Shown in pieces: positions 1-64,000 of a stretch of DNA of 64,000 nucleotides; within the stretch, counting starts at the first letter, position 1, and each line of letters starts with the position of its first letter. Source of the stretch: Escherichia phage Sa157lw. The stretch lies in sequence record OK322699.1. One strand, 5' to 3'. Made by a program: the position numbers and the translations under genes. The notes beneath the pieces are model-generated. The model was not told where the DNA came from. It saw only the letters and a list, made by a program, of their open reading frames with translations, and made no database searches.

Positions 1-47
1 TGGATTCTATCGCAGCCGATATGAATTCAAACAACAACGGCCAGTAA
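1..47 (+). CDS. 3' end of an upstream gene truncated by the window edge (position suggests portal gp20 or a prohead core protein)
   Basis: Open frame from window start to TAA at 45-47; followed by AAGGAG RBS for the next gene; too short to identify. Confidence 0.2.
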   Translation, partial: DSIAADMNSNNNGQ

Positions 48-55
48 GGAGATGC

Positions 56-373
56 ATGATGGAAATCACAGAGATCGCCACGTTCGCTGATTTCCTGGCC
101 TCTCGTATGGACGAGCAGCGAGTCATCGATAAAGTGAACGCTCGTGGTAAACGCCGCCGCCGCTTGAAATGTGCCCCTGGGTTCAAATTGTCGGCTGATG
201 GTTCACGTTGTGAAGTTATGGACGCCAGCGAACGTCGTGTTCGCAAGATCGGCAACCGCAAAGCCCTCCGCTCTAAAAAGCGTATGGGAATGGGCTATCA
301 ACGTAAAATCGAGCGCCGCAAGAAAAAGGCTATGAAGTTCCGCAAAATGATGGGACTGAGTAAGAACAAGTAA
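56..373 (+). CDS. small highly basic protein, prohead core protein-like (gp67/gp68 position)
   Basis: 105 aa, Arg/Lys-rich, immediately upstream of gp21 as in T4 order 20-67-68-21; AAGGAG RBS. Confidence 0.35.
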   Translation: MMEITEIATFADFLASRMDEQRVIDKVNARGKRRRRLKCAPGFKLSADGSRCEVMDASERRVRKIGNRKALRSKKRMGMGYQRKIERRKKKAMKFRKMMGLSKNK

Positions 374-380
374 GGAGTTT

Positions 381-1049
381 ATGATGAAACTGTTGCGTGA
401 GATCACAGCGATAGGGAAGGATCTTCAAATCGGTGAGGCCACAACCTCAACTGGTGGGAAGGCCATGTTCATCGAAGGTCCGTTTGTGATGTGTAACCAA
501 GTCAACCGTAACGGGCGTAACTATGATCTACAGAAAGTGGGTATTCCTGCTGTCGAAGCATACGACAAAGAGTATATCCAAGATCGTCGCGCAATCGGTG
601 AAGTCACACATCCTGACTATCCTTTCCCTAATTTAGTGGAAGCTGCGCTCAAAACCGAATCCCTTCGATGGGAAGGCACTAATGCCATCGGTCGGGCGAG
701 AATTTTAAACACACCAAAAGGCCAAATCATTCGTGCATTGGCCGAAGCAGACTTCAATCTGGCCGTATCTACTCGTGGCCTGGGTGAGACTAAGTCGGTA
801 AGCGGTTATGATGATGTTCAGCCTGGCTTTATGCTTACCGCCGTTGACGCAGTTGACCGTCCTTCTGGACAAGTTTGTTATGTTAAGGCTGTGAGTGAAT
901 CTGTTGAATGGCAGCTGGACGAGGCTTCGGGTATTTGGATGCCTCGTGATGTTAAAGGGAAAGTTGTAGACCAGTTGGTGAAAGCCAATATCCAGGTTGA
1001 AGACGATTTCCTGCGCCGCCTTGATGCAGCATTGAATCATCTGGGCTGA
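381..1049 (+). CDS. 21: prohead core scaffold protein and protease gp21
   Basis: 222 aa; alignable by eye to T4 gp21 (NRNxRxY, HPxxxxxxxxEA, GRARI, STRGLG motifs); position before gp22/gp23. Confidence 0.9.
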   Translation: MMKLLREITAIGKDLQIGEATTSTGGKAMFIEGPFVMCNQVNRNGRNYDLQKVGIPAVEAYDKEYIQDRRAIGEVTHPDYPFPNLVEAALKTESLRWEGTNAIGRARILNTPKGQIIRALAEADFNLAVSTRGLGETKSVSGYDDVQPGFMLTAVDAVDRPSGQVCYVKAVSESVEWQLDEASGIWMPRDVKGKVVDQLVKANIQVEDDFLRRLDAALNHLG

Positions 1050-1095
1050 ATTTCAGCTCACTAAATACTGAAAAATCGTTCAGAAGGAAACTATC

Positions 1096-1935
1096 ATGAA
1101 ACCTGAATTGCAAAATCTGTTTGAAGGCGTTAACGGCATCAGCCCAGATTTCCTGGATAAAGTATCCAATTTGCTGGAATCGAAAGTTGAAGCGGCTCGT
1201 CTGAAAGCTATCCAAGAAACCGAAGCAGCTGGCAACGTCGAGCGCCTGAATCTGGTAGAATCTCACCAGAAAGAAATCGCCGACCTGAAAGAAAATTTCA
1301 TTCTGCAATTGGCTGGGAAAGTTGACTCATTCCTCAACGCGGTGGTTGAAGAATGGGCTAACAAAAATGCCCCAGCTATTGACGCTCAGATCAAAACTGA
1401 AGCTGCTGAACGCTTCCTCACTGGTTTCTCCAACGTGCTGAAAGAAGCAGGTGTGAGTTTCGCTACTGACCCAGACGGTCAGATTGCCGCCCTCACCAGT
1501 CGCCTTGCTGAAGCAGAACAACGCGCCAACATGGCTAATACAGAGTTGAGCCAACTCAAAGAAAGCGAGACTAAACGCCAGCGCACCGACGTAATTGATC
1601 GCATTTGTGAAGGTATGGTTGACACCAAGAAAGACACTGTTGTCAACCTGCTGGAAGGTATTGAATTCCAGACCGAGTCTGAATTCGAATCGCGTGTTCG
1701 CACCTTCCGTAATCTGGTAGAAGGTAAAGATGACTTCTCTGACAAAGTCGGTAAAGACAATGAAAAGGGTAAGCCAGATGGCGACAAGGCTGAAAAAGAC
1801 ATCAAAGAAGGTAAGAAACAGAAAAAAGAAGGTGATGATGTTGACGACGATAAAGACGACGACGACAAAGACGAAGTTGGCAAAGAAGTCAACGAAGCCG
1901 TCCGTCGCCAGATCAGCGCCATTCTGAACGGCTAA
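1096..1935 (+). CDS. 22: prohead scaffolding protein gp22
   Basis: 279 aa, coiled-coil rich, acidic KDDDDKDE C-terminus; between gp21 and gp23. Confidence 0.7.
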   Translation: MKPELQNLFEGVNGISPDFLDKVSNLLESKVEAARLKAIQETEAAGNVERLNLVESHQKEIADLKENFILQLAGKVDSFLNAVVEEWANKNAPAIDAQIKTEAAERFLTGFSNVLKEAGVSFATDPDGQIAALTSRLAEAEQRANMANTELSQLKESETKRQRTDVIDRICEGMVDTKKDTVVNLLEGIEFQTESEFESRVRTFRNLVEGKDDFSDKVGKDNEKGKPDGDKAEKDIKEGKKQKKEGDDVDDDKDDDDKDEVGKEVNEAVRRQISAILNG

Positions 1936-1948
1936 TTTTAGCAGCCAC

Positions 1949-1975
1949 AGCCCTCGAAAGGGGGCTTGATTTTGA
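1949..1975 (+). terminator. stem-loop (AGCCC..GGGGCT) followed by T-rich tract after gp22
   Basis: inverted repeat read directly. Confidence 0.4.
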
Positions 1976-2026
1976 ACTACTAAGTAATTTCAACTTAACT
2001 GAATATCAATGTAAGGAACGAGCATC

Positions 2027-3349
2027 ATGACTAAGAAACTTGTAACCGAAGAAATGCGCAAACAGTGGCTGCCAGTTCTCCAAAAAGAATCTGAAGCCAT
2101 CCAACCTCTGTCTGCCGAAAACGTAACCATCCGTCTGATGCAAAACCAGGCCGAGTGGAACGCTAAAAACCTGGGCGAATCCGACGCTCCTGGTTCTGTA
2201 AACAGCACTGTCGGTAAATGGCAGCCAGTCCTGATCGACATGGCAAAACGTCTAGCGCCGATCAACATCGCAATGGACTTCTTCGGCGTTCAGCCGCTGT
2301 CTGGTCCTGATGGTCAGATCTTCGCACTGCGTGCTCGCCAAGGTGTTGGTGACGGTTCTACTACCGCTCAGGCGCGTAAAGAACTGTTCATGAACGAAGC
2401 CGATTCCGGCTACTCTGGTGATGGCACTGTACAGGCTGGTGACCCGTCAGGCTTCAGTCAGGCTGAGATCGAAGGTTCCGGCTCTGTCGTGACCACTATC
2501 GGTAAAGGTATGCCGTCAACCGACGCGGAACTGCTGGGTACTACCACCAATCCGTGGGCGCGTGTTGGTATTACCGTTCAGAAAGCGACCGTTACTGCCA
2601 AGTCTCGCGGCCTGTATGCTGATTACAGCCATGAACTGCGTCAGGATATGATGGCAATTCACGGCGAAGACGTGGACAATATCCTGTCTGACGTGATGGT
2701 AACTGAAATTCAGGCGGAAATGAACCGTGAATTCATCCGCACCATGAACTTCAGTGCTGTTCGTTTCAAAAAATTCGGCACCAACGGTGTTGTTGATATC
2801 GCACAGGACATCTCCGGTCGTTGGGCGCTGGAAAAATGGAAATTCCTGACTTTCATGCTGGAAGTCGAAGCGAATGGTATCGGCGTTGACACCCGTCGTG
2901 GTAAAGGCAACCGTGTTCTGTGTTCTCCGAACGTGGCGTCTGCTCTGGCGATGTCCGGCATGCTGGACTATGCTCCGGTTCTGCAGGAAAACACCAAACT
3001 GGCTGTTGACCCGACTGGTCAGACCTTCGCGGGTGTTCTGTCCAACGGCATGCGCGTCTATGTTGACCCATATGCTGTAGCAGAATATATCACCCTGGCG
3101 TATAAAGGCGCGACCGCGCTGGATGCTGGTATCTTCTTCGCACCGTATGTGCCGCTGGAAATGTACCGTACTCAGGGTGAAACCACCTTCGCTCCGCGTA
3201 TGGCGTTCAAAACCCGTTACGGCATCTGTGCTAACCCGTTCGTTCAGATTCCGGCTAACCAAGACCCGCAGGTTTACGTGACTGCTGACGGTATTGCTCA
3301 AGACAGCAACCCATACTTCCGTAAAGGTCTCATCAAATCTCTGTTCTAA
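2027..3349 (+). CDS. 23: major capsid protein gp23
   Basis: 440 aa; motifs FGVQPLSGPDGQIFALRA, YVDPYA, FKTRYGI, C-terminal YFRKG match T4 gp23 pattern. Confidence 0.9.
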   Translation: MTKKLVTEEMRKQWLPVLQKESEAIQPLSAENVTIRLMQNQAEWNAKNLGESDAPGSVNSTVGKWQPVLIDMAKRLAPINIAMDFFGVQPLSGPDGQIFALRARQGVGDGSTTAQARKELFMNEADSGYSGDGTVQAGDPSGFSQAEIEGSGSVVTTIGKGMPSTDAELLGTTTNPWARVGITVQKATVTAKSRGLYADYSHELRQDMMAIHGEDVDNILSDVMVTEIQAEMNREFIRTMNFSAVRFKKFGTNGVVDIAQDISGRWALEKWKFLTFMLEVEANGIGVDTRRGKGNRVLCSPNVASALAMSGMLDYAPVLQENTKLAVDPTGQTFAGVLSNGMRVYVDPYAVAEYITLAYKGATALDAGIFFAPYVPLEMYRTQGETTFAPRMAFKTRYGICANPFVQIPANQDPQVYVTADGIAQDSNPYFRKGLIKSLF

Positions 3350-3367
3350 TCAACAGGTTTTGATAAA

Positions 3368-3397
3368 CAAACCCCGCCATGTGCGGGGTTTTTCTTT
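3368..3397 (+). terminator. rho-independent terminator after gp23 (AAACCCCGC catgt GCGGGGTTT + TTTCTTT)
   Basis: perfect 9-bp GC-rich stem and T-run. Confidence 0.8.
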
Positions 3398-3443
3398 ATA
3401 GGGATTCACTATAAGACCGCTAATAGTTTTCAATAAGTGGGCA

Positions 3444-3680
3444 ATGAACGATCATTACCTAACTTTCACAACTGGAACGCTACTCATGGCTAAAGAAACT
3501 CTGACTAAAGAAAACTCTAACTTCGCAGAATGGCATGCAGAATTAGAGCGTGTCGCTCGTTCTCAACATGGCTCTGCCGCCGATGCTATGGCGTGGCATG
3601 AAGATTATGAGTCTGGCAAAACCCCGCGTCAGGCTTGGGAAGATGAATGGGGGTGGAATGATGCAGACTCTAATTCGTAA
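3444..3680 (+). CDS. hypothetical small protein
   Basis: 78 aa ORF; true start may be internal (MAKETL). Confidence 0.3.
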   Translation: MNDHYLTFTTGTLLMAKETLTKENSNFAEWHAELERVARSQHGSAADAMAWHEDYESGKTPRQAWEDEWGWNDADSNS

Positions 3681-3891
3681 GATATATCTGGATAAGAACT
3701 ATTTGGAATCCAAAATCGAAGTTTTCTCGGCTCAAAAAATAATTGAAGACGGTGAAACGAGATATTATCTGAAACCTGACCTTTATCTTCCAGGAAGTAG
3801 TTTGAATCGCGATATAATTCAGTCGGACGGTATTACTGTTCGTTGGGAAATGGCGTCACAGGAAGACAACTGTCATAGCATAACACTTTGA
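3658..3891 (+). CDS. hypothetical small protein
   Basis: ORF 3550..3891 trimmed to internal ATG overlapping stop of upstream ORF, GGGGGTGG RBS. Confidence 0.3.
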   Translation: MMQTLIRKIYLDKNYLESKIEVFSAQKIIEDGETRYYLKPDLYLPGSSLNRDIIQSDGITVRWEMASQEDNCHSITL

Positions 3892-3906
3892 AGAGAGATC
3901 TATATT

Positions 3907-4347
3907 ATGTCAAAAGAAAAATACATATTCATCAGCCCCGCTACGAAGGAGTTCTTCATCTCCGACGTGAAAGATCGTGTTGAGAAGTTCCGCTACATGC
4001 GCAGCTATGGTCTGGCATCCGGTGATATTGATTATCAGTCACTGGACAATGATCGCCAAGATCTGATCGACGACGGTTGGCGTTTAGTTCCGTCCCCTCA
4101 GTACATTCATATCACGTTGTACTATATGAAGGACAGCGGGAAGTTCTATTCCGAAGGTGAACTCGTACTCAATCGAGGAGAAGCAGAAGCCGAACCTGCC
4201 AAAACCTGGATGTTGGCGATGGATCAGATCCGTGAATTGCTGGACTCCGGTAATCTGCCTGGCCTGATCAGGGGTTCAAAATTCGACGTGTTCGTTACTG
4301 GCCAGGGTCATCCTGGTGGATACCCACATCTGTTCCGTATTAACTGA
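3907..4347 (+). CDS. hypothetical protein
   Basis: 146 aa ORF; start carries conserved GAGAGATCTATATTATG element. Confidence 0.4.
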   Translation: MSKEKYIFISPATKEFFISDVKDRVEKFRYMRSYGLASGDIDYQSLDNDRQDLIDDGWRLVPSPQYIHITLYYMKDSGKFYSEGELVLNRGEAEAEPAKTWMLAMDQIRELLDSGNLPGLIRGSKFDVFVTGQGHPGGYPHLFRIN

Positions 4348-4355
4348 GGTCAATT

Positions 4356-4730
4356 ATGAGCAATTTACCACTGCTTCAAGTCGGTGACGTATTCATTCTC
4401 ACGGCAGAAATGACCGTTGAAACTCAGGTGCCAAAGCATTTCTTGTATTCTAATTGCAAGGGTGATTGGCAAATGGACTCTGGTTATATCACCCCTGAGG
4501 GATTCTTCGGTTACATGCAAGGACATTACGTCGTTACCAAAACAGCCCTACAAGGCGGTAGCACTGGTCATGATCCATACCCTGACGGCCATCATGTTTG
4601 GGCACAGCATACTGAAAATGAACGCATCAGAATCTGTTTCTATCAGACAGGTAGTTTCAGGAATATGCACCGGAATGTTCCAGTAGTCGGAAAGGCTAAG
4701 GCGCAAACATGGACTTGGGAGAAATTATGA
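4356..4730 (+). CDS. hypothetical protein
   Basis: 124 aa ORF closely following upstream gene. Confidence 0.4.
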   Translation: MSNLPLLQVGDVFILTAEMTVETQVPKHFLYSNCKGDWQMDSGYITPEGFFGYMQGHYVVTKTALQGGSTGHDPYPDGHHVWAQHTENERIRICFYQTGSFRNMHRNVPVVGKAKAQTWTWEKL

Positions 4731-4963
4731 AAATCAAAAAGATAGGCGCAAGCCCATTGACGGGAACAATCTTCCAGGGTACTTTGAACACCAAGACCAG
4801 TATGTGGGTCGGTGAGAAGACTGATGTGACTAACGACTGTGTAGCGGCTACGGCTGAACACATGCGTCACATCAAGAAAGACTACTGCTTCCCTACTAAA
4901 GACGGCAAGTTCCTGGTGCTGAGCGCTGAGGTTCACGACACCCTTCCTGATCGCTTCAAATAA
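4727..4963 (+). CDS. hypothetical small protein
   Basis: ORF 4709..4963 trimmed to MKIKK start with GGGAG RBS; ATGA overlap with upstream stop. Confidence 0.35.
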   Translation: MKIKKIGASPLTGTIFQGTLNTKTSMWVGEKTDVTNDCVAATAEHMRHIKKDYCFPTKDGKFLVLSAEVHDTLPDRFK

Positions 4964-4989
4964 ATTTAAAATTTATTCAATAAACGGGG

Positions 4990-5017
4990 TTTACTTCTTC
5001 AATAAACCCCGTATACT
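4990..5017 (+). promoter_or_regulatory. early sigma70-type promoter (-35 TTTACT, 16-bp spacer containing TTCAATAA, -10 TATACT)
   Basis: sequence read directly; member of repeated promoter family. Confidence 0.55.
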
Positions 5018-5066
5018 TCATTCCATAAGCAGCACAACACTGACTCTGAAATGAAGGAACTACACC

Positions 5067-5504
5067 ATGACCACAGCAAAAGTTACCATCTACGCTTTCG
5101 ACGCTTTCTCTAAATTTGACGCATTCGTCTCCTCCGCATTTGGTATCAAAGAAGTTGAAGCAGAGAAAACTTTCTGTGGTGGACTCGGCAAGTTTGCCAA
5201 CCTGAGTTTATCCCTGACAGAGTTCATGAAATCTCTTGAAGGTCACTTTGACGCCGAAACCATTCGCACTTCCTTACTCAAGAAAGACGGCACCCCTCGC
5301 AAACTGTCTGGCAAGACTAGAATTTACGATGCTGACGGCTTTACTGTGTCTGTGCATTTTACTGAAGAACCTGTGTACGAACTTTTCAGCGGGTCTGAGG
5401 ACCTCACTCACTATGTGGTCAGGAAAGGCGATTCCCGCCCTGTGTTCGAATCTGGCGACATCCTCGCCGCTATCAAAGAACTTGCGCGTCTGAATAGCCT
5501 CTAA
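5067..5504 (+). CDS. hypothetical early protein
   Basis: 145 aa; downstream of promoter and conserved leader GAAGGAACTACACCATG. Confidence 0.45.
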   Translation: MTTAKVTIYAFDAFSKFDAFVSSAFGIKEVEAEKTFCGGLGKFANLSLSLTEFMKSLEGHFDAETIRTSLLKKDGTPRKLSGKTRIYDADGFTVSVHFTEEPVYELFSGSEDLTHYVVRKGDSRPVFESGDILAAIKELARLNSL

Positions 5505-5579
5505 CAGACGTTTGTTCTAAACCTTTGAACGGGGTATGGTTAATCCATACCCTATCCCATACAAATAGAGGACTTTATC

Positions 5580-5924
5580 ATGACTACAAGAATCCCACCG
5601 CAGTCGATTGAAATCTCGAAGGTCGTCAATATCGAACCTCGTCGAGGAACCCGTAAACCCCGCGCGGGGCGTCATCTGACCACCAAGCTGGATCTTCTGA
5701 AACAGAAGTTCGGCGACCACAGTGTGTTTACCCGTATCCGCAACGCATTAAAGGAAGGGCGAACCGAGTTGGAGCTATATCGTCCGAACGGTTCGACTCG
5801 AGCGTATCAGACCACCGACGGTTTGCTGGAACTGATCCGCCTATCAGGGATGAACATAGAACCCCGTTCATCAGGAACCCCGCTATGCAGCCTGTACGTC
5901 ATCAGCAATCTTGGGGCGCTGTGA
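5580..5924 (+). CDS. hypothetical protein
   Basis: 114 aa ORF. Confidence 0.4.
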   Translation: MTTRIPPQSIEISKVVNIEPRRGTRKPRAGRHLTTKLDLLKQKFGDHSVFTRIRNALKEGRTELELYRPNGSTRAYQTTDGLLELIRLSGMNIEPRSSGTPLCSLYVISNLGAL

Positions 5925-5929
5925 GTTCT

Positions 5930-6352
5930 ATGAAGAAGTATATCGTTCTTATAACGGGTTCCCGTTCTATAACTGAGCGGGACAAAATATTTGCCAAATT
6001 AGATGAACTCTTAATCCCTCACGAGATAGAGACGTTTATTGAAGGTGAAGCAGTGGGTGTGGATCTGATATCCCGTGATTGGTGTGAAATCAATTATGTG
6101 CATATCACACCAATGCCGATTCCTCAAAATTACCATACGTTATATGGGAAAGGTGCGGGCAATCAACGTAACAAAGATATGCTGGACAAGGCTCTAACAT
6201 TGGCGAAGCAAAAAGATCTTGAGGTCTTTGGAATTGCATTATGGGATGGTTCGTCTACTGGGACGCAAGACATGATCAAGCGCATGAAGAAAGCGGGAAT
6301 AAATGTCAATATCACTCTCATGGGCAAACCCAAAACCAAACGATTGTTATAA
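5930..6352 (+). CDS. Rossmann-like SLOG/DprA-LOG-like protein (DUF2493-like)
   Basis: ORF trimmed to MKKYIVLITGSRS; motifs ITGSRS..GEAVGVD..DGSSTGT resemble SLOG family. Confidence 0.35.
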   Translation: MKKYIVLITGSRSITERDKIFAKLDELLIPHEIETFIEGEAVGVDLISRDWCEINYVHITPMPIPQNYHTLYGKGAGNQRNKDMLDKALTLAKQKDLEVFGIALWDGSSTGTQDMIKRMKKAGINVNITLMGKPKTKRLL

Positions 6353-6382
6353 ATAAATTTGCCACCCATGAGGAGTTATACC

Positions 6383-6553
6383 ATGTTACAAATACTGTTG
6401 GTGCTTTGTGTCGCATTTACCATGTACTTCATGGCACGCATCGGTTTTATTACTTTAGATGACATGAAGGGTATCCCACGTGAACCCAAATTCATCTTTC
6501 TGAAGAAGTTTGCCAAAAAGTTCTCAGAAAACTTTATTTATCATCTACCATGA
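6383..6553 (+). CDS. small single-pass membrane protein
   Basis: 56 aa with hydrophobic N-terminal helix (ORF 6359..6553 trimmed to ATG). Confidence 0.3.
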   Translation: MLQILLVLCVAFTMYFMARIGFITLDDMKGIPREPKFIFLKKFAKKFSENFIYHLP

Positions 6554-6557
6554 TTAA

Positions 6558-6583
6558 ATACCCCCAAAATTGGGGGTATTTTT
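6558..6583 (+). terminator. stem-loop ATACCCCC aaaatt GGGGGTAT + TTTT directly abutting the next start codon
   Basis: inverted repeat; also sequesters the G-rich RBS of the 6584 gene. Confidence 0.5.
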
Positions 6584-7312
6584 ATGAACGCACAAATCTA
6601 TGATGTCCTTTCCTCTGGCAATGCATTTAGCAATCCGCTTCCATCCCTCTCCGGTCCTTCTCAGGATTTAATAACCAGTGGCATCACCAATATACCATTG
6701 ATAACTGCCAACGCTACTCCGGAGATGCAGGCGGCTATGGCAGCTGGTGGACTAACACCAGAAAAACTCACAGCAGCCAGCACCATGTATAGCACCGCCA
6801 ACACAGGGATAACAACTCTGAACACATATGGCGACCAAAGTATCAATGACGCGTATTCTCGCATCGGTACTTCCGTGTCATACAAATCAGGTCTGAAGGG
6901 TATATCACGAGAGCCAAACAATTGTGATTTGATCAACAAGGCTTTTGGTGTTGTTCAGGATTTAGGACGCCAATGGCTGAATGCTATGGAAGGCGCTCTA
7001 CAGACCGTAACAAACAAGATATCGGAATTGTATGAGATGATCATGGAAGGTGCCTCAGAAGGAATGGCAAAGCTGCAGGAATTGGCTGCAGAAGTAACGG
7101 GACACATCAATACTGCGATAACCGCAGTCAACGGGGTTATAAGTGATATTACAGATGGTATAGCCGCAGAACTTGCACACATTGAAAGCATGATCAAAGA
7201 GTGCTTGAATTTCTCTTTTGCTAACGTGCTCGGGGAATGGGCTAAAGATCTGTGCGCCGGAGGTGTTATTGACAAAATAGGGACTCCAGCATTAAAAGAA
7301 TCCCTGAAATAA
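6584..7312 (+). CDS. hypothetical protein (Ser/Thr/Ala-rich N-terminus)
   Basis: 242 aa ORF. Confidence 0.45.
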   Translation: MNAQIYDVLSSGNAFSNPLPSLSGPSQDLITSGITNIPLITANATPEMQAAMAAGGLTPEKLTAASTMYSTANTGITTLNTYGDQSINDAYSRIGTSVSYKSGLKGISREPNNCDLINKAFGVVQDLGRQWLNAMEGALQTVTNKISELYEMIMEGASEGMAKLQELAAEVTGHINTAITAVNGVISDITDGIAAELAHIESMIKECLNFSFANVLGEWAKDLCAGGVIDKIGTPALKESLK

Positions 7313-7313
7313 A

Positions 7314-7934
7314 TCAATGACGAGCAGGGAGGACTCCCACTGGTTCGATGCCTTCGATCATCAGGGAGTCCACTCCAACATCGCTCAGGCGAATCCAAAC
7401 CTTACCCCCTGGCCTTATCTCATAGATGTTCATCTCGTTTCCAACAGCAGACCCATTCACAAAAACGCCTTGAGTAGCAATCCGAATAGGCGTTTTGGTG
7501 TTGTTGATTATCTGAAAAGATATCGTGATATCCCTTGTCAATTCCACATTTCTTGCTTTTGTATATCTCCTCAATTTTTCAAAGAAAGATGGATTGAATG
7601 TGGCTATGATGCTGTTGTTTTGTGAGTAGTAAATACTGGCAGACAGATAAGGGATTTTTCCCTCATCACCTTTCCTCAATAGAGGGATCGTGGTTTTCCA
7701 GTACGGTCTCAACGCCTGGTTGTTATCATCAAAACAACCGACGGCTTGTATGGTTTGGAAATTCTGGAAGTCTGCCACAACTTGATCCAGTAACTTTTTA
7801 TTACATTTGTCGACATCAGCAGAAATATTGACTGGTATAGTTCTGATTTCAGGATCCCAAAGATCGGTGACAGAAATCACGGACGTGACAAAGATACGGC
7901 AGCTTGTAAGTACAAGCACCATTATCATCGTCAT
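7314..7934 (-). CDS. putative lipoprotein
   Basis: ORF 7314..8012 trimmed to MTMIMVLVLTSC; lipobox L-T-S-C after hydrophobic stretch. Confidence 0.4.
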   Translation of the reverse strand: MTMIMVLVLTSCRIFVTSVISVTDLWDPEIRTIPVNISADVDKCNKKLLDQVVADFQNFQTIQAVGCFDDNNQALRPYWKTTIPLLRKGDEGKIPYLSASIYYSQNNSIIATFNPSFFEKLRRYTKARNVELTRDITISFQIINNTKTPIRIATQGVFVNGSAVGNEMNIYEIRPGGKVWIRLSDVGVDSLMIEGIEPVGVLPARH

Positions 7935-7997
7935 GATCCATTTTCTGAATCCGCGTATCAGGAACACTAAAAAATTCTCCACAGCAAAGGTGCTAAC

Positions 7998-8495
7998 ATG
8001 ACAGGTGTACAATTCAAAAACGAAAATCCTAATTTCGCGGCTTCCGATAAATGGCGCTTAACCATCGGAGACCTGGTGCTGCTAACCCGTTCGATACACG
8101 ACTTCAGTATCCCTGGCGTGTATTCCGAAGGTATCGAAGGCCCATCCCCTGGCGATGTCCTAAACTCTATACCTTCAGAACGTCTCACGTATGACCCCAT
8201 CGTATTTACGTTCGTTATCGATGAGAGTTGGTACAACTGGGAACAGATTTACAATTGGATCGCTTCGAACGCGGGTTCAGATTTAGCCGTCAGTAGAGAT
8301 ATTACGATTGAACTTTTAGACAACATGAACCGTCCTGTTGGGCTTCAGTTGCTTCTAGAAGAAGGGCGACCAACAGCGCTAGACAACGTGTTGGTTGACG
8401 TGGATGCATCGGTTCCTCAGTTGGTCACAACGGTGACATTCAAATATCTGAAACTGACTCCGACCCGCGTAACCCGCGAAATTGATAAACAATAA
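7998..8495 (+). CDS. hypothetical protein
   Basis: 165 aa ORF. Confidence 0.45.
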   Translation: MTGVQFKNENPNFAASDKWRLTIGDLVLLTRSIHDFSIPGVYSEGIEGPSPGDVLNSIPSERLTYDPIVFTFVIDESWYNWEQIYNWIASNAGSDLAVSRDITIELLDNMNRPVGLQLLLEEGRPTALDNVLVDVDASVPQLVTTVTFKYLKLTPTRVTREIDKQ

Positions 8496-8533
8496 GTTAT
8501 AATACAGAGAGTTGAAACAGCAGGAAATAAATC

Positions 8534-8989
8534 ATGAGTGAAACAAAATTTGAAACAATGAAGACCGAAGATATAATCGCGGAATTAGATCCTCTTATTT
8601 CGGTGAATCCTGAAGACATGAATTTAGACCAAATATCATTGAAAATTGGTCGTTCATGGATGGCTGTCCAGCGCCATTACATTCGTGAAGGGCGTTATCT
8701 AGAATTTTTGACAGGAAAATTCCGTCAAATCGATCTTTATTTACGTCGGTATTATGCAGGGGAATTACCACCCAATATTTATGTCGAACGTCCCCTGAAA
8801 GTTCGCCCCCTGAAATCTGATATAGACGTTTGGGTAAAGGCTGATGACGATTACATTGAGTTATCGAGCATGTTGCAAGAACAAAAAGCCAAAGTAAAAT
8901 TAATCGAAAGTAGTTTAGAACGTTTGAATAAACTCGGCTATGAAGTGAAAAATGCGATTGATTGGCGAAAATACTTGGACGGCATGTGA
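8534..8989 (+). CDS. hypothetical protein
   Basis: 151 aa ORF with AGGAAATAAATCATG start context. Confidence 0.45.
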   Translation: MSETKFETMKTEDIIAELDPLISVNPEDMNLDQISLKIGRSWMAVQRHYIREGRYLEFLTGKFRQIDLYLRRYYAGELPPNIYVERPLKVRPLKSDIDVWVKADDDYIELSSMLQEQKAKVKLIESSLERLNKLGYEVKNAIDWRKYLDGM

Positions 8990-9735
8990 TGGTTTCCCTG
9001 CAGGCTTTGCGTAAACTCAATGATTTTGAGAACCGCCATTACACATTTCAGCAGTATGCCTTGCCCTTTAAGGAACTGACTTGTGTAACAACGGAAAACG
9101 GACGCCATTATGTGTCTCCAACAGGCGTCAAACTCACATCTGTAACAACGATGTTGGGGCGTACCGGAGATCATACATGGTTAGAAGCCTGGCGGGACAA
9201 GTTAGGACACGAAGCCGCCGATATCGAAACAGAGCGTTGCGCAGACCGTGGGGAAAAACTTCATTTGGCCTGTGAATTATATCTCAAAAACAGGCCGATG
9301 AAGGAAGTGTTAGAAGCCGCAGGGGAATACGTGTTTATGTTTAAACAGGTCTTCCCCTACCTGAACAAAATGAGCAAGATATACGCGCAGGAGATTCCGT
9401 TATATAGCGAAGTCCTTGGTCTTGCTGGTCGTGTTGATCTCATCAGCGTTTACGAGGGAATCCCTAGCATTATCGATTTCAAAACATCCAACACCCTGAA
9501 AACTCGGAGCATGATAGAAGATTACAGCATTCAACTATGCCTGTACTCAGTCATGTTTCAACAGATGTTTAATGTTAAGATCGAACGTTTGGTCAATATT
9601 ATATCTAACGAAAATTCTCTTGTCCCGACTATAATCGAATTTAATCGAAAAGACGTTATTTCTAAAATGTTTGATCGTGTTCGCCTGTATCATAAAATGG
9701 ATAAAGAACAGAACGGGATCTGGGCGGATCGCTAA
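8989..9735 (+). CDS. PD-(D/E)xK family nuclease (RecB/Cas4-like)
   Basis: motifs GRVDLI .. IIDFKTS .. QLCLY; start coupled to upstream stop (TGATG). Confidence 0.5.
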   Translation: MVSLQALRKLNDFENRHYTFQQYALPFKELTCVTTENGRHYVSPTGVKLTSVTTMLGRTGDHTWLEAWRDKLGHEAADIETERCADRGEKLHLACELYLKNRPMKEVLEAAGEYVFMFKQVFPYLNKMSKIYAQEIPLYSEVLGLAGRVDLISVYEGIPSIIDFKTSNTLKTRSMIEDYSIQLCLYSVMFQQMFNVKIERLVNIISNENSLVPTIIEFNRKDVISKMFDRVRLYHKMDKEQNGIWADR

Positions 9736-9763
9736 ATACTCCATAATATTGGGGGAATTAGTG

Positions 9764-11269
9764 ATGTCAGAAATTCAAATAATCAAAGTTAACGAAGTGC
9801 GCATGCGAATCTTGGCGGAAGACTATATCCGCGAAGAACTCAATGATTACTTCAAATTTGAAGATCCTAATTTCCAACCGAATCCCTTCAGTAAATGGGA
9901 TGGCGTGGTACGCTTGTTCACAAAGAGTTCTGGCCTTATAGACATCGGTCTGTTGTTTGAGGTGTTTAAGTTCTGTAAGATGAATGGTTACACCATCAAA
10001 TTAGATCCCGCCTTAAAATATATCCAAGATATACCAGACGAAGAGATACATACATTTATCAATTCCCTGAACGCTGTTTACCGTGATGAAAACAAGCAAT
10101 ACCAAATCGCAACAGTGCGCGACTATCAATTCGACTCAGTGGCCACAGCAATACGCCAATCCAGATGCGTGCTAGAAGCGGCTACGAGCGCGGGTAAATC
10201 GTTTATTTTGTACATCATGGCGCGTTACTACAGGCAACGCAGAGAGGCACTGGAAAGCAATCTCAAGACGTTGATCGTTGTACCTTCCATTCACTTGGTG
10301 ACTCAGTTGTATGACAACTTTGAGGAATACAGCCATGGCACAAATTGGAATACCATGATGAATGTCCAGATGATATGTGAAGGTGCAACAAAGGATATAT
10401 TCAAGCCCATAGTCATTTCCACTTGGCAGGGTATTCAGAATCAGCCCAAAGAATGGTTCCATCAATTTGGGGATATTGTTGTCGACGAAGTACACACATC
10501 TAAATCTGAAAAGCTATCTTATATCCTGAACAACTGCATTAATGCTGACCAAAGATTGGGAGTAACCGGAACCCTCGCGAATACAAAGGTTGCAGGGTTG
10601 CAGGTCGTTGCCCATTTTGGAGCATACCATAAAATTATTACAGCACGTGATTTAATAAATCTTGGTTATGCCGCAGATATCCATGTCAACATGATTGAAG
10701 TCATACATCCCATGGCGGATTGTATAGAAATGCATGGTGCTGAGTACCAAAAGGAAATAGAATTCCTCATAGCGAATGAACGTCGAAACGAGTTAATAGC
10801 CAGAATGGCATTGTCTTTGAAAGGTAACGTGGCCGTTATGTTCGAACGCATTGACGCCCATATGATGATTGTTTATGAAATGCTTTCAGCCGTTAAGAAA
10901 AACGTATTTGTCATTAACGGCGAAGTTAAGACAGAAGTTCGTAAACAAATTCAGGCAGCGATGGAAGAGGGCGAAGATATAACACTGCTGGCATCTTATG
11001 GGACCATGCAACAGGGAGTGTCGATCAAAAAACTTCATCATTTGATATTGGCACACCCGAGTAAATCCTATATTCGTGTCATACAGACTTTAGGGCGTCT
11101 CATGCGCCAGCACTCTTCAAAGGATGTTGCCAAGATCTGGGATTTAGTAGACAACTTGCGTTACAAAGGATTTTCGTACAACCATGCCCTCAGACATTCG
11201 CATGAGAGATATAAATTTTATCTTATGGAGCGACACCCTGTACAAATGAAGAAAGTGTCGCTCCAGTAA
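9764..11269 (+). CDS. uvsW: UvsW RNA-DNA/DNA-DNA helicase
   Basis: 501 aa; Walker A ATSAGKS, DEVH box, C-terminal LHHLILAHPSKS..QTLGRLMR..WDLVDN match T4 UvsW. Confidence 0.9.
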   Translation: MSEIQIIKVNEVRMRILAEDYIREELNDYFKFEDPNFQPNPFSKWDGVVRLFTKSSGLIDIGLLFEVFKFCKMNGYTIKLDPALKYIQDIPDEEIHTFINSLNAVYRDENKQYQIATVRDYQFDSVATAIRQSRCVLEAATSAGKSFILYIMARYYRQRREALESNLKTLIVVPSIHLVTQLYDNFEEYSHGTNWNTMMNVQMICEGATKDIFKPIVISTWQGIQNQPKEWFHQFGDIVVDEVHTSKSEKLSYILNNCINADQRLGVTGTLANTKVAGLQVVAHFGAYHKIITARDLINLGYAADIHVNMIEVIHPMADCIEMHGAEYQKEIEFLIANERRNELIARMALSLKGNVAVMFERIDAHMMIVYEMLSAVKKNVFVINGEVKTEVRKQIQAAMEEGEDITLLASYGTMQQGVSIKKLHHLILAHPSKSYIRVIQTLGRLMRQHSSKDVAKIWDLVDNLRYKGFSYNHALRHSHERYKFYLMERHPVQMKKVSLQ

Positions 11270-11270
11270 T

Positions 11271-11648
11271 TCATTTATCTTGATTCACATAGGCGGGGGT
11301 TGCCTCGCCGTCTTTGTTAGAACCGAACAAACAACCCATCGTGTTGATGCATTGTTGTAGAACTTCCGGCTCAAGAATCTGACTCATCAGTTCTTCATTA
11401 GATTCCATCAGCGGGATGACTTTCACTTCCCGCGCCTGTCCTTGTTGGATAATGCCGATATACAGACCTTTGGTGTCTGGCAGTAACGGGATCACCATCA
11501 TTGGTGTCACAACAAACTTAGAAGTGCGATAGAGGCTGTGTAAGTAAACACCTTTCAATGTCGGTTGTTCTTCTACCAACATTGAAGACATTGAAAGGTT
11601 GGATTCTTGAACTTCCCCCACTGCATATAAACCCACGAATTGTTTCAT
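11271..11648 (-). CDS. hypothetical protein
   Basis: 125 aa ORF convergent with uvsW. Confidence 0.4.
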   Translation of the reverse strand: MKQFVGLYAVGEVQESNLSMSSMLVEEQPTLKGVYLHSLYRTSKFVVTPMMVIPLLPDTKGLYIGIIQQGQAREVKVIPLMESNEELMSQILEPEVLQQCINTMGCLFGSNKDGEATPAYVNQDK

Positions 11649-11984
11649 ATATCACTCTCTTGTTAGTAAACATAACTACATAATAATCTCATGCTGTGTT
11701 TAGACCAAATAAATTATTTTGCTAGTTGAATAAAAATCGCTTTCTTGTTGAACAATCCGTGCGTAATATACGAGTTGTGAGCTTTGCGAGCAACGAGTAT
11801 TATCACGAGCGAAGCGAGTAGACTGATAAAGAAAGGTTTTATTAAAACAGAATATTATAAATGCCGTCAGGCATTTATTTATCGCGCGTAGGGCATTTTA
11901 ACACTTGTTCTATAACTGCAAACACGCGATACTAATTTGCGTCAAACATGACTTGAACCCCACTATATTTTGAGGATATAAACA

Positions 11985-12653
11985 ATGCAAGAGATCACTC
12001 TCTCTGAACGCACTTTACAACTGCTGGCCAACTTTGAAACCATTTGCCCTTCTATCGTTCTGGCACCTGGTAAAAAGCTGCGCACTGTTAACGACTCCAG
12101 CACCGTCATCGCTATCGCTGACATCGACGAAGACTTCCCGTTTGAATTCCCTATTTTGGACCTGACCAAACTTCTGGCCATTCAGCGTCTGCCTAGTTTC
12201 AAAGGCGGTAAAATCGAAATGTCGGAAGATCATATTTTACTGAAAGGTGAAAACTCGCAGCTGCAATTCTGGCGCTCAGCAAAAGAATTGACTGTCGTTC
12301 CTGCCGACAGCATTGATCTCCCGTCCGTTGAATTCGAAGCGACGGTCACTCCTGAAAAAATGAAAGAGCTGACCCGCGCCTGTTCTACTCTGGGACACAA
12401 AACTGTTCGTCTGGTTGCCAGCGGCGGTAAAACCCGTCTGGTCGGTACGACTACGACTATCGATAATTCCAACGATTACACCGTTGAATTGGGTGAAACT
12501 GCTCTGGCTGATTTCGCTATGCCTGTCGACGTTGTTAACCTGAAAATGATCGAGGGCAACTATGTGATCCGCGCCTGTGCTGAAATGCAGCTTGTTAACT
12601 TCCAGTCGGCAGATGGTACCATCAACTACTACGTTGGCATGCAGCTGGATTAA
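11985..12653 (+). CDS. 45: sliding clamp gp45
   Basis: 222 aa; N-terminal LLANFETICPSI pattern like T4 gp45; followed by gp44/gp62. Confidence 0.85.
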   Translation: MQEITLSERTLQLLANFETICPSIVLAPGKKLRTVNDSSTVIAIADIDEDFPFEFPILDLTKLLAIQRLPSFKGGKIEMSEDHILLKGENSQLQFWRSAKELTVVPADSIDLPSVEFEATVTPEKMKELTRACSTLGHKTVRLVASGGKTRLVGTTTTIDNSNDYTVELGETALADFAMPVDVVNLKMIEGNYVIRACAEMQLVNFQSADGTINYYVGMQLD

Positions 12654-12683
12654 TCAATATCGCTTCGGCGCTTTATTATCGGT

Positions 12684-12708
12684 GGCGGGGTTATTATCCC
12701 GCCCTTTG
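12684..12708 (+). terminator. stem-loop GGCGGG ttattat CCCGCC + CTTTG
   Basis: inverted repeat after gp45. Confidence 0.4.
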
Positions 12709-12733
12709 AAATGTTTTATCTAAAGAGGCTGCA

Positions 12734-13723
12734 ATGTCCAACATTACTATCGTTACAGACCAATACGCGTGGGAAAACAAATATCGTCCTGATAATTTAG
12801 ATGAGATCGTTCTCCCCTCAGACGTCCGTGCCAAGATCCATGGTTATGTTACCTCTGGCAACGGAAACATCCCCTCTATGCTGTTCTACTCCCCTCAGCC
12901 TGGTACGGGTAAAACTACTTCTGCTCTGGCCGTGTGCAATGAAATCGGTTGTGTGAAACCTCTGATGATCAACGCATCGCTTGACAACAGCATTGATGTG
13001 ATTCGCGATCGTGTCATTCAATATGCTACTGGCGTCAGCGTTTTCGGTGGTCGGAAAGTCGTCATCCTCGACGAAGTTGAGCGTCTTTCTATGGCGGCTC
13101 AGGAATCATTGAAAGGTATCGTGGAAAAGGTTTCCAAGAACTGCTCGTTTATCCTGACCACCAACGCCAAACAGCGTGTCAATGAGCCTCTGCGTTCTCG
13201 TTGCCGTGAAATTGATTTCATCTGGTCCGAAAAAGAAGCCGACGAAGTTAAACTTCAATTTATGCGTCGTTGTGCCACTATCCTGACAGAAGAAGGCATT
13301 CCATACGAAGCTGGTGTTATTGCGTCGATTGTCAAGTCGTATTTCCCCGACAACCGTAAGATTATGGGCACCCTTCAGGATAATGCCACCACGTTTGGTA
13401 AAATCGATGAACGTGCTTTGGCTCAGGTGAAAGCGGGTGAATTCCAGGCGTTGGTCGATTTCTTAAAGGCCAATGATTGGGCTGGTATGAAGCAATGGGT
13501 GACTGACAACCAAAACTACATCACAGAGGACTTCTACTCTCGTTTCTTCCATTTCTGTGTTCCGCAGAACAAAGAGAAGAATCCTTTGATCCAAAACGAA
13601 TCTATCCCAGATTTGGTCTGTGTTTGTGGTCAGTCACAGATTGAACATCGTTCAGTTGGAGACGTCTGGTTACACGGCGTTTACTTCCTGACCAACGTCA
13701 TGCTCAACATCAAGTGGAAGTGA
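12734..13723 (+). CDS. 44: clamp loader large subunit gp44 (AAA+)
   Basis: 329 aa; Walker A SPQPGTGKTT, DEVERL box, SRC motif. Confidence 0.9.
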   Translation: MSNITIVTDQYAWENKYRPDNLDEIVLPSDVRAKIHGYVTSGNGNIPSMLFYSPQPGTGKTTSALAVCNEIGCVKPLMINASLDNSIDVIRDRVIQYATGVSVFGGRKVVILDEVERLSMAAQESLKGIVEKVSKNCSFILTTNAKQRVNEPLRSRCREIDFIWSEKEADEVKLQFMRRCATILTEEGIPYEAGVIASIVKSYFPDNRKIMGTLQDNATTFGKIDERALAQVKAGEFQALVDFLKANDWAGMKQWVTDNQNYITEDFYSRFFHFCVPQNKEKNPLIQNESIPDLVCVCGQSQIEHRSVGDVWLHGVYFLTNVMLNIKWK

Positions 13724-13727
13724 TATT

Positions 13728-14150
13728 ATGGCCGCTCCGTCACTGTTCGATTACCTGGGTGCTCTGAACAGCACCAAAGAGAATCTGTTGTTGACCGAAG
13801 ACCCCGAAATCAGAAAGGCTTTTGATCCTTTCATGACTCGGCGCGGCCTTGCTCAGAGTAAAGACACGTTGGTGGTTGCAGAACGAATGAACCGCTTCCA
13901 TGCCATTACTCCTTGGATGCAATGGAACCTTGCGTTTCATAGTATTCCAGCAAAACGCCGTTATGACAAATGGTCTAAGAAAGGAGCCATGGACCCTGAT
14001 GTAAAATTGATTTCTGAGTATTACTACATCAGTCCTGAAAAGGCTTCTGAGTATGTTCGATTCCTGCCGAAAGAAGTCCTGGCTGAAATCAAGGCGAAGG
14101 TCGAACGTTCCAACAGCAACGAAAAAGCTAAACCGCGCAAGGCTAAGTAA
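13728..14150 (+). CDS. 62: clamp loader small subunit gp62
   Basis: 140 aa; AKRRYDKWSKK motif resembles T4 gp62 RGKRYGKWAK; position after gp44. Confidence 0.6.
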   Translation: MAAPSLFDYLGALNSTKENLLLTEDPEIRKAFDPFMTRRGLAQSKDTLVVAERMNRFHAITPWMQWNLAFHSIPAKRRYDKWSKKGAMDPDVKLISEYYYISPEKASEYVRFLPKEVLAEIKAKVERSNSNEKAKPRKAK

Positions 14151-14248
14151 TTCAAATTATTGTTAAAGGGGTACGAGTCATGGCGCGTAATACGCTGGAC
14201 ATCTTGAAACTTTCAGCTGTTAACGATGAGGCCAGCATCGTTGATTGT

Positions 14249-14644
14249 ATGGTTGAAGTTCAATTGAACCAAGATAAACCAGGAATTTTTCTGGGTATCA
14301 AGGAAACGCTGAGCCGCATCGGGGTGAACACTCGTCAAGAGCCGAATACCCTGTACCAAACATGTCATATTCTGCATAAATTTGGCAGATATCACATCGT
14401 GCACTTCAAGCATCTTTTCATGCTGGATGGGCATTACAACGGCTTTACGCGTGAAGATGTCCTGCGTATGAATCGGATTATTCGGCTTTTGGAGCAGTGG
14501 AATATGGTTAAAATACTGCATCCGGAACAGATTACCGAAGTTGCTGATATGTCTCGAATCAAAGTTGTAAAACATGACCAAGTTTCTGATTGGAAACTGG
14601 TTCCAAAATATACCATCCGCCCGACTCGGGCGAAAAGCGAATAA
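14249..14644 (+). CDS. regA: translational repressor RegA
   Basis: ORF 14180..14644 trimmed to internal ATG; IKETLSRIGV..LYQTCHILHKFGRYHIVHFKHLF..WKLVPKYTI matches T4 RegA. Confidence 0.85.
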   Translation: MVEVQLNQDKPGIFLGIKETLSRIGVNTRQEPNTLYQTCHILHKFGRYHIVHFKHLFMLDGHYNGFTREDVLRMNRIIRLLEQWNMVKILHPEQITEVADMSRIKVVKHDQVSDWKLVPKYTIRPTRAKSE

Positions 14645-14660
14645 CTGGAGTCGCTATATT

Positions 14661-15524
14661 ATGACAACTACATTTAATAAAAACGTGAGACTGAATCTGG
14701 CTTTTGGTAATGCTGCAGGGGACGTGACCGACCCCGACTTTAGCAAAATTCGCAATCAGGCAAAACTCGTGCTGGAAGAGACCCGCGAACTTCTGGAAGC
14801 GGCTTATTACGATCATCAAGTGGTTCTAACATTAGAATTGAATCCTCGAGAAAGCGAGACGCCGACCACTACCGAAGATCTGATGAAAGCCATCATGGAC
14901 GCGCAGGGTGATATCACTACTGTTAACGACGGTGTGGCCCATATCGCGGGTTTCAATGGTGATGAGTGCTTACAGCGCGTGTTTGCTTCCAACATGAGCA
15001 AGTTTATCCGCTCTGAAGATGAAGTCGGTCCGGCTCTGGACTATTACTATTCTCGCGGTTTCCCTGATGGACAATTGCGTGTGGAAGGCGAATTCCCTCA
15101 GGCATGTATTAAAGTTAATGAAACTGTCGTTTGGAATGGTAAAGAATATCCTAAAGGGAAATTCCTTAAAAACATGGCTGTTTTCCAAGAGCCTGATTTT
15201 TCTGACATGCTGACCAAAACTCCTTCCCGTCAGATCAACGATATCGTTGCCAGCATGGCGATTGAAGAAGGTCAGGTGTTTATCGATGATCTCAATGGCG
15301 TGGCGTTGGTATCCCCGAACACATTGGGTGTAATCCTTTCCATGGCTGTTGAAAAAACTTCTCAACCTGTAGAGATCGACGGGCAAATCGAAAGTTATGT
15401 GCCAGCGTTCATCGTGGATGACACCAATATGCCTAAGCTGTGTGGGGTGTGGGGTTCTAATGTTCGTGTTTATGCGAGCACTCCAGTGCAGAACACGGTA
15501 ACACACCTCTCCCGTATCGATTAA
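14661..15524 (+). CDS. hypothetical protein with N-terminal MazG-like EExxExxEA motif (possible NTP pyrophosphohydrolase domain)
   Basis: ORF trimmed to ATG with GGAG RBS; LEETRELLEAAYYD motif; occupies the slot where T4 has gp43. Confidence 0.4.
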   Translation: MTTTFNKNVRLNLAFGNAAGDVTDPDFSKIRNQAKLVLEETRELLEAAYYDHQVVLTLELNPRESETPTTTEDLMKAIMDAQGDITTVNDGVAHIAGFNGDECLQRVFASNMSKFIRSEDEVGPALDYYYSRGFPDGQLRVEGEFPQACIKVNETVVWNGKEYPKGKFLKNMAVFQEPDFSDMLTKTPSRQINDIVASMAIEEGQVFIDDLNGVALVSPNTLGVILSMAVEKTSQPVEIDGQIESYVPAFIVDDTNMPKLCGVWGSNVRVYASTPVQNTVTHLSRID

Positions 15525-15548
15525 TATAAACCGTTATTCATTAAACAA

Positions 15549-15575
15549 CAGAGGCTATAATGGCCTCTGTTTTTG
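15549..15575 (+). terminator. stem-loop CAGAGGC tataatg GCCTCTG + TTTTTG
   Basis: inverted repeat read directly. Confidence 0.6.
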
Positions 15576-15593
15576 TATTCTAGAGAGGATACC

Positions 15594-16817
15594 ATGAAAG
15601 ATAAACCGTGTGACATTCCTTATTGCGGTGTTCGGGAAACCAAAATTAAATCTGCACACCCCACGTTAAGTCCATTCCATAAACAACTCGCATACGAATG
15701 GATGAGCGAGCGCTATAAGATCCACGTGAGAAAGGACGTCCAACGTCTTCCTGCTCCTTGGACGGATAATCCCATACTACGGCAGGTCAAGTTCTGTAAC
15801 GTCCGGAGAGAGCACGACAGGCAGTCTCTTAACCTGATCAACAATATCGTCAAGAACGATGCTCTGGGCATTGCCGACAAGATGTTCAACTGTGTTCTGT
15901 TCCGCATGTTCAACCTCTGGGACCCGATCAAGGCTATCGGTGACGCTCGTACTATCAAAGAGTTCGCAAACATCGATCTTGATGCAACCCGCAAAAGTCT
16001 TCAGGAATTTGAGGCCAACGGTGGTAAGATCTTCACCAATGCCTTCAACACAGGCGGTCTAAAGCAGTGTCTGGCGTTCCCCGAACTCGTTGTCAACCAC
16101 AAGGAGCAGCGCTTTGGTGGTATGATGGTTAAGGTACACCGTGTTGGCCAGGGTATCGTTGATGAATTGGATTACAAGGTCGCCAAGAAGCTGGTTGAAG
16201 AAAATCCTGGGGAGTACACGATCGAGGGCTGGGAGCCGTACATGCCGATGCGTGTTATCCGTTCCCTGAAGGCATTTGTCAACAAGTATCCTGATTATTT
16301 CAATGATCTTTTACGTCTTGACTCTCCGCTGAAAGTTTACCAGCGCATGTATGACGACATTGAAGGGCTTGGGCCATTCCTGGCATATCAGATATGGGTG
16401 GACTTCACATACATCCCTGAGTATCCATTCAGTGAGAATCACTTCACCATCGCTGGCCCAGGTTGCCGTGCGGGTATTGACCTGATGTTCCTGGATAAGG
16501 ACGGTATGACTCATGAAGAGTGCATCTTCTGGGTTCGAGATCACCAGTATCAATTGTTTGCCCAGTATGGTTATGTCCAAGAGCAGTTCTGGTCAGCCGA
16601 AGCGCCGGAAGATCAGTGCATGAATGTCATGCAGCTGGAGAACATGTTCTGTGAATTGAGCAAGTACACCCGCTGTGTTGAGGCCATTGAGAGAGGGGAA
16701 AAGCCACGCGGCAAGGTCGGTTACGATGGAGGCGGAGAATACAAAAAGCGGTGCGATGAAGTTGTCCTCAAACGCGGTTCCGTCAATTTGTTAGATCGTT
16801 TGAAGAAACCTGAATAA
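15594..16817 (+). CDS. hypothetical protein (407 aa)
   Basis: ORF 15573..16817 trimmed to MKDKP with GAGAGG RBS; no confident domain match. Confidence 0.45.
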   Translation: MKDKPCDIPYCGVRETKIKSAHPTLSPFHKQLAYEWMSERYKIHVRKDVQRLPAPWTDNPILRQVKFCNVRREHDRQSLNLINNIVKNDALGIADKMFNCVLFRMFNLWDPIKAIGDARTIKEFANIDLDATRKSLQEFEANGGKIFTNAFNTGGLKQCLAFPELVVNHKEQRFGGMMVKVHRVGQGIVDELDYKVAKKLVEENPGEYTIEGWEPYMPMRVIRSLKAFVNKYPDYFNDLLRLDSPLKVYQRMYDDIEGLGPFLAYQIWVDFTYIPEYPFSENHFTIAGPGCRAGIDLMFLDKDGMTHEECIFWVRDHQYQLFAQYGYVQEQFWSAEAPEDQCMNVMQLENMFCELSKYTRCVEAIERGEKPRGKVGYDGGGEYKKRCDEVVLKRGSVNLLDRLKKPE

Positions 16818-16825
16818 AGAATCGC

Positions 16826-16864
16826 TTTACTTCATTCTTCAATAACCCCCTTTCAACGTATATT
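16826..16864 (+). promoter_or_regulatory. promoter-like element of the TTTACTTC-TTCAATAA family (spacing atypical)
   Basis: TTTACTTCattcTTCAATAA .. TATATT; conserved leader AGGAAGACTATACCATG downstream. Confidence 0.35.
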
Positions 16865-16929
16865 GACCTCACTTTAACGACGCGCCCATTTAGGGCGCTC
16901 AATTTGAACTGAAACAGGAAGACTATACC

Positions 16930-18951
16930 ATGGCAGAATTCAAACCTTTCGCAACGGCTGTTAATGATAACGTGCTGGCGATGTCCGCAACTGGTCTGTT
17001 TATGACCAACGTTGATAAAGATGCTCTGTGGGATTTGTATTTGGCATCCTTCCCAGCTGGTACCAACCCGATGTACCGCGAACGCACTGAACACGACTGC
17101 ACCTGCTGTAAACAATTCATCCGTAATATCGGCGGCGTCGTGACTATCGATGCTGACCTGAACGTTATCTCGATTTGGGACAACATTGAGCTGGGTAACG
17201 AATACGACGTGGTGGCTGCGGCGCTGTCGACCTTCGTTAAACAACACGCAATCGTCGACGTGTATTTCAACGATTCTGCTAAAGTCGGCCTGTCTCATAA
17301 CCACGAATCTGGTGAAGACGGCAAAATCCGCACGTATAACCATTTCCACACCGAACTGCTCGGCAGCTATGTCCTGCGTTCTGATGCTATTGCATCTAAA
17401 AAAGGTGAAATCCGACAGGCTATCGAATTATTTGAACGCGGTCTGCGTGAAATTACTCTGGAATCAGCAGAAATCGTTCTGGAATTGATTGATCAGAATT
17501 CTTTGTATCGCGGCGCTGAACATAAAGCTGCGGTGATGGGCTTCGTAGTAGCCAAGACGGCATATGAAGAAATCCCAGAATCTAACCGTTCTCTGTGGGC
17601 ATGGCGCACTGGTTATCGTTCAAACAATCATGTTCCACATGGCATTCGCAACACCGTTATCGGTACTCTGTTGACTGATATCAGTGAAGGCGTGGAACTG
17701 GAAAAGGCCGTTAAGTCGTTTGAAACCAAAGTTGCCCCAGCGAACTACAAACGCCCGACGGCTCTGGTCTCCAAGTCCATGATCGAAAACGCTCAGAAAG
17801 AAGTGATTGCTCTCGGTCTGGAAGATTCGCTGGCGCGTCGTTATGCAGTTTATGACGACCTGACGATCAATAACGTTCTGTTTGCAGACCTGGCTGCTCA
17901 AAAAGCGATGGATCCATTCGCTCAACTGGCCGCCGAAGTGAAAACGCCGACCAAGTCGCTGGATAAAGTTGAAGAGATTGGCATTGACGACTTCCTGAGC
18001 AATATCCTGCCGAAAGCGCATTCAATGGAAGTGCTGGTTGAAAACTCGCATACTGGCAACCTTATGTCTCTGGTCGCTCCGGCTATTGCAGGTGCTCCTA
18101 ACCTTTTCAAATGGGGCAACGGTTTCTCATGGTCATACAACGGCGAAGTGGCCGACTCCATCAAAGAGCGTGTGAAAGCGGCTGGCGGTAAAGTCGACGG
18201 GTTCCTCCGTGTATCCCTGGCTTGGCACAACAACGATGACCTCGATCTGCATATGTTCTTTAACAATATGGAACATGTGTACTTCCGCGATCGTCGTTCA
18301 ATGACTGGTGCTCATCTCGATATCGACATGAACGGTATGGACGGCATCGACCCGAACCGCTCTCCGGTAGAAAACATCATCTTCACTGATGAAAGAAAGC
18401 TGCGTGACGGTGAATATCGTTTTGAGATTCACAACTACAACCAACGTGAAAAGATCGACGAAGGGTTTGAAATTGAAGTTGAATACAAAGGCGCTACGCA
18501 ACGTTTTAGCCACAATGGGTTAAAAGACCAGGGGCGCATCACTGCCGTCGTTCTGACTGTTAAAGACAAACAAGTCGTTAGCATCAAGTCTGAGCTGGCG
18601 AATGTTGATAAATCCAAAGAAATTTGGGGCATTAAGACAGCGACCTTCCAGAAGGTACAGCTGGTCCTGAACTCACCAAACCATTGGGATGGTGAACAAA
18701 CTGGCAACAAGCACGTCTTCTTCATCTTGGAAGGTTGTGCGAATCCTGAAGGTACTCGTGGTTTCTACAATGAATATCTGAAGCCGGAACTGGATAAACA
18801 TCGTAAGGTTTTTGAAATGTTGGGTAGTAAAATGAAAGTACAACCCAACGAAAACCAACTGTCTGGTTTGGGGTTCTCGACAACGCAACGCAACCATGTG
18901 TTCGTCAAAGTGTCCGGCGCGTTTAACCGTACTGTAAAAGTCATTTTCTAA
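16930..18951 (+). CDS. hypothetical large early protein (673 aa)
   Basis: long ORF with conserved leader; no confident domain match. Confidence 0.5.
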   Translation: MAEFKPFATAVNDNVLAMSATGLFMTNVDKDALWDLYLASFPAGTNPMYRERTEHDCTCCKQFIRNIGGVVTIDADLNVISIWDNIELGNEYDVVAAALSTFVKQHAIVDVYFNDSAKVGLSHNHESGEDGKIRTYNHFHTELLGSYVLRSDAIASKKGEIRQAIELFERGLREITLESAEIVLELIDQNSLYRGAEHKAAVMGFVVAKTAYEEIPESNRSLWAWRTGYRSNNHVPHGIRNTVIGTLLTDISEGVELEKAVKSFETKVAPANYKRPTALVSKSMIENAQKEVIALGLEDSLARRYAVYDDLTINNVLFADLAAQKAMDPFAQLAAEVKTPTKSLDKVEEIGIDDFLSNILPKAHSMEVLVENSHTGNLMSLVAPAIAGAPNLFKWGNGFSWSYNGEVADSIKERVKAAGGKVDGFLRVSLAWHNNDDLDLHMFFNNMEHVYFRDRRSMTGAHLDIDMNGMDGIDPNRSPVENIIFTDERKLRDGEYRFEIHNYNQREKIDEGFEIEVEYKGATQRFSHNGLKDQGRITAVVLTVKDKQVVSIKSELANVDKSKEIWGIKTATFQKVQLVLNSPNHWDGEQTGNKHVFFILEGCANPEGTRGFYNEYLKPELDKHRKVFEMLGSKMKVQPNENQLSGLGFSTTQRNHVFVKVSGAFNRTVKVIF

Positions 18952-18988
18952 TTGATTTGACAACAACTTCGTAATAAGGAACAAAGAA

Positions 18989-19360
18989 ATGTTTGATCAA
19001 GCAACCCGTTTAAAACTGCGTTTTAACTCTAACAAAGGTCTGCTGTCTGTTGAGCAGGTTTGGGATCTGAATCTGAACGCACTGAACGAGCTGGCGAAAG
19101 ATCTGAGCCGTCAGGTGAAAGAAGCAGCCAGCGATGAAGAAGACTTCATCGGTGTGAAAAGCGCGGTCGATTCTCAGTTACAACTGCGGTTCGATATCGT
19201 GAAAGCGATCATCGGTGTTAAACTGAAAGAACGCGATGAAAGCGCGACCGCAGCAGAGCGTAAAGCGAACAACCAGGCGATCATGGAACTGATCCAGCGT
19301 AAGAAACAACAGGAACTGGAAGGTCTGTCTGTTGAAGAACTGGAAAAACTCCTGAAATAA
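18989..19360 (+). CDS. hypothetical coiled-coil protein
   Basis: 123 aa, heptad-rich, AAGGAACAAAGAAATG start. Confidence 0.45.
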   Translation: MFDQATRLKLRFNSNKGLLSVEQVWDLNLNALNELAKDLSRQVKEAASDEEDFIGVKSAVDSQLQLRFDIVKAIIGVKLKERDESATAAERKANNQAIMELIQRKKQQELEGLSVEELEKLLK

Positions 19361-19380
19361 TCTGACGGCTCCGGCCTGAG

Positions 19381-19408
19381 AAACCCCGCCGTGTGCGGGG
19401 TTTCTTTT
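19381..19408 (+). terminator. rho-independent terminator AAACCCCGC cgtgt GCGGGGTTT + CTTTT
   Basis: near-identical to terminator at 3368-3397. Confidence 0.75.
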
Positions 19409-19419
19409 GGACAAAAATC

Positions 19420-19830
19420 ATGAAATCTATTACGTGTGATTACTGCGGTCAACCTGCCCAATACGTCGGGTGTGATGTTGTATACCCCCACCGCCCCGAC
19501 CTCCGCAATCTGAAGTTCTGGGTATGCTCGCCATGCGACGCTCGTGTGGGTTGCCATACCCATGGGGATGGTAGACAACCTCTGGGAAGGATGGCGAATG
19601 CCGCTCTCCGTGCTGCTAAGCAGGAAGCTCATAGATCGTTTGACCCTATCTGGAAAGGTGGGCAGAGGAGCAGGAGTGATGCTTACAGCTGGCTGGCTCA
19701 TAATCTGGGGATCAAGAAGCGCGATTGCCATATCGGCTTGTTCGATATCGATATGTGCCGTAAAGTAGTCGCTGTGTGTAATCAACTAAAGGCACAAGAT
19801 AATGTCAAAGGAAATACAAGAAGCATTTGA
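19420..19830 (+). CDS. zinc-finger protein (CxxC..CxxC)
   Basis: ORF 19393..19830 trimmed to MKSITCDYCG; cysteine pairs CDYCG / CSPCD. Confidence 0.45.
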   Translation: MKSITCDYCGQPAQYVGCDVVYPHRPDLRNLKFWVCSPCDARVGCHTHGDGRQPLGRMANAALRAAKQEAHRSFDPIWKGGQRSRSDAYSWLAHNLGIKKRDCHIGLFDIDMCRKVVAVCNQLKAQDNVKGNTRSI

Positions 19831-20053
19831 AAAATTATCTCAGGTAATGACCGACTGCAACCGCCGGAATTATTGTGATGAAGCGTATACCAAATTGAAA
19901 ACTGCTGTTGAAACCGAGCTGGCAGGTCTTTCCGTTTTCAAAGATATTCAGACCGAAGTGCTATATCTGTCGGATGAAGATTTAAGGCGTTGCCCCCGCA
20001 AGATTTACCAATTACTGGATCGTTTGGTGAAAGTGGGGGTGAATAATGGGTAA
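19802..20053 (+). CDS. hypothetical small protein
   Basis: 83 aa ORF overlapping neighbours. Confidence 0.3.
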   Translation: MSKEIQEAFEKLSQVMTDCNRRNYCDEAYTKLKTAVETELAGLSVFKDIQTEVLYLSDEDLRRCPRKIYQLLDRLVKVGVNNG

Positions 20054-20771
20054 TCGTGAAGGGATTAAACTCACACCAGAACTTCTGAAGTCACATATTG
20101 CTGAAGTGATTTATGAAGACCGTGAAGTTGGTGGTCACCGCGTCATTACATGCCATTTCAAGATGGACAATGGGTTCGTTGTGTGGGGTAAGAATAGTTC
20201 CACATCGGTAGACCCTGCCAACTTCGATGAAGAAATAGGCAAGCAGCTGGCCTATGAAAAGACCTTTTCTCAACTGTGGGAACTGGAAGCATATCGCGCG
20301 ATGGTAGAAAAGCAGATCATCGATGTGTCTGCCGAAGATGCTAAGATCAACATTGATGAATATGTGTCAGAAAGGGAAGCGATACATGAGATGGGTGGTT
20401 CTGAATTTCTTAAGGGTAAAGGACAATCCATCGTGTTTCGTCATCCCAAAGATCCAAGTCGGGGATTTCGCGTTGAATTTGTTCGCACCGATAATGAACG
20501 TTATAACGAACGACGCAATGGTGAGGCACGATCTTTGGTGGAAGCGTATCTTCGCTCGTTCATGACTTCTGAAGAACTAAATTCTGAACTTGTCTTGCGT
20601 TTGGCGAAAACGTGTAATGCTGCTTCAGGGGATTATCCGTGGTGTGACCTGTCAGAAGACAAACGCCAAGCAGCCTGTGATCGTGTTAAGAAATTCTTGT
20701 TAGATCCGAAAGCCCAACCTGGTGATTCCGTAGGGGCACTGTATAGAGCCATTGTGGTGTCCTACTTGTAA
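20046..20771 (+). CDS. hypothetical protein
   Basis: 241 aa ORF, ATGA-coupled to upstream gene. Confidence 0.45.
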   Translation: MGNREGIKLTPELLKSHIAEVIYEDREVGGHRVITCHFKMDNGFVVWGKNSSTSVDPANFDEEIGKQLAYEKTFSQLWELEAYRAMVEKQIIDVSAEDAKINIDEYVSEREAIHEMGGSEFLKGKGQSIVFRHPKDPSRGFRVEFVRTDNERYNERRNGEARSLVEAYLRSFMTSEELNSELVLRLAKTCNAASGDYPWCDLSEDKRQAACDRVKKFLLDPKAQPGDSVGALYRAIVVSYL

Positions 20772-21038
20772 TTCTTCAAAAGTCTTTCAAAATCAATAAC
20801 GTCCGGCAAAATGCTGGGCGTTTCAATTAATAAGCCAAGGTATAATGGCCCAACTGAAAACGCGGGGGAATTTCTTTGTCCAAGCCATTCATTCGTTCCG
20901 GAGTTGATTCTCTAGACTCCCAATTTAAGCCGAGCGAAGTTTTAATCCAACAAATTGAAACCAATCGTGAATTCATAGAACACATGTTGGCAAAGCCGGA
21001 AGGCGAAGCCGCTCAAACCACCAAAGAAGGTAATAACG

Positions 21039-23255
21039 ATGATTGAATCATTAACATTTAAAAATGCGGTAGCAACCGTCGCGCCGTCTAACCATGTAAT
21101 CGTTGTGGATATCTCCGGTTCCATGTACCGTTCACTTCCTGAAGTTCGCAAGCATCTGAAGGAAAATCTCCCGTCTCTGGTTAAACCAGAAGATACCGTC
21201 AGCATTCTTTACTTTTCATCCCGTGGTGATTTCGGTACGGTATTCGCTGGCCGTCAGATCAATAGCGCGACCGATCTCAGTGAAATCAATAAACTGATTG
21301 ACCGCTTCCTGCAACCGTCCGGTTGTACGGGATTTGTAGAACCTCTGAAGTTGGCTGCTGAAACCGCGTTGAGCCTGAACAAACCTGGTTATGTCAATAA
21401 CCTGGCGTTCATGACCGACGGCTATGACAACTGCTGGCGCTCTAATGAAATTCTGGCAGCAGCTGAAGTACTGCCCAAGGCGTTCGATAATATTACATTC
21501 ATCGAATATGGCTGGTATTGTAACCGCGAACTTCTGGCTCTGATGTCCGAGCGTTCTGGCGCGACTCACGTGTTTGCCGAAGGTCAGACTGAATATCAGA
21601 CCGAACTGGAAAACGTACTGAAATCATCTACGCCGAAAGTGGTTGTTGATGTTCCCCTGGTTTACACTCATGCCATCTACGTTGAAAACGGCGTGGCAAC
21701 TGTGCTAGCCGTACAACCCGATGAAGAACACCCGATTGGCCACGTCAGCATCCCTGAAAGCGTTTCTCAGCTGTGGGTTGTAAACCCTAACATGATCGAC
21801 CAGCTGGATAATCTGGCAGACACCCAGGCGGCATACGTGCTGGCATTCTATGGCGTGTACACCATGGACGCCGATCTGGTCTGGGCCGCGCTGAAGAAGA
21901 CGGGTGACGTCCGCTTCATCAAACAATACAGCAACTGTTTCACCAAGCAGGACTATTCCAACATCAAAGTCGATCTGACCCAGGCTATCGTGGATGAAAC
22001 TCTACGCGGCGTAGATGGCATCGATTACAATATGGTTCCAGCTGAAGATGCAACGACCATTGTTGATGTCTTGACCTACCTGGCCGAAGCCGATGTCTCT
22101 GTTGTCACTAAGCATCCATTGTTCTCTTACAACAGCATCGGTCGCGGCACTGTGCAGAAAGTTGATGACACTGAAGACAAGCTGGCTGAACAAATCGCCG
22201 AAGCCAAAACCAAAGCAGAGCGTAAAGCGCTGGCTCTCAAACTGGCTGAGCACGAAGATTGGACACCGGAATTTACTCCGGTTGATGACAAAGGGATTGT
22301 CCCAATTAGCAATCTGGTCTACAATTCAGAGCGCCCTAACATCAGCATTCAGACCGTTCAGCATGGGACGGTTGTTGTGCCGGAGTTCGTACAGAAGAAA
22401 TATGAACTCCCTGAAGAACTGGGAACCTGGCGTTATCGTAATTACACCATCGTCAAAGATGGAATCATCAACCTGAAGACGATGCCGATTACTGCCGAAT
22501 CTCCGATTGTCCGAGCTAAGGTTGTCCAAGATTTGATCGCCATGGGCGTTAATGTATTTGGTGGACCGGAAATCTTCATCGTTAATTTAGAAAGCGTTCC
22601 GATGGTCAACCGCGCCATGACCAAGAACATCAGTGCTGCCGAATTCTTCGCTGACAACGTTCGTCGCGAAGCGCTGAAGGCAAAACAGAAAGTTCTGAAA
22701 TTCTATCGTGATGAACTGGTTGGCAAAGGCAATGCAACTGGTCTGGCTTCTAAATATGGTAAAGAAGCCGCCGATTTCTTGTCGGCAAATGGCATTCGCG
22801 ACTACGGGTTCTCGCCGAAAACTACTTCTGTGGAATCAACCGATGTCTACATGAGCCGTGAGCTGAATGTGAAAATCAAAGGTGCTTCGTCGCTGCCGAG
22901 CATTGCGTCAGTTATCAAAAAGCAAGCAGATGGTAAAAAACTGAATGTCGCTGATCAGTTGATTGCCAATGCTTTGGCCGAATACGACGCTTTTGTTAAA
23001 TCGCCAATGATCACCAGCGTACCTGAAGAGACTCAGAAAAAGCTGATTGAAAGCTGGATCGGAGACGCAGCAAAAGCGGCCATTAACGAAGTCCGCGCCC
23101 TGAACAAAACTCTGTCTAAAGTAGTTTACGGCATCGTCGCTGGTCATGGTTGGTTCACTGATTTGGATCTGGAAGAGTCTACGATGGATGTAGAAGTTGA
23201 TGGGGTGAAATACACCGTCACTGCCGAACTGGCCGAAAAAGAAATCAAAATCTAA
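21039..23255 (+). CDS. von Willebrand factor A (vWA) domain protein with MIDAS motif
   Basis: 738 aa; N-terminal VVDISGSM (DxSGS) and downstream FMTDGYDN consistent with vWA/MIDAS. Confidence 0.55.
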   Translation: MIESLTFKNAVATVAPSNHVIVVDISGSMYRSLPEVRKHLKENLPSLVKPEDTVSILYFSSRGDFGTVFAGRQINSATDLSEINKLIDRFLQPSGCTGFVEPLKLAAETALSLNKPGYVNNLAFMTDGYDNCWRSNEILAAAEVLPKAFDNITFIEYGWYCNRELLALMSERSGATHVFAEGQTEYQTELENVLKSSTPKVVVDVPLVYTHAIYVENGVATVLAVQPDEEHPIGHVSIPESVSQLWVVNPNMIDQLDNLADTQAAYVLAFYGVYTMDADLVWAALKKTGDVRFIKQYSNCFTKQDYSNIKVDLTQAIVDETLRGVDGIDYNMVPAEDATTIVDVLTYLAEADVSVVTKHPLFSYNSIGRGTVQKVDDTEDKLAEQIAEAKTKAERKALALKLAEHEDWTPEFTPVDDKGIVPISNLVYNSERPNISIQTVQHGTVVVPEFVQKKYELPEELGTWRYRNYTIVKDGIINLKTMPITAESPIVRAKVVQDLIAMGVNVFGGPEIFIVNLESVPMVNRAMTKNISAAEFFADNVRREALKAKQKVLKFYRDELVGKGNATGLASKYGKEAADFLSANGIRDYGFSPKTTSVESTDVYMSRELNVKIKGASSLPSIASVIKKQADGKKLNVADQLIANALAEYDAFVKSPMITSVPEETQKKLIESWIGDAAKAAINEVRALNKTLSKVVYGIVAGHGWFTDLDLEESTMDVEVDGVKYTVTAELAEKEIKI

Positions 23256-23293
23256 ATCTAATTGGCGGGGAAACCCGCCTTTACTTTCAGGAA

Positions 23294-23611
23294 ATGAATA
23301 TGAGCAACAAACCGACTTATGTTGATGTCATGCGCGATTTGGCCCAATACGCATGTGACAACCTGAACATGGAAACTTGGCGCGACGGCGATCATAAAGA
23401 AAAGTTCGATAATATCGACGACAACATCGATGCGTTGGCTCCTCTTCGGGCCAAGAGCGATCTCGGCGGTGATGATCTTGACATGATTGAACTCATCATG
23501 GAAGTTGAAGAACAATATGATGTTGAAATCAGTGATGACTGGGTAGGCAAACATGGTGATGATCCCACGCTCGGCGAATTAGCTGAATTGGTAGTTGCCC
23601 TCAGCAAGTAA
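23294..23611 (+). CDS. acyl carrier protein-like protein lacking the phosphopantetheine-acceptor Ser (DDLD instead of DSLD)
   Basis: C-terminal DLGGDDLDMIELIMEVEEQYDVEISDD mirrors ACP helix II [20 protein letters not shown]..IPDE. Confidence 0.45.
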   Translation: MNMSNKPTYVDVMRDLAQYACDNLNMETWRDGDHKEKFDNIDDNIDALAPLRAKSDLGGDDLDMIELIMEVEEQYDVEISDDWVGKHGDDPTLGELAELVVALSK

Positions 23612-23619
23612 ACCAAAAG

Positions 23620-23648
23620 AATCCCCAATATTTATTGGGGATTTTTAC
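23620..23648 (+). terminator. stem-loop AATCCCCAATA ttt TATTGGGGATT + TTTT
   Basis: 11-bp inverted repeat read directly. Confidence 0.6.
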
Positions 23649-23657
23649 TTTTAGGGG

Positions 23658-23686
23658 TTTACTTCTTCTAAAGAATATCCTATTAT
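23658..23686 (+). promoter_or_regulatory. early sigma70-type promoter (-35 TTTACT, 17-bp spacer, -10 TATTAT)
   Basis: promoter family member; TTCAATAA lies just downstream of -10. Confidence 0.5.
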
Positions 23687-23731
23687 TCAATAACTGGCTA
23701 ACGTGGGGTTGGCTAGAAAAGGAGATACAAA

Positions 23732-23971
23732 ATGAAACTACCAGGTCATATTGAAGTTTATATGCGGTTATACAAAGAAGGTAACGCCGCTGCTAAAGAA
23801 CTACACGAACTGATTTTGTCATACGGCGTTAAGTCTGTTACAGAAGTAAAGAACAACAAAATAGACGGCGAATATGTGTCAATCAATGGGCGTGGTCTGA
23901 AAACCAACCCAACATATTTTGTGGGTGTCCATTTAGACACAGGGAAAGAAGTCGTGGAGATCGTGGCATAA
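23732..23971 (+). CDS. hypothetical small protein
   Basis: 79 aa, AAAGGAG RBS. Confidence 0.4.
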   Translation: MKLPGHIEVYMRLYKEGNAAAKELHELILSYGVKSVTEVKNNKIDGEYVSINGRGLKTNPTYFVGVHLDTGKEVVEIVA

Positions 23972-24210
23972 TGTCTAATAAGAAAGTTGAAACGACGGTA
24001 GAAATTGATCGTAATTGGGGATTACTCCGCGCTAAAGGTTTTCGTCGTGTTTATATGACCAAGGAAGTTTATGTTCAGCGTCGCGACGTTATTATCAGCA
24101 AGAAAGGTAAAGAGTGGGTTGCTGAAGAAGTTGACATTGAAACAGGTGTCGTGGGCAAAGTAAAAGCGAAGGCGGCTATTTTGTTTTCTCTTCTGAAGCA
24201 TATCAATTAA
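23971..24210 (+). CDS. hypothetical small protein
   Basis: 79 aa, start overlaps upstream stop. Confidence 0.35.
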   Translation: MSNKKVETTVEIDRNWGLLRAKGFRRVYMTKEVYVQRRDVIISKKGKEWVAEEVDIETGVVGKVKAKAAILFSLLKHIN

Positions 24211-24223
24211 TTCTATAAACTCC

Positions 24224-24250
24224 GGCGGGGTATGATTACCCCGCCTATTT
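24224..24250 (+). terminator. stem-loop GGCGGGG tatgatta CCCCGCC + TATTT
   Basis: inverted repeat. Confidence 0.5.
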
Positions 24251-24294
24251 GAAATTGCAGGAACTTATATCATGATCTCTGTCGAGGGTATAAT

Positions 24295-24582
24295 ATGACA
24301 AAGGAACAAGAACTCGCTTTGTTCTCTATGGTTCGCAGTAATGTTAAATTGAGTTTTAGACAAGTGGACTCCATTATTGATCTTATGAAAATTAAGAATT
24401 CCATAGATAACGATCATTTGCGCACCGCTCTTTTGGGATTGTTGGAATTCGTTTTGCGCGGATCTGATCTTGGACCAGTGAATGATATTGACGACCTGAC
24501 CAAATTGTTAAACACTGGCGGTGATGGTTTCGATACCGCTCGTATTCTGATTAACTGTGGTCCTAACAAAGAAGAGGTATGA
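24295..24582 (+). CDS. hypothetical small protein
   Basis: 95 aa ORF. Confidence 0.35.
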   Translation: MTKEQELALFSMVRSNVKLSFRQVDSIIDLMKIKNSIDNDHLRTALLGLLEFVLRGSDLGPVNDIDDLTKLLNTGGDGFDTARILINCGPNKEEV

Positions 24583-24583
24583 T

Positions 24584-24742
24584 GTGGACAAAGATTTGGT
24601 TTGGGAAATCGTGAAAGGTATCCTGGTAATAATTGCTGTGGTCTTTATCCTAGGAGGAAACTTCTTCTATTGGTTATTGCGGTATGAAGAGAAGCGTCGA
24701 GAGCGGAAAGAACAGAAGAGAAAAGATCGATGGATGAACTAA
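24584..24742 (+). CDS. small membrane protein (possible GTG start)
   Basis: ORF 24557..24742; hydrophobic helix ILVIIAVVFILGG then basic tail; start ambiguous. Confidence 0.25.
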   Translation: MDKDLVWEIVKGILVIIAVVFILGGNFFYWLLRYEEKRRERKEQKRKDRWMN

Positions 24743-24774
24743 CTAAGGGATAACCCTATATCCCGAGGTGTGTC

Positions 24775-25224
24775 ATGTTCCTTACATCCTTTATTGACTG
24801 GATGAATATCATAAATGGCCTGAGGATCCCTGTTGGGAACCTCGGGCTTTCTCGTTCTTCTATGCCGCAAATCGATGCCGACAAACAAGAAGATTTTCAC
24901 AAATATCTTGAAGACAACGGCGTGTCTATAGATGCTGCGCAAGTGCCCATCAAAATGCTTCGTCTTACCCAGAACGAAATCAACAAGATGAAGGTCTGGA
25001 AGATTATGAAGCAAATCCGAAATAAGAAACCTATGGGTCGAGTTTGGGTGTCTTCTGACAATTACGTTGTTGACGGATCTCACCGATTTGTCGCTGCGTT
25101 GAACATGGACGGCAAACAGCGCATGAAGGTCTACAAAGTTGATTTGCCAGCGATGGAATTTGTTAAACTCGCTAAACAGTTTCAAGGGGTGCGATACAGA
25201 ACGGTCAGCGATACCCGTTTCTGA
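24775..25224 (+). CDS. ParB/Srx-like nuclease domain protein
   Basis: 149 aa; VVDGSHRFVAA resembles the DGxHR core of ParB N-terminal/sulfiredoxin fold. Confidence 0.45.
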   Translation: MFLTSFIDWMNIINGLRIPVGNLGLSRSSMPQIDADKQEDFHKYLEDNGVSIDAAQVPIKMLRLTQNEINKMKVWKIMKQIRNKKPMGRVWVSSDNYVVDGSHRFVAALNMDGKQRMKVYKVDLPAMEFVKLAKQFQGVRYRTVSDTRF

Positions 25225-25303
25225 ATACGATAGTTTATTGAAACCCTTTACTCAACATGGTGACAGCCCTATCATTTTATCCAATGAAATAAGGAGAATC
25301 ACC

Positions 25304-25993
25304 ATGAAACGTTTAATCCTCGGGGTTGTGCTGGCAGGTCTGGCATTACCCGCCGCCGCCAAGCTGAACTCCACAGGTGACAAACTGTGGTCTGATCTTT
25401 CCTACTGTGCTGGGTTCTCCCAGGCCGTGGCTATAGACAAGTCCGGTTCCATAGAGAATTTCGCTGAACTTTGGAACACGGGTAACGTCTCCACTGCTGT
25501 TGTTAATGCTGGGATTGAGTTCAACCGTTACAAACAGGGAGCCTACAACTTGAAAGGCTACCTGAATGACGATGAATTTAACCGAGGAGGCATGGAGGCT
25601 GGCGATCTCATCATGACTGGCCGTATGGGCACACAAGGCCGTATGACTGTAAGGCAATGCCGTTCTCTCCCCTCTCCGGCATTACAGAAGGGTGTGCAAA
25701 TCGGGCGTCGACATTTGGATCTGATCAATGATGGCAACCAATGCATCAAGGTGTTTGAATATAGTGCCGACCAAGAATCAGATCGACGTTTGAAAAAGGA
25801 ATGGCGGACACGTGCCCTTGGATTGAGAGCATGGCTCGTAGAAAACGATTATTACTACGAGGATCGTGTTCAGAACGGATTGAAAGATCTTTCCACTAAT
25901 TTGTCTGTCAATCTAGACGACCCAAGGCTTTCGCGTGAACTCAAGCAAACACGGATTGACTGCGACAATATGATGAAGGAGAACGAAAGATGA
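25304..25993 (+). CDS. secreted (signal peptide) protein
   Basis: ORF 25139..25993 trimmed to MKRLILGVVLAGLALPAAA with AAGGAG RBS. Confidence 0.5.
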   Translation: MKRLILGVVLAGLALPAAAKLNSTGDKLWSDLSYCAGFSQAVAIDKSGSIENFAELWNTGNVSTAVVNAGIEFNRYKQGAYNLKGYLNDDEFNRGGMEAGDLIMTGRMGTQGRMTVRQCRSLPSPALQKGVQIGRRHLDLINDGNQCIKVFEYSADQESDRRLKKEWRTRALGLRAWLVENDYYYEDRVQNGLKDLSTNLSVNLDDPRLSRELKQTRIDCDNMMKENER

Positions 25994-26310
25994 GAAACAT
26001 AATATTCTTGTTATTCTTTTCTATGTTGGCATCATTCCAAGTTATGGCGACTCCGGCCAGCAAATTGAATATTTGCGCGGCCTGGTTGTCTACTTATCAA
26101 CAATTTCACCCTGATGATAAAGATACATCTATCCTTTTATCGGATTATGAAGGTGAGTTGAAACGCCTTGATCTCTACAGCGTGGATCAAATAGAGAATG
26201 CTTTAGATTTGCCAATGATGGAGTCCGCTGCCGACAATAGCAAACAGACGATCAAAGATCTGACTATGTGTCGGGAAATAGCCACTAATTTCGTTGGAAA
26301 TCAAAGATAA
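25990..26310 (+). CDS. secreted (signal peptide) protein
   Basis: MRNIIFLLFFSMLASFQVMA signal-like N-terminus; ATGA-coupled to upstream gene. Confidence 0.45.
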   Translation: MRNIIFLLFFSMLASFQVMATPASKLNICAAWLSTYQQFHPDDKDTSILLSDYEGELKRLDLYSVDQIENALDLPMMESAADNSKQTIKDLTMCREIATNFVGNQR

Positions 26311-26360
26311 TTTTCAGGTTAAAATTTAACTTCCATTGAACTGAAAGGAAATACTTCGTG

Positions 26361-27167
26361 ATGATTATTACTAAAAAGATCGCCGAATCGATCGTTGAAA
26401 AGAATAAGATGTTCGCGCCCAACAAAGCAAAGGTCATTCTGATTCACGAAGACGGGCGCGTCATCTTCGCTGAGAAGTTTGAGCAGGGTTGTGCTTTCTG
26501 GTTCGCAGATACTATGCGCGAAAGCAAGCTGCAGGGCATCATCTATAAATTGACCCTGGTTGCCAAGCGCAATGATCAGGGTGATTGGGTTACGGTCTGC
26601 GATTTCAGCTCTAAGGTTGAAACGAAAGCCAAAACCCGCCAAGAAAGAATTTTAGAGGCTCAGGAAAAACTTCGGGTCGCTCGCACATCATCCGCGGAGA
26701 AGCCGGAAATAAAACCAGCCGTTATGCCTGTCACCAATAATCCGCTCCCACCTGTGGGTCAAAAGGCTTTCGAACAATATGTTGAAAAGAGAAAAGAAGA
26801 ATCTATGAAGACTCCGGTAGAAAATAATGATGAGTCTGAATTCATTTCAATACGACAGTTGTGCCCGCAAGAACAACGTTATTCTTCTCCAAATGATTTA
26901 TTTGTGTCATTCAGATGCAACGGGAAGATCATCCTGTGTAAAACTCTGCGTGAACAACTACCATGGCCTAACATCAATATGATGGTGAGTCGCAATTTTA
27001 AACGATTTGCTATTAGTGAAGGGAACGATTATCCCGTAAACAAGAGCGGAACGTATGCCAACAAACATATGTGTGGTAAGTTGTCTTTCCCTAACGATTC
27101 CGGAACCATCCGCGTTCGTTTAGAATGGGATGAAACCCTGAACATGTATGTTGGTGATATAAAATAA
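26361..27167 (+). CDS. hypothetical protein
   Basis: ORF 26358..27167 (GTG) trimmed to adjacent ATG. Confidence 0.45.
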   Translation: MIITKKIAESIVEKNKMFAPNKAKVILIHEDGRVIFAEKFEQGCAFWFADTMRESKLQGIIYKLTLVAKRNDQGDWVTVCDFSSKVETKAKTRQERILEAQEKLRVARTSSAEKPEIKPAVMPVTNNPLPPVGQKAFEQYVEKRKEESMKTPVENNDESEFISIRQLCPQEQRYSSPNDLFVSFRCNGKIILCKTLREQLPWPNINMMVSRNFKRFAISEGNDYPVNKSGTYANKHMCGKLSFPNDSGTIRVRLEWDETLNMYVGDIK

Positions 27168-27180
27168 TTCAATAACATTA

Positions 27181-27210
27181 GGGCGGTTATTATTAAACCG
27201 CCTTTTATTT
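27181..27210 (+). terminator. stem-loop GGGCGGTT attatta AACCGCC + TTTTATTT
   Basis: inverted repeat. Confidence 0.55.
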
Positions 27211-27224
27211 GAGAGATCTATATT

Positions 27225-27893
27225 ATGAATAAGAAGAGTCGTATCATCATCGGCGCGGATCAGGGAAATCTGTATTTTGATACAACTGGTGCTATTGCCC
27301 ACGCCATCCTTCCAACAGGTATTTCTGTTTATTGTGTCGAACACCCAGATCCAGCGATCAAACGACTTTGTTACATCCATCGTGAAAAGGGATTGATTGT
27401 ATTACCGGAAGGCGCAATTATGCGCGCTCGTTCTTGGCCGATCGATTTTAATTCCATGACCGCCAGAGAGATTGACGCCCGTTTCTTCGCATACAATATG
27501 AATCGAACTTTAAGGAACGAAACTCAAAGAGTTGCCCATTTCGATAATGAAACATATACCGTGACATTAGAATTTCGCGTTCTTGGTGAAGCTCTTCAGG
27601 TAAAGAAAACGAGTTGGGCAACCGAAGGGACGTTTACCAATGATTATGCTCTTATCGATAGATTGTGTAATCGGTTCCGAATTAGCCTGACTGCGAATGA
27701 AGATTTGGGAGAATATGTATCATGGACAGCTCGTTCTCCACATATGAATGGGATCATGATGGAGAGCGGGACTCGTAATCGTGCTGTTCTTCAGCTGCTG
27801 TTGTTAGATGCGTATTCTCGCAATCCTCTGGAATATTTGTCTCGAGAGCAAATCGACAACGCTCTTTCCCATTGCAATCATCTGGAGGTGTGA
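27225..27893 (+). CDS. hypothetical protein
   Basis: 222 aa; start carries GAGAGATCTATATTATG element. Confidence 0.45.
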   Translation: MNKKSRIIIGADQGNLYFDTTGAIAHAILPTGISVYCVEHPDPAIKRLCYIHREKGLIVLPEGAIMRARSWPIDFNSMTAREIDARFFAYNMNRTLRNETQRVAHFDNETYTVTLEFRVLGEALQVKKTSWATEGTFTNDYALIDRLCNRFRISLTANEDLGEYVSWTARSPHMNGIMMESGTRNRAVLQLLLLDAYSRNPLEYLSREQIDNALSHCNHLEV

Positions 27894-27894
27894 T

Positions 27895-28182
27895 ATGTCC
27901 GGCGTATGGTGTGATGTATTATTAGTGAGATTTTCAAACGGGATGGATAACCAGATTATTTCATTCTTTTATCCTGTTCCCTTTTCTTCTATGGGTCTGA
28001 CTGTCAAGCGCGTTCTTGACATAGAAGAAAAACTCAACGCTATGCCGTATATGGCGCGACCACACGTGCTGGGTTGTGAACTGTTAAACGAAATGATGAT
28101 CGATGAGAATCTTGTTGAAACAATTATCACGCGTGAACAGATGAAAACTATACTGGCTCAGGGAGAACCCCATGTCGAATAA
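27895..28182 (+). CDS. hypothetical small protein
   Basis: ORF 27808..28182 trimmed to MSGVW behind GGAGG RBS. Confidence 0.35.
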   Translation: MSGVWCDVLLVRFSNGMDNQIISFFYPVPFSSMGLTVKRVLDIEEKLNAMPYMARPHVLGCELLNEMMIDENLVETIITREQMKTILAQGEPHVE

Positions 28183-28492
28183 ACCGTTTGAACTTAAATT
28201 TCGCGTTTGGCATATTCCCCAGGTTCCTGGGATCGCTTTTCATGTTGAGGTTCCAACATTTGAAGAAGCGCAGCGCCTGAAGAATGCTCTGGGTGATTAT
28301 GATTTGTTCCAGTTCAACAACAATATCAAGCCGGATTATTGCAATGCTTCGGGCATTCAGATTTATCAACATGATCTGACCGATGATGATCTTAATGATA
28401 TGGGTCTGGATGATCGTTGGGTTGATATGGAAGATGTTGACGAACTCAACGATTATTTCGAGCATCTGCGCAGTACAGGGTGGGAAATATGA
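28172..28492 (+). CDS. hypothetical acidic protein
   Basis: 106 aa, overlaps neighbours (operon-like). Confidence 0.4.
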   Translation: MSNKPFELKFRVWHIPQVPGIAFHVEVPTFEEAQRLKNALGDYDLFQFNNNIKPDYCNASGIQIYQHDLTDDDLNDMGLDDRWVDMEDVDELNDYFEHLRSTGWEI

Positions 28493-28797
28493 TTTCAAAA
28501 TATATTGTAAAGCCTGGGGATACTCTGTCCAGCATCGCTCTAAAATTATATGGTGATGCCCAACAGTATATCAAATTAGCCAGATTCAACAATATCCAAA
28601 ACCCAGGCCATATCACGGTTGGTCAGGTTATTTGTTTACCCACACCTGTCGAAGACAAAGAACACATTATGATTCCGGTTCAACCGACTCAGAAGTGTTT
28701 GGATGCGATAGCTGGTTTATTTCGGCCAGGTTTTTGTGATGGAACTATTGAACGTCACATTTATCAAGCGATTGTGGAAAACGCAGGTGTAAAATGA
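28489..28797 (+). CDS. LysM domain protein
   Basis: YIVKPGDTLSSIALKLYGD..QYIKLARFNNI..ITVGQVICLP is a canonical LysM. Confidence 0.55.
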   Translation: MISKYIVKPGDTLSSIALKLYGDAQQYIKLARFNNIQNPGHITVGQVICLPTPVEDKEHIMIPVQPTQKCLDAIAGLFRPGFCDGTIERHIYQAIVENAGVK

Positions 28798-29003
28798 TCG
28801 GATTAATTCGTTACCTGTTCATATTCGTAATTTCAACATTCATTTTATTTTTCTTTTTCAAATACTTGAAAGAGACTAAAATCTACCGAAGTAAACGTTG
28901 GCGCAAACGGGTGAGGGTAACTTTCCTGCTGCTGATTTCTTCGGTTACAATAACCGCACTCACATTGGGTGCATATATCTACATTTTTGAAGGGGTACAT
29001 TGA
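28794..29003 (+). CDS. small two-TM membrane protein (holin-like topology)
   Basis: 69 aa; two hydrophobic helices separated by basic loop; ATGA-coupled. Confidence 0.4.
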   Translation: MIGLIRYLFIFVISTFILFFFFKYLKETKIYRSKRWRKRVRVTFLLLISSVTITALTLGAYIYIFEGVH

Positions 29004-29794
29004 TGTTCAAGAAATTGGTGTTCGGTGCAATTATGGTTCTGGCTGCAAGTCTACTTTCTGGTTGTGGTGGCGTTATCGATGAAGGTAATGTCGGCGTTCG
29101 CACCCAATGGGGTGAAGTAGACATGAACCCTGTAACAGCGGGGATCTACACCAGCTTTGTTTCAAGCGTGGATGTTTACACGACCAAAGAAGCCGTTGTG
29201 AGTCTGACTAAAATGACGCCAAAGGCCAAAGACAACCTGACTCTGGAAGACTTGGATGTGGATGTTTATTACACACCCAATGTCGCAAAGGTTCCGTGGT
29301 TCCATACCAAATTTGCTGGCCAGAGCGCTGAACTCGATGATGGCACGATAGCGGTGGGTTTCAATCTAGTTAAAACTGCTGCAGCATCTTCTTCGATGGA
29401 CGCCGTTTCTTCTCTTGATTCTATGACAATTCACACCCAACGTGCTGAATTAGAGAAGATGATTAAAGACCGCACTCAGCAACAATTAGAGACTGCTGCG
29501 CCTGGCATGTTCACAATCACACGCGTGTTGGTCAAAAAGGCGCTGACGGATCCTTCTATTGAGCAGTCTATCCGTGATAATGTTATGGCGGACAAACGAT
29601 TGGATACGGCAAGAAAGAACGTTGAAATTCGCGAGCAAGAAGCCCAAGCGAACCAGAAACTGACCACTTCGCTGACGCCTGAATATCTTCAACATGAATA
29701 TAACATGGTATTACAATCATGTGCCAATAGTGGAAAATGTACTCTGATCGTTGACGGATCCGGCTCAGGTAAAATGCTGAACGTCGGCAAATAA
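29000..29794 (+). CDS. SPFH/band-7 (prohibitin-like) domain lipoprotein
   Basis: signal + lipobox LLSGC; GNVGVRTQWGEV start typical of SPFH. Confidence 0.5.
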   Translation: MMFKKLVFGAIMVLAASLLSGCGGVIDEGNVGVRTQWGEVDMNPVTAGIYTSFVSSVDVYTTKEAVVSLTKMTPKAKDNLTLEDLDVDVYYTPNVAKVPWFHTKFAGQSAELDDGTIAVGFNLVKTAAASSSMDAVSSLDSMTIHTQRAELEKMIKDRTQQQLETAAPGMFTITRVLVKKALTDPSIEQSIRDNVMADKRLDTARKNVEIREQEAQANQKLTTSLTPEYLQHEYNMVLQSCANSGKCTLIVDGSGSGKMLNVGK

Positions 29795-29877
29795 ACGCTT
29801 TATTCAATAATATTTGTTAGGTAAGCTGTAGTCCTCTTGTAGTGAAACATTGTAAACAACTAACTGGAGTAATCCGA

Positions 29878-30156
29878 ATGAACCGTACTGATTTTATCGC
29901 TCACATCGCCCAGACTCAGGGTATGACCAAAGGCGAAGCAGAGAAGATCGTGGCATCCTTTATCAATGGCGTAAAAACTGCAGTCGCAGCTGGCCAATCT
30001 GTCCAATTCGTCGGCTTCGGCGCGTTTGAAGTTAAACATCAGGAAGCGCGCACTGGTCGCAACCCGCTGAACGGGCAAGCGATTCAGATCGAAGCGAAAA
30101 ATGTTGTTAAATTCAAAGTCGGCGAAGGTCTGAAAGCTGCTGCCAACGGCCAGTAA
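29878..30156 (+). CDS. HU/IHF-family DNA-binding protein
   Basis: ORF 29842..30156 trimmed to MNRTDF (GGAG RBS); FxGFGxFEV..R.GRNP..G..I arm motifs of HU. Confidence 0.8.
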   Translation: MNRTDFIAHIAQTQGMTKGEAEKIVASFINGVKTAVAAGQSVQFVGFGAFEVKHQEARTGRNPLNGQAIQIEAKNVVKFKVGEGLKAAANGQ

Positions 30157-30204
30157 TCACATCCAGAGCGGTCGTGCCTAGCACAGCGTGTTAGGCTAAA
30201 AGAG

Positions 30205-30234
30205 AAAGCCGAGGTTAATGCCTCGGCTTTTTCG
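30205..30234 (+). terminator. rho-independent terminator AAAGCCGAGG ttaatg CCTCGGCTTT + TT
   Basis: 10-bp stem and T-run. Confidence 0.75.
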
Positions 30235-30281
30235 TTGTTGGAATTCGGGTAAACTATAACAGAACCCAAAGGAGGAACAAC

Positions 30282-32003
30282 GTGACAGCATTTAATCAAT
30301 ACCGAAAGGCGATTGACGCCATAGGCCGTAAGGTTCCTATAGAAGAAATACAAAGCCTTGCCAAAAACGAATTTCCATATGACAAGGCGAACCAAGGCCA
30401 GATGGAATGTATCGTCGAAGCCGTTGATGCCTTGGTCAACAAAAAGGTCAAACACGTGATCATTGAAGCCCCAACTGGCGTGGGGAAATCTTTGATTGGG
30501 ACAACAATTCATAAAGTGATTCGCCATTTGGTTTTACAGGCCGATCCTTATGGGCAATTCCGCACGTCTATCAGTACGCCCACCAAAGGTCTACAAGATC
30601 AGTATGCTGCTGAAAAGGCGGTGGCGATAGACATCCTGAAAGGCAAGAAGAACTATCGTTGCCACGTACACCCAGATGTGTATTACAACGCCGTGCAATG
30701 CCGTATAGCATGCCGCGACGGGCATTGTAGCAAACGCCGTTGTCCTTATGTACAGGCGCGCAATTTATGGACTGATATTTCGTCATTGCGTTGCACTAAT
30801 GCAGCTATGATGATTGAGATGTGCACCACCATCTGTATGAAGCCTGAAAACCGTTCCGATATGCTGATCTTAGACGAGTGCCATAAGATGCCCTCTACGC
30901 TCCTAGAGCACACGATAATGGAATACAATACAAAGGCTGTGGATGGGCTGCGAACTATCCCCGAAGGGAAGGAGATAGTCTCTATCATTGCCGATATCGT
31001 AGAACGCACCAAGGACTATGTCTTGGGCAAGTTGTATTCCTTGTCCGGTGAAATGCATTCGATGTTTGAAGACCTCCATCTTAAAGTGGAGTCTTTGTTG
31101 GAAGTTCTTGAAGAATTGGTTGAAGATGACCGCCTGAGTGAAAGCCAGGTGATGAAACTCGCCGACATTATCGATGTACTACACAATCTGAGTGATTATT
31201 GTGGTATTATGTCTCAGACAAAGGCCAGCACCTTTATCGTACAGGAAAAGGGAGATGACTTTATTCGGTTTAAACCCGTCATGCCTTCTGATGTAAGTGA
31301 ATTTGGATTGTTCAGGAAAGCCGATTACCATGTTCATATGTCGGCAACAATCTGCGGAATCGATTCATATGCCCGTTCCTTGGGTATCCGCCAGGGGGAT
31401 TATCATTCAATACAGATTGGAAATCCAATCCCAATTGAAAATCGGAAAGTCAACTATATGCCCATCGTTAAGATGACCAACAACATGGGCGATTATGAAA
31501 TGAAAAGGCTGACGGAATACATTGATGAAATAATCGCATTCCATCCAGGGCAATCTGGCATCATACATACGGTGAGCTATGATCGCGCATTAGCAATACA
31601 AAAATTCAGCAAATACCAGAACTTTATCCATGTGCCACGCACTCGAAAGGCGTTGATGGATATTATGGAAAATGCCTTCAGGACAAAAACACCTTGTGTT
31701 ATTGCCAGTCCGGCCATGGAAGAAGGATATGACTTCAAAGGTGATTACAGCCGATTCCAAATACTGATCAAAGTTCCTTACGATTATTTGGGTGATCCAT
31801 TGATCGCACATATTAATTCAGTGGATCCGTCTGCGTACTTCCGCAACGCAGTATTGCGCATTGTTCAGATGTGCGGACGTTCGGTCAGGGGTGTGGATGA
31901 CTGGGCTGCAACATACATAATCGATTCTTCCTTTGAATCTCTTATGATGCGCAACCCAGAGTTCTTCCCAACCTGGTTCACCGATGCAGTATTTGAAGTT
32001 TAA
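30282..32003 (+). CDS. DinG/XPD-like SF2 helicase with Fe-S cysteine cluster
   Basis: 573 aa; Walker A EAPTGVGKS, DECH box LILDECHK, Cys cluster CHVH..C..C..C..C. Confidence 0.55.
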   Translation: MTAFNQYRKAIDAIGRKVPIEEIQSLAKNEFPYDKANQGQMECIVEAVDALVNKKVKHVIIEAPTGVGKSLIGTTIHKVIRHLVLQADPYGQFRTSISTPTKGLQDQYAAEKAVAIDILKGKKNYRCHVHPDVYYNAVQCRIACRDGHCSKRRCPYVQARNLWTDISSLRCTNAAMMIEMCTTICMKPENRSDMLILDECHKMPSTLLEHTIMEYNTKAVDGLRTIPEGKEIVSIIADIVERTKDYVLGKLYSLSGEMHSMFEDLHLKVESLLEVLEELVEDDRLSESQVMKLADIIDVLHNLSDYCGIMSQTKASTFIVQEKGDDFIRFKPVMPSDVSEFGLFRKADYHVHMSATICGIDSYARSLGIRQGDYHSIQIGNPIPIENRKVNYMPIVKMTNNMGDYEMKRLTEYIDEIIAFHPGQSGIIHTVSYDRALAIQKFSKYQNFIHVPRTRKALMDIMENAFRTKTPCVIASPAMEEGYDFKGDYSRFQILIKVPYDYLGDPLIAHINSVDPSAYFRNAVLRIVQMCGRSVRGVDDWAATYIIDSSFESLMMRNPEFFPTWFTDAVFEV

Positions 32004-32767
32004 TAACCTGCAATAAACGATAAATGGCACTTGATATTTGGTTCAAGTGTCGTTATCGTGATGATCATATTATCCACATCTTGACTAAAAGATATATTTG
32101 CTATTGGTTTAGTCTGAACGTGGTTGTACAGGCTGTATATCAAATCTTCACCACGGTATCCGACTTTACCATCAGTATCCTGCCAATGGCCTAACGTGGA
32201 TTCATGAGCATGTACTCGGAATTCTATCATATGGAACAATGCTTTTGGGATTGTTTTCAGTATGCTGGTTCCGACAACAGGGATATCAATAGCAGAGTCG
32301 TTGGAATTGCCCTCATATACTGAAGCCCAACCAAATGTTGGATCTCCTCCCGCCACGGGAGTTCTCTTCCAGTATTGGAATTCTGGATTACCCGAAGCGT
32401 TCTTTTGCAGAAGGATTACTTCACCGCCTTCAAAATTAGAAGTGTCTATATCATCACGTGCTAATAAATCAGCTGGAGAACCAATAAATTTCCAGGTTTC
32501 GCGATCTAAAATAGACTTATAATAATCGGTGAATACGTTGCTGTCGTTAGCTGCATTGATTGCGTCTTTAAGACCTTCACCTGTGACCATCTCATTGAGT
32601 TTTAGCCACATGTTTTTGACAGCTGACGCAGCTGCGACTTGACCTTCAGTCCCACCCGCCGTGTAGTCATAAACGATGTCCAGCTTTTGTATGGAATCAT
32701 TTATAGACAAGAGCAAACGCTCAATTTCTGGGGCGGTCAGACTGAAACGATATGCGCGTTCTGACAT
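32000..32767 (-). CDS. hypothetical protein (isolated minus-strand gene)
   Basis: 255 aa ORF convergent with helicase. Confidence 0.45.
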   Translation of the reverse strand: MSERAYRFSLTAPEIERLLLSINDSIQKLDIVYDYTAGGTEGQVAAASAVKNMWLKLNEMVTGEGLKDAINAANDSNVFTDYYKSILDRETWKFIGSPADLLARDDIDTSNFEGGEVILLQKNASGNPEFQYWKRTPVAGGDPTFGWASVYEGNSNDSAIDIPVVGTSILKTIPKALFHMIEFRVHAHESTLGHWQDTDGKVGYRGEDLIYSLYNHVQTKPIANISFSQDVDNMIITITTLEPNIKCHLSFIAGY

Positions 32768-32809
32768 GATTCGTTCCTCATCGATAAAACCAGTTTGGGA
32801 TACTTATAC

Positions 32810-33337
32810 ATGATTGAAATATACACTGACGGGGCATCTTCCCCGCAGAAGACACAAGCCGCAGGTTGGGCATTTGCTATCGGTCCAATCACTGGAGAGC
32901 AATGGAAAGTGTTTTATGGGTATTTACCCCCACCGTCAACGAATAATATCGCTGAGTTGCTTGGGGTTATAAACGCCTTGAAGATTCTATGGAAATTCTC
33001 TAATTGTGGGGAACGCTGTATTCCCTCAGCCAGTATTATATCCGACAGCCAATATGTTATCAATAGTGTTTTGGAGTGGCGTAGAAAATGGGAATATGAA
33101 GGAATGCCGCCTAAGAACACAGAACTTCTGCTCGAGTTGTTCGATTATTATGACAAAGTTTGTTCAATTTGTGAACTTGAATTAAAATGGGTGAAAGGTC
33201 ATGCGGGGAATATCGGCAACGAAATCGCAGATCAGTGGAGCGTCAGAGCCAAAGAAAATAGCTCGATGGTTCTTGAAAATAATCGTTTCCTGGTCAGAAA
33301 GGTTGTTGGTTCTTTCAATGAATTCATTGGTATTTGA
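32810..33337 (+). CDS. ribonuclease HI-like protein
   Basis: ORF 32795..33337 trimmed; YTDGAS .. NNIAEL .. SDSQYV .. WVKGHAGNxGNExAD motifs. Confidence 0.7.
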   Translation: MIEIYTDGASSPQKTQAAGWAFAIGPITGEQWKVFYGYLPPPSTNNIAELLGVINALKILWKFSNCGERCIPSASIISDSQYVINSVLEWRRKWEYEGMPPKNTELLLELFDYYDKVCSICELELKWVKGHAGNIGNEIADQWSVRAKENSSMVLENNRFLVRKVVGSFNEFIGI

Positions 33338-33348
33338 GGATTATCACG

Positions 33349-34119
33349 ATGGGTATGAATTTTGTAGACAGGGGTGATAACGTCACCAAATATTTCACTG
33401 ACGAAGATAACGATCGAGTTGTGGGGATATTGCGTGATTGGATCCCTGCTCGTAAAAAGGCATTAGCCGAAGGAACACCCCTACCAAGAATCCCCAATTA
33501 TGTGGCCATGAATGTTCAGATGATAATCAAGAATATGAGTATGCGTTACAACTACCGTGATTATCCATATCGTGAAGACATGGTGAGTGAAGCGGTTGTG
33601 AACATCCTTCGTTACCTTCACACCTTTGATGTTAGCCATATCGGCAAGAAAGGAAAGATCAACTTCTTCTCTTGGGTGACTATGTGTGCCGATCGCTCAT
33701 TCGCCAAGAAACTCACGAGTGAAGAAGAACACAACTACATTAAATTGCGTTCCTTTGAAGAAGCAGGTGGGTTCGCAGCTTTATCGGATGACCCAGACTT
33801 CCAACAACAAACCTTCGTTGATAGCACTGGGATAACGATGGACTTTCGTGAACGCATCGGTAATTTCGAAAATAAGAAAGAAGCCCAGCGTGAAAAGGAA
33901 CGCCAAAAGCAAACGGCTATCAAAGAAGAGGAAAAGAATAAGAAAATCCCTCGCGGTATACTTCGATGTCTTACGAAGAGTGTAAATACCATTACCGCTG
34001 ACGCCGAAGACAATTCAGATAATGACTTCGGCTCTACTCAATTTAGTCTTGAAGATATAATGGACAGCCCCACATTGTTAGCCGAATCAGTTGGAGAAAA
34101 GAATAATGGCGATTGCTAA
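33349..34119 (+). CDS. 55: late promoter sigma factor gp55-like
   Basis: ORF 33334..34119 (TTG) trimmed to ATG; central region aligns to T4 gp55; located before gp47/gp46; Lys/Glu-rich C-terminal extension. Confidence 0.55.
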   Translation: MGMNFVDRGDNVTKYFTDEDNDRVVGILRDWIPARKKALAEGTPLPRIPNYVAMNVQMIIKNMSMRYNYRDYPYREDMVSEAVVNILRYLHTFDVSHIGKKGKINFFSWVTMCADRSFAKKLTSEEEHNYIKLRSFEEAGGFAALSDDPDFQQQTFVDSTGITMDFRERIGNFENKKEAQREKERQKQTAIKEEEKNKKIPRGILRCLTKSVNTITADAEDNSDNDFGSTQFSLEDIMDSPTLLAESVGEKNNGDC

Positions 34120-35221
34120 AATTGGCGATTTACACATCGGGAGCCGCAATGGTTCCCGTTACGTTCGTGAATTCATAAAGAATTATCTCATCAACTATTT
34201 TATTCCCGAATTGGTAGATGCAGACATTAAAGAAGTTTGGCAATTCGGCGACACATTTGATGTTCGTAAATTTATGTACGGGCGCGACAAAGATTGGTTG
34301 AAAGATGAACTGACTCCAGCCCTGAGAAAGGCGGGTATCAAATGGAATGGCATCGTTGGAAACCATGATATCACCTTAGAAGAATCTAACCGTATCAACT
34401 GGCCATCCTATCTGAATGAATTAGCGCCAGACGTCTATCATTATTACAGTGAACCCACTGAAGTTTCGATTGAAGGCGAAAAGGTATTGCTTCTCCCATG
34501 GATCAATAAAGAGAATTATGATGCATCTGTTAAAGCGATACAAGATACAGACGCCAAGTACTGTTTTGCGCATCTGGAGTTGGCAGGGTTCAAAATGTAC
34601 CAGTCCTCTGTATGTGATAAAGGTCAGATCGACGTGGCGCTCCTTTCCAAGTTCGAACGCGTGGATACCGGACATTTCCATACCCGTTCGATGGAAGGTA
34701 ACATTCAGTATATTGGGACTCCTTATCACCTTACCTGGGAAGACCATAAAGACGGAACGAACCGAGGATTCTATGTAGACGACATGAAAGGCGGGGAATT
34801 GTTTATTCCCAACAACGAGCAACAAACGTTGTTCCGATTCATCGAATACGACTACACCCAAATGTCTTCCGACACCGAAGGAAACTGGATTGACCCAGAT
34901 TGGCTAAACAATGGTTTGGGTATTGAAGGGCAAATCGTTAAAGTGATTGTACAGAACCGCGATAATGCCAAGCATTATGAAAAGTTCTGCGACGCGCTGA
35001 AGCGCTGTAAATGCATCGATTACAACTTTATAGATCGGACTATCACAGTCTCGTCTGAGAAGGTAGAAGTCACTGAAGAGATGGTGGCGACTGATGCTGT
35101 GGAAGTCCTAAAGAAAGATATCCGCGCCGCCAATAATATCCAGCGCCCTGAAAATGTTTGCAAATTAGCAGAACAATTCTATAATGCTGCCCAACAACGC
35201 CTGAACACATTGGATGCATAA
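34106..35221 (+). CDS. 47: recombination endonuclease subunit gp47 (Mre11/SbcD-like)
   Basis: ORF 34091..35221 trimmed; GDLHIG, QFGDTFDVRK, VGNHD, GHFH phosphoesterase motifs. Confidence 0.85.
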   Translation: MAIAKIGDLHIGSRNGSRYVREFIKNYLINYFIPELVDADIKEVWQFGDTFDVRKFMYGRDKDWLKDELTPALRKAGIKWNGIVGNHDITLEESNRINWPSYLNELAPDVYHYYSEPTEVSIEGEKVLLLPWINKENYDASVKAIQDTDAKYCFAHLELAGFKMYQSSVCDKGQIDVALLSKFERVDTGHFHTRSMEGNIQYIGTPYHLTWEDHKDGTNRGFYVDDMKGGELFIPNNEQQTLFRFIEYDYTQMSSDTEGNWIDPDWLNNGLGIEGQIVKVIVQNRDNAKHYEKFCDALKRCKCIDYNFIDRTITVSSEKVEVTEEMVATDAVEVLKKDIRAANNIQRPENVCKLAEQFYNAAQQRLNTLDA

Positions 35222-35223
35222 TA

Positions 35224-37557
35224 ATGAGCAACGTAGATCTATTATCAAAATTTGGTTCGCTGTTGAAAGAAGCGGACGCTCCTGTTATTGTTGAAGCACC
35301 ATTTGAAATCCGTGGGGAAATTACTCACAAACTGACTTTCCATCGTGGTCGCGCTAAGAACTTTCGTTCTATCGGTAATGAATTCATGGAAATTGATTAC
35401 CAACGCAATTCGGCAACCTTGGTTACATCCGATGACAATGGCGCTGGTAAATCCACCATGCTTGTCTGGCTGCTGTTCTTCGTTCTGTACAACGACACGT
35501 ACAGCAAGAAAGAGAAGAAAGCCGGATTGGTTAACTCTCAAAACAAAAAGGAATGCGTGGGTGAAGTTGAGTTCTCAACTCGCGGTAGTGAATGGAAAGT
35601 CCGTCGGGGTATCAAACCAGATTTTGTAGAAGTTTATCAGATGGTGGAAGGAGAGTGGAAGCAAGTCGTGAACGATGCGGCCAAAGCTGATATGAACAAG
35701 TACATCGTGAATCTCATCGGCGTGGACCAGAAGATGTTCGAGAACTCTTTGGTTCTGGGCAAGGAGAAGTTTATTCCTTTCACAGAGATGTATACCGCTG
35801 ACCGCCGCGCCATGGTTGAAACAATTTGGGACTTGGGTTTCTTCAGCCTGATGAATGAGGATGTTAAAGCATCTATCAAGGCGGTAACGAACGAACTCAC
35901 GACGGTCACCAATGATTACGCCTTTCATGATGTGAATCTAAAAGGCCAGCAAGCGCAGTTGGAACAGATCAATAATTCCAATGCGATGGTTCAGCAACAA
36001 TCTGCGGATATCCTTGTCCAAGAGAAGGAACGTCTGAATAGCCTGAATTCAGATATCGGCGCAGTGCAGGAACAACTGACCGAGTCCCGTGCTCAAGACT
36101 CTAAATTGGAATCAGAATTATCAGAAGTCCGTAATCGCCTGAACGCTGAAATGAAGGTGGATATCGATGCCATCAATGACGAGTATTTTGCCAAAATTCA
36201 AGCGGTACAGGATGAGGCTGATACCAAGGCTGAAGACTATGAACGTATCGAGGTGTCTGATGGCGAACGTTCATTACAAGAAATTCGTGAGAGAATGGCG
36301 GTAGTCGCGGAACGTAAAAATGATCTGGTCAGCCAACGGAATGCTAACCTGGATGAACTGAACAAAGCATTAGCGCGGCGTCAGCAGGGTGAGAACTTCC
36401 GTATCAAATTCGTAACAGAAATGGAAGGACATGAATCTGCCATCAAACGTTTTCACGATATGGGCACTTGCCCTACGTGTACGCAATTAGTGTCGGACGA
36501 TACCAAATCACGCATTGAAAGTCAATATTATCCACAAATCATTGAACTGACTGACAAGATTCTTCAGGTTGACACAGCCCTAGAAGAAGTTAATTCCCTG
36601 ATTGAGAATTACAACGTCAAAGATTCAGAATTATCTTCTCAGATTTCGGTTGTTGACAAAGAACTGGATGCTTTGCGCAATGAAATCCGAGAAGCGGAAT
36701 CAGCGATCGCTGCATTAAAACGCGACATCCAAGGATTCTATGATGTGGCAGCTGTTGAGAAAACATCTTTACAGCGGGAACAACAGTCCAAAATTAACGA
36801 TATCCTCAAGGCCGTAGACACCCGTTACGAAGATATCACGACGTCAATCCGTCAAGCGCGCGAGCAGCTCTCTAAGAGTATCAACGACACGGCTGATAAA
36901 CTCACCAGCCTGAAATCACGCCGTGCCCCTCTGGAGGCATCCATTGCCGATTTAGAGCGTAAATTGGCGGTTAAGCCGACACCAACTGACACCCTGGAAG
37001 AAGAGATCGCTCGCATCACGGCGTTAATGGAAGATCTGAATGCGCGGCGCGTAGAGTTGGATGAGAAATTGCAAGACCTGAACCATCTTCTGTTCTTCCT
37101 AAAAGATGATCAGACCAAGGCTCGAATTATCAGCCTGTATTTGCCTTTCCTCAATAGTAAAATAAACGAGTATCTTGAAGCACTCAATATGTTCTTGGAT
37201 ATTGCTGTTGATGATACATTTGAAATCACCATGAGCGCTGCAGGTCGTAAAGGGCAAAGTATCTTCTCGTTATCTACTGGTCAGCGTAGTCGCCTGAACC
37301 TGGCTGTGACATTAGCTTTACGCGATGTTGCAAACCTCAAGGCGTCGGTGCAATGTAACCTGTTTGTGTTAGATGAAATCCTTGAGAACATGAGCGAGCG
37401 CGGCGTACAAGAATCGGTTGAGATGCTGAAGCATAAATTTGGCGGGAACAATCTGTTCGTTATCAGTCAACGCGAGCAGGAATTCCAAGAGTATTTCCAA
37501 CACAACATCCGTTATGGTCTGCGTAATGGCATGACTGAAGTGATTAAGAAGGATTGA
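35224..37557 (+). CDS. 46: recombination endonuclease subunit gp46 (Rad50/SbcC-like)
   Basis: 777 aa; Walker A NGAGKST, long coiled coil, CPTC zinc hook, signature LSTGQRSR, Walker B LFVLDE. Confidence 0.85.
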   Translation: MSNVDLLSKFGSLLKEADAPVIVEAPFEIRGEITHKLTFHRGRAKNFRSIGNEFMEIDYQRNSATLVTSDDNGAGKSTMLVWLLFFVLYNDTYSKKEKKAGLVNSQNKKECVGEVEFSTRGSEWKVRRGIKPDFVEVYQMVEGEWKQVVNDAAKADMNKYIVNLIGVDQKMFENSLVLGKEKFIPFTEMYTADRRAMVETIWDLGFFSLMNEDVKASIKAVTNELTTVTNDYAFHDVNLKGQQAQLEQINNSNAMVQQQSADILVQEKERLNSLNSDIGAVQEQLTESRAQDSKLESELSEVRNRLNAEMKVDIDAINDEYFAKIQAVQDEADTKAEDYERIEVSDGERSLQEIRERMAVVAERKNDLVSQRNANLDELNKALARRQQGENFRIKFVTEMEGHESAIKRFHDMGTCPTCTQLVSDDTKSRIESQYYPQIIELTDKILQVDTALEEVNSLIENYNVKDSELSSQISVVDKELDALRNEIREAESAIAALKRDIQGFYDVAAVEKTSLQREQQSKINDILKAVDTRYEDITTSIRQAREQLSKSINDTADKLTSLKSRRAPLEASIADLERKLAVKPTPTDTLEEEIARITALMEDLNARRVELDEKLQDLNHLLFFLKDDQTKARIISLYLPFLNSKINEYLEALNMFLDIAVDDTFEITMSAAGRKGQSIFSLSTGQRSRLNLAVTLALRDVANLKASVQCNLFVLDEILENMSERGVQESVEMLKHKFGGNNLFVISQREQEFQEYFQHNIRYGLRNGMTEVIKKD

Positions 37558-37868
37558 TCATGGGAAGTCTGATTCGTGTTTCTAAGATATCCAAGGGCGC
37601 TGAAAAGCGCCTGTACAAAGCCGTTCGCCTGATGATCCTCTACAAGTACACTGCTGAGAATCGGTGCTGGCGAAAGAAAACACGTGCCCGATATCAGTTA
37701 GCTCAGTACAATATGAGGCGTCATGTCGTCCGGTTGGCGTTGAAGATCGCGGGGAATTACAAGTATTGGACTTGTGAGGCTGTTGGTAGCCGCAAGGCTA
37801 TTGACCTCATAAATGACCGGAATCTATCTTTCCTGATCAATCTATCGGATTATGAGGACATGTCGTGA
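37554..37868 (+). CDS. hypothetical basic protein
   Basis: 104 aa, ATGA-coupled to gp46. Confidence 0.35.
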   Translation: MIMGSLIRVSKISKGAEKRLYKAVRLMILYKYTAENRCWRKKTRARYQLAQYNMRRHVVRLALKIAGNYKYWTCEAVGSRKAIDLINDRNLSFLINLSDYEDMS

Positions 37869-38194
37869 AAGTCGTCCACTTCAAGAAGGAGCCATATGAC
37901 GTCTACATTGGGCGGCCTGGCAAATGGGGTAATGACTTCGAAGTCAAAGACCATGGGCGCGGCGTTTGTATCGAGTTATTCGAAGACGATTTGTATGTGC
38001 GTCTGATTGAAGGGGAAATCACTGAGGATGAACTCCTTGAACTGGACGGAAAGATTCTAGGGTGCTGGTGTAAACCACGCCCCTGCCACGGGGATGTTTA
38101 CGTCAAAGTGATCGGTCGTATTAAACTATTCCGTAAGTTGGGTAAATCTTTTACTGAATATTTGAGACAAACATATGTCAGAAGAGAAAGATGA
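37865..38194 (+). CDS. DUF4326-like protein
   Basis: GTG start; YIGRPGKWGN and CWCKPRPCHGD motifs. Confidence 0.45.
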   Translation: MKVVHFKKEPYDVYIGRPGKWGNDFEVKDHGRGVCIELFEDDLYVRLIEGEITEDELLELDGKILGCWCKPRPCHGDVYVKVIGRIKLFRKLGKSFTEYLRQTYVRRER

Positions 38195-38459
38195 AATACA
38201 GATTGCTTGTGATATCGCTGTGGAATTATGGAATCAGCGAAATAGACATCATCAGGTAGCATTGACACCAAAACGTTACCTAGAGCAAGGTGGGTTGATC
38301 GTTGTTGACGCCGTCTTGGGTTTCAACAAGTACACAGATATGCAAATCCTCCAAGGGGATTTCATAGTGGCATCAAAATCAGCATGGGACGATCCTATGG
38401 AGTTTGTCTACGGCTGGTTAGAGTGTATTGAGGAATCATACCATCTGATCTACGAATAA
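38175..38459 (+). CDS. hypothetical small protein
   Basis: 94 aa ORF. Confidence 0.35.
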   Translation: MSEEKDEIQIACDIAVELWNQRNRHHQVALTPKRYLEQGGLIVVDAVLGFNKYTDMQILQGDFIVASKSAWDDPMEFVYGWLECIEESYHLIYE

Positions 38460-38464
38460 GGTGA

Positions 38465-38498
38465 AGGGCACTAAATATCAAGTGCCCTTTATCTTTTA
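38465..38498 (+). terminator. stem-loop GGGCACT aaatatcaa GTGCCC + TTTATCTTTT
   Basis: inverted repeat. Confidence 0.55.
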
Positions 38499-38555
38499 AC
38501 CCTGTCAGGAGGCTCAATCGAGCTGCAAGTCGACAAACACATAAGGAACGCCATC

Positions 38556-39173
38556 ATGACGATGACAACGTTGAAGGCCATGGCCTTGTCCGTGACCTTT
38601 ACCATTGCCAGCGGGAGTGTGCACGCTTCCCAAAGTACCACCCAATGTGATTACGAATTTTCTGATCAGCAACTTTCAACTATGGCCACTGCCTATCACA
38701 TAGGCAAACAGCAAGACCTTGGTTTCACCCTAGCCGCGATATCATGGAGGGAAAGCCGCGCCGGAGAAGATGTGGTATCCATGCGGAATAACCTGAAATC
38801 GGCTAATATGGGGGCATTCCAAAATCGCGTCCAAACCGTTGGGAAACGGGAGGGATGCAAAACACAGAAGTGTTACGCCAACGTGGCGATTAAATTGCTG
38901 GTCAATCAAGAGTACGCAGCCAATGCAGCCCTTGATGAAATGAATTTCTGGCTTGGATATCATAACCAAAACATCCGCAAATCGCTCTCCTCTTACAATG
39001 CCGGTTTCAGTCGTAACCAAAAATCCAATTCATACGCTGCTGATGTCGTGAAGAAGGCTAAATATCTTCAACGATGTGTGTCTTTCAAAGGCATGGCAAT
39101 AAACCCGAAGGTCGACCCAGGAGTGATCGCCATGAATAAGCGCACGATTGAGAAACTCAAGAGGACCCGATAA
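38556..39173 (+). CDS. secreted protein with lytic transglycosylase (SLT)-like motif
   Basis: signal peptide with VHA-SQ cleavage-like site; AISWRESRAGEDVVS..ANMGAFQN resembles the ES..GLMQ motif of SLT domains. Confidence 0.4.
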   Translation: MTMTTLKAMALSVTFTIASGSVHASQSTTQCDYEFSDQQLSTMATAYHIGKQQDLGFTLAAISWRESRAGEDVVSMRNNLKSANMGAFQNRVQTVGKREGCKTQKCYANVAIKLLVNQEYAANAALDEMNFWLGYHNQNIRKSLSSYNAGFSRNQKSNSYAADVVKKAKYLQRCVSFKGMAINPKVDPGVIAMNKRTIEKLKRTR

Positions 39174-39811
39174 TGAATATCACTCCATCCCAGACCGGAT
39201 ACGAGCACTTAATGGTGTTTATTGCGATTCAGGGGGCAAAAGAAGGCATCATCAGTTCTGAATATTCTGGAACGATGCGCCTGGCTGATTATGTTGCTCC
39301 CGAAGCGTTTATCAAGAAATGTATCGACGCATGGTGCCTTTATGCTCTCGGCACGTATCCTACTCCTCCGGCAGGTGAGCTACTGTTTACCGTTCCGACC
39401 CCAGCCGCTGGCGACACAGACGCGATCTTTGCTGATATGTTGGCCAAAGGTTATTTGGCGTATGACAGTGCTCATGATGTCTACGATTTCTCGGCGTTGA
39501 ATCGTATCTTCGGATACACCATAACATCCGAAGCCAATATTCCCGACTATGGAATTCTGGCATGGGGTATTGACGGTCTCGGCGCAACATATGCGTCTTC
39601 TGATGTTGGTCCTGTATTGATTGACACAGGTGTGACAATGGAGCAATACATGTCACAATTCCCTCAGCATAATGTTACCGGAAGCGATATCATTATCGTC
39701 TATCCTGGTTCCAATGCGTTGTCCCGCCTGGTGGACGGCTGGAAACCTCAGCTGAAGGACATCGTTGCTGGAATCAGATTTCACATCCCTGTCGTCAATC
39801 CCACACCTTAA
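39173..39811 (+). CDS. hypothetical protein
   Basis: 212 aa, TAATG-coupled to upstream gene. Confidence 0.4.
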   Translation: MNITPSQTGYEHLMVFIAIQGAKEGIISSEYSGTMRLADYVAPEAFIKKCIDAWCLYALGTYPTPPAGELLFTVPTPAAGDTDAIFADMLAKGYLAYDSAHDVYDFSALNRIFGYTITSEANIPDYGILAWGIDGLGATYASSDVGPVLIDTGVTMEQYMSQFPQHNVTGSDIIIVYPGSNALSRLVDGWKPQLKDIVAGIRFHIPVVNPTP

Positions 39812-39840
39812 AATAATTCAATAAAAGGGGCAAACGCCCC

Positions 39841-39868
39841 TTTACTTCTTCAATAACTACCGTATAAT
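39841..39868 (+). promoter_or_regulatory. early sigma70-type promoter (-35 TTTACT, 16-bp spacer with TTCAATAA, -10 TATAAT)
   Basis: best match to consensus in the family; preceded by hairpin AGGGGC aaac GCCCCT. Confidence 0.6.
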
Positions 39869-39916
39869 TCTAAACATAAGCAGTACGACACCAACTTGAA
39901 AAGCAGGAACTATATC

Positions 39917-40285
39917 ATGACCAAAACTGAATTGAACAACATTCTGAACGTTGCTGGGTACAAGAATATTCGTCGTGGGAATAACAAAATCGCGCGTGAC
40001 CGTAGCAACAAAATCATCAAGGGGTTTCCCCTGTGTAAAACTGGTCCTCTCGATATCAGCAACCCGTCCAAGCGCTTGTTTAAAGACTTATTGCGTGAAC
40101 TCGGCACTAAAGGCCTGGTGCTAGATAAAAAGGATGACCTGGTTGACTTTGGCATCGCGGTTATGAAGATTGCCAAATTCAAAATAACTCTGTGCGTACA
40201 GACCATTCAGACATATGACTACTCTGAAGGCCGTGACCCGAATTACGAAACAAAATATGTCAACGTAAGGATTGAAGGGTTATAA
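39917..40285 (+). CDS. hypothetical early protein
   Basis: ORF 39896..40285 trimmed to ATG after conserved leader CAGGAACTATATCATG. Confidence 0.45.
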   Translation: MTKTELNNILNVAGYKNIRRGNNKIARDRSNKIIKGFPLCKTGPLDISNPSKRLFKDLLRELGTKGLVLDKKDDLVDFGIAVMKIAKFKITLCVQTIQTYDYSEGRDPNYETKYVNVRIEGL

Positions 40286-40366
40286 TACGAATATGCGGGG
40301 GCTTGATGCCCCTTTCTTTTCGCTAATTAAGGAAAACCGCACCGATTTATTATCAGGAGAATTACA

Positions 40367-42754
40367 ATGGCCATCCAATCTTTCTTAAATTTCCTTGACG
40401 AGTCCAAACAATTGGACGAAGCGTTTAACTCCGCTCCATACGAATTGACTTTCGGCAAGAAAAATGCTGGTGACATTTTCTTCACGTTCGTAGACGAAGA
40501 TGAAAAAGAATTCCGCATCCAATTTTATACCCCGCAGGGGCTGGGCAAGAACGTTCGTCAGGTCTTCATAGGCCAGAAACGTGGTTCAACCTATCCAGAC
40601 GCAATCGGTCGTTTCAAAAACCCAATGCGTGTCATCGCATCCATGATCGAAGCGACTAAACAATTCATGGCGACACCGCTGGGTAAAACCATTGATGGGT
40701 TTGCGATTAACTTCTCCAAGAAAGCTCTAGAACGCGGAACGACGTTACTCCCAAAAATTATTCGTCAATCTGGTCTGAAGCAGAAACTCAACGTCATGGA
40801 TCTGACTTATACCCCAATCCCTGACCGTGCCTTCGTATGGGTTGTGCGTAAAGGCAAGGATCCTGCTCAGGTATTTGATGGTCCGAAAATGAAAGGCGTG
40901 ACTTGGGACGATCCAGACAAAGTCGGTGACGTTCCTGACCAGGCTGCTCGTGACGCCGCACTACAAGGTGACATGGATGATTTGAGCCAATCCATAAATG
41001 CCGATTCTCGCTGGATTCTGACCAAAGCTGATCATACTCAGCCTATGCTGGTCTGGTCTGGTAAAGAACGTGGGCGGACTATTACCGCCAATATCGCACC
41101 TCACGCGAATGAACCTGGTGTGTATGCTGGTAGTATCATGAACGAGAAACGGATCCGCGCTCAATCCCCAGACGCTATTGTACGCCAACTGGGATTACCG
41201 CAGATCCCTGTGAATATTCTGAATGATTTCACCAAGCAGTCGTCCATCTTCTGGAAAGAGATGACGGGGGATTCTGGAAAAATAGACATGCAGACTTTGC
41301 CAAAAACAGGATCTGTGGATGACTTACGAAATCAGGGTTATATTGCTCGCCTTCTGGGGATTGTAGACACATATGCTCCACAACAGGTCGGTATGTATGC
41401 AGGTGAGAAACTAACACGAATCGGCGCGGGCAAATATCGTACTTCGGGTGGTCTGGACATTCAGGTTTATTTCTGGGGAATTGTCAACGGAAAACTTTCT
41501 GTAGAAGTGGTTTCTGATTTATCTGGCAATGAACAGCTGATGCTGGAAGGCGACGTGAAAAACGCTGCTTTTGAAATCGTCAGTGCGATATCCCGTGCTG
41601 CTGATTCTCAGTTCAACGGTGAAGTGGAATGTCGTGTTGTTCCGATCAACGGTGCCCCATACCCGATTCAAAAGGTTTCCCGTTCTCAGGGTTATTCTTA
41701 TGTCGATTGTATTTCGTTTACTTTGAAGATCGCCGATGCATTGTTAAATCGATTTACTCTGGGTAAGGCAGTCAAACTCGATCTGATAAAAGAGTTCCCT
41801 CGAACGACGTTTATTGTTCGTTATGACTGGCGCAGCAAAGATACTCTGATGGTCCAGTCTTCTGATGGGAAGACTATCTTCGGCGAAATCAACACAAATT
41901 CCAGTGATAACGCTGTCATCACTGCGAACCTGAAAGCCCCAAGCAATGCGAAGATATTTGGTGAAACCGTTCATGGGTTCTCTGTGGCTTGGGACTTCCA
42001 GTTCCCTGCGGGTAGCCAGCTGCAAGCCGCAAGATTCGTTACCAACGTGACTTACGACTTCGATCGTAATAAGGCCAACATCACGACCATGCTGACAGAA
42101 AATGGCCGAAATGTAGTCAATAGCAGCGGATATGACATTCAGTTATCTGTCAAGTCTGTGCAAGATGCATTGAATGAGACTTCACAACGCCTGAAAGACG
42201 CTGCGGCTCAATTGAGCCATCTTGGTTCATCAAACTATAACCCGAACAAGCTGTTCCTGAATGATATCACCGTCAGTAAGTTTGGTGCAATTATGTTCCA
42301 AGACAAAGATCTGGCACAGTCCAAAAACCGCACGGCAGTCATTGATGCTTTGGCTCGGGCGAAAGATCAGGTCGCTGGTGGTAAGAATGCAGGCGATCTG
42401 GCCACCTATGCCGGATCCATTCGTGATAGCGCTCCTAATGGACGAGATCTGGATTGGCAGGTATACACAGCCAGTAATGGTACAGTTCTGAATGTTGCCT
42501 GGGATATCACTTTCCGTCGCAATACGACCGAAGGAGCATATCGTGAATTCAAGGATCAGATCAACCGTGCCAACCAATACCTGCAAACGGTATACAACGA
42601 CGCGAAATCTAAAGGCTATAATCCTACCGAGCCAAATCTCATGACTCTTGAACGCGCTCGCCAATCCGACGAATGGGCTATGAGTAATGGTGATAGTGCA
42701 TACAGTGAATATGAACAATCGCTGGGTGGTAATCTTCAGATTAGTCTGAAATAA
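40367..42754 (+). CDS. hypothetical large protein (795 aa)
   Basis: long ORF, AGGAGAATTACAATG start; shares a ~40-aa module with the next gene. Confidence 0.5.
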   Translation: MAIQSFLNFLDESKQLDEAFNSAPYELTFGKKNAGDIFFTFVDEDEKEFRIQFYTPQGLGKNVRQVFIGQKRGSTYPDAIGRFKNPMRVIASMIEATKQFMATPLGKTIDGFAINFSKKALERGTTLLPKIIRQSGLKQKLNVMDLTYTPIPDRAFVWVVRKGKDPAQVFDGPKMKGVTWDDPDKVGDVPDQAARDAALQGDMDDLSQSINADSRWILTKADHTQPMLVWSGKERGRTITANIAPHANEPGVYAGSIMNEKRIRAQSPDAIVRQLGLPQIPVNILNDFTKQSSIFWKEMTGDSGKIDMQTLPKTGSVDDLRNQGYIARLLGIVDTYAPQQVGMYAGEKLTRIGAGKYRTSGGLDIQVYFWGIVNGKLSVEVVSDLSGNEQLMLEGDVKNAAFEIVSAISRAADSQFNGEVECRVVPINGAPYPIQKVSRSQGYSYVDCISFTLKIADALLNRFTLGKAVKLDLIKEFPRTTFIVRYDWRSKDTLMVQSSDGKTIFGEINTNSSDNAVITANLKAPSNAKIFGETVHGFSVAWDFQFPAGSQLQAARFVTNVTYDFDRNKANITTMLTENGRNVVNSSGYDIQLSVKSVQDALNETSQRLKDAAAQLSHLGSSNYNPNKLFLNDITVSKFGAIMFQDKDLAQSKNRTAVIDALARAKDQVAGGKNAGDLATYAGSIRDSAPNGRDLDWQVYTASNGTVLNVAWDITFRRNTTEGAYREFKDQINRANQYLQTVYNDAKSKGYNPTEPNLMTLERARQSDEWAMSNGDSAYSEYEQSLGGNLQISLK

Positions 42755-42805
42755 GTCATAGCCCCTTCGGGGGCTAAATACATCAAAATCCTTAGGAGAT
42801 CCACG

Positions 42806-43351
42806 ATGAAACCGTTTATCGAATATTTTAAAGAACAAGCTCAACAACCGCAAACTCATGGCGGCATACAAGGCAAAAGTGTAACCATCACCAAACAGGC
42901 CGACGGAACCCAATGGTGTACTGGTGCCACCGTGACCCAGATCACTCCAGATAATCAGGCCGACATCTATAATCTGGAATTGACTAATGGCAACACCATC
43001 AAAGTGAAGCTAACTCCAGACCAGACCCACGGCATTACCCAAGGCCAAGAAGTTGTTGCCGTCCATGATGGTTTTGAATTTTTCTTCGGCAAGTCAGCTG
43101 ACAAAGGTCAGGTTACTGAAGCGGAAGGCTGGCGTTTCGTCGGTGACCGTGGCGCTCATATTCTGATGTATGACGCAAAAGTTGGCGGTGCCTCCACTAT
43201 CCTTCGCAGTCCAACAGATCGAACCAAATTTGTTGGTGGTCTCATCAACGGTAGAAAAATTTTGGGTAATTCCCCAGAAGAACTGGCGGCAAAATTAGGT
43301 CTTCCAAAAATTCCTGATAATTTATTAAAATCGTTTTTTGGTAAAAAGTGA
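42806..43351 (+). CDS. hypothetical protein sharing LGLPxIPxNxL module
   Basis: 181 aa; C-terminal SPEELAAKLGLPKIPDNLLKSF parallels aa 267-290 of the 795-aa protein. Confidence 0.45.
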   Translation: MKPFIEYFKEQAQQPQTHGGIQGKSVTITKQADGTQWCTGATVTQITPDNQADIYNLELTNGNTIKVKLTPDQTHGITQGQEVVAVHDGFEFFFGKSADKGQVTEAEGWRFVGDRGAHILMYDAKVGGASTILRSPTDRTKFVGGLINGRKILGNSPEELAAKLGLPKIPDNLLKSFFGKK

Positions 43352-43362
43352 TTATAAAATAC

Positions 43363-43395
43363 AATCCCCCTAAATACAGGGGGATTTTCTTTTTA
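43363..43395 (+). terminator. stem-loop AATCCCCC taaataca GGGGGATT + TTCTTTTT
   Basis: inverted repeat. Confidence 0.6.
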
Positions 43396-43407
43396 GGGGT
43401 AAATATC

Positions 43408-43761
43408 ATGGTCAATGCGAGTATATTCATCAACCGTGGACTGCTTGCTATAGCCCACTCCCATGCCCTCCACTTCGTTACAACGTCCTATGCCAAGCAC
43501 AAGGCACTCGGGGAGTTCTACGGGGAACTGGAGGACTTGCTGGATACCTTCACAGAGGCATATATCGGCGCGGGTGGTGTATATGTCCCAGGGTTTGAGA
43601 ATATTAAACTGTACAACCCAGATCCTATATCGTATGTCAACAGTGTTGTTATCGACGTAAACGGAATTTATGGTCAATGCGACAGCCATCTTCAAAATAC
43701 GCTTGATGAAATCAAAACTTTGTGCTATCAAACGATTTACAAACTGAAGAAATTGTCCTAA
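43408..43761 (+). CDS. hypothetical protein
   Basis: ORF 43348..43761 trimmed to MVNAS. Confidence 0.35.
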   Translation: MVNASIFINRGLLAIAHSHALHFVTTSYAKHKALGEFYGELEDLLDTFTEAYIGAGGVYVPGFENIKLYNPDPISYVNSVVIDVNGIYGQCDSHLQNTLDEIKTLCYQTIYKLKKLS

Positions 43762-43824
43762 CTCAATAGGATCATCGTCAGGTTATAATTTTGCCCATTC
43801 GTCATCAATAGGATACAGATAACA

Positions 43825-44442
43825 ATGGGCAAAATCTTTATACCTTCTCACTCAGAAGGTTGTCAAATCGCTGCAAAATTTCTACACAAACAAATGAATT
43901 GTGGTGCTGTGTTCGTAGAACCAAATTCATTCGATAATCGTGAATCCCCTGACGCCATCGGGTTCAGACCTGGGGGTTGTTCTATATTAATGGAAGTTAA
44001 AGTCTCCCGCGCCGACTTCCTGACAGACAAAAAGAAACCTCATCGCATGAATCCTTCCATAGGCATGGGAGCATATCGTTTCTATGTTTGCCCAGCAGAT
44101 GTTATTAAAATTGAAGACCTCCCTCCCAAATGGGGTTTGTTGTACTTCACCCCTAGAAAATCTTTGAAGCCCGTTCACGTTCCGAATATGCAATATTCCT
44201 CTTTGTCTTCACCGGAACATTATGCATCATATTTGTCTAAATCTTTGGGCAAAAGAAGTCCTACAGATATCCCTCCTTATCTATTAGGGTACAAACAGAT
44301 GCTGGAAGAATTTGCCCACTTTGATCGCAATCAGGTTGCGGAACAAAATATTCTGTATGGGGCTTGGCGACAGCTTTGCATAGCTCAAAGTCGCGGGGTG
44401 GATTATAATGTGACAGAAGTGTTCCAGAGGCCAAATATCTAA
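43825..44442 (+). CDS. putative PD-(D/E)xK-like nuclease
   Basis: PDAIGF .. ILMEVKVSRADF pattern (D..ExK); coupled to primase start. Confidence 0.3.
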   Translation: MGKIFIPSHSEGCQIAAKFLHKQMNCGAVFVEPNSFDNRESPDAIGFRPGGCSILMEVKVSRADFLTDKKKPHRMNPSIGMGAYRFYVCPADVIKIEDLPPKWGLLYFTPRKSLKPVHVPNMQYSSLSSPEHYASYLSKSLGKRSPTDIPPYLLGYKQMLEEFAHFDRNQVAEQNILYGAWRQLCIAQSRGVDYNVTEVFQRPNI

Positions 44443-45506
44443 TGAAATTCTTGGACGAACAATACATCAATTTTCTCGCCCCCCGACTTGATAAATTCAG
44501 TTGGGAACGTGTTGGCGCTGTCGCCAAATTTCGTTGCCCATTATGTGGGGATTCTAAGAAGAGTGCCAACAAGCGTCGTGGTCACTTCTTTTATGATCGT
44601 GATGACGATGTGTTTCGTTTCAAGTGCCACAACTGTAATGAAATGAGCGGTTGGGCGTTTGAATTCTGGTTGAAGAAGTTTGACGAGCGTCTGTATAATG
44701 AATACAACCTTGAAAAATTCAGAATCATGGGGGATACCAGTTCCCGCCCGTTACAAAAACTCAAACCACTACAGCGCCTGACCCAGACAGCACGTATCGG
44801 TTCTCAGGTCGCCAAACGGGATGAAGAGCACCTTGGGAATATGATACGCCTTGATCTTCTTGACCGTGATCATATCGCCCGTCGTTATGTTGAAGGCAGG
44901 GGAATGCCGGAGAGTGCGTTATCTCTTTTGTATTACAGCAAAAACTTCCGCGAAGATCTTTTGAATTTTGAAACAGACGTTGAAAAACAGAAGAAGATCC
45001 CTGAAGATGAACGGTTGGTTATCCCATTCTGGACTCAAGACGGTCGCATGAAGATCGTTCAGGGGCGCGCATTCGGTGATAACCTTCCTGATAATGTGTT
45101 GCGGTACGCCACTGTCAAGCCCAAAAACGAGGATACTAAAATCTATGGGGAAGAGCGCATCATATGGAATAAGACCAAATTGGTCGTTGAAGGTCCAATT
45201 GATAGCCTGTTCCTCCCGAATTGTTTAGCAACTGCGGATGCTGACCTTCTGAGCGCCAAGGGGGATATCTATATCCCTGACAACCAATATCGAAACAAAC
45301 AAGTTTGTGACGGTATACAGAAGATGATAGACAGCGGAGTCAAAGTCGTTCTGTTTCCACCGGAAATACCGTGGAAGGATATCAATGATATGGTTCGCCC
45401 CGACAAGGGAAATATCCCGATACGTGATCTGCTTCAGATCATAGCCAAGAACGTATATCAGGGGATGTCGGCGTCCTTACGATTTTCTGACTTGAGGAAG
45501 ATATGA
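44442..45506 (+). CDS. 61: DNA primase gp61
   Basis: zinc ribbon FRCPLCGDSK..KCHNCN and EGPIDSLF motif align to T4 gp61. Confidence 0.85.
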   Translation: MKFLDEQYINFLAPRLDKFSWERVGAVAKFRCPLCGDSKKSANKRRGHFFYDRDDDVFRFKCHNCNEMSGWAFEFWLKKFDERLYNEYNLEKFRIMGDTSSRPLQKLKPLQRLTQTARIGSQVAKRDEEHLGNMIRLDLLDRDHIARRYVEGRGMPESALSLLYYSKNFREDLLNFETDVEKQKKIPEDERLVIPFWTQDGRMKIVQGRAFGDNLPDNVLRYATVKPKNEDTKIYGEERIIWNKTKLVVEGPIDSLFLPNCLATADADLLSAKGDIYIPDNQYRNKQVCDGIQKMIDSGVKVVLFPPEIPWKDINDMVRPDKGNIPIRDLLQIIAKNVYQGMSASLRFSDLRKI

Positions 45507-45712
45507 TGGATTTGAAAGAACTGAATAGTATGGACGATGAAGAGATTCTTCGTGGGTATCTGCAAGCCCGTGAAGGATATGTCCTGTCTGGCTTAGAATC
45601 TAAGAGTTTCATCCATGGTTGGAGGAACGGAATGGTGGACTTCGGCGGTTGTCCTATCACTGAAGAACAAATGAATTTGGCTCGCCAGTATTTGAAAAAG
45701 AAGCCGACCTAA
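45503..45712 (+). CDS. hypothetical small protein
   Basis: 69 aa, ATGA-coupled to primase. Confidence 0.35.
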   Translation: MMDLKELNSMDDEEILRGYLQAREGYVLSGLESKSFIHGWRNGMVDFGGCPITEEQMNLARQYLKKKPT

Positions 45713-45740
45713 AACTTTTTAACTCAAAAACCTTCTCTCT

Positions 45741-45765
45741 AGGCCTCATTCTACGAGGCCTTTTA
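45741..45765 (+). terminator. stem-loop AGGCCTC attctac GAGGCCT + TTTT
   Basis: inverted repeat. Confidence 0.6.
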
Positions 45766-45805
45766 AAATACTTCAAAAATAATTTAAAAATTTATTGAAA
45801 AAGAC

Positions 45806-45834
45806 TTTACTCTTCAATAATCATGCACTATTAT
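45806..45834 (+). promoter_or_regulatory. early sigma70-type promoter (-35 TTTACT, TTCAATAA spacer, -10 TATTAT)
   Basis: promoter family member. Confidence 0.55.
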
Positions 45835-45911
45835 AGTTCACATAGGGCGGTACACAACACCCCGCCGAATGAAAAGTGAAACGACCCAACTACATTATGA
45901 GGAATTACGTC

Positions 45912-46400
45912 ATGGCTACTACCAAAACTCTGATCACCAACGGCACCATCTCTTTTGAACTGAACACCGAAGTTGCAAAAGTTGAAATGTTCCGCATCGC
46001 TCAGGCAGCTGGCTTCACTGGTGGCAAAACTTCCTTCATGAATCTGCTGAACGGCAAAGTGAAAGCAACCAACGGTTTCACCCTGGTAGAGCAGGTTGTC
46101 GTAGACAAAGCCGTGGTTGCCAAAACTGCTGACAAGGTTGGCATGCTGAAAGACCTGGGCCATGACATCCACGTTGTCGAAGCGAATACCGAAACTTACG
46201 GCACCATCGTAGTCGGTAAAGGTCGCATTCAGCTGAACCCGCTGAACAACGGAACCTTCTCCGTGATGGTATTCCCGAAAAAGGGTTATGACAACAGTGA
46301 TATCGTGAAAGCCGCTGGCGGTGAAGCGAAATCCCAGTATGTCAAAATGGGTAAACTGAGCGCCGACGCAGTAGAAACTCTGGTGAACAAACTGGCTTAA
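45912..46400 (+). CDS. hypothetical early protein
   Basis: ORF 45876..46400 trimmed to MATTKTL behind GAGGA RBS. Confidence 0.5.
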   Translation: MATTKTLITNGTISFELNTEVAKVEMFRIAQAAGFTGGKTSFMNLLNGKVKATNGFTLVEQVVVDKAVVAKTADKVGMLKDLGHDIHVVEANTETYGTIVVGKGRIQLNPLNNGTFSVMVFPKKGYDNSDIVKAAGGEAKSQYVKMGKLSADAVETLVNKLA

Positions 46401-46404
46401 CCGC

Positions 46405-46430
46405 AAGGGGGAAACCTCCCCCTTTCAAAG
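46405..46430 (+). terminator. stem-loop AGGGGG aaacc TCCCCCT + TTCAAAGTTTT
   Basis: inverted repeat. Confidence 0.45.
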
Positions 46431-46450
46431 TTTTGGTAGGAGAATGAGAC

Positions 46451-46639
46451 ATGAGTAGAGCAATTATCCAAGCCTCTCCTGGCGCTCTATGGGTTGCCGA
46501 CCGAATTCCCAACGCGCACTTTCCTCAGTTCCAAGAGGAACTGGAACAAGCAATGTTGAAAATATTTGAAAAATATGGGTATGATTCCGAAGTTAGGACT
46601 TCCTTCAAAGAAATCATGCCTGTCGTCGTGGTCAGATAA
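46451..46639 (+). CDS. hypothetical small protein
   Basis: 62 aa, GGTAGGAGAATGAGACATG context. Confidence 0.3.
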   Translation: MSRAIIQASPGALWVADRIPNAHFPQFQEELEQAMLKIFEKYGYDSEVRTSFKEIMPVVVVR

Positions 46640-46708
46640 TCAACACTAAATCCTCAAGTTCGACTTTCACTTTAAATACCTTCGCATACATTGCGGAGGT
46701 ATTTTCTT

Positions 46709-47503
46709 ATGGCCATTCTAAAACTTGGCAACCGAGGTTCTGAAGTCAAAGCGCTTCAACAAAGCCTCAACAAAATCGGTTTCTCCCTTACAGCCGATGG
46801 CATATTTGGTAAGGCAACAGAGAATGCTGTCAAATCCGTTCAGGCAGGTGCTGGATTGGTGATTGATGGTATTGCAGGTCCAAAAACCTTCTATGCTATC
46901 CGTAATGCCGGAGACGCTCATCAGGAACATCTTACCGAAGCCGACTTAGTTGACGCAGCGCGTGAACTTGGTGTCGAACTGGCCAGCATGAAAGCTGTTA
47001 ACCAGGTCGAATCTCGGGGAACGGGTTTCACCAAAACAGGTAAGATCAAAACTCTGTTCGAGCGCCACATCATGTATAAGAAAGTGGCGGCTAAATTCGG
47101 ACAAGCAAGAGCCAATGCTCTGTACCAACTCTACCCAACATTGGTTAACCCCAATTCTGGTGGCTATATCGGCGGAGACGCGGAGTTGGAACGCCTTCAG
47201 GGTGCAATCGCCCTTGATGAGGACTGCGCGTACGAGAGTGCGTCCTACGGCTTATTCCAGATCATGGGGTTCAATTGCCAGATATGTGGTTATCCGAACG
47301 CCAAAGAAATGTTCACAGATTTTCTGACTGGTGAACGTGCACATCTTCTGGCATTTGTGAAATTCATCAAAGCTGACGCCAATATGTGGAAAGCATTGAA
47401 GAACAAAAATTGGGCTGAATTCGCCCGTCGGTACAATGGTCCAGCATATGCCAAGAACCAGTATGACACCAAACTAGCGGCGGCATACAAGAGTTTCTGT
47501 TAA
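46709..47503 (+). CDS. endolysin: N-terminal peptidoglycan-binding domain + N-acetylmuramidase-like domain
   Basis: ORF 46691..47503 (TTG) trimmed to ATG behind GGAGG; PG_binding_1-like LKLGNRGSEVKALQ..DGIFG; C-terminal FQIMGFN and WAEFARRYNGPAY. Confidence 0.7.
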   Translation: MAILKLGNRGSEVKALQQSLNKIGFSLTADGIFGKATENAVKSVQAGAGLVIDGIAGPKTFYAIRNAGDAHQEHLTEADLVDAARELGVELASMKAVNQVESRGTGFTKTGKIKTLFERHIMYKKVAAKFGQARANALYQLYPTLVNPNSGGYIGGDAELERLQGAIALDEDCAYESASYGLFQIMGFNCQICGYPNAKEMFTDFLTGERAHLLAFVKFIKADANMWKALKNKNWAEFARRYNGPAYAKNQYDTKLAAAYKSFC

Positions 47504-47505
47504 CA

Positions 47506-47529
47506 AAAGGCCGGAAACGGCCTTTTTCT
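47506..47529 (+). terminator. stem-loop AAGGCCG gaaa CGGCCTT + TTTCTTT
   Basis: inverted repeat. Confidence 0.65.
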
Positions 47530-47608
47530 TTATCTAACATACAGGTATGCTGGGCGCGTCGCTTAATTAAAGGTGTCGACAACCCCTGTAGATATAGGAA
47601 GGTTCAAC

Positions 47609-48448
47609 ATGCAATCTGCGTCTAAAGTTGTATCCATGAAGCCAGCGAAGACAAAATCTGCTCGTAAGAAAGACACCATCCAGAAGGAAGAAGACTGGAT
47701 GAAGTTTTCCAAAGGCGATTTCAAAATTGCTCCGTTCAATGGCCTCTCAGAAAATCAGAACCTCGCATATCAATCCGCACTCAATGAACATCTCACTATC
47801 GCTATCGGTCCGGCAGGTACAGGCAAATCCTATTGTGGTGCGTCCGCTGCTGCCAAGCATCTGATTGACAAAACCATCAACAAGATTATCATCACGCGTT
47901 CTCCTTTACCGACTGGAACCACAGCGGGGTTCCGGCCTGGTGACACATATGAAAAGCTGATGCCTTATTTGATGCCGCTCATACAGACATTCAAAAAGGT
48001 TCTCAAAACAGATACGGGTTCCGACGGTTTCTTCAACTATCTGTGGGAGAAACGCATCATAGAAATTCAAGACCTTGAAACTGTAAAGGGAATGACCTTC
48101 GATGATTGTTTCCTGATTATCGAAGAGGCGCAGGAATGCGATATGGAGCAACTGAAAAACTTATTGACTCGTGCTTCAGATTCTTCGTACATCTTCGTGA
48201 ATGGAGATATCAAACAGTCTAACAAGCGACTGCGTGATAGTGCGTTACAGACGTATGTAGATTCCTTTAAAGACTTCAACAACAAGCTGGAAACAGGTTC
48301 TTTGCAAATTGACGGTGTAGAAATCGGAGATGAATATCCTGAGTGGGTTCAGCCATTCAGCATCATCGAATTCGATAAGTCTGATCGTAATGGTCGCGGT
48401 AACTTCACCCGCCTGATGTTAGAAATTAACGACCTGTACAACATTTAA
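47609..48448 (+). CDS. phoH: PhoH-like ATPase
   Basis: ORF 47573..48448 (GTG) trimmed to ATG; Walker A GPAGTGKSY and PhoH-like architecture. Confidence 0.7.
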   Translation: MQSASKVVSMKPAKTKSARKKDTIQKEEDWMKFSKGDFKIAPFNGLSENQNLAYQSALNEHLTIAIGPAGTGKSYCGASAAAKHLIDKTINKIIITRSPLPTGTTAGFRPGDTYEKLMPYLMPLIQTFKKVLKTDTGSDGFFNYLWEKRIIEIQDLETVKGMTFDDCFLIIEEAQECDMEQLKNLLTRASDSSYIFVNGDIKQSNKRLRDSALQTYVDSFKDFNNKLETGSLQIDGVEIGDEYPEWVQPFSIIEFDKSDRNGRGNFTRLMLEINDLYNI

Positions 48449-48532
48449 ATACCACACGAACTTCCCCGTCGCCTTCAATCCATGGAGGCGACGTATAATA
48501 ACAGCCTGCATTAACACAAACCGAGGATCGCT

Positions 48533-50815
48533 ATGATTAACATCATAAAGCGGGACGGATCTTCTGTCCCCTTTGACATTGAAAAACTCCACACTGTTCT
48601 TGAACGTGCCTGTGAAGGATTAGAAGGAGTTTCGGTGTCTGAGGTGGAAGCAGCATCGAAGATTCAGTTCACAGACAATATGAAAACCGAACGCATTCAG
48701 GATATTATCATCCAAGCGGCGGCTACATTGATTTCTGTAGAAAAACCCAACTACCAATATGTTGCTGCCCGTCTGAAATCGTATGACCTGCGCAAAGTCG
48801 TCTATGGGCGATACAAGCCACCTCATTTGCTTGATATATTCGCTAAAAACATCAAGCAGGGCGTTTATGATCGTGAATTCCTCGAACTCTATACGAAAGA
48901 AGAATTTGAAGAACTGAACACGGTCATCAATCACAAACGCGACAAGAATTTTACTTGGGCGGCTATGGGCCAGCTCACGCAAAAATATCTTTTGCGCGAT
49001 CGCTCAGCAGACAGCAAAGTATATTACGAAACGCCTCAAGTCATGTATATGGCGATCGCGATGGCTCTGTTCTCTGCATGGGATAAAGAAACCCGCCTGA
49101 CGATGGTGAAGAAATTTTATGAATACGCCAGTACAGGTAAATTCAGTCTTCCAACACCCATCATGTCCGGCGTTCGTACCCCAACCCGCCAATTCAGTTC
49201 TTGTGTTCTTATCAAAACTGGTGACACTTTGGACTCAATCAATGCTACAGCCAAAAGTATTGTTGATTATGTATCCAAACGCGCTGGGATCGGATTTGAT
49301 GTCGGAGCAATTCGCGGCATCGGTAGCCCTATCCGAAAAGGCGAAATGGTGCACACAGGCCTGGTTCCTTTCATCAAATATCTGACTGGGGCATTAAAGT
49401 CTTGCTCTCAAGGCGGTATTCGTGGCGGATCAGCAACTTGCTATATCCCTATCTGGCATTATCAATTTGATGATGTTGTGGTCCTGAAGAATAACCGTGG
49501 TCTTGAAGAGAACCGTGAACGCCGTATCGACTACGGTATTCAGATCAACCGTGTCATGTTCGAACGTCTGGTGAACAAACAACCCCTGTATTTGTTCGAT
49601 CCGAAAGACAACCGCGATATGTACGAAGCGTTTTTCGCAGATGTCGATAAGTTCCGTACCCTGTACGACAACATGGTCAAAGCTGCTGATGCTGGTTTGG
49701 TTCGTGCCAAGAAGATGAATGCGGAAGAAGTATTCCAGATGTTGTTGGATCAGCGTTCAGATACAGGCCGCATCTACATCGCGTTTGTCGACCACATGAA
49801 CCAGTACAGTCCATTCAATCTAGACACAATCTATAGTTCTAATCTGTGTCTGGAGATTGCGCTTCCTACTCGTGAATTCCAACAGTACGACGATGAAGAA
49901 GGTCGGATCGCTCTGTGTACTTTGGCCTCTTTTAACCTGACGGCGTTTGAAGACCCGACAGAAATGGAAGATGTTGCTTTCGTTCTGGTTTCAGCTTTGG
50001 ATATGTTGTTGGAATATCAGGACTACCCAGCTCGCCAAGCCCGTTTGGCTGTAGAAGAATATCGTCCTCTGGGTATCGGTATCGTCAACGTCGCGCATTT
50101 CTTCGCCAAGAACTTCACGGGGTATGGATCTCCTGTTGGGTTAGAACTCCTGGACAAGTGGATGGCGCACCTGCATTTCTATCTGGTAAAGGCTTCGAAT
50201 CGTCTGGCCATGAAGTTTGGGGCATGTAAGAAGGAAACCATTCATCGTTCTGGTAAGATAACAGCCGACCTTCAACCGTTGCCGCTGGATATCCTCCCCA
50301 ATGGTAAAAAGCCGGAAGGTATGGCATACGGCCTTGACTGGGACGGTTTGAAAGACTCTCTGCGTTGCCATGGTATCCGCAATGCTACTCTCTTGGCGAT
50401 AGCACCAACTGAAAGCTCCTCTCAGGTGCTGAACGCCACGAATGGTATAGAGCCACCCAAAGGCCTCATCAGTATCAAAGGCAGCAAGGATGGCGTTTAC
50501 AAGCAGATCGTTCCGGACGTTGAAACCCTTGGTCCTCTATATGACCTGAAATGGAATCTGTCTTGTATCGACTATTTGAAAACAGCGGCGGTCGCCCAGC
50601 GTTGGGTAGACCAATCCATCAGCGTTAATACACATTATGATCCAGAGAAATTCCCAGACGGGAAGATCCCGCGCTCTCTCATGATGCAGGATATTCTGTC
50701 TTTCTACATGTGGGGTGGTAAAACTCTGTATTACAACACCAACAAAGACTCTAAGGAAGATGAAGAGTTGAAACAAATTGAAGATCCGAATCACTGTGAC
50801 ACCTGTGTTGTCTGA
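48533..50815 (+). CDS. nrdA: ribonucleotide reductase class Ia large subunit NrdA
   Basis: 760 aa; ATP-cone start MINIIKRDGSSVPFD, C-terminal redox cysteine pair. Confidence 0.9.
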   Translation: MINIIKRDGSSVPFDIEKLHTVLERACEGLEGVSVSEVEAASKIQFTDNMKTERIQDIIIQAAATLISVEKPNYQYVAARLKSYDLRKVVYGRYKPPHLLDIFAKNIKQGVYDREFLELYTKEEFEELNTVINHKRDKNFTWAAMGQLTQKYLLRDRSADSKVYYETPQVMYMAIAMALFSAWDKETRLTMVKKFYEYASTGKFSLPTPIMSGVRTPTRQFSSCVLIKTGDTLDSINATAKSIVDYVSKRAGIGFDVGAIRGIGSPIRKGEMVHTGLVPFIKYLTGALKSCSQGGIRGGSATCYIPIWHYQFDDVVVLKNNRGLEENRERRIDYGIQINRVMFERLVNKQPLYLFDPKDNRDMYEAFFADVDKFRTLYDNMVKAADAGLVRAKKMNAEEVFQMLLDQRSDTGRIYIAFVDHMNQYSPFNLDTIYSSNLCLEIALPTREFQQYDDEEGRIALCTLASFNLTAFEDPTEMEDVAFVLVSALDMLLEYQDYPARQARLAVEEYRPLGIGIVNVAHFFAKNFTGYGSPVGLELLDKWMAHLHFYLVKASNRLAMKFGACKKETIHRSGKITADLQPLPLDILPNGKKPEGMAYGLDWDGLKDSLRCHGIRNATLLAIAPTESSSQVLNATNGIEPPKGLISIKGSKDGVYKQIVPDVETLGPLYDLKWNLSCIDYLKTAAVAQRWVDQSISVNTHYDPEKFPDGKIPRSLMMQDILSFYMWGGKTLYYNTNKDSKEDEELKQIEDPNHCDTCVV

Positions 50816-50847
50816 TTAGGTCTATACCACACAATCGTTTAATATCA

Positions 50848-50870
50848 GGGGTGATTCGTCACCCCTTATT
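50848..50870 (+). terminator. stem-loop GGGGTGA ttcg TCACCCC
   Basis: inverted repeat; weak T-run. Confidence 0.35.
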
Positions 50871-50885
50871 CATCAGGAAAGAAAC

Positions 50886-51989
50886 ATGAACGAACAAAAG
50901 CAATTCTCAGTATTCGATCCATCTTCAAATAATACAGGACTGCCATTCTTTGGCGACCCTGTAAGTATCCAGCGTTATGACAAAGTGGCTTGGCCTTTTG
51001 TTCAAAAATGGTATGAAAAAGGCCTCAGCCAATTCTGGCGTCCGGAAGAAGTGGATGTCACCAAAGACAAAGCGGACTTTGCCACTCTATCCGCTGCGGA
51101 ACAACACATCTACTTCAGCAACCTGAAACGCCAAACCATGCTGGACTCTATTCAGGGCGCTGCTCCGTTCGAAGCGTTTGGCCCGTGGGCATCAACACCA
51201 GAAGCGCAATTTGCTATTCTGGAATGGACGCGCCAAGAAGCCATCCACTCACTATCTTACACGCATATCCTTCGTAACACAGTGAATGATCCTGGTATCG
51301 TTTTTGACCATGTTCTGGACGTTCAGGAGATCGTAGATTGCGCCGGACAGATCAGCGTATACTACGACGACATGGTGCGTTACAGCGGAATGCGTATGGC
51401 TGGACGCGCGTTCACCCGTGAAGACATCATGAACGCCAAGCGTGCATTCTGGCGTGCTCTGTTTGCTGCTAACTCCCTCGAAGGCGTCCGTTTCTATGTT
51501 TCATTCGCATGCTCTTGGGCATTCATGCAATTCCTCAACAAAATGGAAGGCAATGCCAAGATTATTCGCCAGATCGCTCGTGACGAGCAAGATCACCTCA
51601 TTCTGACACAGACTTTCCTGAATCGTCTTCCGTTGTTGGACCCTGATTTTGGTATCATCCGTGAAGAACTGCGTGGCGAAATGACCCAGATGTATGTGGA
51701 TGTGGTCAACCAAGAGAAAGAGTGGGCGAACTATCTGTTCAAAGACGGATCCATGCTGGGTCTGAACGCAAATATCTTACACCAAATGGTTGATTGGCTA
51801 GCAACACATCGTATGGGCGCGATTGGCCACCCGTACCCTGGGCAAGCCCGTAAAGACAATCCGGTTCCATGGATAAATGAGTGGCTAGATAATAAAACAA
51901 TGCAATACGCATTACAGGAAGCGGAAGCCCCTGATTATCTGACTGGTGTCCTTACTGGATCAGTCTCCGACGGTCTGAAATTTGTTTAA
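50886..51989 (+). CDS. nrdB: ribonucleotide reductase small subunit NrdB
   Basis: 367 aa; ferritin-like di-iron E/H motifs; follows nrdA. Confidence 0.9.
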   Translation: MNEQKQFSVFDPSSNNTGLPFFGDPVSIQRYDKVAWPFVQKWYEKGLSQFWRPEEVDVTKDKADFATLSAAEQHIYFSNLKRQTMLDSIQGAAPFEAFGPWASTPEAQFAILEWTRQEAIHSLSYTHILRNTVNDPGIVFDHVLDVQEIVDCAGQISVYYDDMVRYSGMRMAGRAFTREDIMNAKRAFWRALFAANSLEGVRFYVSFACSWAFMQFLNKMEGNAKIIRQIARDEQDHLILTQTFLNRLPLLDPDFGIIREELRGEMTQMYVDVVNQEKEWANYLFKDGSMLGLNANILHQMVDWLATHRMGAIGHPYPGQARKDNPVPWINEWLDNKTMQYALQEAEAPDYLTGVLTGSVSDGLKFV

Positions 51990-51998
51990 AGGTGAGAA

Positions 51999-52223
51999 AT
52001 GATTACGATCTATTCCAAACAAGGTTGTGCGCAGTGTTTACAAGCCGAAAACATCTGCCGCATTCGCGGTATTGAACACAAGATTCTGAAACTTGATAAA
52101 GATTACAAGCTGGAAGAATTACAGAAAATCACTGGTAAACAGCGCATGTCTATGCCCGTGATTGTCCTGGCCGATCAAACCGTGACCGATGTTACTGGAC
52201 TCGCCGCAAGTTTAAAACGTTGA
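51999..52223 (+). CDS. nrdC: glutaredoxin/thioredoxin NrdC-like
   Basis: 74 aa with CAQC active-site motif, follows nrdB. Confidence 0.65.
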   Translation: MITIYSKQGCAQCLQAENICRIRGIEHKILKLDKDYKLEELQKITGKQRMSMPVIVLADQTVTDVTGLAASLKR

Positions 52224-52249
52224 TATTTCAAAGCCCCTGATCCAGGGGC

Positions 52250-52278
52250 TTTACTTTTGAAACCTTCCCGCCTATACT
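52250..52278 (+). promoter_or_regulatory. early sigma70-type promoter (-35 TTTACT, 17-bp spacer, -10 TATACT) overlapping terminator hairpin AGCCCCTG atc CAGGGGCT
   Basis: promoter family member. Confidence 0.5.
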
Positions 52279-52329
52279 TCCCAATAATTCATTGGCAAAC
52301 GCCACAAATTGAACAGCAGGAACTATATC

Positions 52330-52563
52330 ATGACCAATTCTGAAATATATCATGCTTCTATGCATTATCATGACCTACGCGCCCGTCCAGGACACGCCAA
52401 ACAAAAAGCATTCTGGGTGGCAGAACTCAGATTACGCCGTGCCGTCGTTAACCACCAAATAATCATGAATCGGAAAAACGACAAATCACCGTTGTTGGCA
52501 GATTCTTATCTTGAACTCCGCACAGCCTATGAACAAGCCAAACAGCACGTAATAGGAGCATAA
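52330..52563 (+). CDS. hypothetical early protein
   Basis: ORF 52309..52563 trimmed to ATG after conserved leader CAGGAACTATATCATG. Confidence 0.4.
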   Translation: MTNSEIYHASMHYHDLRARPGHAKQKAFWVAELRLRRAVVNHQIIMNRKNDKSPLLADSYLELRTAYEQAKQHVIGA

Positions 52564-52564
52564 T

Positions 52565-53026
52565 ATGTCCAACAAATTACTCACCAACCCCCGCCACAAC
52601 TTTGGTTATATCCAATTACCAGAAGTGATAGACACGTTGTTTGCTGAAGACAAGGAAGAAGTTTGTTGGGCACCAGCGACTCTTATTGAACGCGAAATTT
52701 TCAAATCTGAAGTAGACGTGATGTTCCGCATCGGTTCATCCGGAGACCTTCATTATTTGGGGAAAGTGACCGAGTTAAAGACCTGCCATGCTCAAAGATT
52801 TTTGCGCATTGACACCACTCAATGTGACGACTTTTCATTCAGCATTCTGCGTGAATATGTTCAGGTCAACCGTCCTGTGTATCAACACCGCCCTTATTTG
52901 ACGTCGATGCATATAGACAATTATATTTCCGACATTCATTTACGTGCATCAACTATCCATGAAGAAGATTCTGGTATCGCGGTTGATACAGTACTCAATA
53001 TGATCGTCATTACTTTGGTGCCGTGA
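52565..53026 (+). CDS. hypothetical protein
   Basis: 153 aa ORF. Confidence 0.4.
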   Translation: MSNKLLTNPRHNFGYIQLPEVIDTLFAEDKEEVCWAPATLIEREIFKSEVDVMFRIGSSGDLHYLGKVTELKTCHAQRFLRIDTTQCDDFSFSILREYVQVNRPVYQHRPYLTSMHIDNYISDIHLRASTIHEEDSGIAVDTVLNMIVITLVP

Positions 53027-53027
53027 T

Positions 53028-53366
53028 ATGTACAAATTCCCGATATTAGAAACAGTGTACTCAGTTCACAAAAAGGAAGGTCCATTATTTGAAAATTTGG
53101 ATATTCTGTTAAAGGAAAATGTCCGTATCCCTCTGGTTCTAAAGGGAAAGCAAATAGGATATAGCCATGACTGCCAAATAATGCGTTCTGAAGGCATCGA
53201 CGTCTTACGCATCCGTCTAACATTTGTGTTGACAGGTAATCTGGACGGTATGGTGGTTAATCTGAAACCAACCACCATAGTCCACAGAACGGGTGGGAAA
53301 ATATTATATCGTTTATTAACTCATTTTGAGTTGGTGACAAAATGCTCTGCCACGGACGTTCTTTAA
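53028..53366 (+). CDS. hypothetical protein
   Basis: 112 aa ORF. Confidence 0.4.
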   Translation: MYKFPILETVYSVHKKEGPLFENLDILLKENVRIPLVLKGKQIGYSHDCQIMRSEGIDVLRIRLTFVLTGNLDGMVVNLKPTTIVHRTGGKILYRLLTHFELVTKCSATDVL

Positions 53367-53747
53367 TCAATTTGTCCGTTTCAACCATATGGTGTCTGTT
53401 ATCGGCTCTGGGTTGTTGACCACATAAAACGTTATGGTTACACCCAGAGAATGATAATCTTCAGACAATGACACATCAACTGATTGTATCTCCGCTCTCG
53501 GTTCAAATAAAGCAATCGCGTCTTCAACTTTGTTTTTAACATCAACCTGAATTGTGGGATTCGTATTTTCCCCCAGCATGGTATACAGCCCAGCCCCGAT
53601 ACTTGGGTATGTCGGCCAATCCCCAACTGTTGTCATCACGATATTTCGTACGGATTGCAACACGGCATAGACACCTGTTTTCTTTGTGACATCTTTGGTG
53701 ACCGGATGCATGCCAAACTTCAGGTCAATGTCCTTGTACTCTTTCAT
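53367..53747 (-). CDS. 25: baseplate wedge protein gp25 (GPW/lysozyme-like fold)
   Basis: ORF 53367..53780 trimmed to MKEYKDIDLKF behind AAGGGG RBS; pattern resembles T4 gp25. Confidence 0.65.
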   Translation of the reverse strand: MKEYKDIDLKFGMHPVTKDVTKKTGVYAVLQSVRNIVMTTVGDWPTYPSIGAGLYTMLGENTNPTIQVDVKNKVEDAIALFEPRAEIQSVDVSLSEDYHSLGVTITFYVVNNPEPITDTIWLKRTN

Positions 53748-53811
53748 GTTAAACCCCTTTGGATATTGCCTCTCCGGCACGAGAGGGCATTATCTACCCT
53801 CGCCAGTGTAA

Positions 53812-55437
53812 TCATGCGTCTTTACCACCAAAGTTGCCGCCATTATCCTCCAGTTCCGGTTTTATATCAATTGGACCAGGACCAGAAGTAGATACTGGAG
53901 TTGCCCCAGCGCGTGATGCAGCACGACCAGCACCTTCAGCATATTTGATGTTGCCTTCAATAGTCTGCGCCACCGACAACTTATCACAAACTATTTCACT
54001 AGCCAGTATTTTAGGCACTTTTAAAGTATTGGAAACTTCCAACATCTCGCAGATGATACGCATCACGTTTTGCGCCTGAATTTCGGCCAGCTGTGAAAAT
54101 TTCATCAACGCCGTGCCAGCAACCACATTGGAGTAGTTCGATGAATGTAGATGATAGACCTCACCTGTCTTGCGCTGAACTTCAGTCCCACCAATGGTCA
54201 GGTTGTGATCACGACCAACATAGTAACGTTTGTCAAACATCGTCAGATCATAATGATCTTTGACTGATTTATTGACCACGTCCCCGTCAGGAAGCATCTG
54301 CTTATAAGACCCCGAGGAGTGCATCCAATGGAGACGTTCCCCGCCTGGTGTGTCATCAACCTCCATAATATGCCCCGACCGAGATGCCATGACATTGTTG
54401 TAAGGATAACGAGACCCGCCAGCAGAAGGAACCGACACCTCTCCTGTGTTATCAATATCTTGAACACGCCCAGAAGGAGGCGGAGTTTCCTGAACTTTTG
54501 GTGTACGATCGGGGATTGGCTCAGACCATTTACCATTTTGTTGCGCAGGAGCCGCCGATGCTGTCGTAGCAGGACCAGGCCAACGATAACCCAACACAGA
54601 TGAGCGGCTGAAGCGACTCACCTTCACAGAATCTGATTGGTTGCCTCCAATACACCAAACATAATTGGCATCGAATTTCTGTACAAACGCAACGTGTCCA
54701 AATGTTGGGTTGTTGCCACGACGGAATACAACAACTGCGCCGTAACGGGGTTCTGACAAAGGGGAACCCCATTGCAAATATGAACGAGCCAAAGCCGAGC
54801 GCGTTGAAGTGTATCCTGCTTGGATCAACACCCATCCCACAAATGAAGCGCACCAGCTGACTTCATCTTCCGAAGCGCCCAAAGATGTTGTCTTGTGATA
54901 TTCCAAAATCCTTGGGTTATTATTGAATTTGCCAGAATATTCTTTGACACCTAATTCACCACGAGCCACTGTCATCCATTTCTCAGGATCATAACCGTCC
55001 ACAGGCGGTTGAGGTTCTGGTTGTGGGTCGTCTTCAATCTTGACAGGAACATTTTCAACGGCGTTATATTTCTGTCTTTCTATAGATTGAACAACCTGGC
55101 CCAGCGCCAACGGGTTTGTGTCTGAACCATCCGTTGGTGTCGCCGCTGGCCAAACCCAGGCGATACGAATATTTTGGTATGCTTCATCCAAAGCAAATCC
55201 CATAACATCCGACCCGACTGTAATACCCGTTGGAGACCAGCCTAAACCTGCCGAGGAGGCGTTAGATGCTGGCATGAGCATTTTACCCCAAGGCAATAAT
55301 TCGGTAGGTAAGAGAGTGGTATCTTCCGTGTGTACACCATAGATGCGCACAGCGACGCGCCCGTTCTGGTCGGGATCATTCACGTCTTCAACGCGCCCGT
55401 AAAACCAACGCAAGTTGTCTAACATATTGAAACCCAT
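53812..55437 (-). CDS. 5: gp5-like baseplate central spike with CHAP/TIGR02594-like peptidoglycan hydrolase domain
   Basis: N-terminal OB-like GRVEDVNDPDQNGRVAVRIYGVHT, middle KEYSG..WCASFV..GHVAFV domain, Gly/Ser-rich C-terminus. Confidence 0.7.
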   Translation of the reverse strand: MGFNMLDNLRWFYGRVEDVNDPDQNGRVAVRIYGVHTEDTTLLPTELLPWGKMLMPASNASSAGLGWSPTGITVGSDVMGFALDEAYQNIRIAWVWPAATPTDGSDTNPLALGQVVQSIERQKYNAVENVPVKIEDDPQPEPQPPVDGYDPEKWMTVARGELGVKEYSGKFNNNPRILEYHKTTSLGASEDEVSWCASFVGWVLIQAGYTSTRSALARSYLQWGSPLSEPRYGAVVVFRRGNNPTFGHVAFVQKFDANYVWCIGGNQSDSVKVSRFSRSSVLGYRWPGPATTASAAPAQQNGKWSEPIPDRTPKVQETPPPSGRVQDIDNTGEVSVPSAGGSRYPYNNVMASRSGHIMEVDDTPGGERLHWMHSSGSYKQMLPDGDVVNKSVKDHYDLTMFDKRYYVGRDHNLTIGGTEVQRKTGEVYHLHSSNYSNVVAGTALMKFSQLAEIQAQNVMRIICEMLEVSNTLKVPKILASEIVCDKLSVAQTIEGNIKYAEGAGRAASRAGATPVSTSGPGPIDIKPELEDNGGNFGGKDA

Positions 55438-55774
55438 TAGTCAATTAGAATCATGGGTTATTTATGGCGGGGATTTGAAATCTGTCGAATAGTAATATTA
55501 TAGGAAGCTCTGCTTCCGTTCAACTTTATTCTTTTCGTTTCTACTCGCTGAAGCTCGTAACACCGCCTTGACAGGCAGTCCCATTCCAATGCCATGGAGG
55601 CATAAAGGCGAGGAAAATACTGTACACCTCAGAACATGCGTAGAAAAGGATTATTTTTGCTTCAAAACAAATTCAAACCCCAATTTACACAACACTTACT
55701 TCAGCAACAACGGTGTTATAGCAATTTAAGGTTAAACGTTCCTGTCTTAACCTATAAAACAGGTAAGCAAAGAA

Positions 55775-55800
55775 AACCCCACATTACGTGGGGTTGGAAG
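55775..55800 (-). terminator. minus-strand terminator AACCCCAC gtaatg TGGGGTT + TTCTTTGC
   Basis: inverted repeat read on reverse complement. Confidence 0.55.
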
Positions 55801-55944
55801 ATTTCTTGGACAAACGTATCTTTAGTGTCTCTGTTAGCAAATCAAGATGCCAAGGCATCGACTCGCTTATTTCAAATATGCTATAGCCATGTGCCTTTAA
55901 TTCGTCACACATCACAAAGTAGGAGAGTAAATCAATTTCAAAAA

Positions 55945-56748
55945 TTAAATGAAAATTTCAGTGACACTGTTAAATTTGACTTCATGTTCTTTCCCACACG
56001 AAGGACATTTAATTTTCGTCGCGTAACGGATACGAGGAATCTTTTTAAAGAAATCGTCGGATATATCTTGAACAATCTCAGATTCAATATTTTCCCCCAC
56101 CCATTTAACAAATTCATCTTTGACGCGTTGACGTTCTTTAGCAACATCAGGTGCTATGCCAGGCTCTGCCGGATTCTCTACTTTCCAAACCTGACCATCA
56201 TCGTCATACAAACAATCAATAAATGTCGCGATCATTTGCTCCACAGATGATGCTTCGTTGAGCACTGAGGCGTCCGAGAAGGACGGTTGACGCATCTTGA
56301 TGTGATAGCCACCAGGGAGGTCAAATGTTTCCCTGAAGCCTTCTGGGGACACGCATTTCACTTGGTTGAGGGGGATCGGTAAAACAAGTTCTTGACCACA
56401 TTCTTTAAGGCCAGAAACTGGTTCTTCACCTTCATTTGTGTCGGATGGAACTTTGTTGTTACATTTGTATCGTATCTTCATGACCTCGCCGATAGATATA
56501 CAGCGCATCTTTAAAAATACTTCTTCAGTAACACCGATTGGCAGTTTACTAAAGGGAACCCCAGCGTCAACACAACTATCAAACAGTTGCTCCAGCGTCG
56601 CCACACGTTCACTCATAGGAGTGTTCGGATCAGCAACCTGAAGTAACATGGTCTGTTGCCCTGCTGTGAAAGCGCGGTATTTAATCACCGTCGGCCAGAA
56701 ATCACTTTTGTGTGTTCTCTCAGTTTTGGGCAATGATGGTAAATTCAT
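55945..56748 (-). CDS. putative baseplate-associated protein with C-terminal zinc ribbon
   Basis: ORF 55945..56841 trimmed to MNLPSL behind GGAG RBS; co-oriented upstream of gp5; KCPSCGKEHE motif. Confidence 0.4.
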   Translation of the reverse strand: MNLPSLPKTERTHKSDFWPTVIKYRAFTAGQQTMLLQVADPNTPMSERVATLEQLFDSCVDAGVPFSKLPIGVTEEVFLKMRCISIGEVMKIRYKCNNKVPSDTNEGEEPVSGLKECGQELVLPIPLNQVKCVSPEGFRETFDLPGGYHIKMRQPSFSDASVLNEASSVEQMIATFIDCLYDDDGQVWKVENPAEPGIAPDVAKERQRVKDEFVKWVGENIESEIVQDISDDFFKKIPRIRYATKIKCPSCGKEHEVKFNSVTEIFI

Positions 56749-56797
56749 AATGTATCTCCACGGTATATTGTAACCATATTTATAATGAGGACCGAAA

Positions 56798-57322
56798 ATG
56801 CACGCGTTCTGTTTCAGTAAAGTTGGAGAACAACTTACCATTAATTATCCGGATACAAATACGGATTTCTTTGTATTGCTAACGGATTTCGCAAATAAAT
56901 TGGGGATCAAGAATATCGCCATGACTGTGGACGATATGAAATTTGGTCGTCTGGGTGTAAAAGATTTATTGAATTACGGATTCAACGTAATCATCGTCGA
57001 TCAGACATACAGCCCAATTGACGAGGAAGATGTTATTCCAGTTTGGGTTCAACGAGACATAAACACTCTGGATAAGCATTATCCCGATTGTGTCATCATT
57101 GGCGAATTAATACCATATTTTCATAAACGTCGTCGGCTTGAATCAATTAAAAGTTATTTTCAAGATAGCGATGACGGATATAAAATGGATGTCCTTACGA
57201 GCGGTTGGGTTGTGAAGAATACCACAGGCAATGCCGACCGAATTACTTCCCGTCTTTATGAATATGTTAAAGAACGGGATTATGAACTGGAGAACAATAA
57301 TGCCAAACGTAGAACGCGCTGA
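56798..57322 (+). CDS. hypothetical protein
   Basis: 174 aa, divergent from the baseplate cluster, GAGGA RBS. Confidence 0.4.
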   Translation: MHAFCFSKVGEQLTINYPDTNTDFFVLLTDFANKLGIKNIAMTVDDMKFGRLGVKDLLNYGFNVIIVDQTYSPIDEEDVIPVWVQRDINTLDKHYPDCVIIGELIPYFHKRRRLESIKSYFQDSDDGYKMDVLTSGWVVKNTTGNADRITSRLYEYVKERDYELENNNAKRRTR

Positions 57323-57785
57323 TATTCAGCAGGTACAAGACGTCATCCTTCAACGCCTCCGCGCTGTGATCACAAATGAAAAGGGAGAAATTGCGCCAGG
57401 GTTTGAAGGCGCATTCGACGGTTTCGTTGCCGATGATCAGGGGAACCCCGTTGTACAAACGATCGCTGGCATGATTATGCTGAATAGCGAATTTATGGCT
57501 GATGGTAAAATCCATTATTCTCCCAATCTCAGTGTTGACGGAGAATCTTTGGCTTCCGAAGTGGTTGATTTAACGGTTGCCGTTGGTGAGTTGGGTTATG
57601 TTTTGATGGTTTGCACCGCGCATTATGTGGACGCCAACGGCCATGTGTCATATGGTGATGAAGCGCGGGGAATCAAACGTCATGTGGATACTGCGGCAGT
57701 TCTGCAACAGATCCGCCAGATGCAAGACAATATGGATTCCAAACCCCGCCTGATTTTGCCAGATAGTAAAATCGTGACAAGATAA
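57300..57785 (+). CDS. hypothetical protein
   Basis: ORF 57231..57785 trimmed to MPNVERAD. Confidence 0.4.
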   Translation: MPNVERADIQQVQDVILQRLRAVITNEKGEIAPGFEGAFDGFVADDQGNPVVQTIAGMIMLNSEFMADGKIHYSPNLSVDGESLASEVVDLTVAVGELGYVLMVCTAHYVDANGHVSYGDEARGIKRHVDTAAVLQQIRQMQDNMDSKPRLILPDSKIVTR

Positions 57786-57834
57786 TCCGGTCTAAATACC
57801 CATAACACAATGAAACTTCGTTATGGGTATTTTT

Positions 57835-58434
57835 ATGAAATTTTGCGGAATCGACTATTCTTATGGCTGTCCTGCCATGTGCTTCTGGGATGATAAAGAT
57901 CCTTTGGATTTTGACCATCTTCATTTCTATGCGCATCATACTGTAGAAAAACATTGTCGTCAGGTACGGCATAACATCCTCATTTTACGCCAGCCGAAAT
58001 ATGAATCCCCAGAAGAACGCTTCTACAATATCTCCAAATGGGCCGAAGCTGTTCTTCTAACCGAGAAGCCTGATTTCATCACCCTTGAGGGGTACGCAAT
58101 GGGCAACTCGAAGAATTCCAATAACATATGCCAGACTGCTGAAAATACATCTTTATTGAAGCAAGCAATGCGCCGGAATAATATGGAATTCCAGATCGTT
58201 ACTCCTTCTTTCGTTAAAAAGCATTTCTGTGGTAAAGGAAACGCCGATAAATTGGTAATGATCGATCATTTCGAGAAGCTGTTCAACGTTAAGATGCGTG
58301 GTATAATGGACATGTTGGACGTGAAGGATCCAAAGCCTATCGATGATCTTGTAGACTCATTCGCAAACATGGTGTCTGGACCTTACTTCATAGAAAATTA
58401 TCCCGATTTCAATAGAGGTGTAAGAAATGATTAA
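57835..58434 (+). CDS. putative RuvC-like Holliday junction resolvase
   Basis: MKFCGIDYS start, LEGYA, C-terminal DDLVDSFA compatible with RuvC catalytic layout; weak. Confidence 0.35.
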   Translation: MKFCGIDYSYGCPAMCFWDDKDPLDFDHLHFYAHHTVEKHCRQVRHNILILRQPKYESPEERFYNISKWAEAVLLTEKPDFITLEGYAMGNSKNSNNICQTAENTSLLKQAMRRNNMEFQIVTPSFVKKHFCGKGNADKLVMIDHFEKLFNVKMRGIMDMLDVKDPKPIDDLVDSFANMVSGPYFIENYPDFNRGVRND

Positions 58435-58723
58435 TTACTGGCTGTTGGCAGATATACTGCTTTTCGCCTTGCTGTTGATAACGGCATTTATTTGGGTTAA
58501 GGGATTTCTGACATTCCTGCACTCGTTGAGCGCCATGATATCTTTCTATGCTGTGTCCCCCCATAGTGACGTCAATGTACGAGCGGCAAATCAATCTGAC
58601 ATGTTGGCTGAATACGTCATGATGCGTGATAAAGCAACCAGGATCGTCCTGTTTTCTACACTGGCGGGGGCGGTTATTATATTCATACAACACGTCTTGG
58701 AGGCAACTCATGCCGTTTTATGA
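58427..58723 (+). CDS. small membrane protein
   Basis: 98 aa with two hydrophobic helices. Confidence 0.3.
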   Translation: MINYWLLADILLFALLLITAFIWVKGFLTFLHSLSAMISFYAVSPHSDVNVRAANQSDMLAEYVMMRDKATRIVLFSTLAGAVIIFIQHVLEATHAVL

Positions 58724-58955
58724 TTATGCCTGTACAGGTTGTGGTAATTCTTTCAGTACCAGAAGGTCTTGTGCTGAACGCCATACGCCTGAATTAGATC
58801 CATGCGCTGAATGTGGCGGTGAAATCAAAATGGTCATTGGAGCACCAAAGATCGTATCTGGTGTCCGTGGCCCACAATCCGCACCTGATGGCTTCAAAGA
58901 CGTATTGCGTCATATTAAGAAGCAGTCTGGGAAGGGGAATACAATCGATGTCTGA
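58710..58955 (+). CDS. FmdB-family zinc ribbon protein
   Basis: ORF 58626..58955 trimmed; MPFYDYACTGCGNSF .. CAECGG signature. Confidence 0.5.
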   Translation: MPFYDYACTGCGNSFSTRRSCAERHTPELDPCAECGGEIKMVIGAPKIVSGVRGPQSAPDGFKDVLRHIKKQSGKGNTIDV

Positions 58956-59190
58956 CCAACAAATAGCACAAGTCCTTACACCTGATTCATTCTCAGAATT
59001 GGTGTTGATGCGAGCGAGCCAACGCAAGGAGTCTATTCTTGAAACGATGGCCAGTGTTTGTGAAGAGTACGACATCGAAGAGGCGAAAGTTAAGAAACTG
59101 ATTACACCACCTCTCCTGTCAAGGCTAACAGCTGAATGTTCTGATGCTCGGTTGTTGAAGGGTGAATTGAAATCTAAAAAACTCATTTAA
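58948..59190 (+). CDS. hypothetical small protein
   Basis: ORF 58813..59190 trimmed to MSDQQIAQ. Confidence 0.3.
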   Translation: MSDQQIAQVLTPDSFSELVLMRASQRKESILETMASVCEEYDIEEAKVKKLITPPLLSRLTAECSDARLLKGELKSKKLI

Positions 59191-59199
59191 GGTTGTAAC

Positions 59200-59439
59200 A
59201 TGAGCAAAGAGCAAATTTATAAATTGTTGAAGGCGCAAGAGTATCTGCCAGGTTCTATTCGCTGGCGTCATGGTAGCCTCAACGAACATGCTGATGATAT
59301 GGATCGCGTTCGTTTCACAACGCCGGAAGGTAAATCCTATGTCATCGAGTACCATACATTCTTGGAAGGTCATAAAACCTTCTCGGATGTGTACGATATT
59401 ATTGAGATAGACCCAGCAAAACAAATGATTGCGGGTTAA
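59200..59439 (+). CDS. hypothetical small protein
   Basis: 79 aa ORF. Confidence 0.35.
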   Translation: MSKEQIYKLLKAQEYLPGSIRWRHGSLNEHADDMDRVRFTTPEGKSYVIEYHTFLEGHKTFSDVYDIIEIDPAKQMIAG

Positions 59440-59534
59440 CTCAATAGCAAAAGGCAGTATAATTACATCGTCGGAATAATAGACAAATACATTTATAGAA
59501 TAGCCCGAAGGGGCGGATTATAGAGGAATATAAA

Positions 59535-60572
59535 ATGGGTAACTTATTTGATCGTCTTAAACAATCTCGTGGCCAACAAGCCGAAGCCATGCAACAGCGT
59601 CTCGCTCAGCAAGGTCAGCGTGTTGGTGGCGGTCGTGACCCGCGCATCTGGAAGTGGACTTGGAATGAAAAAGGCACTTCCGAAAACATTATTCGTTTCC
59701 TGCCTATCCCTTTAGTGGACATGAAGGCTCAAGAAGAAGGCACCATCCCTGAAGATGCTGTGTTAACTCCATGCGCCATGATCATGAAACACGCTTTCCA
59801 GGGTGCTGGCGGCTGGTATATCGAAAACTCACCTCAGACTTTCGGTAACGATGATCCGGTTCGTGACCATGATCGTCCTCTGTGGGCACAACAGAAAGAA
59901 ACGAACGATGAAAAACTGAAGACGGTCCTGAAAAAACGTCTGCCGGACACCAAATACTACGCCAACATTCTAGTGATCAAAGATGGCAATAATCCGGAAA
60001 ATAACGGCAAGGTCTTCTTGCTGGAATTCGGTAATGCCGTCAAGAAAATCCTGGATTCGGCTCAGAATCCTAAGTTCTCAACCGACCCGAAATTCGACCC
60101 GTTCGATATGTGGGAAGGTGCGAATCTGATTCTTAACCTGTTCGGCGAAGAGAAAGAGTTCGGAAACTGGAAAGGCCTGGTTGCCAACTTCACCAACGTG
60201 AAGTGGGATAGTCCGGCACCGCTGGGAACCGACGAATACATTGAAGAGATCTGGGAAAAAGAGCACAGCTTGTTTGAGTTCTTTAATCCGGCCAACTTCA
60301 AATCGTACGAAGATCTGGAAAAACGTTTGCGCAAAGTTCTGGCCATCCCTGATAATCAGCCTCTGGTTGAAGGTGGTGCTTCTACTATGGCACATGCGCC
60401 TACCCAGTCTCAGGAACCCCAGCGCCCGACAGCGCAGGAAAGCCTGAACCAACAACAATCTCAGCCTTCTAATGCACAGCAATCTGTTCCAGCCAATAAT
60501 GGTGGTGCGGGTGCCGATGCGAAACAGACGGCTTCCATTGATGAGTTCGAGCAGTTCCTGAAGCAAGACTAA
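59535..60572 (+). CDS. 32: single-stranded DNA-binding protein gp32
   Basis: YYANILVIKDGNNPENNGKVFLLEFG aligns with T4 gp32 core; acidic C-terminus. Confidence 0.85.
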   Translation: MGNLFDRLKQSRGQQAEAMQQRLAQQGQRVGGGRDPRIWKWTWNEKGTSENIIRFLPIPLVDMKAQEEGTIPEDAVLTPCAMIMKHAFQGAGGWYIENSPQTFGNDDPVRDHDRPLWAQQKETNDEKLKTVLKKRLPDTKYYANILVIKDGNNPENNGKVFLLEFGNAVKKILDSAQNPKFSTDPKFDPFDMWEGANLILNLFGEEKEFGNWKGLVANFTNVKWDSPAPLGTDEYIEEIWEKEHSLFEFFNPANFKSYEDLEKRLRKVLAIPDNQPLVEGGASTMAHAPTQSQEPQRPTAQESLNQQQSQPSNAQQSVPANNGGAGADAKQTASIDEFEQFLKQD

Positions 60573-60580
60573 TTTCACTA

Positions 60581-60608
60581 AAGCCCCTTCGGGGGCTTTT
60601 TAGTTTTT
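60581..60608. terminator. bidirectional terminator AAGCCCC ttcg GGGGCTT flanked by T-run (+) and A-run (-)
   Basis: sits between convergent gp32 and the minus-strand gene ending at 60600. Confidence 0.7.
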
Positions 60609-61739
60609 AACGACGTCTTGTAACAAACCGAGTAAACTACTCTTCTCAGACGCCGTCAGGTTATCATTGCCTAATATATCCCTCTGGATGCCGATAGAGA
60701 TCCTTTCGAAGTCTGCCAGGCTGATACCCGCCAAATTATTTACAAGCTGATCGAGTTGCTTGTAGGCCAGTAGGGCTTCACCTGTAAAGTTCCCTTCCTT
60801 AATCTTTTTATACAGCTGTCCGGCTTTTGACGCTGCGGTTTCCCAATCTCCGGAAGCAAGAGCATCAGCAATGCCCAAAGGAAGAAAGTCGCTGGCGAGG
60901 CTGCGCGTTTCATATTCAGTCTCCGATAATACTTTATTGTAAGAGAACGATATATTGTACTGGTTAAATTGGTCGGCGGCACTTTTGTCGAGGTCGATGG
61001 AACTGAAGTTAATAGGATGAGCCTCCGTCACATAAACACGGTGCACCACCTGGTCTTCTGTATCCATTTGCTCTATACAAATATCAGTCACGAAATCTTC
61101 GTAATAACCCATCTTGGTCGTATATGGGTCGAATATCAAATTCTTCCATTTATCCATGACCGACTTTTCATAATAGTCGTTGGCAAGGAGAAATGATAAC
61201 TCCAGATCAACGTTTGTTTTGTTGTTCGGCATCTTAATATGGTTGCCGTTATTTGTCATTGGCGTTGTATCAATCCCAGTACCAGGCAAAGAAGCAACCA
61301 TACACATCATTTGTAAGGAACGAGACGTCTGGTTTGTCCCTCCAAAGAAAGCGTTTACAATACGGGCGCTTTGTTTGAACAGATCCCCAAATGATGAAGA
61401 TGAAGGATATGCGTTGCCGTCATTGGATAGAGTCGCATTAGAATCGAAAATACCAGGCGGCAACGGGATTGTAACACGAAATCTGTTCTTGCGGGAAATC
61501 CCCCGCTGAAGCAGTTGCGTTAGAAAATTGCGATAGTCTTCCACGATGAGGACTCCATTTAAATAATATATCTGCTGATATTTATAAGGAGTTGACAAAT
61601 GGCCAAGAACGCTATGGGTGAAGAAGACCCGTTGTTGCTTCCTGCCGAGATGGACGCCCCAGAATTGGTCAAGCGTTACATCCGCAAATATCGTCAACAT
61701 TTTGGACCAGAAGCGAAACGTAATATCCGTCGGTCTCAC
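60600..61739 (-). CDS. hypothetical protein (start uncertain)
   Basis: 379 aa maximal ORF; N-terminal ~140 nt overlaps the + gene at 61599, so true start is probably internal (candidates near 61310 or 61259). Confidence 0.4.
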   Translation of the reverse strand: MRPTDITFRFWSKMLTIFADVTLDQFWGVHLGRKQQRVFFTHSVLGHLSTPYKYQQIYYLNGVLIVEDYRNFLTQLLQRGISRKNRFRVTIPLPPGIFDSNATLSNDGNAYPSSSSFGDLFKQSARIVNAFFGGTNQTSRSLQMMCMVASLPGTGIDTTPMTNNGNHIKMPNNKTNVDLELSFLLANDYYEKSVMDKWKNLIFDPYTTKMGYYEDFVTDICIEQMDTEDQVVHRVYVTEAHPINFSSIDLDKSAADQFNQYNISFSYNKVLSETEYETRSLASDFLPLGIADALASGDWETAASKAGQLYKKIKEGNFTGEALLAYKQLDQLVNNLAGISLADFERISIGIQRDILGNDNLTASEKSSLLGLLQDVVKN

Positions 61740-62303
61740 GTGTGGTTTATGGAACGCGTATCGAAAGATGCCAATTTATCCCCCAACCACATGATGAAGG
61801 CGTTTGCTGAAAATAAACGTCCTGTTCAGGGTGTGCGCTATATTGTTGGTCGCATGTACTATTTCAAATATGATGCGCTGACCAAAGATGAACTCCCGTA
61901 TTGGGATATGTATCCTCTTGTATTCTTCTTCAATTTTGTGAAGGGTGACGGGGTAAAATTTGGGGAACGTGGTGTGACCTATCTTTATGGTCTCAACCTT
62001 CATTATTTGCCACCAAAGCTCAGATTATTAGTGTTTGAAGATCTTATCAAGTTGAGGAACGAAAGAGCGTATCGTTCTAAAACTCGTTTGAGACTTACTT
62101 GGGATGCCCTGAAACGGTTCGCCAATCACCCTCTGTACAACCATTGTGTGAAACTGTACCGCGCTGATCAATTTCGTTCACAGCTTTATGAGATTGAGCC
62201 TCAATACTGGGAAGTTGTTTTGTTTATGCGCACTGCTCGATTCCAGAAACAGAGCCAGATGTCTGTTTGGAAAGACGCTCGTCGTAAACACAAAAATGGT
62301 TAG
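61599..62303 (+). CDS. hypothetical protein
   Basis: 234 aa, TAAGGAG RBS. Confidence 0.45.
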   Translation: MAKNAMGEEDPLLLPAEMDAPELVKRYIRKYRQHFGPEAKRNIRRSHVWFMERVSKDANLSPNHMMKAFAENKRPVQGVRYIVGRMYYFKYDALTKDELPYWDMYPLVFFFNFVKGDGVKFGERGVTYLYGLNLHYLPPKLRLLVFEDLIKLRNERAYRSKTRLRLTWDALKRFANHPLYNHCVKLYRADQFRSQLYEIEPQYWEVVLFMRTARFQKQSQMSVWKDARRKHKNG

Positions 62304-62365
62304 TTCTAAAAGCCGTTCTATGGGATAATTCGCGAACGGCTTTCTATAAACATGAGGTTCCATAT

Positions 62366-63097
62366 ATGTCATATCTACACAGAATTTTTGGTATTGAATT
62401 CAGTTCCAACAGCGTTCGTTATGACCGCACTCACAAAGACTCCGGCGGCAAGACTGGTTACGAACTTGGATCTCGTTTGGGGTATACTGAAGAGCGCCGC
62501 CTGAGTGAACAAACTCTTTTCACAGCTATGGGTATTGAATTTGAATCCGAGGCTGCTTTAGATCTGGGGGATGAGGTTCGTTTTGGTAAGCCTGAAGTCT
62601 TAGAATTTGTTGAAGACTTCGTGACAGGTTATACCCATGCCGCTAACAATCGTCGCGCCGCCAATGATGCTGTTGGTAAATTTCATTTTGCTGTGAAATA
62701 CCTTGCCGACAAGCGTATTCAAATGGAAGCCGAATTCAGTGAAGAAAACTTGAAAGCAGTTTTCGGAGAGACTGGCGATTTCCTATTGACAGAAGAATCC
62801 GGTACTTCTTCCGCTCGTCATTTCTTTAGTCAACCGTTTATCGTGAAGGGATGTAAAATTCTGATTGATGAAGAACATGTTTTTGGTATTCATCCGGATG
62901 TTGTATACGATGAAGAGACGTGTCTGATCATTTCCAGATTGTTTAACAGCCTGGCGTACACTTCATATTCATTGATCGAACGCTGTATGGAAGAAGAGCA
63001 TCGCCAAGTTGTTGTCAACAAAATTCGCTTACATGTTGAGCAGAATTTTAATGGATTCCATTGCGCGTCTGGTGAGATTCCAAACTTCTACATGTAA
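62366..63097 (+). CDS. hypothetical protein
   Basis: 243 aa ORF. Confidence 0.45.
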   Translation: MSYLHRIFGIEFSSNSVRYDRTHKDSGGKTGYELGSRLGYTEERRLSEQTLFTAMGIEFESEAALDLGDEVRFGKPEVLEFVEDFVTGYTHAANNRRAANDAVGKFHFAVKYLADKRIQMEAEFSEENLKAVFGETGDFLLTEESGTSSARHFFSQPFIVKGCKILIDEEHVFGIHPDVVYDEETCLIISRLFNSLAYTSYSLIERCMEEEHRQVVVNKIRLHVEQNFNGFHCASGEIPNFYM

Positions 63098-63115
63098 AGA
63101 TATCAGGGGGGCTGT

Positions 63116-63403
63116 ATGAAGAAATATGTTCGTCTGAACACTGTACTTGAATCAGTTATAGAATATTTCATAATGCAGCACCTCAGAGCAGAAAATGAAC
63201 ACGTGAGCGACGCTCTGACTTATGATCACCGGATAGTGGTTCATTCCGTCGAAATAGTGGATGACGAATTGTTGATTGCCAATGTTGAGCATGCTCTCTG
63301 GGATGAAGTGTTAGATCAGTACGTTCAACCGAAGTTCACACAGATCGAGTTATCTGCCATGTGGCCACCTGAAACAGTTTTCAATATTGATATACAAAGT
63401 TAA
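63116..63403 (+). CDS. hypothetical small protein
   Basis: 95 aa, GGGGGG RBS-like context. Confidence 0.35.
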   Translation: MKKYVRLNTVLESVIEYFIMQHLRAENEHVSDALTYDHRIVVHSVEIVDDELLIANVEHALWDEVLDQYVQPKFTQIELSAMWPPETVFNIDIQS

Positions 63404-63482
63404 TATTCACGTCAGTCCGCGCTATACCAGCGTTCCGTTGTCTAACACAGAAGTGTTAACCAACTTTTCAATAAAAAGTGGT

Positions 63483-63509
63483 TTACATCTTCTAAAAAGG
63501 CAGTATATT
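63483..63509 (+). promoter_or_regulatory. early sigma70-type promoter (-35 TTTACA, -10 TATATT) preceded by TTCAATAA
   Basis: promoter family member. Confidence 0.45.
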
Positions 63510-63576
63510 AATGTTCCAGACGCACAGTTGAACATTAAACTGCCAAAGAAGGTTACTACACAAAAGGGTTTTTATT

Positions 63577-64000
63577 ATGTCCTATATTCTTCATATCGAG
63601 TCCGGCCTGAAATTTGAAATTGATGGTAAAACCGCTGCTGATCTTCAAGCAGAAATCAAAGGTGCAGACCTTATCATCGGCAACGTCACGTTACGCCGTA
63701 TGATGGAAGGCGTCCTCCAGTCAGCCAACGGCTTTGAACTCATTGAAGGTCTGAGCCAGGAAGAGAAAGAAGAGACTCTCGAAGCTCTTGACCGCGCTGA
63801 AGCCGAAAAAGTTAAACCGACCGAAGATGCGGGGGTTAAACAGGGCGACGGTGAATCAAATCCGGTGATTGACGCCGAAGAAACGGTTGGGCAACCTGTC
63901 GGTGATCAAAATTCCCAGACCGTCGAAGACGGTTCTCTTGAAGTCAACAAAGACGGCTCCATTTCCCTGGTAGTTGAAGGCGAAGAAGTTCTTGACGAAG
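63577..64000 (+). CDS. hypothetical protein, 3' end beyond window
   Basis: open frame from ATG 63577 to window end; acidic, repetitive C-terminal region; not in ORF track because no stop. Confidence 0.4.
   Translation, partial: MSYILHIESGLKFEIDGKTAADLQAEIKGADLIIGNVTLRRMMEGVLQSANGFELIEGLSQEEKEETLEALDRAEAEKVKPTEDAGVKQGDGESNPVIDAEETVGQPVGDQNSQTVEDGSLEVNKDGSISLVVEGEEVLDE

Follow-up and report, generated by a model that had tools for sequence, protein, structure and literature searches.

Within the genome of Escherichia phage Sa157lw (OK322699.1), a late structural operon (38556-39811, stop codon 39809-39811) is followed closely by an ORFan gene (39917-40285), which raises the question of how transcription might be ended and restarted in the short gap between them. 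We analysed a window of 64,000 nucleotides, in which an initial annotation had described the 94 bp at 39826-39919 as one of a family of near-identical early promoters, often fused to a terminator hairpin, with the spacer sequence TTCAATAA as a possible extra recognition element. By sequence comparison the window comes from a Kuttervirus (Ackermannviridae, ViI/CBA120-like) and is 99.1% identical to Escherichia phage 241, whose annotation was mapped onto the window to define gene boundaries; orthologous sites were collected from GenBank phage records. Salmonella phage vB_Hercules_SET is 100% identical over a focal 151-nt query. The ORFan has no Pfam match and a PHROG match of unknown function, and an IMG/VR search with its protein returned two near-identical loci only.

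The cassette, whose parts all lie on the + strand, starts 6 nt past the stop codon of the late gene with a TTCAATAA box (39817-39824). This runs into a terminator-like hairpin, AAAGGGGC-AAAC-GCCCCTTT (39824-39843), the U-tract of which is the beginning of a -35 hexamer of the T4-early type, TTTACT (39841-39846). A second TTCAATAA box (39849-39856), 32 bp from the first start-to-start, lies within the 16-bp spacer, 6 bp before the -10 hexamer TATAAT (39863-39868). Further downstream are the predicted start region with the conserved leader CATAAGCAGTACGAC (39875-39889), which is common to the copy at 4990, and, at 39905-39919, the ORFan's ATG together with a Shine-Dalgarno AGGA and the conserved block ACTATATC. 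The hairpin folds as RNA with a free energy of -13.6 kcal/mol (z = -4.5). Its tail, UUUACUUCUU, is an interrupted U-tract, and a terminator scan called the hairpin on the - strand only.

We aligned the cassette from eight phages of the genera Kuttervirus, Limestonevirus, Agtrevirus and Taipeivirus. The upstream box, TTTACTT, TTCAATA and the leader (segment CATAAGCAGTACGA) are invariant, the -10 is TATAAT or TATACT in all, and the block around the Shine-Dalgarno is conserved, while bases differ in the hairpin loop and in the spacer's 3′ half. The stem is 100% paired in the eight orthologues and includes one compensatory GC-to-AU change. The six spacer bases 3′ of TTCAATA differ among genera while TTCAATA itself stays invariant; to this extent the proposal of TTCAATAA as an extra element is upheld, as the box is under a constraint of its own. 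A copy with the same layout in a Miltonvirus phage brings the total to five genera, over which the cassette is more conserved than the coding DNA on either side. The leader and ribosome-binding region are conserved to the same degree as the -35 and -10 hexamers.

The focal 94 bp are probably a compact cassette of terminator and promoter, with TTCAATAA as a separate cis element. The GC hairpin with its U-rich tail would end transcripts arriving from upstream, and the tail, TTTACTT, would double as the -35 of a sigma-70-type promoter, TTTACT-16 bp-TATAAT, from which host RNA polymerase would start at the conserved leader CATAAGCAG, about 7 nt 3′ of the -10. The stability of the hairpin and its compensatory change agree with the fusion of terminator and promoter that had been noted at this copy. 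Points listed against a promoter of this kind are that the LIMEstone1 authors label the focal orthologue 'putative middle promoter', and that virion DNA of ViI-type phages carries hypermodified thymidines, according to the available part of PMC5889632, the elements described here being T-rich.

Searching the window for TTTACT-N16-18-TAnnnT returned six matches, all of them on the + strand, where 100 dinucleotide shuffles gave 0.52 ± 0.67. Including a variant -35, the window holds seven of these sites (class A), with spacers of 16-17 bp, all on the + strand, intergenic and pointing at the next gene, from whose start codon they are separated by leaders of 22-74 nt with a Shine-Dalgarno. The whole genome of phage 241 has ten copies, all on the + strand. 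For the genes behind class A promoters, Pfam gave no match and PHROGs gave matches of unknown function; small genes of this kind are what would be expected of early genes. In a generic sigma-70 scan the copies at 4990, 23658, 25247, 39841, 45806 and 52250 match at 9-10 of 12 positions, their -35 agreeing with TTGACA at 4/6 positions only, and generic sigma-70-like matches overall are not enriched over shuffles in the window. The class A set is therefore non-random because of its family-specific features, not its generic consensus score.

The seven sites named in the initial annotation were all found, within 1 nt of where it had placed them. Its description of them as near-identical holds for the copies at 39841 and 4990-5017 (TTTACTTCTTCAATAA-N6-TATACT), which share TTTACTTCTTCAATAA and form a paralogous pair from about -60 up to and including the first codons, and roughly for 45806-45834 (TTTACTCTTCAATAA-N8-TATTAT); the others have only the -35 and -10 in common. 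These are TTTACT-N17-TATTAT at 23658-23686, TTTACT-N17-TATCAT at 25247-25275 (a site missing from the initial annotation and conserved in Dickeya phage LIMEstone1), TTTACT-N17-TATACT, fused to the hairpin GCCCCTGatcCAGGGGC, at 52233-52278, and TTTACA-N16-TATATT at 63482-63509. Stem-loops lie beside or within six of the seven copies, and the claim that most copies directly follow a GC-rich hairpin has to be narrowed: a strong hairpin abuts 39841 and 52250 only, and a weak one adjoins 63482. Elsewhere the hairpin ends about 14 nt upstream (23620-23643, for the copy at 23658), lies about 45 nt upstream (45806), encloses the -35 in a CGGGG/CCCCG stem (hairpin at 4985, for the copy at 4990) or is missing (25247). 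Hairpins without a -10 also carry TTTACTTT tails, for example at 23280, so that some of the TTTACT signal comes from terminator tails and not from -35 elements; similar hairpins with tttact tails are listed as predicted terminators in the available part of the phiSboM-AG3 paper (PMC3121705).

The position of TTCAATAA also differs from copy to copy. A second box precedes the copy at 4990 (4976-4983), the box at 23686-23693 runs from the end of the -10 of copy 23658 into its start region, an inverted box, TTATTGAA (45792-45799), lies 21 bp away from its partner at 45806, a box at 63467-63474 falls within the loop of the weak hairpin at 63482, and the copy at 52250 has none. Orthologues of 45806 and 52233-52278 occur in other phages. 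About 100 nt at 4990 are identical in LIMEstone1, where the site is annotated as a putative early promoter, and the LIMEstone1 orthologue of 63482 carries the same annotation; Porf069 in the available part of the phiSboM-AG3 list is apparently orthologous to the latter.

As a spacer feature, which is how it had been described, TTCAATAA is too narrowly defined: it is a free-standing box that occurs in several positions, mostly 12 bp upstream of a -10 at sites without a -35. The window contains 11 copies on the + strand and seven on the - strand, with about two expected per strand. In phage 241 it is the top intergenic 8-mer, with 18 of its 23 + strand copies intergenic (0.4 expected), and by our own count from the listing, intergenic copies run with transcription in 22 cases and against it in five. 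Its distance to the -10 has a sharp peak at 12 bp and a minor one at 6 bp. The counts of box and -10 pairs separated by N11-13, with the expected number in brackets, are 18 (2.1) for phage 241, 12 (0.5) for LIMEstone1 and eight (0.7) for the window. We refer to sites with the box 12 ± 1 bp upstream of the -10, and no -35 consensus upstream of the box, as class B. There are about ten in the window and, by our own count, at least 17 in the whole genome; they have little in common beyond box and -10, their stems are all different, and their hairpins overlap the -10, which often lies within the terminator-hairpin loop.

All class B sites listed here are on the + strand. The site at 16826-16864, previously taken for a variant of the promoter family, does not belong there, as its TTTACT is 27 nt from the -10; it fits class B as TTCAATAA-N13-TATATT (16838-16864) and is conserved in LIMEstone1. 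At 27168-27204, TTCAATAA-N12-TATTAT directly follows a stop codon, and its -10 forms part of a hairpin loop (hairpin 27180-27204, then a T-run). A -10 within a hairpin loop is also seen at 15537-15571 (TTCATTAA-N11-TATAAT, where the stem measures 11 bp and a T-run follows) and at 24211-24236 (TTCTATAA-N12-TATGAT, with a GGCGGGG/CCCCGCC stem), where Klebsiella and Serratia phage orthologues show compensatory stem changes. Further sites are TTCAATTA-N11-TATAAT at 20822-20846 and TTCAATAA-N11-TAAGCT at 29803-29827, the latter upstream of a gene for an HU-like DNA-binding protein (29878-30156) and conserved in LIMEstone1, PWKp5 and IME250. Class B-like sites precede a clamp-loader gene (ATCAATAT-N13-TATTAT, 12653-12679) and nrdA (TTCAATCC-N12-TATAAT, 48474-48499), and degenerate ones precede the primase operon (CTCAATAG-N14-TATAAT, 43762-43789) and a gene for a gp32-like ssDNA-binding protein (CTCAATAG-N10-TATAAT, 59440-59463). 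A third type of signal, the CTAAATA late motif, was mapped beside class A and the box class.

Several familiar identities for the box were considered and rejected. As a sigma-70 -35, TTCAAT would leave a spacer of 14 bp, and the hexamers that do lie at 16-18 bp share about 2-4 of six bases with TTGACA. The consensus for an IHF site is WATCAANNNNTTR, and its TTR positions are not conserved in the box. An extended -10 does not account for class B either, the TGn being missing from most sites. A full-text literature search returned nothing relevant on TTCAATAA as a phage or promoter motif. The abstract of the 2012 Viunalikevirus genus paper by Adriaenssens reportedly names 'conserved regulatory sequences', and that paper may describe some of these features.

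Could TTCAATAA recur without having any function of its own? Common descent and recombinational homogenisation of a mobile cassette of about 130 bp, combined with a need for A/T-rich DNA near terminators and promoters (an A-tract before the stem, a U-rich tail, UP-like DNA), might spread such a sequence. The paralogy of 4990 and 39841 from about -60 through the first codons fits this explanation, as do the 3-4 places per genome that the focal 151-nt query matches, the frequent position of the box just 5′ of a hairpin or inside its U-rich tail, and the homogenisation through recombination known for the stem-loop cassettes of T4-like phages (available part of PMC2839356). However, the class B sites have different stems and yet keep the box at 12 ± 1 bp from the -10, the box is invariant in orthologues in which neighbouring spacer bases diverge, and one exact 8-mer, 18 of whose 23 + strand copies are intergenic, shows a specificity well beyond A/T richness. 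On this evidence we regard a box with no function of its own as rather doubtful. Chance matches to a loose consensus can be set aside almost completely. Generic sigma-70-like matches are indeed as frequent as in shuffles, but the family pattern is about 12-fold over chance and confined to one strand, the sites are intergenic and conserved across five genera, and the family counts, the box to -10 spacing and the alignment of the focal cassette already refute this explanation.

The remaining alternatives concern what kind of signal the sites represent. The sites of the initial annotation could be activator-dependent promoters of the middle type, with the CTT of TTTACTTCTTC as a MotA-box-like core; TTTACTTC resembles the MotA box TTTGCTTT in our own comparison with the consensus, and the LIMEstone1 record applies the label 'putative middle promoter' not only to the orthologue of 39841 but to that of 45806 and to a further class A site, at position 26622 of phage 241, that the window does not include. 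We consider this improbable, given that the -35 and -10 are at the sigma-70 spacing of 16-17 bp and not the 12 ± 1 bp of a MotA box, that the downstream genes are ORFans and not replication genes, and that ViI-like phages lack MotA and AsiA homologues according to the CBA120 paper (Kutter et al.). An RNA-level signal alone, acting as terminator or 3′-end stabiliser and as 5′-UTR or processing site, with the likeness to -35 and -10 incidental to U-rich and AU-rich signals, would suit the equal conservation of leader, ribosome-binding region and hexamers, and also the TTTACTTT tails behind hairpins that have no -10. It is harder to reconcile with a -10 kept 16-17 bp from TTTACT in independent copies with differing spacers, or with the repeated occurrence of strong TATAAT-like hexamers inside hairpin loops at a constant spacing to the box, and no Rfam family was matched anywhere in the window; we judge it very improbable.

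The terminator-promoter cassette that we favour for the focal site is, in outline, an architecture already known. Promoter-early stem-loop (PeSL) cassettes are described for the T4-like phages RB49/phi1, T4/PST and KVP40/nt-1 in the available parts of two papers (PMC2839356, PMC4122927); their stem-loops, which may precede the -35 and -10, separate them or overlap them, terminate transcription in reporter assays (PMC2839356). Both systems show the intergenic order of stop codon, AT-rich region, sigma-70-like promoter, GC stem-loop, Shine-Dalgarno and ATG, both have stem-loops upstream of the -35 or over the -10, and both occur as dispersed repeats at points of gene insertion or replacement. 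The T4/PST consensus TTTACW-N17-TAYWAT (PMC4122927, available part) fits class A, in line with the T4-early-like -35 that had been proposed. For RB49/phi1 PeSLs, promoter and terminator activity has been measured. The TTCAATAA box that the Ackermannviridae cassettes carry goes unmentioned in the available parts of both PeSL papers. No description of PeSLs in Ackermannviridae was found in the literature searched. The class A sites, with their leaders and ribosome-binding regions, form a dispersed repeat family that behaves in a PeSL-like way. By our own reading of the segment table, five of eight breakpoints relative to phage 241 are at or beside a cassette; the cassette at 23620-23710 corresponds to two cassettes around an extra ORF in phage 241, and gene replacements start at 5122, 24275 and 27227.

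The class A -35 resembles that of T4 early promoters, for which Liebig and Ruger are said to have given a consensus of the (G)TTTAC type in 1989. The string GTTTAC is absent from the Hinton text (PMC2988021), on which the rest of the comparison draws. As in T4, class A would be read by unmodified host sigma-70 polymerase and combines an excellent -10 with A/T-rich DNA upstream, the latter at 4990 and 45806. Class A differs in that no copy has the TG of an extended -10, a hairpin takes the place of the UP-like region at 39841 and 52250, and there are about ten promoters per genome as against about 39 in T4 (quoted in the CBA120 paper). Class B, for its part, recalls T4 middle promoters, in which 12 ± 1 bp separate the MotA box, (a/t)(a/t)(a/t)TGCTTtA, from the -10 (PMC2988021): a conserved box stands at the same distance from a strong -10 without a -35, and some sites precede clamp-loader, nrdA, gp32-like and primase genes. 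The nt-1 PmSL cassettes likewise combine middle-type promoter sites with stem-loops (PMC4122927, available part). The class B box is TTCAATAA and not the MotA consensus, and MotA and AsiA have not been reported from ViI-like phages. Our Pfam and PHROGs scans for a MotA-, AsiA- or regulator-like protein took in 18 different proteins, 17 of them with Pfam, and turned up only an HU-family protein and a zinc ribbon; the 17 in Pfam included no MotA or AsiA homologue.

Individual sites had been predicted before. The CBA120 paper states that early promoters were not identifiable by informatics, and that paper and the AG3 and LIMEstone genome papers were all that we found, in the literature searched, on promoters or transcriptomes of Ackermannviridae or Kuttervirus. 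The available part of Table S2 for phiSboM-AG3 (PMC3121705) gives orthologous sites as putative early promoters: Porf138 (TTttacttcttcaataactcacgTATAAT) matches the focal promoter by sequence, and Porf100, Porf069, Porf237 and Porf067 match other class A or class B sites. The LIMEstone1 record (NC_019925; PMC3296691) has orthologous features at 94269-94297, 76075-76104, 36530-36559, 61690-61712 and 55428-55450, and labels orthologues as putative early or middle promoters. In the available parts of both papers (PMC3121705, PMC3296691) the sites are listed singly, on the strength of their likeness to E. coli or T4 consensus sequences, and the family, the TTCAATAA box, the 12-bp spacing class and the design with the -10 in a loop are not described. 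The recurrent terminator-promoter family is confirmed, and the interpretation first placed on it is partly supported. What is new is that TTCAATAA appears to be a genome-wide promoter-region signal that would define a second and larger class of promoter-like sites, and this box class is the interesting lead of the analysis.

TTCAATAA is most likely recognised by a DNA-binding factor. Some class A promoters have the box in their spacer and upstream flank, but it is more often found 12 bp before a -10 that has no -35, as in class B. One possibility, which we put forward tentatively, is that this factor times prereplicative transcription in Ackermannviridae, turning class B on and class A off. 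The factor could be phage-encoded, for instance the HU-like protein (29878-30156), or a host protein. At class B sites it would replace the -35 contact and so switch on middle-type promoters, a counterpart of T4 sigma appropriation independent of MotA and AsiA. Bound to the boxes within and just upstream of early promoters, the same factor would shut transcription off; the paired boxes there are 21, 21, 22 or 32 bp apart, spacings that place them on one helix face. With the -10 placed inside the loop of the terminator upstream, a single intergenic gap of 55-60 bp might both end and start transcripts.

Phages of the Ackermannviridae (ViI, CBA120, LIMEstone and relatives) find wide application in biocontrol, diagnostics and reporter-phage engineering; even so, their early and middle transcription signals had been undefined. 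Our analysis offers a putative map of these signals, with about ten promoters of the T4-early type per genome, a larger class with the box at 12 bp, and the CTAAATA late motif. It suggests that Ackermannviridae use PeSL-like terminator-promoter cassettes, which may mark points of gene exchange between relatives. Should a factor indeed recognise the box, these phages would have a second, independent answer to the early-to-middle switch known from T4.

The window (45% G+C) shares 99.1% identity over 38000-42000 with Escherichia phage 241 (OR924452, Ackermannviridae, Kuttervirus) and 98% with many Salmonella ViI-like phages, and the focal 151 nt match Salmonella phage vB_Hercules_SET at 100% identity. 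The whole genome of phage 241 was pieced together from four loci and its annotation transferred onto the window. Gene order runs from head genes through replication genes (clamp, clamp loader, RegA, helicase, RNase H, gp55, gp46/47, primase, nrdAB and gp32) to the beginning of a nucleotide-metabolism block, with nearly all of these genes on the + strand. A 35-nt sequence, GGAATGGGACTGCCTGTCAAGGCGGTGTTACGAGC, lies on the - strand at 55553-55587 inside a 507-nt non-coding gap (55438-55944); an exact repeat lies in another long non-coding gap, at 81998-82032 of phage 241, and the sequence has no match in Rfam.

The initial annotation described a recurring family of promoter-like sites, an observation that we confirm, each listed site being present in the window. 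The pattern TTTACT-N16-18-TAnnnT (class A) occurs six times on the + strand of the window, compared with 0.52 ± 0.67 in dinucleotide shuffles, and is absent from its - strand; a seventh copy lies at 25247. Chance matches were excluded as the source of the sites. The complete phage 241 genome holds 10 class A copies, all on the + strand. A generic sigma-70 scan picks out the copies at 4990, 23658, 25247, 39841, 45806 and 52250 (9-10 of 12 matches), but across the window generic matches do not exceed their frequency in shuffles; the signal is therefore a specific family and not promoter-likeness, in agreement with the CBA120 paper, which reports only eight canonical sigma-70 promoters. Near-identity, claimed for all copies, holds only for 4990, 39841 and 45806, and a strong hairpin directly abuts the promoter only at 39841 and 52250. 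The supposed variant at 16826 belongs to a different class of site (class B, below). No gene behind a class A promoter has an assigned function.

The focal cassette, a hairpin plus class A promoter, is compact. Downstream of the stop codon of the preceding gene (39809-39811) come a first copy of the TTCAATAA box (39817-39824), the hairpin AAAGGGGC-AAAC-GCCCCTTT (39824-39843), the -35 TTTACT, which doubles as the beginning of the U-rich tail (39841-39846), a second box within the spacer (39849-39856) and the -10 TATAAT (39863-39868). A conserved leader, CATAAGCAGTACGAC, starts at the predicted start point (39875 onward), and AGGA, the block ACTATATC and ATG follow at 39905-39919. The hairpin folds at -13.6 kcal/mol (z = -4.5 against shuffles). 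Because the genes upstream are preceded by a late-type motif, CTAAATA, at 38471, and one of them has a LIMEstone1 counterpart that is a confirmed virion protein, the hairpin, as a predicted terminator, would close a late unit. Elsewhere, the perfect GC hairpin GGCGGGGAAACCCGCC (23264-23285) is followed by TTTACTTTCA with no downstream -10, which shows TTTACTTT to double as a common predicted terminator tail in this phage.

Two further motifs recur in the window. CTAAATA(c/t)c has eight copies in the window, all on the + strand: two inside genes (22750 and 39058) and six intergenic (1061, 9732, 38471, 42774, 43370 and 57792), the latter 20-40 nt upstream of structural or late-looking gene starts. 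Phage 241 has 16 copies, of which 13 are intergenic. It is probably the gp55-type late promoter of the family, which the CBA120 paper gives as not yet identified. The cassettes also share more than a promoter: a translation-initiation block, TGAAA-G-AGGAACTAYAYCATGACCA, spanning the Shine-Dalgarno sequence, fixed spacer, ATG and first two codons, precedes three different ORFan genes (5045-5075, 39895-39925 and 52308-52338).

Alignment of the cassette from eight phages (three Kuttervirus, Limestonevirus, two Agtrevirus and two Taipeivirus) reveals invariant non-coding AATTCAATAAAAGGG-C...G-CCCTTTACTT-TTCAATA, -10 and CATAAGCAGTACGA, alongside a variable hairpin loop, six variable spacer bases following the box and variable flanking codons. 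The stem is paired in every sequence, with one compensatory GC-to-AU change, weak evidence of covariation. Around 100 nt of Dickeya phage LIMEstone1, whose overall DNA similarity to ViI and CBA120 is ~59%, are identical to copy 4990, and TTTACTTCTTCAATAA-N7-TATTAT is also present in a Miltonvirus phage. At the sequence level the cassette is a clear phylogenetic footprint, to which the box belongs separately from the hexamers.

The initial annotation proposed TTCAATAA as a possible extra recognition element of these promoters. In an unbiased comparison of k-mers between annotated intergenic DNA and the remainder of phage 241, it was the top-ranked 8-mer: of its 23 + strand copies 18 are intergenic (0.4 expected), as are 9 of 23 for its reverse complement; ACTATATC was also among the most enriched. 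By our own count in phage 241, 22 intergenic boxes point in the direction of local transcription and five oppose it, three of these five being inverted partners placed shortly before a class A -35. Most copies lie outside class A promoters, with a strong -10 following after 12 bp. Box-to-TAnnnT spacing peaks sharply at N=12, with a minor peak at N=6 corresponding to class A; at N11-13 there are 18 pairs in phage 241 (2.1 expected), 12 in LIMEstone1 (0.5) and eight in the window (0.7). The box thus stands as a conserved, oriented, genome-wide element of predicted promoter regions, mostly in a setting other than the one proposed, and this is what the present analysis adds.

Class B sites occur in the window at 12653, 15537, 16826, 20822, 24211, 27168, 29803, 43762, 48474 and 59440. 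The class as a whole is found on both strands, oriented in the direction of the genes, and its sites are kept at orthologous positions in LIMEstone1, PWKp5, IME250 and 3M. They show neither a -35 consensus at the 16-18 bp spacing nor, in most cases, TGn. They precede clamp-loader, nrdA, gp32-like, primase-operon and HU-like genes, among others. Several boxes start immediately past a stop codon, and the whole 55-63-nt gap is taken up by box, hairpin with -10, T-run, Shine-Dalgarno sequence and ATG. At many sites a GC hairpin with a T-run behind it encloses the -10 in its loop (for example 15547-15571 and 27180-27204), and the stems show compensatory changes in orthologues. The predicted start, ~7 nt beyond the -10, would fall in or past the 3' arm, so that the new transcript would lack the hairpin, which transcripts coming from upstream would form. 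Outside the window, a class B-like site, ATCAATAA-N12-TATAGT, lies within a 2.5 kb stretch of phage 241 (78668-81215) beside tRNA genes that has no annotated gene.

The cassette architecture is already known in kind. The putative early promoters listed for phiSboM-AG3 include Porf138, TTttacttcttcaataactcacgTATAAT, which matches the focal promoter, and others matching further copies, such as Porf069 and Porf100; its predicted terminators include hairpin-plus-tttact tails (PMC3121705). In T4-like phages, composite promoter-early stem-loop (PeSL) cassettes unite an AT-rich stretch with a sigma-70-like promoter and a GC stem-loop, which may sit ahead of the hexamers, between them or across them; both promoter and terminator activity have been measured for PeSLs, and they take part in modular gene shuffling (PMC2839356). 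With a T4/PST consensus of TTTACW-N17-TAYWAT (PMC4122927) and the predictions in relatives, the suggested likeness to T4 early promoters is sound. Phage nt-1 additionally carries MotA box-based 'PmSL' cassettes (PMC4122927). Consistent with PeSL shuffling, the window and phage 241 begin to differ in gene content at or beside cassettes (3405-3421, 5122, 23620-23710, 24275 and 27227). Replaced genes start at 5122, 24275 and 27227, those behind 4990, 24211 and 27168 being swapped for unrelated or strongly diverged ones, and the cassette at 23620-23710 corresponds to two in phage 241, either side of an extra ORF.

Anatomy, statistics and conservation together support the predicted early-promoter and terminator reading well, and the literature on relatives and PeSLs anticipates it. 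The LIMEstone1 record (NC_019925) labels orthologues of 4990, 23658 and 63482 'putative early promoter' and those of 39841 and 45806 'putative middle promoter'; that class A sites are middle promoters is nevertheless distinctly unlikely, given their proper -35/-10 spacing. A conserved block acting purely at the RNA level is very improbable, as it leaves the -10 hexamers at fixed distance from TTTACT or the box without explanation. The main rival, which explains the box by homology between cassettes and an A/T-rich context alone, seems doubtful: class B sites that are otherwise unrelated keep the 12-bp spacing, the box is invariant beside variable spacer bases, and an exact 8-mer is a much narrower signal than A/T richness.

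T4 middle promoters are defined by a box 12 ± 1 bp from a sigma-70 -10, without a -35 (PMC2988021). Class B sites share this geometry, but their box differs in sequence from a MotA box; the CBA120 paper reports MotA and AsiA to be missing from ViI-like phages, and neither domain turned up when 17 candidate proteins were scanned against Pfam. Class B sites precede the genes named above and class A sites genes of unknown function, which by analogy with T4 fits a putative middle-versus-early split. Two-box class A promoters space their boxes 21, 21, 22 or 32 bp apart, as do their orthologues; in these four independent promoters, paired boxes would set a putative factor on one helix face around the -35, a typical repression arrangement, which is only suggestive.

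ViI-type DNA carries thymidine hypermodifications (PMC5889632). The window encodes an HU-family protein (29878-30156; Pfam PF00216, Bac_DNA_binding, E = 1e-29), and its gene has its own upstream class B site, TTCAATAA-N11-TAAGCT, kept in other genera. In phage SPO1, which has hydroxymethyluracil DNA, the HU-family protein TF1 binds and represses early promoters. This precedent and the hypermodified DNA make the HU-like protein a candidate factor for the box, and nothing more. The box is found mainly where a MotA box would sit, in a family of phages without a known MotA, which is a moderately interesting lead.

Follow-up and report, generated by a model that had tools for sequence, protein, structure and literature searches.

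Two adjacent virion proteins of a Kuttervirus share a swappable domain and begin with leaders resembling T4 capsid-targeting sequences

Two adjacent genes of Escherichia phage Sa157lw (OK322699.1) encode proteins of 795 and 181 amino acids, called here the large and the small protein. They lie in the 64,000-nucleotide stretch of DNA that was analysed as a whole (the window), and the phage is a CBA120-like Kuttervirus with 99.7% identity to Salmonella phage Se_EM1. An earlier note on this sequence gave the coordinates and lengths of both open reading frames exactly. It also claimed that the two proteins have a common module of about 40 residues and similar N-termini with LxE sites, and proposed that they may be packaged and injected proteins with a common module for targeting or binding. 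The locus raises the question of what brings both proteins into the virion, and what the shared module does there. The features of the two genes are collected in Table 1.

Table 1. Features of the two genes and their upstream regions in window coordinates; a slash marks a candidate cleavage point.
Feature	Position	Strand	Remarks
Conserved CTAATTA element, in TCG-CTAATTA-AGG.AAACCGC	40322..40328	+	about 45 nt 5' of large gene
Large virion protein gene (795 aa)	40367..42754	+	CBA120 orf111/gp086; Sajous1 gp214 homologue, 97% identical
Putative propeptide/CTS-like leader, large, MAIQSFLNFLDE/SKQLDE/AFN	40367..40420	+	candidate Glu-C sites after residues 12, 18
N-terminal alpha/beta domain, large residues 19-190	40421..40936	+	nearly invariant; pI 9.7; AF2 model
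Acidic disordered linker, large residues 191-212	40937..41002	+	pLDDT <50; left edge of cassette slot
M-type module copy 1, large residues 213-300	41003..41266	+	pI 9.7; HMM match, AF2 model
Conserved C-terminal body, large residues 301-795	41267..42751	+	repeated beta-sheet+helix units
Kuttervirus late-promoter motif CTAAATA	42774..42780	+	32 nt 5' of small gene; overlaps hairpin
Small virion protein gene (181 aa)	42806..43351	+	CBA120 orf109/gp085; variant of Sajous1 gp215
CTS-like leader, small, MKPFIEYFKE/	42806..42835	+	resembles T4 IPII/IPIII; T4-only rules A, B match
Conserved N-domain, small residues 11-105	42836..43120	+	weak TOBE/OB-like signal; ends at GQVTE/A
M-type module copy 2, small residues 106-181	43121..43348	+	pI 10.1; swappable C-terminal cassette

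The common module is real. Residues 253-288 of the large protein and 142-177 of the small one are 39% identical (BLASTP E=7e-8), and their Smith-Waterman score of 84 was reached by 0 of 2000 shuffles (36.4±5.2; 1000 per partner), with a Gumbel p of ~5e-6. Nowhere else are the two proteins significantly similar. The length of about 40 residues does not hold, however, and the true extent with homologues is ~76-88 residues. A homologue-aided alignment spans small 108-177 and large 215-288, while the alignment of a 17-sequence module family reaches from residue 213 to 300 of the large protein and from 106 to 181 of the small one; a Trp close to its beginning is invariant, and a Phe at its end nearly so. 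The AF2 model of the module by itself (pLDDT 92.3, pTM 0.83) comprises five beta-strands and two helices, and as modelled the module is an autonomous folded domain. The motif SP[DE]..LGLPxIPxNxL..F maps in this model to a helix-turn-helix-like joint of the two C-terminal helices. An HMM finds only the two copies in the window. Pfam, PHROGs, and PDB contain no convincing match to the module, and, apart from two spurious repeat proteins, a profile search of 1.84e9 representatives returned only homologues of the large protein and the 181-aa one. By these searches the module is a new domain family confined to one phage lineage.

The suggestion that both are virion proteins is borne out by homologues in published mass spectrometry of purified virions. 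In CsCl-purified Sajous1 virions, gp214 has the third highest count with 196 spectra, and gp215, gp216, and gp116 have 32, 20, and 10 (PMC10892097); these are spectral counts and not copy numbers, and they belong to close homologues and not to the window phage. With validated gene numbering, gp214 corresponds to the large protein and gp215 to the orthologue of the small one. Another study detected ORF80, 81, and 82 in LIMEstone1 virions (PMC3296691), and entries of that data set are tied by mass matching to homologues of both proteins. The virions of Sajous1 and LIMEstone1 contain a module-less 189-aa form of the small protein. A head or tail placement is given in none of the papers on the S117 tailocin (which is without proteomics), phiD3, and PP35, the Det7 announcement, and the 2024 family review, and the PDB holds no Ackermannviridae capsid or tail structure.

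The prohead machinery of T4 has counterparts in these phages. Sajous1 gp155 matches Peptidase_S77, the gp21-type protease (E=1.3e-27), gp156 matches T4_CASP, the gp22-type scaffold (E=9.4e-45), and the major capsid protein (MCP) matches T4 gp23 (E=7e-63). The window ORFs 381-1049, 1096-1935, and 2027-3349 have lengths equal to the protease, scaffold, and MCP ORFs. Sajous1 gp116 is recognised, at a score above the cut-off (E=9e-11), as an ADP-ribosyltransferase of the ART-PolyVal family.

In the T4 genome, the leaders of IPII and IPIII read MKTYQEFIAE/A and that of IPI begins with MKTFKEF; leaders of this class have 10-20 residues, and positions 4 and 7 of the T4 leader were found experimentally to serve targeting, and position 8 and Glu10 to serve processing (PMC9026906). 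The small protein begins with MKPFIEYFKE/QA; its positions 4 and 7 are aromatic, position 8 is hydrophobic, and position 10 is Glu, and F4 and E10 are invariant among its homologues. Leader rules A and B were built from T4 IPI-III only, and rule C is post hoc. The T4-only rule selects exactly ipI, ipII, and ipIII at the T4 control locus. Across the whole Sajous1 genome (157 kb) it selects 5 ORFs against 0.2 expected, including gp215, gp216, the ADP-ribosyltransferase gp116, and gp82. The claim of a CTS-like N-terminus is thus well founded for the small protein. The other virion-detected cluster proteins (SLT-like, DUF7270, DUF5856) are without such a leader.

The large protein has the same pattern moved two residues (F6, F9, L10, E12, then LDE/AFN). 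Its first site is kept in 84/87 homologues and its second, [LIVM]xE/AFN, in 87/87; distant homologues begin with MKSTFSGFIAE/A, and AF2 gives a low-confidence helix at residues 3-20. The T4-only rules miss this conserved leader, however. The CTS feature is present in the small protein and weaker in the large one, because the latter matches the post hoc rule only. The likeness of the two N-termini is likewise partial. The pattern aromatic-x-x-aromatic-hydrophobic-x-Glu occurs in 84/87 large-family and 24/27 small-family proteins with varying residues between, but the first 30 residues of the two proteins do not align significantly with each other (p≈0.08). As for the LxE sites, the large leader has L-D-E twice, at residues 10-12 and 16-18, whereas the small protein of the window has F-K-E, which is not L/I-x-E; its relatives have LAE, LKE, LIE, or LVE.

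The module varies freely behind these leaders. Among 126 large-family proteins, 97 contain one copy, 27 none, and 2 two copies. The Vi01-type large protein is module-less. The slot lies between the invariant N-domain and the C-terminal body of the large protein and is hypervariable, with at least six unrelated inserts among homologues; Pfam recognises no known domain in any cassette of 37 homologues. In Limestonevirus, the large protein keeps a diverged copy of the M type, but most of its body is missing. The small family comprises three alternative C-terminal domains, and every combination of presence and absence of the module in the large and small carriers is found, independent of each other. 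In the window, the DNA block 43121-43359 stands in place of the 189-type C-domain plus gp216 of Sajous1. The gp216-type domain itself is found as a separate protein with a leader of its own, as a fusion to the small protein, or within a large-protein homologue. Comparison of these sequences indicates that the module is an interchangeable cargo cassette and not a targeting signal. The targeting role claimed earlier fails on the 189-aa small form, which is in Sajous1 and LIMEstone1 virions without the module, and on the 27 large-family proteins without a copy and the two with a second one.

Two further readings of this variation were rejected. The C-domain of the 189-aa form (ending ..LAADIAKYLGVKP) was considered as a diverged M-module and ruled out at an hhalign probability of 0.4%. 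The split large protein of LIMEstone1 and Ag3 was considered as a natural test of separate leaders; PP35, which belongs to the same species, has one undivided ORF of 531 aa, so that a frameshift or an annotation artefact is the probable cause of the split.

The remaining parts of the two proteins resemble little that is known. The N-domain of the large protein is conserved in Vibrio and Aeromonas phages, with 57% identity in Vibrio phages (tblastn). Its C-terminal body has no known fold match, and a Foldseek search of the PDB with the full-length model finds nothing at E<=0.001, with weak matches being HemS-like and PUR-alpha-like. Both full proteins have nothing above threshold in Pfam, PHROGs, NCBIfam, or PDB sequences; phrog_3867 and phrog_4048 are both annotated 'unknown function'. 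Of the polyvalent-protein domains, LPD3 stays under its cut-off in the large protein (E=0.031, 14.9 bits against 27), and it appears at E<=0.05 in 4/37 homologues. The N-domain of the small protein gives E=0.01 and 16.5 bits with Pfam TOBE, under the cut-off of 22.3, and the N-domain of its orthologue was described as TOBE/MOP-like with 63% Phyre confidence (PMC10892097). The invariant GQVTE/A junction that ends this domain aligns with the end of the gp216 leader and is a possible third protease site, a candidate by its sequence.

Helicase, RNase H, gp46/47, and primase genes lie around both genes. The cluster shows loose synteny with the T4 ipII/ipIII neighbourhood (vs.1, regB, e, rI.-1), and encodes a ferritin-like four-helix protein (DUF5856), which is the homologue of T4 rI.-1. 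The late-promoter motif of the phage family is CTAAATA, as judged from its validated position ahead of the sheath, scaffold, neck, and gp140 genes. Such motifs stand ahead of the small gene and its neighbours, and a hairpin at 42760-42775 precedes the small gene. Where the window has this CTAAATA, the canonical TATAAATA stands in Limestonevirus and Agtrevirus; the window itself shows no enrichment of TATAAATA, the exact T4 late promoter, which is absent ahead of both genes. No exact late-promoter motif precedes the large gene. Ahead of it stands the CTAATTA element, which follows a terminator-like hairpin (40296-40320) and is kept in Kuttervirus, Limestonevirus, and Agtrevirus between unrelated flanks. 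This element is probably a promoter.

It is reasonably likely that both are late proteins that a CTS-type leader takes into the prohead, that the leader is then cut off, and that the proteins are ejected with the DNA, the module being swapped cargo. Because both begin with a T4-style leader, they are most likely packaged in the head and injected. Both genes would be expressed late, and the short N-terminal leader would bind the prohead's gp22-like scaffolding core. A gp21-family prohead protease would remove the leader after Glu, at E10 of the small protein and at E12 and/or E18 of the large one. The predicted mature N-termini are S13 (SKQLDEAFNSAPYELTFGK) or A19 (AFNSAPYELTFGK) for the large protein and Q11 (QAQQPQTHGGIQGK) for the small one, and an inter-domain cut in the latter may release a fragment starting at A106 (AEGWR). 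The mature proteins would share the head interior with the DNA and be ejected together with it when the phage infects. Recombination would move the basic module and other cargo domains among leader-bearing carriers, into the slot of the large protein and the C-terminal position of the small one, with the gp216 type as a third cargo. By analogy with the T4 internal proteins, our best guess is that the module acts early in infection by binding nucleic acid or a host factor.

An external position of the large and perhaps the small protein, as a tail completion, neck, fibre, or decoration component, is rather unlikely. The cassettes would then be surface adhesins, and the N-terminal pattern a coincidence or an assembly helix. 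Several database records do label the large protein as tail completion or tail fibre, while others call it hypothetical, and the records state no basis for 'tail completion'. The protein lacks similarity to tail, neck, and decoration families in Pfam, PHROGs, NCBIfam, and PDB, and neither its sequence nor its fold resembles a tail completion, terminator, or fibre family; its AF2 model is without a trimeric fibre-like architecture, and its gene sits outside the tail and baseplate clusters. The leader pattern and Glu sites, kept in 84-87 of 87 homologues, and the match of neighbouring small proteins to the T4-only CTS rule also speak against an outer component. That the shared module itself targets or anchors both proteins to the capsid is very unlikely. 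It is the sole significant similarity between them, and because it is basic (pI 9.7 and 10.1) it could contact DNA or scaffold. The module-less small form in virions, whose C-domain is no diverged module by hhalign, leaves this largely refuted for the small protein, and the module-less large-family proteins and the independence of the two carriers count against it in general.

A published idea, the 'ferrojan horse', considers gp214-217 as a tail-associated, ferritin- and molybdate-based entry system (PMC10892097). It is in keeping with the DUF5856 ferritin-like protein, the weak TOBE/MOP-like signal of the small N-domain, and the detection of all cluster proteins in virions. Against it, the TOBE match is under the Pfam threshold, the same paper states that its authors saw no TonB or FeoB dependence (PMC10892097), there is no tail placement, and the idea leaves the leaders, Glu sites, and cassette shuffling unexplained; we regard it as extremely improbable. 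Less credible still is the view of the module as a short linear motif, such as a sliding-clamp-binding or other replisome peptide, although replication and recombination genes are nearby and the motif stands at the C-terminus of the small protein (..NLLKSFF). The clamp-binding reading was dropped because the region is a folded domain within virion proteins: it has ~80 residues (pLDDT 92) with its conserved residues at the helix-loop-helix joint, both proteins are abundant in virions, and the small gene follows late-promoter motifs.

Packaging by a leader in the T4 manner, the preferred explanation, is proposed by analogy as an extension of a known mechanism to another phage family. The T4 internal proteins and their CTS are described by Mullaney & Black 1996 and reviewed in PMC9026906 and PMC3012670. 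The proteins of the window resemble IPI-III in the MK leader of ~10 residues, which is aromatic at 4 and 7, is hydrophobic at 8, and has a small residue after Glu10. Further likenesses are a probable late expression of the small gene, to judge from its promoter motif, virion presence, basic cargo, a gp21-type protease and gp22-type core encoded here, cargo that varies greatly among related phages behind a constant leader, and a similar genomic neighbourhood (vs.1, e, rI.-1). In contrast, the mature parts of the T4 proteins have no sequence homology to the window proteins. They are single small proteins, whereas the carriers of the window are multi-domain (181 and 795 aa) with cassette slots, and the large leader is shifted two residues and offers two places where cleavage may occur.

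T4 Alt is a packaged ADP-ribosyltransferase of 682 aa whose N-terminal propeptide is removed by gp21. Like Alt, the large protein combines a large size with a short N-terminal leader, whose cleavage is here predicted from sequence, but it has no recognisable enzymatic domain. A parallel to Alt is gp116 of the Kuttervirus Sajous1, a leader-bearing, virion-detected ADP-ribosyltransferase, which lies outside the window and belongs to the ART-PolyVal (H-Y-E) family and not to Alt/VIP2 (R-S-E).

The polyvalent proteins of phages and conjugative elements (Iyer, Burroughs, Anand, de Souza & Aravind 2017, PMC5512222) are also multi-domain, combinatorially shuffled, and thought to be delivered with DNA, and they show domain gain, loss, and duplication among close relatives. 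They differ in that none of their defining domains is significant in the large protein, and in their use of a MuF/portal-associated module, whereas packaging here would use a T4-type CTS. Giant phages of the phiKZ/SPN3US kind have ejection proteins with protease-removed propeptides (PMC5694885). The likeness lies in the processing of head proteins after Glu by a gp21-related protease, which is predicted here, and in redundant propeptide sites. Their propeptides often exceed 100 residues and carry A/S-x-E motifs; the proteins have no relation to those of the window.

The cassette behaviour of the module illustrates clearly how domains are shuffled among proteins that are packaged together. If the proposed explanation is true, it would give a new role to one of the family's most abundant unexplained virion proteins and a simpler alternative to the published entry idea for the gene cluster. 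A leader that works as in T4 would define a head-packaging route in Kuttervirus and other Ackermannviridae, and may offer a short tag to load foreign proteins into such phages; CBA120, Vi01, Det7, and SPTD1 are much used in biocontrol, diagnostics, and engineering. The hypervariable injected domains would become candidate anti-defence effectors. It is a tentative and somewhat doubtful extension that Ackermannviridae in general combine the leader with diversifying injected payloads (M-, gp216-, and Vi01-type, others, and the ADP-ribosyltransferase) that act against host defences within the first minute. If so, the slot of the 795-aa protein would mark a hotspot in the arms race between phage and host, and the M-domain a new family of anti-defence or host-takeover effectors.

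Published virion proteomics places homologues of both the 795-aa (large) and the 181-aa (small) protein in phage particles, in line with the earlier note's suggestion that they may be packaged. LC-MS/MS of CsCl-purified Sajous1 particles gives 196 spectra for gp214, which ranks third behind the capsid protein and gp140, 32 for gp215, 20 for gp216, 10 for the ferritin-like gp217, and 31 for the SLT-like gp211 (PMC10892097). Sajous1_214 in GenBank is the 795-aa homologue of the large protein (P0029, 97% identical), and gp215 is that of the small protein; GenBank and paper numbering agree for the capsid, portal, protease, and sheath genes. The LIMEstone1 study lists ORF78, 80, 81, 82, and 85 as "unknown structural proteins", ORF81 with 23 unique peptides (PMC3296691). 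By mass, these ORFs correspond to PP35 orthologues: of the ferritin-like protein, of the small protein, of the DUF7270 protein, and, for ORF81 and ORF82 taken together, of the large protein. Annotation divides the large protein into two or three ORFs in Shigella phage Ag3 (locus L005, 3001-5380) and LIMEstone1 (ORF81/ORF82); PP35, which belongs to the LIMEstone1 species, has a single 531-aa ORF. The split ORFs in the older records are probably frameshift or annotation artefacts.

The leaders of the T4 internal proteins, read from the T4 genome, are MKTYQEFIAE/A in IPII and IPIII (the slash marks a candidate cut) and MKTFKEF.. in IPI. T4 mutagenesis assigns targeting to residues 4 and 7 and processing to residues 8 and 10 (Glu) (PMC9026906). 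T4-type proteases cut after Glu, and capsid-targeting (CTS) propeptides have 10-20 residues (PMC5694885). The small protein begins MKPFIEYFKE/QA, with F4 and E10 invariant and relatives such as MKKFSEFLAE/Q. The gp216 leader is MKGFPDFLKE/A, and its Ag3 version is MKGFKDFLAE/A. The large protein starts with MAIQSFLNFLDE/SKQLDE/AFN, and its distant homologues with MKSTFSGFIAE/A..LVTE/AFN. In the large family, candidate site 1 is found in 84/87 and site 2 in 87/87, while other leader residues vary. The earlier note likened the two N-termini both to each other and to the T4 leaders; the resemblance to T4 stands, and the direct pairwise likeness, taken alone, falls short of significance (p≈0.08).

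A leader rule derived from the three T4 internal proteins only (^MK.[FY]..[FY]) was run on both strands of the 157,255-bp Sajous1 genome, taking every ATG-initiated ORF of 40 aa or more. There are 5 matches, against 0.2 in shuffled genomes: gp215, gp216, gp116 (MKTFLEFYRE/S), gp82, and the baseplate protein gp55, whose match is probably coincidental. On the 18-kb T4 control locus it returns exactly ipI, ipII, and ipIII. The case of the large protein is weaker, since it is matched only by a looser rule written after this protein had been seen. The gp116 record says hypothetical only; CTAAATA lies 33 nt upstream of the gene, and purified virions yield 10 spectra. As an ADP-ribosyltransferase that has a late-promoter motif and is detected in virions, gp116 parallels packaged T4 Alt in function and is likely a packaged, Alt-like effector. 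Position 10 of gp82 is Asp rather than Glu, a change that in T4 blocks processing, not targeting; gp82 is absent from the published Sajous1 MS list. In the window, the loose pattern also matches MKRLTEYIDE after an internal Met (31500-32003, +), most likely by chance, inside a 573-aa helicase ORF (30282-32003).

The module shared by the two proteins is real. BLASTP aligns the copies at E=7e-8 over 36 residues, and the Smith-Waterman score of 84 exceeds all 2000 shuffles (mean 36, maximum 68; Gumbel p≈5e-6). Homologue-aided alignment widens the similarity to small 108-177 and large 215-288, so that what had been described as a stretch of about 40 residues is a whole domain of ~76-90 residues (17-sequence alignment), marked at its start by an invariant Trp and at its end by a Phe that is nearly invariant. 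The isolated module is predicted (pLDDT 92.3, pTM 0.83) to form five strands followed by two helices, and in this model the SP[DE]..LGLPxIPxNxL..F motif is the joint of the helices. A module HMM finds only these two copies across the window. Both are basic (pI 9.7 and 10.1), like T4 internal proteins, and by analogy it is a plausible guess that they contact DNA or a target in the host.

The small protein consists of a conserved N-domain (1-105) and one of three alternative C-domains. The window carries the first, which is the shared module (M-type), as do 49 phage records, 45 of them at least 99% identical; the second, in the 189-aa form, is unrelated to it (hhalign probability 0.4%); the third is of the gp216 type. 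At the DNA level, 43121-43359 stands in place of the 189-type C-domain plus the 79-aa gene gp216 of Sajous1. The M-type is seen in every combination: in both carriers in the window, in the large protein only in Sajous1, and in the small protein only in FrontPhageNews. The gp216-type domain is shared likewise: it stands alone in Sajous1, is joined to the small protein in P0023 (E=3e-21), and sits within the large homologue P0153 (E=5e-16). The inter-domain junction GQVTE/A coincides with the recombination junction of the swappable C-domain and aligns with the gp216 leader end (..FLKE/A). Its likeness to the VTE/AFN site of distant large homologues makes it a candidate internal protease site, which may release the cargo domain.

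The large protein is tripartite, with an N-domain (1-190), a variable slot, and a conserved body from near residue 305. The N-domain is almost invariant and conserved as far as Vibrio and Aeromonas phages. In some phages the slot is empty; in others it is filled by the M-type, by diverged M-types, by inserts of at least four unrelated kinds, or by two or three such elements together. By HMM, the 126 family members divide into 27 without an M copy, 97 with one, and 2 with two. An extra diverged copy of residues ~509-678 (41891-42400; ~31% identity) lies in the slot of homologues P0087-P0090, so body domains, too, can be duplicated into it.

The Sajous1 head set comprises a Peptidase_S77 (gp21-family) protease, a T4_CASP (gp22-like) scaffold, and a gp23-like capsid protein. 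Three window ORFs match these in length and order, which places candidate head-maturation machinery in the same window. The sites named "Kuttervirus late gene promoter" in the SPTD1 record have CTAAATA in common. The sheath, head-core, scaffold, neck, and gp140 genes of Sajous1 are each preceded by it at a distance of 27-49 nt, and 7/8 copies are on the coding strand. Half of the window copies cluster at 38.4-43.4 kb, most lie 30-115 nt before a start codon, and one precedes the small gene by 32 nt (42774). Their total is no higher than chance (8 vs 6.5 expected); their strand bias and positions fit a Kuttervirus late promoter. Where the small-gene motif stands, Limestonevirus and Agtrevirus carry the canonical TATAAATA of T4. 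Upstream of the large gene, TCG-CTAATTA-AGG.AAACCGC is kept in Kuttervirus, Limestonevirus, and Agtrevirus despite unrelated flanks, and the element may be a promoter.

Features of the window and of Sajous1 (MW021757)
Feature	Position	Strand	Description
Candidate protease, scaffold, major capsid ORFs	381-3349	+	222, 279, 440 aa
CTAAATA motifs	1061, 9732, 22750, 38471, 39058, 42774, 43370, 57792	+	8/8 copies
Vs.1 homologue	38556-39173	+	205 aa; signal-peptide-like N-terminus; borderline SLT transglycosylase domain
Hairpin, then CTAATTA	40296-40328	+	Terminator-like, with T-run; directly upstream of large gene
Small-protein junction GQVTE/A	43117-43123 (residues 101-106)		Invariant G101, V103, T104, E105
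DUF5856/ferritin-like protein	43408-43761	+	117 aa; T4 rI.-1 homologue ("starvation-inducible transcriptional regulator")
gp82	Sajous1 50037-50258	-	73 aa; MKSFQDYLED; T4-only rule match
gp116	Sajous1 71641-72090	-	149 aa; ART-PolyVal ADP-ribosyltransferase, Pfam E=9e-11 (above cut-off)

The window shares 99.7% identity with Salmonella phage Se_EM1 and 97% with Escherichia phage CBA120 (genus Kuttervirus, family Ackermannviridae). The CBA120 counterparts, orf111/gp086 (large) and orf109/gp085 (small), both carry the annotation hypothetical. The surroundings are replication and recombination genes (helicase, RNase H, gp55-like late sigma factor, gp47/46, primase), and the adjoining genes encode a Vs.1-like SLT protein, a DUF7270 protein, and the DUF5856 protein. 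Several GenBank records name the Vs.1 homologue "RegB endoribonuclease", apparently a propagated mis-annotation; its orthologue in Sajous1 is the virion-detected gp211. The DUF5856 gene has CTAAATA upstream (43370), and its product, detected in Sajous1 and LIMEstone1 virions, is without a CTS-like leader.

The findings are read most economically as a T4-style system of leader, protease, and ejection, in which location, cleavage, and ejection are proposed steps. The short leader would address the carriers to the scaffolding core and be removed after Glu by the prohead protease; the mature proteins would stay with the DNA in the head and leave with it. The earlier note's interpretation holds in part: its possibly packaged and injected proteins stand as virion proteins with CTS-like leaders, and its suggestion of a targeting role for the module does not stand. 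Since virions of two phages contain the module-less 189-aa small protein, that carrier does not need the module to be incorporated; in the T4-style reading the module counts as one of several exchangeable cargo domains, not as an address. The main rival, in which the large protein is an external structural or decoration protein with adhesin-like variable domains, has a low but real probability. A PDB search found no Ackermannviridae capsid or tail structure, and the S117 tailocin study contains no proteomics. A single idea has been published for the cluster, a tail-borne iron system ("ferrojan horse"), whose authors found no dependence on TonB or FeoB (PMC10892097); a 2024 family review never mentions internal proteins. 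The proposed system would be of the same kind as the CTS-directed internal proteins of T4, with polyvalent-protein-like domain shuffling added, and CTS-type internal proteins with such shuffling are undescribed for Ackermannviridae in the searchable literature.

Follow-up and report, generated by a model that had tools for sequence, protein, structure and literature searches.

Why do genes that code for unrelated proteins begin within nearly the same sequence in Escherichia phage Sa157lw? The question arises at position 52330 of a stretch of 64,000 nucleotides of this phage (OK322699.1; the window in what follows), where the sequence leading into an ATG recurs ahead of other genes. The original prediction held that the segments upstream of the ATGs at 5067, 16930, 39917 and 52330 are nearly the same and may represent a translation-initiation or RNA-processing signal shared by early genes, for example a target of a RegA- or RegB-type protein, or a standardised strong initiation region. 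A motif search of the 64-kb window finds AGGAACTAYAYCATG exactly at 5055-5069, 39905-39919 and 52318-52332. When up to two mismatches are allowed, seven matches are obtained, all on the + strand and each ending in a start codon, where 0.26 would be expected by chance; none of 100 shuffled sequences gave seven. All four ATGs are present. However, the site at 16930, AGGAAGACTATACCATG, contains one or two additional bases and belongs to the set only weakly, so that near-identity holds for three of the sites but not for this diverged one. Two copies, at 8534 and 24272, had been overlooked, the second of which is also recovered by a profile search (24249-24277).

The repeated unit is longer than the motif. 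A 40-nt block around the start forms the largest direct-repeat family of the window, with copies at 5042, 8509, 39892 and 52305 (90% identity between the last two). The likeness extends about 100 nt upstream, where 5067 and 39917 share a further 56 nt at 79% identity, and downstream it takes in at most the first 15 nt of the coding sequence (compare ATGACCAAAACTGAA with ATGACCAATTCTGAA).

It can be asked whether such a likeness reflects only the general requirements of a ribosome-binding site, and an alignment of all start regions had been put forward as the test. For this purpose, 82 annotated starts were mapped onto the window and aligned at the start codon. The resulting logo carries information only in GG at -11/-10 (about 0.55 bit each) and in A at -3. 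Among the 3321 pairs of start regions, the five best all fall within the group 5067, 8534, 39917 and 52330, with 16-23 of 25 positions identical, whereas the mode of the distribution is 7. Because of this logo and this ranking, the likeness must be more than the general ribosome-site consensus; it persists when all starts are compared. It is true that AGGA at -12 to -9 occupies the usual Shine-Dalgarno (SD) place of most Sa157lw genes, as expected if a generic consensus or a chance resemblance explained the motif. Nevertheless, the likeness goes far beyond the generic logo, spans about 110 nt and is kept across subfamilies, which leaves this explanation with virtually no credibility.

The start-context motif is in fact the 3' end of a cassette of about 110 nt comprising a terminator-like hairpin, a predicted early-type promoter, a leader and a ribosome site (Table 1). 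From 5' to 3', the cassette consists of an AT-rich tract, a GC hairpin, TTTACT-N16/17-TATA(C/A)T, the leader, and TTGAAA..AGGAACTAYAYY-ATG. The AT-rich tract (the 25 nt before the promoter are A/T-rich) contains the stop codon of the upstream gene. The GC hairpin either encloses the -35 box (4984-5012) or overlaps it (39824-39843, 52230-52252), and the three hairpins have folding energies of -13.6 to -16.3 kcal/mol (z -3.5 to -4.6). The -10 box is followed by TTC and then by a CA-rich leader of about 42 nt. This leader ends with TTGAAA, 3-4 nt, AGGAAC (the SD motif), the spacer TAYAYY and the ATG, often followed by ACC.

Table 1. Cassette copies and related elements in the window, in order of position.
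Feature	Position	Strand	Remarks
Hairpin ACGGGGTTTA / TAAACCCCGT enclosing the -35 box	4984..5012	+	-14 kcal/mol, z -4.6
Promoter TTTACT-16-TATACT (predicted)	4990..5017	+	Promoter scan and SeF3a pattern survey
Leader CATAAGCAGCACAACACTGACTCTGAAATGAAGGAACTACACC and ATG, motif at 5055-5069	5018..5069	+	Unstructured, z +1.05
145-aa ORF behind the cassette	5067..5504	+	No Pfam match; slot holds four unrelated families in other phages
Leader-like copy before a uvsY-like gene: TATAAT 8498-8503, TTGAAACAGCAGGAAATAAATC-ATG	8496..8536	+	Repeat, start-pair and profile searches
Diverged relative: TATATT, leader hairpin 16879-16900, TTTGAACTGAAACAGGAAGACTATACC-ATG	16859..16932	+	nhmmer E 0.087
Promoter-less copy: hairpin 24224-24245, then TATTTGAAATTGCAGGAACTTATATC-ATG	24224..24274	+	Profile E 0.0025; hairpin z -2.7
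8-codon mini-ORF from the cassette ATG	24272..24298	+	Its TGA overlaps the ATG of a 95-aa ORF, 24295-24582
Hairpin AAGGGGC-aaac-GCCCCTT, T-run overlapping the -35 box	39824..39843	+	-13.6 kcal/mol, z -4.3
Promoter TTTACT-16-TATAAT (predicted)	39841..39868	+	10/12
Leader and ATG, motif at 39905-39919	39869..39919	+	Least structured: z +1.5; 194/200 shuffles equally or more stable
122-aa ORF in a swappable slot	39917..40285	+	Homologue of Magnus gp170; no Pfam match
Predicted terminator closing the 39917 module	40297..40313	+	Right-hand junction; homology with other genera resumes at 40298
Related promoter TTTACT-17-TATTAT, leader hairpin, decayed motif GAGGAATTACGTC-ATG	45806..45914	+	Motif and promoter searches
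GC hairpin AAAGCCCCTG-atc-CAGGGGCTTT, terminator-like	52230..52252	+	-16.3 kcal/mol, z -3.5; 0/200 shuffles as stable; 3' arm overlaps the -35 box
Sigma-70-type promoter TTTACT-17-TATACT (predicted)	52250..52278	+	9/12
Leader with TTGAAC 52309-52314, AGGAAC 52318-52323, spacer TATATC	52279..52329	+	z +0.22; holds most of 52296-52332
77-aa ORF (MTNSEIY...) behind the cassette	52330..52563	+	No Pfam match
Related promoter TTTACA-16-TATATT; leader with motif remnants only	63482..63509	+	Motif and SeF3a pattern searches

Leaders and first codons show no excess of structure over shuffled sequence (z +0.2 to +1.5), which predicts an open ribosome site. A structured RNA element in the leader was considered and rejected, folding being at the level of shuffles and an Rfam search across the whole window having matched no family.

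The promoter scan places hexamers at 4990-5017, 39841-39868, 52250-52278 and 45806-45834. Over the window, this generic scan returned 10 sites when 11.4 were expected from shuffles, that is, no enrichment. The predicted promoters thus rest on repetition and conservation, not on score. Matches to TTCAATAA-N12-TATA, a pattern with the wrong spacing, were mostly noise, as were those to a 16-mer with four mismatches. In the 157-kb genome of the related phage SeF3a, only five intergenic TTTAC-N17/18-TAnAMT sites occur, all on one strand; the leader is present at four of them, in which 48-51 nt separate the -10 box from the ATG. It can be proposed from these patterns that the cassette is active as a promoter and as a terminator and that it supports strong translation. 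Similarly, the sigma-70-type promoter suggests that the genes concerned are early ones, as the original prediction called them.

The window is about 99% identical to Kuttervirus phages of Salmonella (Vi01-like, Ackermannviridae), namely AR2819, Marshall, Vi01 and SeF3a. Comparisons were made with AR2819 and SeF3a as close relatives, with Klebsiella phage Magnus (Taipeivirus) and Dickeya phage phiD3 (Limestonevirus, another subfamily) as distant ones, and with IMG/VR loci collected by exact-pattern scans. Between the window and Magnus, the cassettes reach 82-93% identity where the genome median is 75%; among 100-nt segments ranked by identity to this phage, the 5067 cassette is in the top 1.4%. 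In phiD3, the 110-nt cassette is 97% identical, as compared with 69.5% for the flanking genes and 86% for the major capsid gene. Using the 110-nt cassette 4960-5069 as a query (blastn, word size 11), 281 phage records were matched at 774 places, or about three per genome. The hosts are Salmonella, Klebsiella, Escherichia, Dickeya, Serratia, Shigella and similar bacteria; in this search, only enterobacterial Ackermannviridae-type records and no T4-type (Straboviridae) phage were matched. Even a contig presumed to be Serratia phage phiMAM1, with only 52% protein identity in UvsY, retains TTTACTTCTTCAATAA...CTTGAAAAGCAGGAACTATACGATG.

An alignment of 46 distinct cassettes shows which parts are held constant. 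TTTACTT, TATA, TTC, TGAA and AGGAA.TA.A..ATG are invariant or nearly so, and the spacer between the SD motif and the ATG varies almost only by C/T, at -4, -2 and -1. Hairpin loops are free to vary, and a compensatory change (GGGAC/GTCCC) is seen in one stem; at 52230-52252, the loop differs between phages and the stem is kept. An identity of 97% over the full 110 nt appears to be more than a promoter and a ribosome site usually demand. It may point to an additional sequence-specific role, such as that of a protein operator, or to a very recent lateral spread.

Including diverged copies, the window contains about 6-8 cassettes. The genes behind those at 8534 and 16930 are conserved and do not take part in the swapping. 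The copy at 16930 stands ahead of a conserved 673-aa ORF and has an orthologous copy in Magnus. Membership of the 8534 copy is doubtful because its orthologues read differently (TTGAAAAGGTGGGAATATTTTATG in Magnus, TTGACAAGCTGGGATATTTTATG in phiD3); it may be convergent, or a diverging orthologous leader that merely resembles the cassette.

What is translated from the cassette ATG is variable. IMG/VR scans with 16-17-mers gave many chance matches in unrelated contigs; instances were retained only with the full leader-ATG pattern, and protein families were defined by all-against-all BLASTP (E 1e-4). On this basis, 61 distinct cassette instances in the sequences compared precede 19 unrelated protein families: four for the 5067-type, five for the 39917-type and two for the 52330-type, while the 24272-type is followed by at least three families and by the mini-ORF. 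The ORFs behind the cassettes of the window (5067, 39917, 52330 and 45912) had no match in a Pfam search, and genes behind orthologous 5067 cassettes do not align to one another. The protein encoded at 39917 (122 aa) is 30% identical to Magnus gp170 (E 5e-12), which is encoded elsewhere in the genome, behind a cassette that directly follows the capsid gene. The slot corresponding to 39917 has an orthologous cassette in Magnus, but the product of the gene placed there gives no alignment to the 39917 protein. From the capsid gene to 5885, gene content differs between genera. In general, the cassette genes are small, have no function assigned by Pfam and lie in variable regions. The view that the encoded proteins are unrelated is thus borne out. 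A standardised initiation region, as envisaged in the original prediction, also agrees with a conserved and presumably unstructured SD-AUG segment placed before 19 protein families; the segment is, however, part of a larger cassette and not a free-standing translation or RNA-processing motif, and its best-marked trait concerns the DNA, as a junction of gene exchange.

Homology between phages often stops at the cassette. SeF3a and the window part at 52332 (the G of the ATG) and align again from 52574. What SeF3a lacks is the 77-aa gene at 52330; four IMG/VR genomes lack it as well, and in all of them the next gene begins with that ATG. AR2819 and Magnus both cease to align at 24275, and the ATG at 24272 now opens an 8-codon mini-ORF ahead of an incoming 95-aa gene. 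Homology with Magnus also ends at 5064 and 39931, and that with phiD3 at 5074. The coincidence was evaluated with the 33 right-hand ends of alignments of at least 200 nt to SeF3a, AR2819 and Magnus. For six of these ends, a + strand gene start is near (the end falling between -5 and +20), and in five cases this start is a cassette ATG, a score that was not reached in any of 20,000 random draws of six starts from 75. On the other side of the exchanged genes, the right-hand junctions carry a terminator whose stem is variable, but no repeat in common; at 40297-40313, the stem varies between phages and is followed by conserved TTTCGCTAATTA.

One junction retains the trace of an exchange. Around a 5067-type cassette, Magnus and the IMG/VR locus L143 are 98.5-99% identical, except that Magnus has 304 bp more, comprising an 83-aa ORF and a terminator. 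This insert lies between two leader copies, CTCTGAAATGAAGGAACTACATTATG and CTTTGAAACGAAGGAACTATATCATG. L143 has a single chimeric leader, CTCTGAAATGAAGGAACTATATCATG, which corresponds to the left copy up to GAAGGAACTA and to the right copy beyond, the crossover being inside GAAGGAACTA. Such a pattern is expected of a homologous exchange between leader copies. In two-gene arrays (loci L220 and L142), a promoter-less leader directly follows the stop codon of the first gene. Cassette halves also combine as a mosaic: in slot 39917, AGGAAC is preceded by AAGC, ACGA, ATGA or TAGC in different phages. The data are few in this respect, and either concerted evolution within genomes or mosaic exchange may be at work.

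The anatomy of the cassette, its conservation, the unrelated genes downstream, the coincidence with breakpoints and one chimeric junction, which are direct observations, are the basis of the explanation that we find probable: in Vi01-like phages, the cassette would be a regulatory and recombinational module at which small accessory genes are gained, lost and swapped. It would be read by host RNA polymerase and host ribosomes, the GC hairpin ending transcription that arrives from upstream, and would thereby offer small accessory genes a self-contained, insulated and high-expression module. Because the cassette is repeated within each genome and across relatives, it would also supply the homology for exchange. 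The repeats could then serve as a patch for the insertion, deletion, replacement and movement of accessory genes, with crossovers that often fall within AGGAACTA, the core, or at the ATG itself. We assume that the general recombination system of the phage makes the exchanges. Both this pathway and the early timing of the cassette genes are suggestions drawn from sequence comparisons. As for the breakpoints at the ATGs, they could also come from any replacement mechanism combined with selection that keeps the regulatory region.

This last point leads to the view that the cassette is an expression module only, that is, an optimal promoter and ribosome site, with genes turned over by illegitimate events and a leader devoid of any role in recombination. 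The unstructured leader, the well-placed AGGA, the A at -3 and the high conservation of the cassette are all compatible with it, as are right-hand junctions without a shared repeat and with a variable terminator stem. However, the indel that distinguishes Magnus from L143 is flanked by direct leader repeats and has left a chimeric leader, the footprint of a homologous exchange. Leader-only copies between the genes of arrays, the mosaic of upstream and downstream halves in slot 39917 and a gene family that moved together with its cassette to another genome position also argue against a purely expressional role, which we regard as unlikely, albeit the least unlikely of the alternatives. Slightly more doubtful is the idea that the cassette is more than a patch of homology, and that its near-invariance across subfamilies (97% over 110 nt, for about 70% in coding DNA) is due to a dedicated trans-acting partner, either the RegA homologue (or another phage RNA-binding protein) acting on a common operator, or a phage enzyme that targets the exchanges. 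If true, an operator in the leader would switch off the whole set of exchangeable accessory genes in the former case; in the latter, one would be dealing with an integron-like gene-cassette system in a virulent phage.

The RegA proposal taken by itself states that the SD-AUG segment binds the RegA protein of the phage, which would shut off translation after the early period. The region 14180-14644 codes for a RegA homologue (PF01818, E 6.2e-35), and Magnus has one as well. The RegA sites of T4 lie over or next to the AUG and are without structure (PMC3014915); likewise, the motif is predicted to be unstructured and adjoins the AUG, and its conservation is above the needs of a plain ribosome site. 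The proposal is, moreover, compatible with the cassette explanation. On the other hand, the motif fits only 3 of the 8 positions upstream of the AUG in the SELEX consensus AAAAUUGUUAUGUAA, which is that of T4 and may differ here. The motif is missing from the orthologues of classical RegA targets, namely the sliding clamp (11985), the clamp loader (12734 and 13728) and regA itself (14180). RegA would also leave the conserved promoter, the hairpin and the breakpoints unexplained, and we hold its involvement to be improbable. A RegB-type processing site, at which this endoribonuclease would cut within the SD motif of early mRNAs, has far less in its favour still. The motif does contain GGA in an unstructured SD region, T4 RegB by itself has a weak recognition of GGA (PMC3014915), and the annotation of AR2819 names a "RegB" gene. 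But RegB cleaves GGAG/U within GG*AGRAYARAA (PMC3014915), whereas GGAACTATATC has GGAA and fits 4 of these 11 positions. The ORF annotated as "RegB" in AR2819 (38556-39173) matches the SLT transglycosylase family in Pfam and not RegB, and the annotation of SeF3a contains no RegB-like product. The RegB part of the original prediction can therefore hardly be maintained.

The cassette was not described in the early genome papers on Vi01-like phages (PMC3184105, PMC3121705, PMC3296691). In the CBA120 study, early promoters were not identifiable by informatics (PMC3184105); eight tentative promoters were derived from the TTGACA/TATAAT consensus for AG3 (PMC3121705) and a handful from searches with T4 consensus sequences for LIMEstone1 (PMC3296691). 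Our literature search, with few subscription-journal papers within its scope, returned no earlier description in Ackermannviridae, a weak negative result. The cassette thus stands as a candidate class of conserved promoters with a defined leader for Vi01-like phages. The family to which these belong includes many phages applied in the biocontrol of Salmonella, E. coli O157, Klebsiella and Dickeya. It would mark the exact slots of accessory-gene turnover, and could serve as a marker for strain-specific accessory genes, for instance candidate host-takeover or anti-defence genes. It might also be used as a natural insulated landing pad and expression module in the engineering of these phages.

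Several known systems share part of these properties. T4 early promoters have a (G)TTTAC -35 box rather than TTGACA, and an A/T-rich upstream tract. The cassette resembles them in its TTTAC-type -35 box and its A/T-rich upstream tract, and the host sigma-70 holoenzyme is presumed to be its reader. To our knowledge, T4 early genes do not have one common leader sequence, whereas a single leader sequence is shared in the cassette. The unstructured SD-AUG region recalls the RegA operators and RegB sites of T4, which are found in prereplicative mRNAs, but the motif fits neither consensus, and a RegB gene was not detected. Absence from Vi01-like phages has been reported for the T4-type regulators Alt, ModA, MotA and AsiA (PMC3184105).

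The 39917 unit, with its promoter, one ORF and a terminator inserted between conserved genes, is reminiscent of morons. In lambdoid and other phages, a moron is a gene with its own promoter and terminator. As far as we know, morons are not thought to move via conserved flanking regulatory sequences; in the cassette, by contrast, the regulatory sequence itself is the repeated junction.

Judged from architecture and behaviour, and not from sequence similarity, the closest described system is that of the PeSL (promoter-early stem-loop) cassettes of the T4-type phages RB49/phi1, T4/PST and KVP40/nt-1 (PMC2839356, PMC4122927). Conserved over about 100 bp, a PeSL combines an AT-rich region with a strong sigma-70-like promoter and with a stem-loop whose position relative to the promoter boxes varies; an SD motif and ATG form its 3' end. 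PeSLs are concentrated before genes without assigned function in hyperplastic regions and bound the indels between RB49 and phi1 (PMC2839356, PMC4122927). Crossovers, shown experimentally in RB49 and phi1, were mapped between the -10 box and the ATG (PMC2839356). The element described here is likewise an intergenic composite of about 100 bp, with the upstream stop codon in an AT-rich region, a predicted sigma-70-like promoter, a stem-loop of the GGGG...CCCC type that lies before, across or between the promoter boxes, and the SD motif and ATG at its 3' end. It also precedes small genes without assigned function in variable regions, bounds indels and replacements between close relatives and provides a chimeric junction element, with crossovers located from the -10 box to the ATG. 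The two systems nevertheless differ. The cassette belongs to Ackermannviridae and is without detectable similarity to T4-type genomes, and it is found at about three places per genome by BLAST (about 6-8 in the window with diverged copies), as compared with about 50 PeSLs in RB49. Its conservation is tighter, up to 97% between subfamilies with the whole leader included, and its SD-proximal 25 nt also occur alone, promoter-less, between the genes of small arrays. With these differences, a second family of large virulent phages would join the T4-type phages in showing modular shuffling of the PeSL type.

The cassette preceding small swappable genes (about 110 nt, with a GC hairpin, a sigma-70-type promoter, a leader, an SD motif and an ATG) is found in a promoter-less copy whose ATG opens an eight-codon reading frame followed by a longer ORF (table). 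The TGA stop of this mini-ORF and the ATG of the 95-aa ORF overlap in an ATGA motif. The mini-ORF has the appearance of a vestigial start that remained when a gene was replaced; translation of the two ORFs may be coupled through it.

Reading frames at the promoter-less cassette copy
Feature	Coordinates	Description
Mini-ORF	24272-24298	8 codons (MISVEGII); begins at the cassette ATG
95-aa ORF	24295-24582	follows the mini-ORF; its ATG overlaps the TGA of that frame

A further ORF is annotated on the minus strand in the relative AR2819 as gp145 (41 aa; 52228-52353 in the window). Its whole length overlies the 52330 cassette, opposite the promoter, leader and start. Because the conservation pattern across this span is regulatory rather than codon-like, the gp145 call is probably spurious. 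Another AR2819 annotation, "RegB site-specific RNA endonuclease" for ORF 38556-39173, is probably wrong. Searching Pfam with this ORF gave no RegB match and, just under the cut-off, a match to SLT (lytic transglycosylase; E 2.7e-4); the N-terminus of the product is hydrophobic. Positions 38485-38584, comprising 71 nt 5' of this ORF and its initial 29 nt, are 99% identical to the distant Klebsiella phage Magnus, the most conserved 100-nt stretch in the entire comparison of the window with that phage (median 75%). No stable RNA fold was found for this stretch (z +0.7).

A near-consensus promoter-like site (TTGAAA-16-TATAAT, 11/12) is also observed at 8550-8577, where it falls in the opening codons of the uvsY-like gene. 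Between 38000 and 53000, the number of terminator-like hairpins is roughly double that in shuffled sequences (30 vs 13.3 ± 3.7), many of them being bidirectional and located between small genes. In the relative SeF3a, a second intergenic pattern, TTCTTCAATAAAGGGG...TATTAT...CCCC, occurs on the minus strand near 113197 and 116321, in the region with the rII genes. Its -10-like box sits in a hairpin loop, and the pattern may represent a further class of cassette having the TTCAATAA block in common.

Finally, comparison with AR2819 reveals a replacement immediately 3' of the capsid-gene terminator (3369-3391), at 3398-4344 in the window and 2446-3840 in AR2819. At this site, AR2819 carries a homing endonuclease gene and Magnus a full cassette together with a homologue of the gene starting at 39917 in the window.
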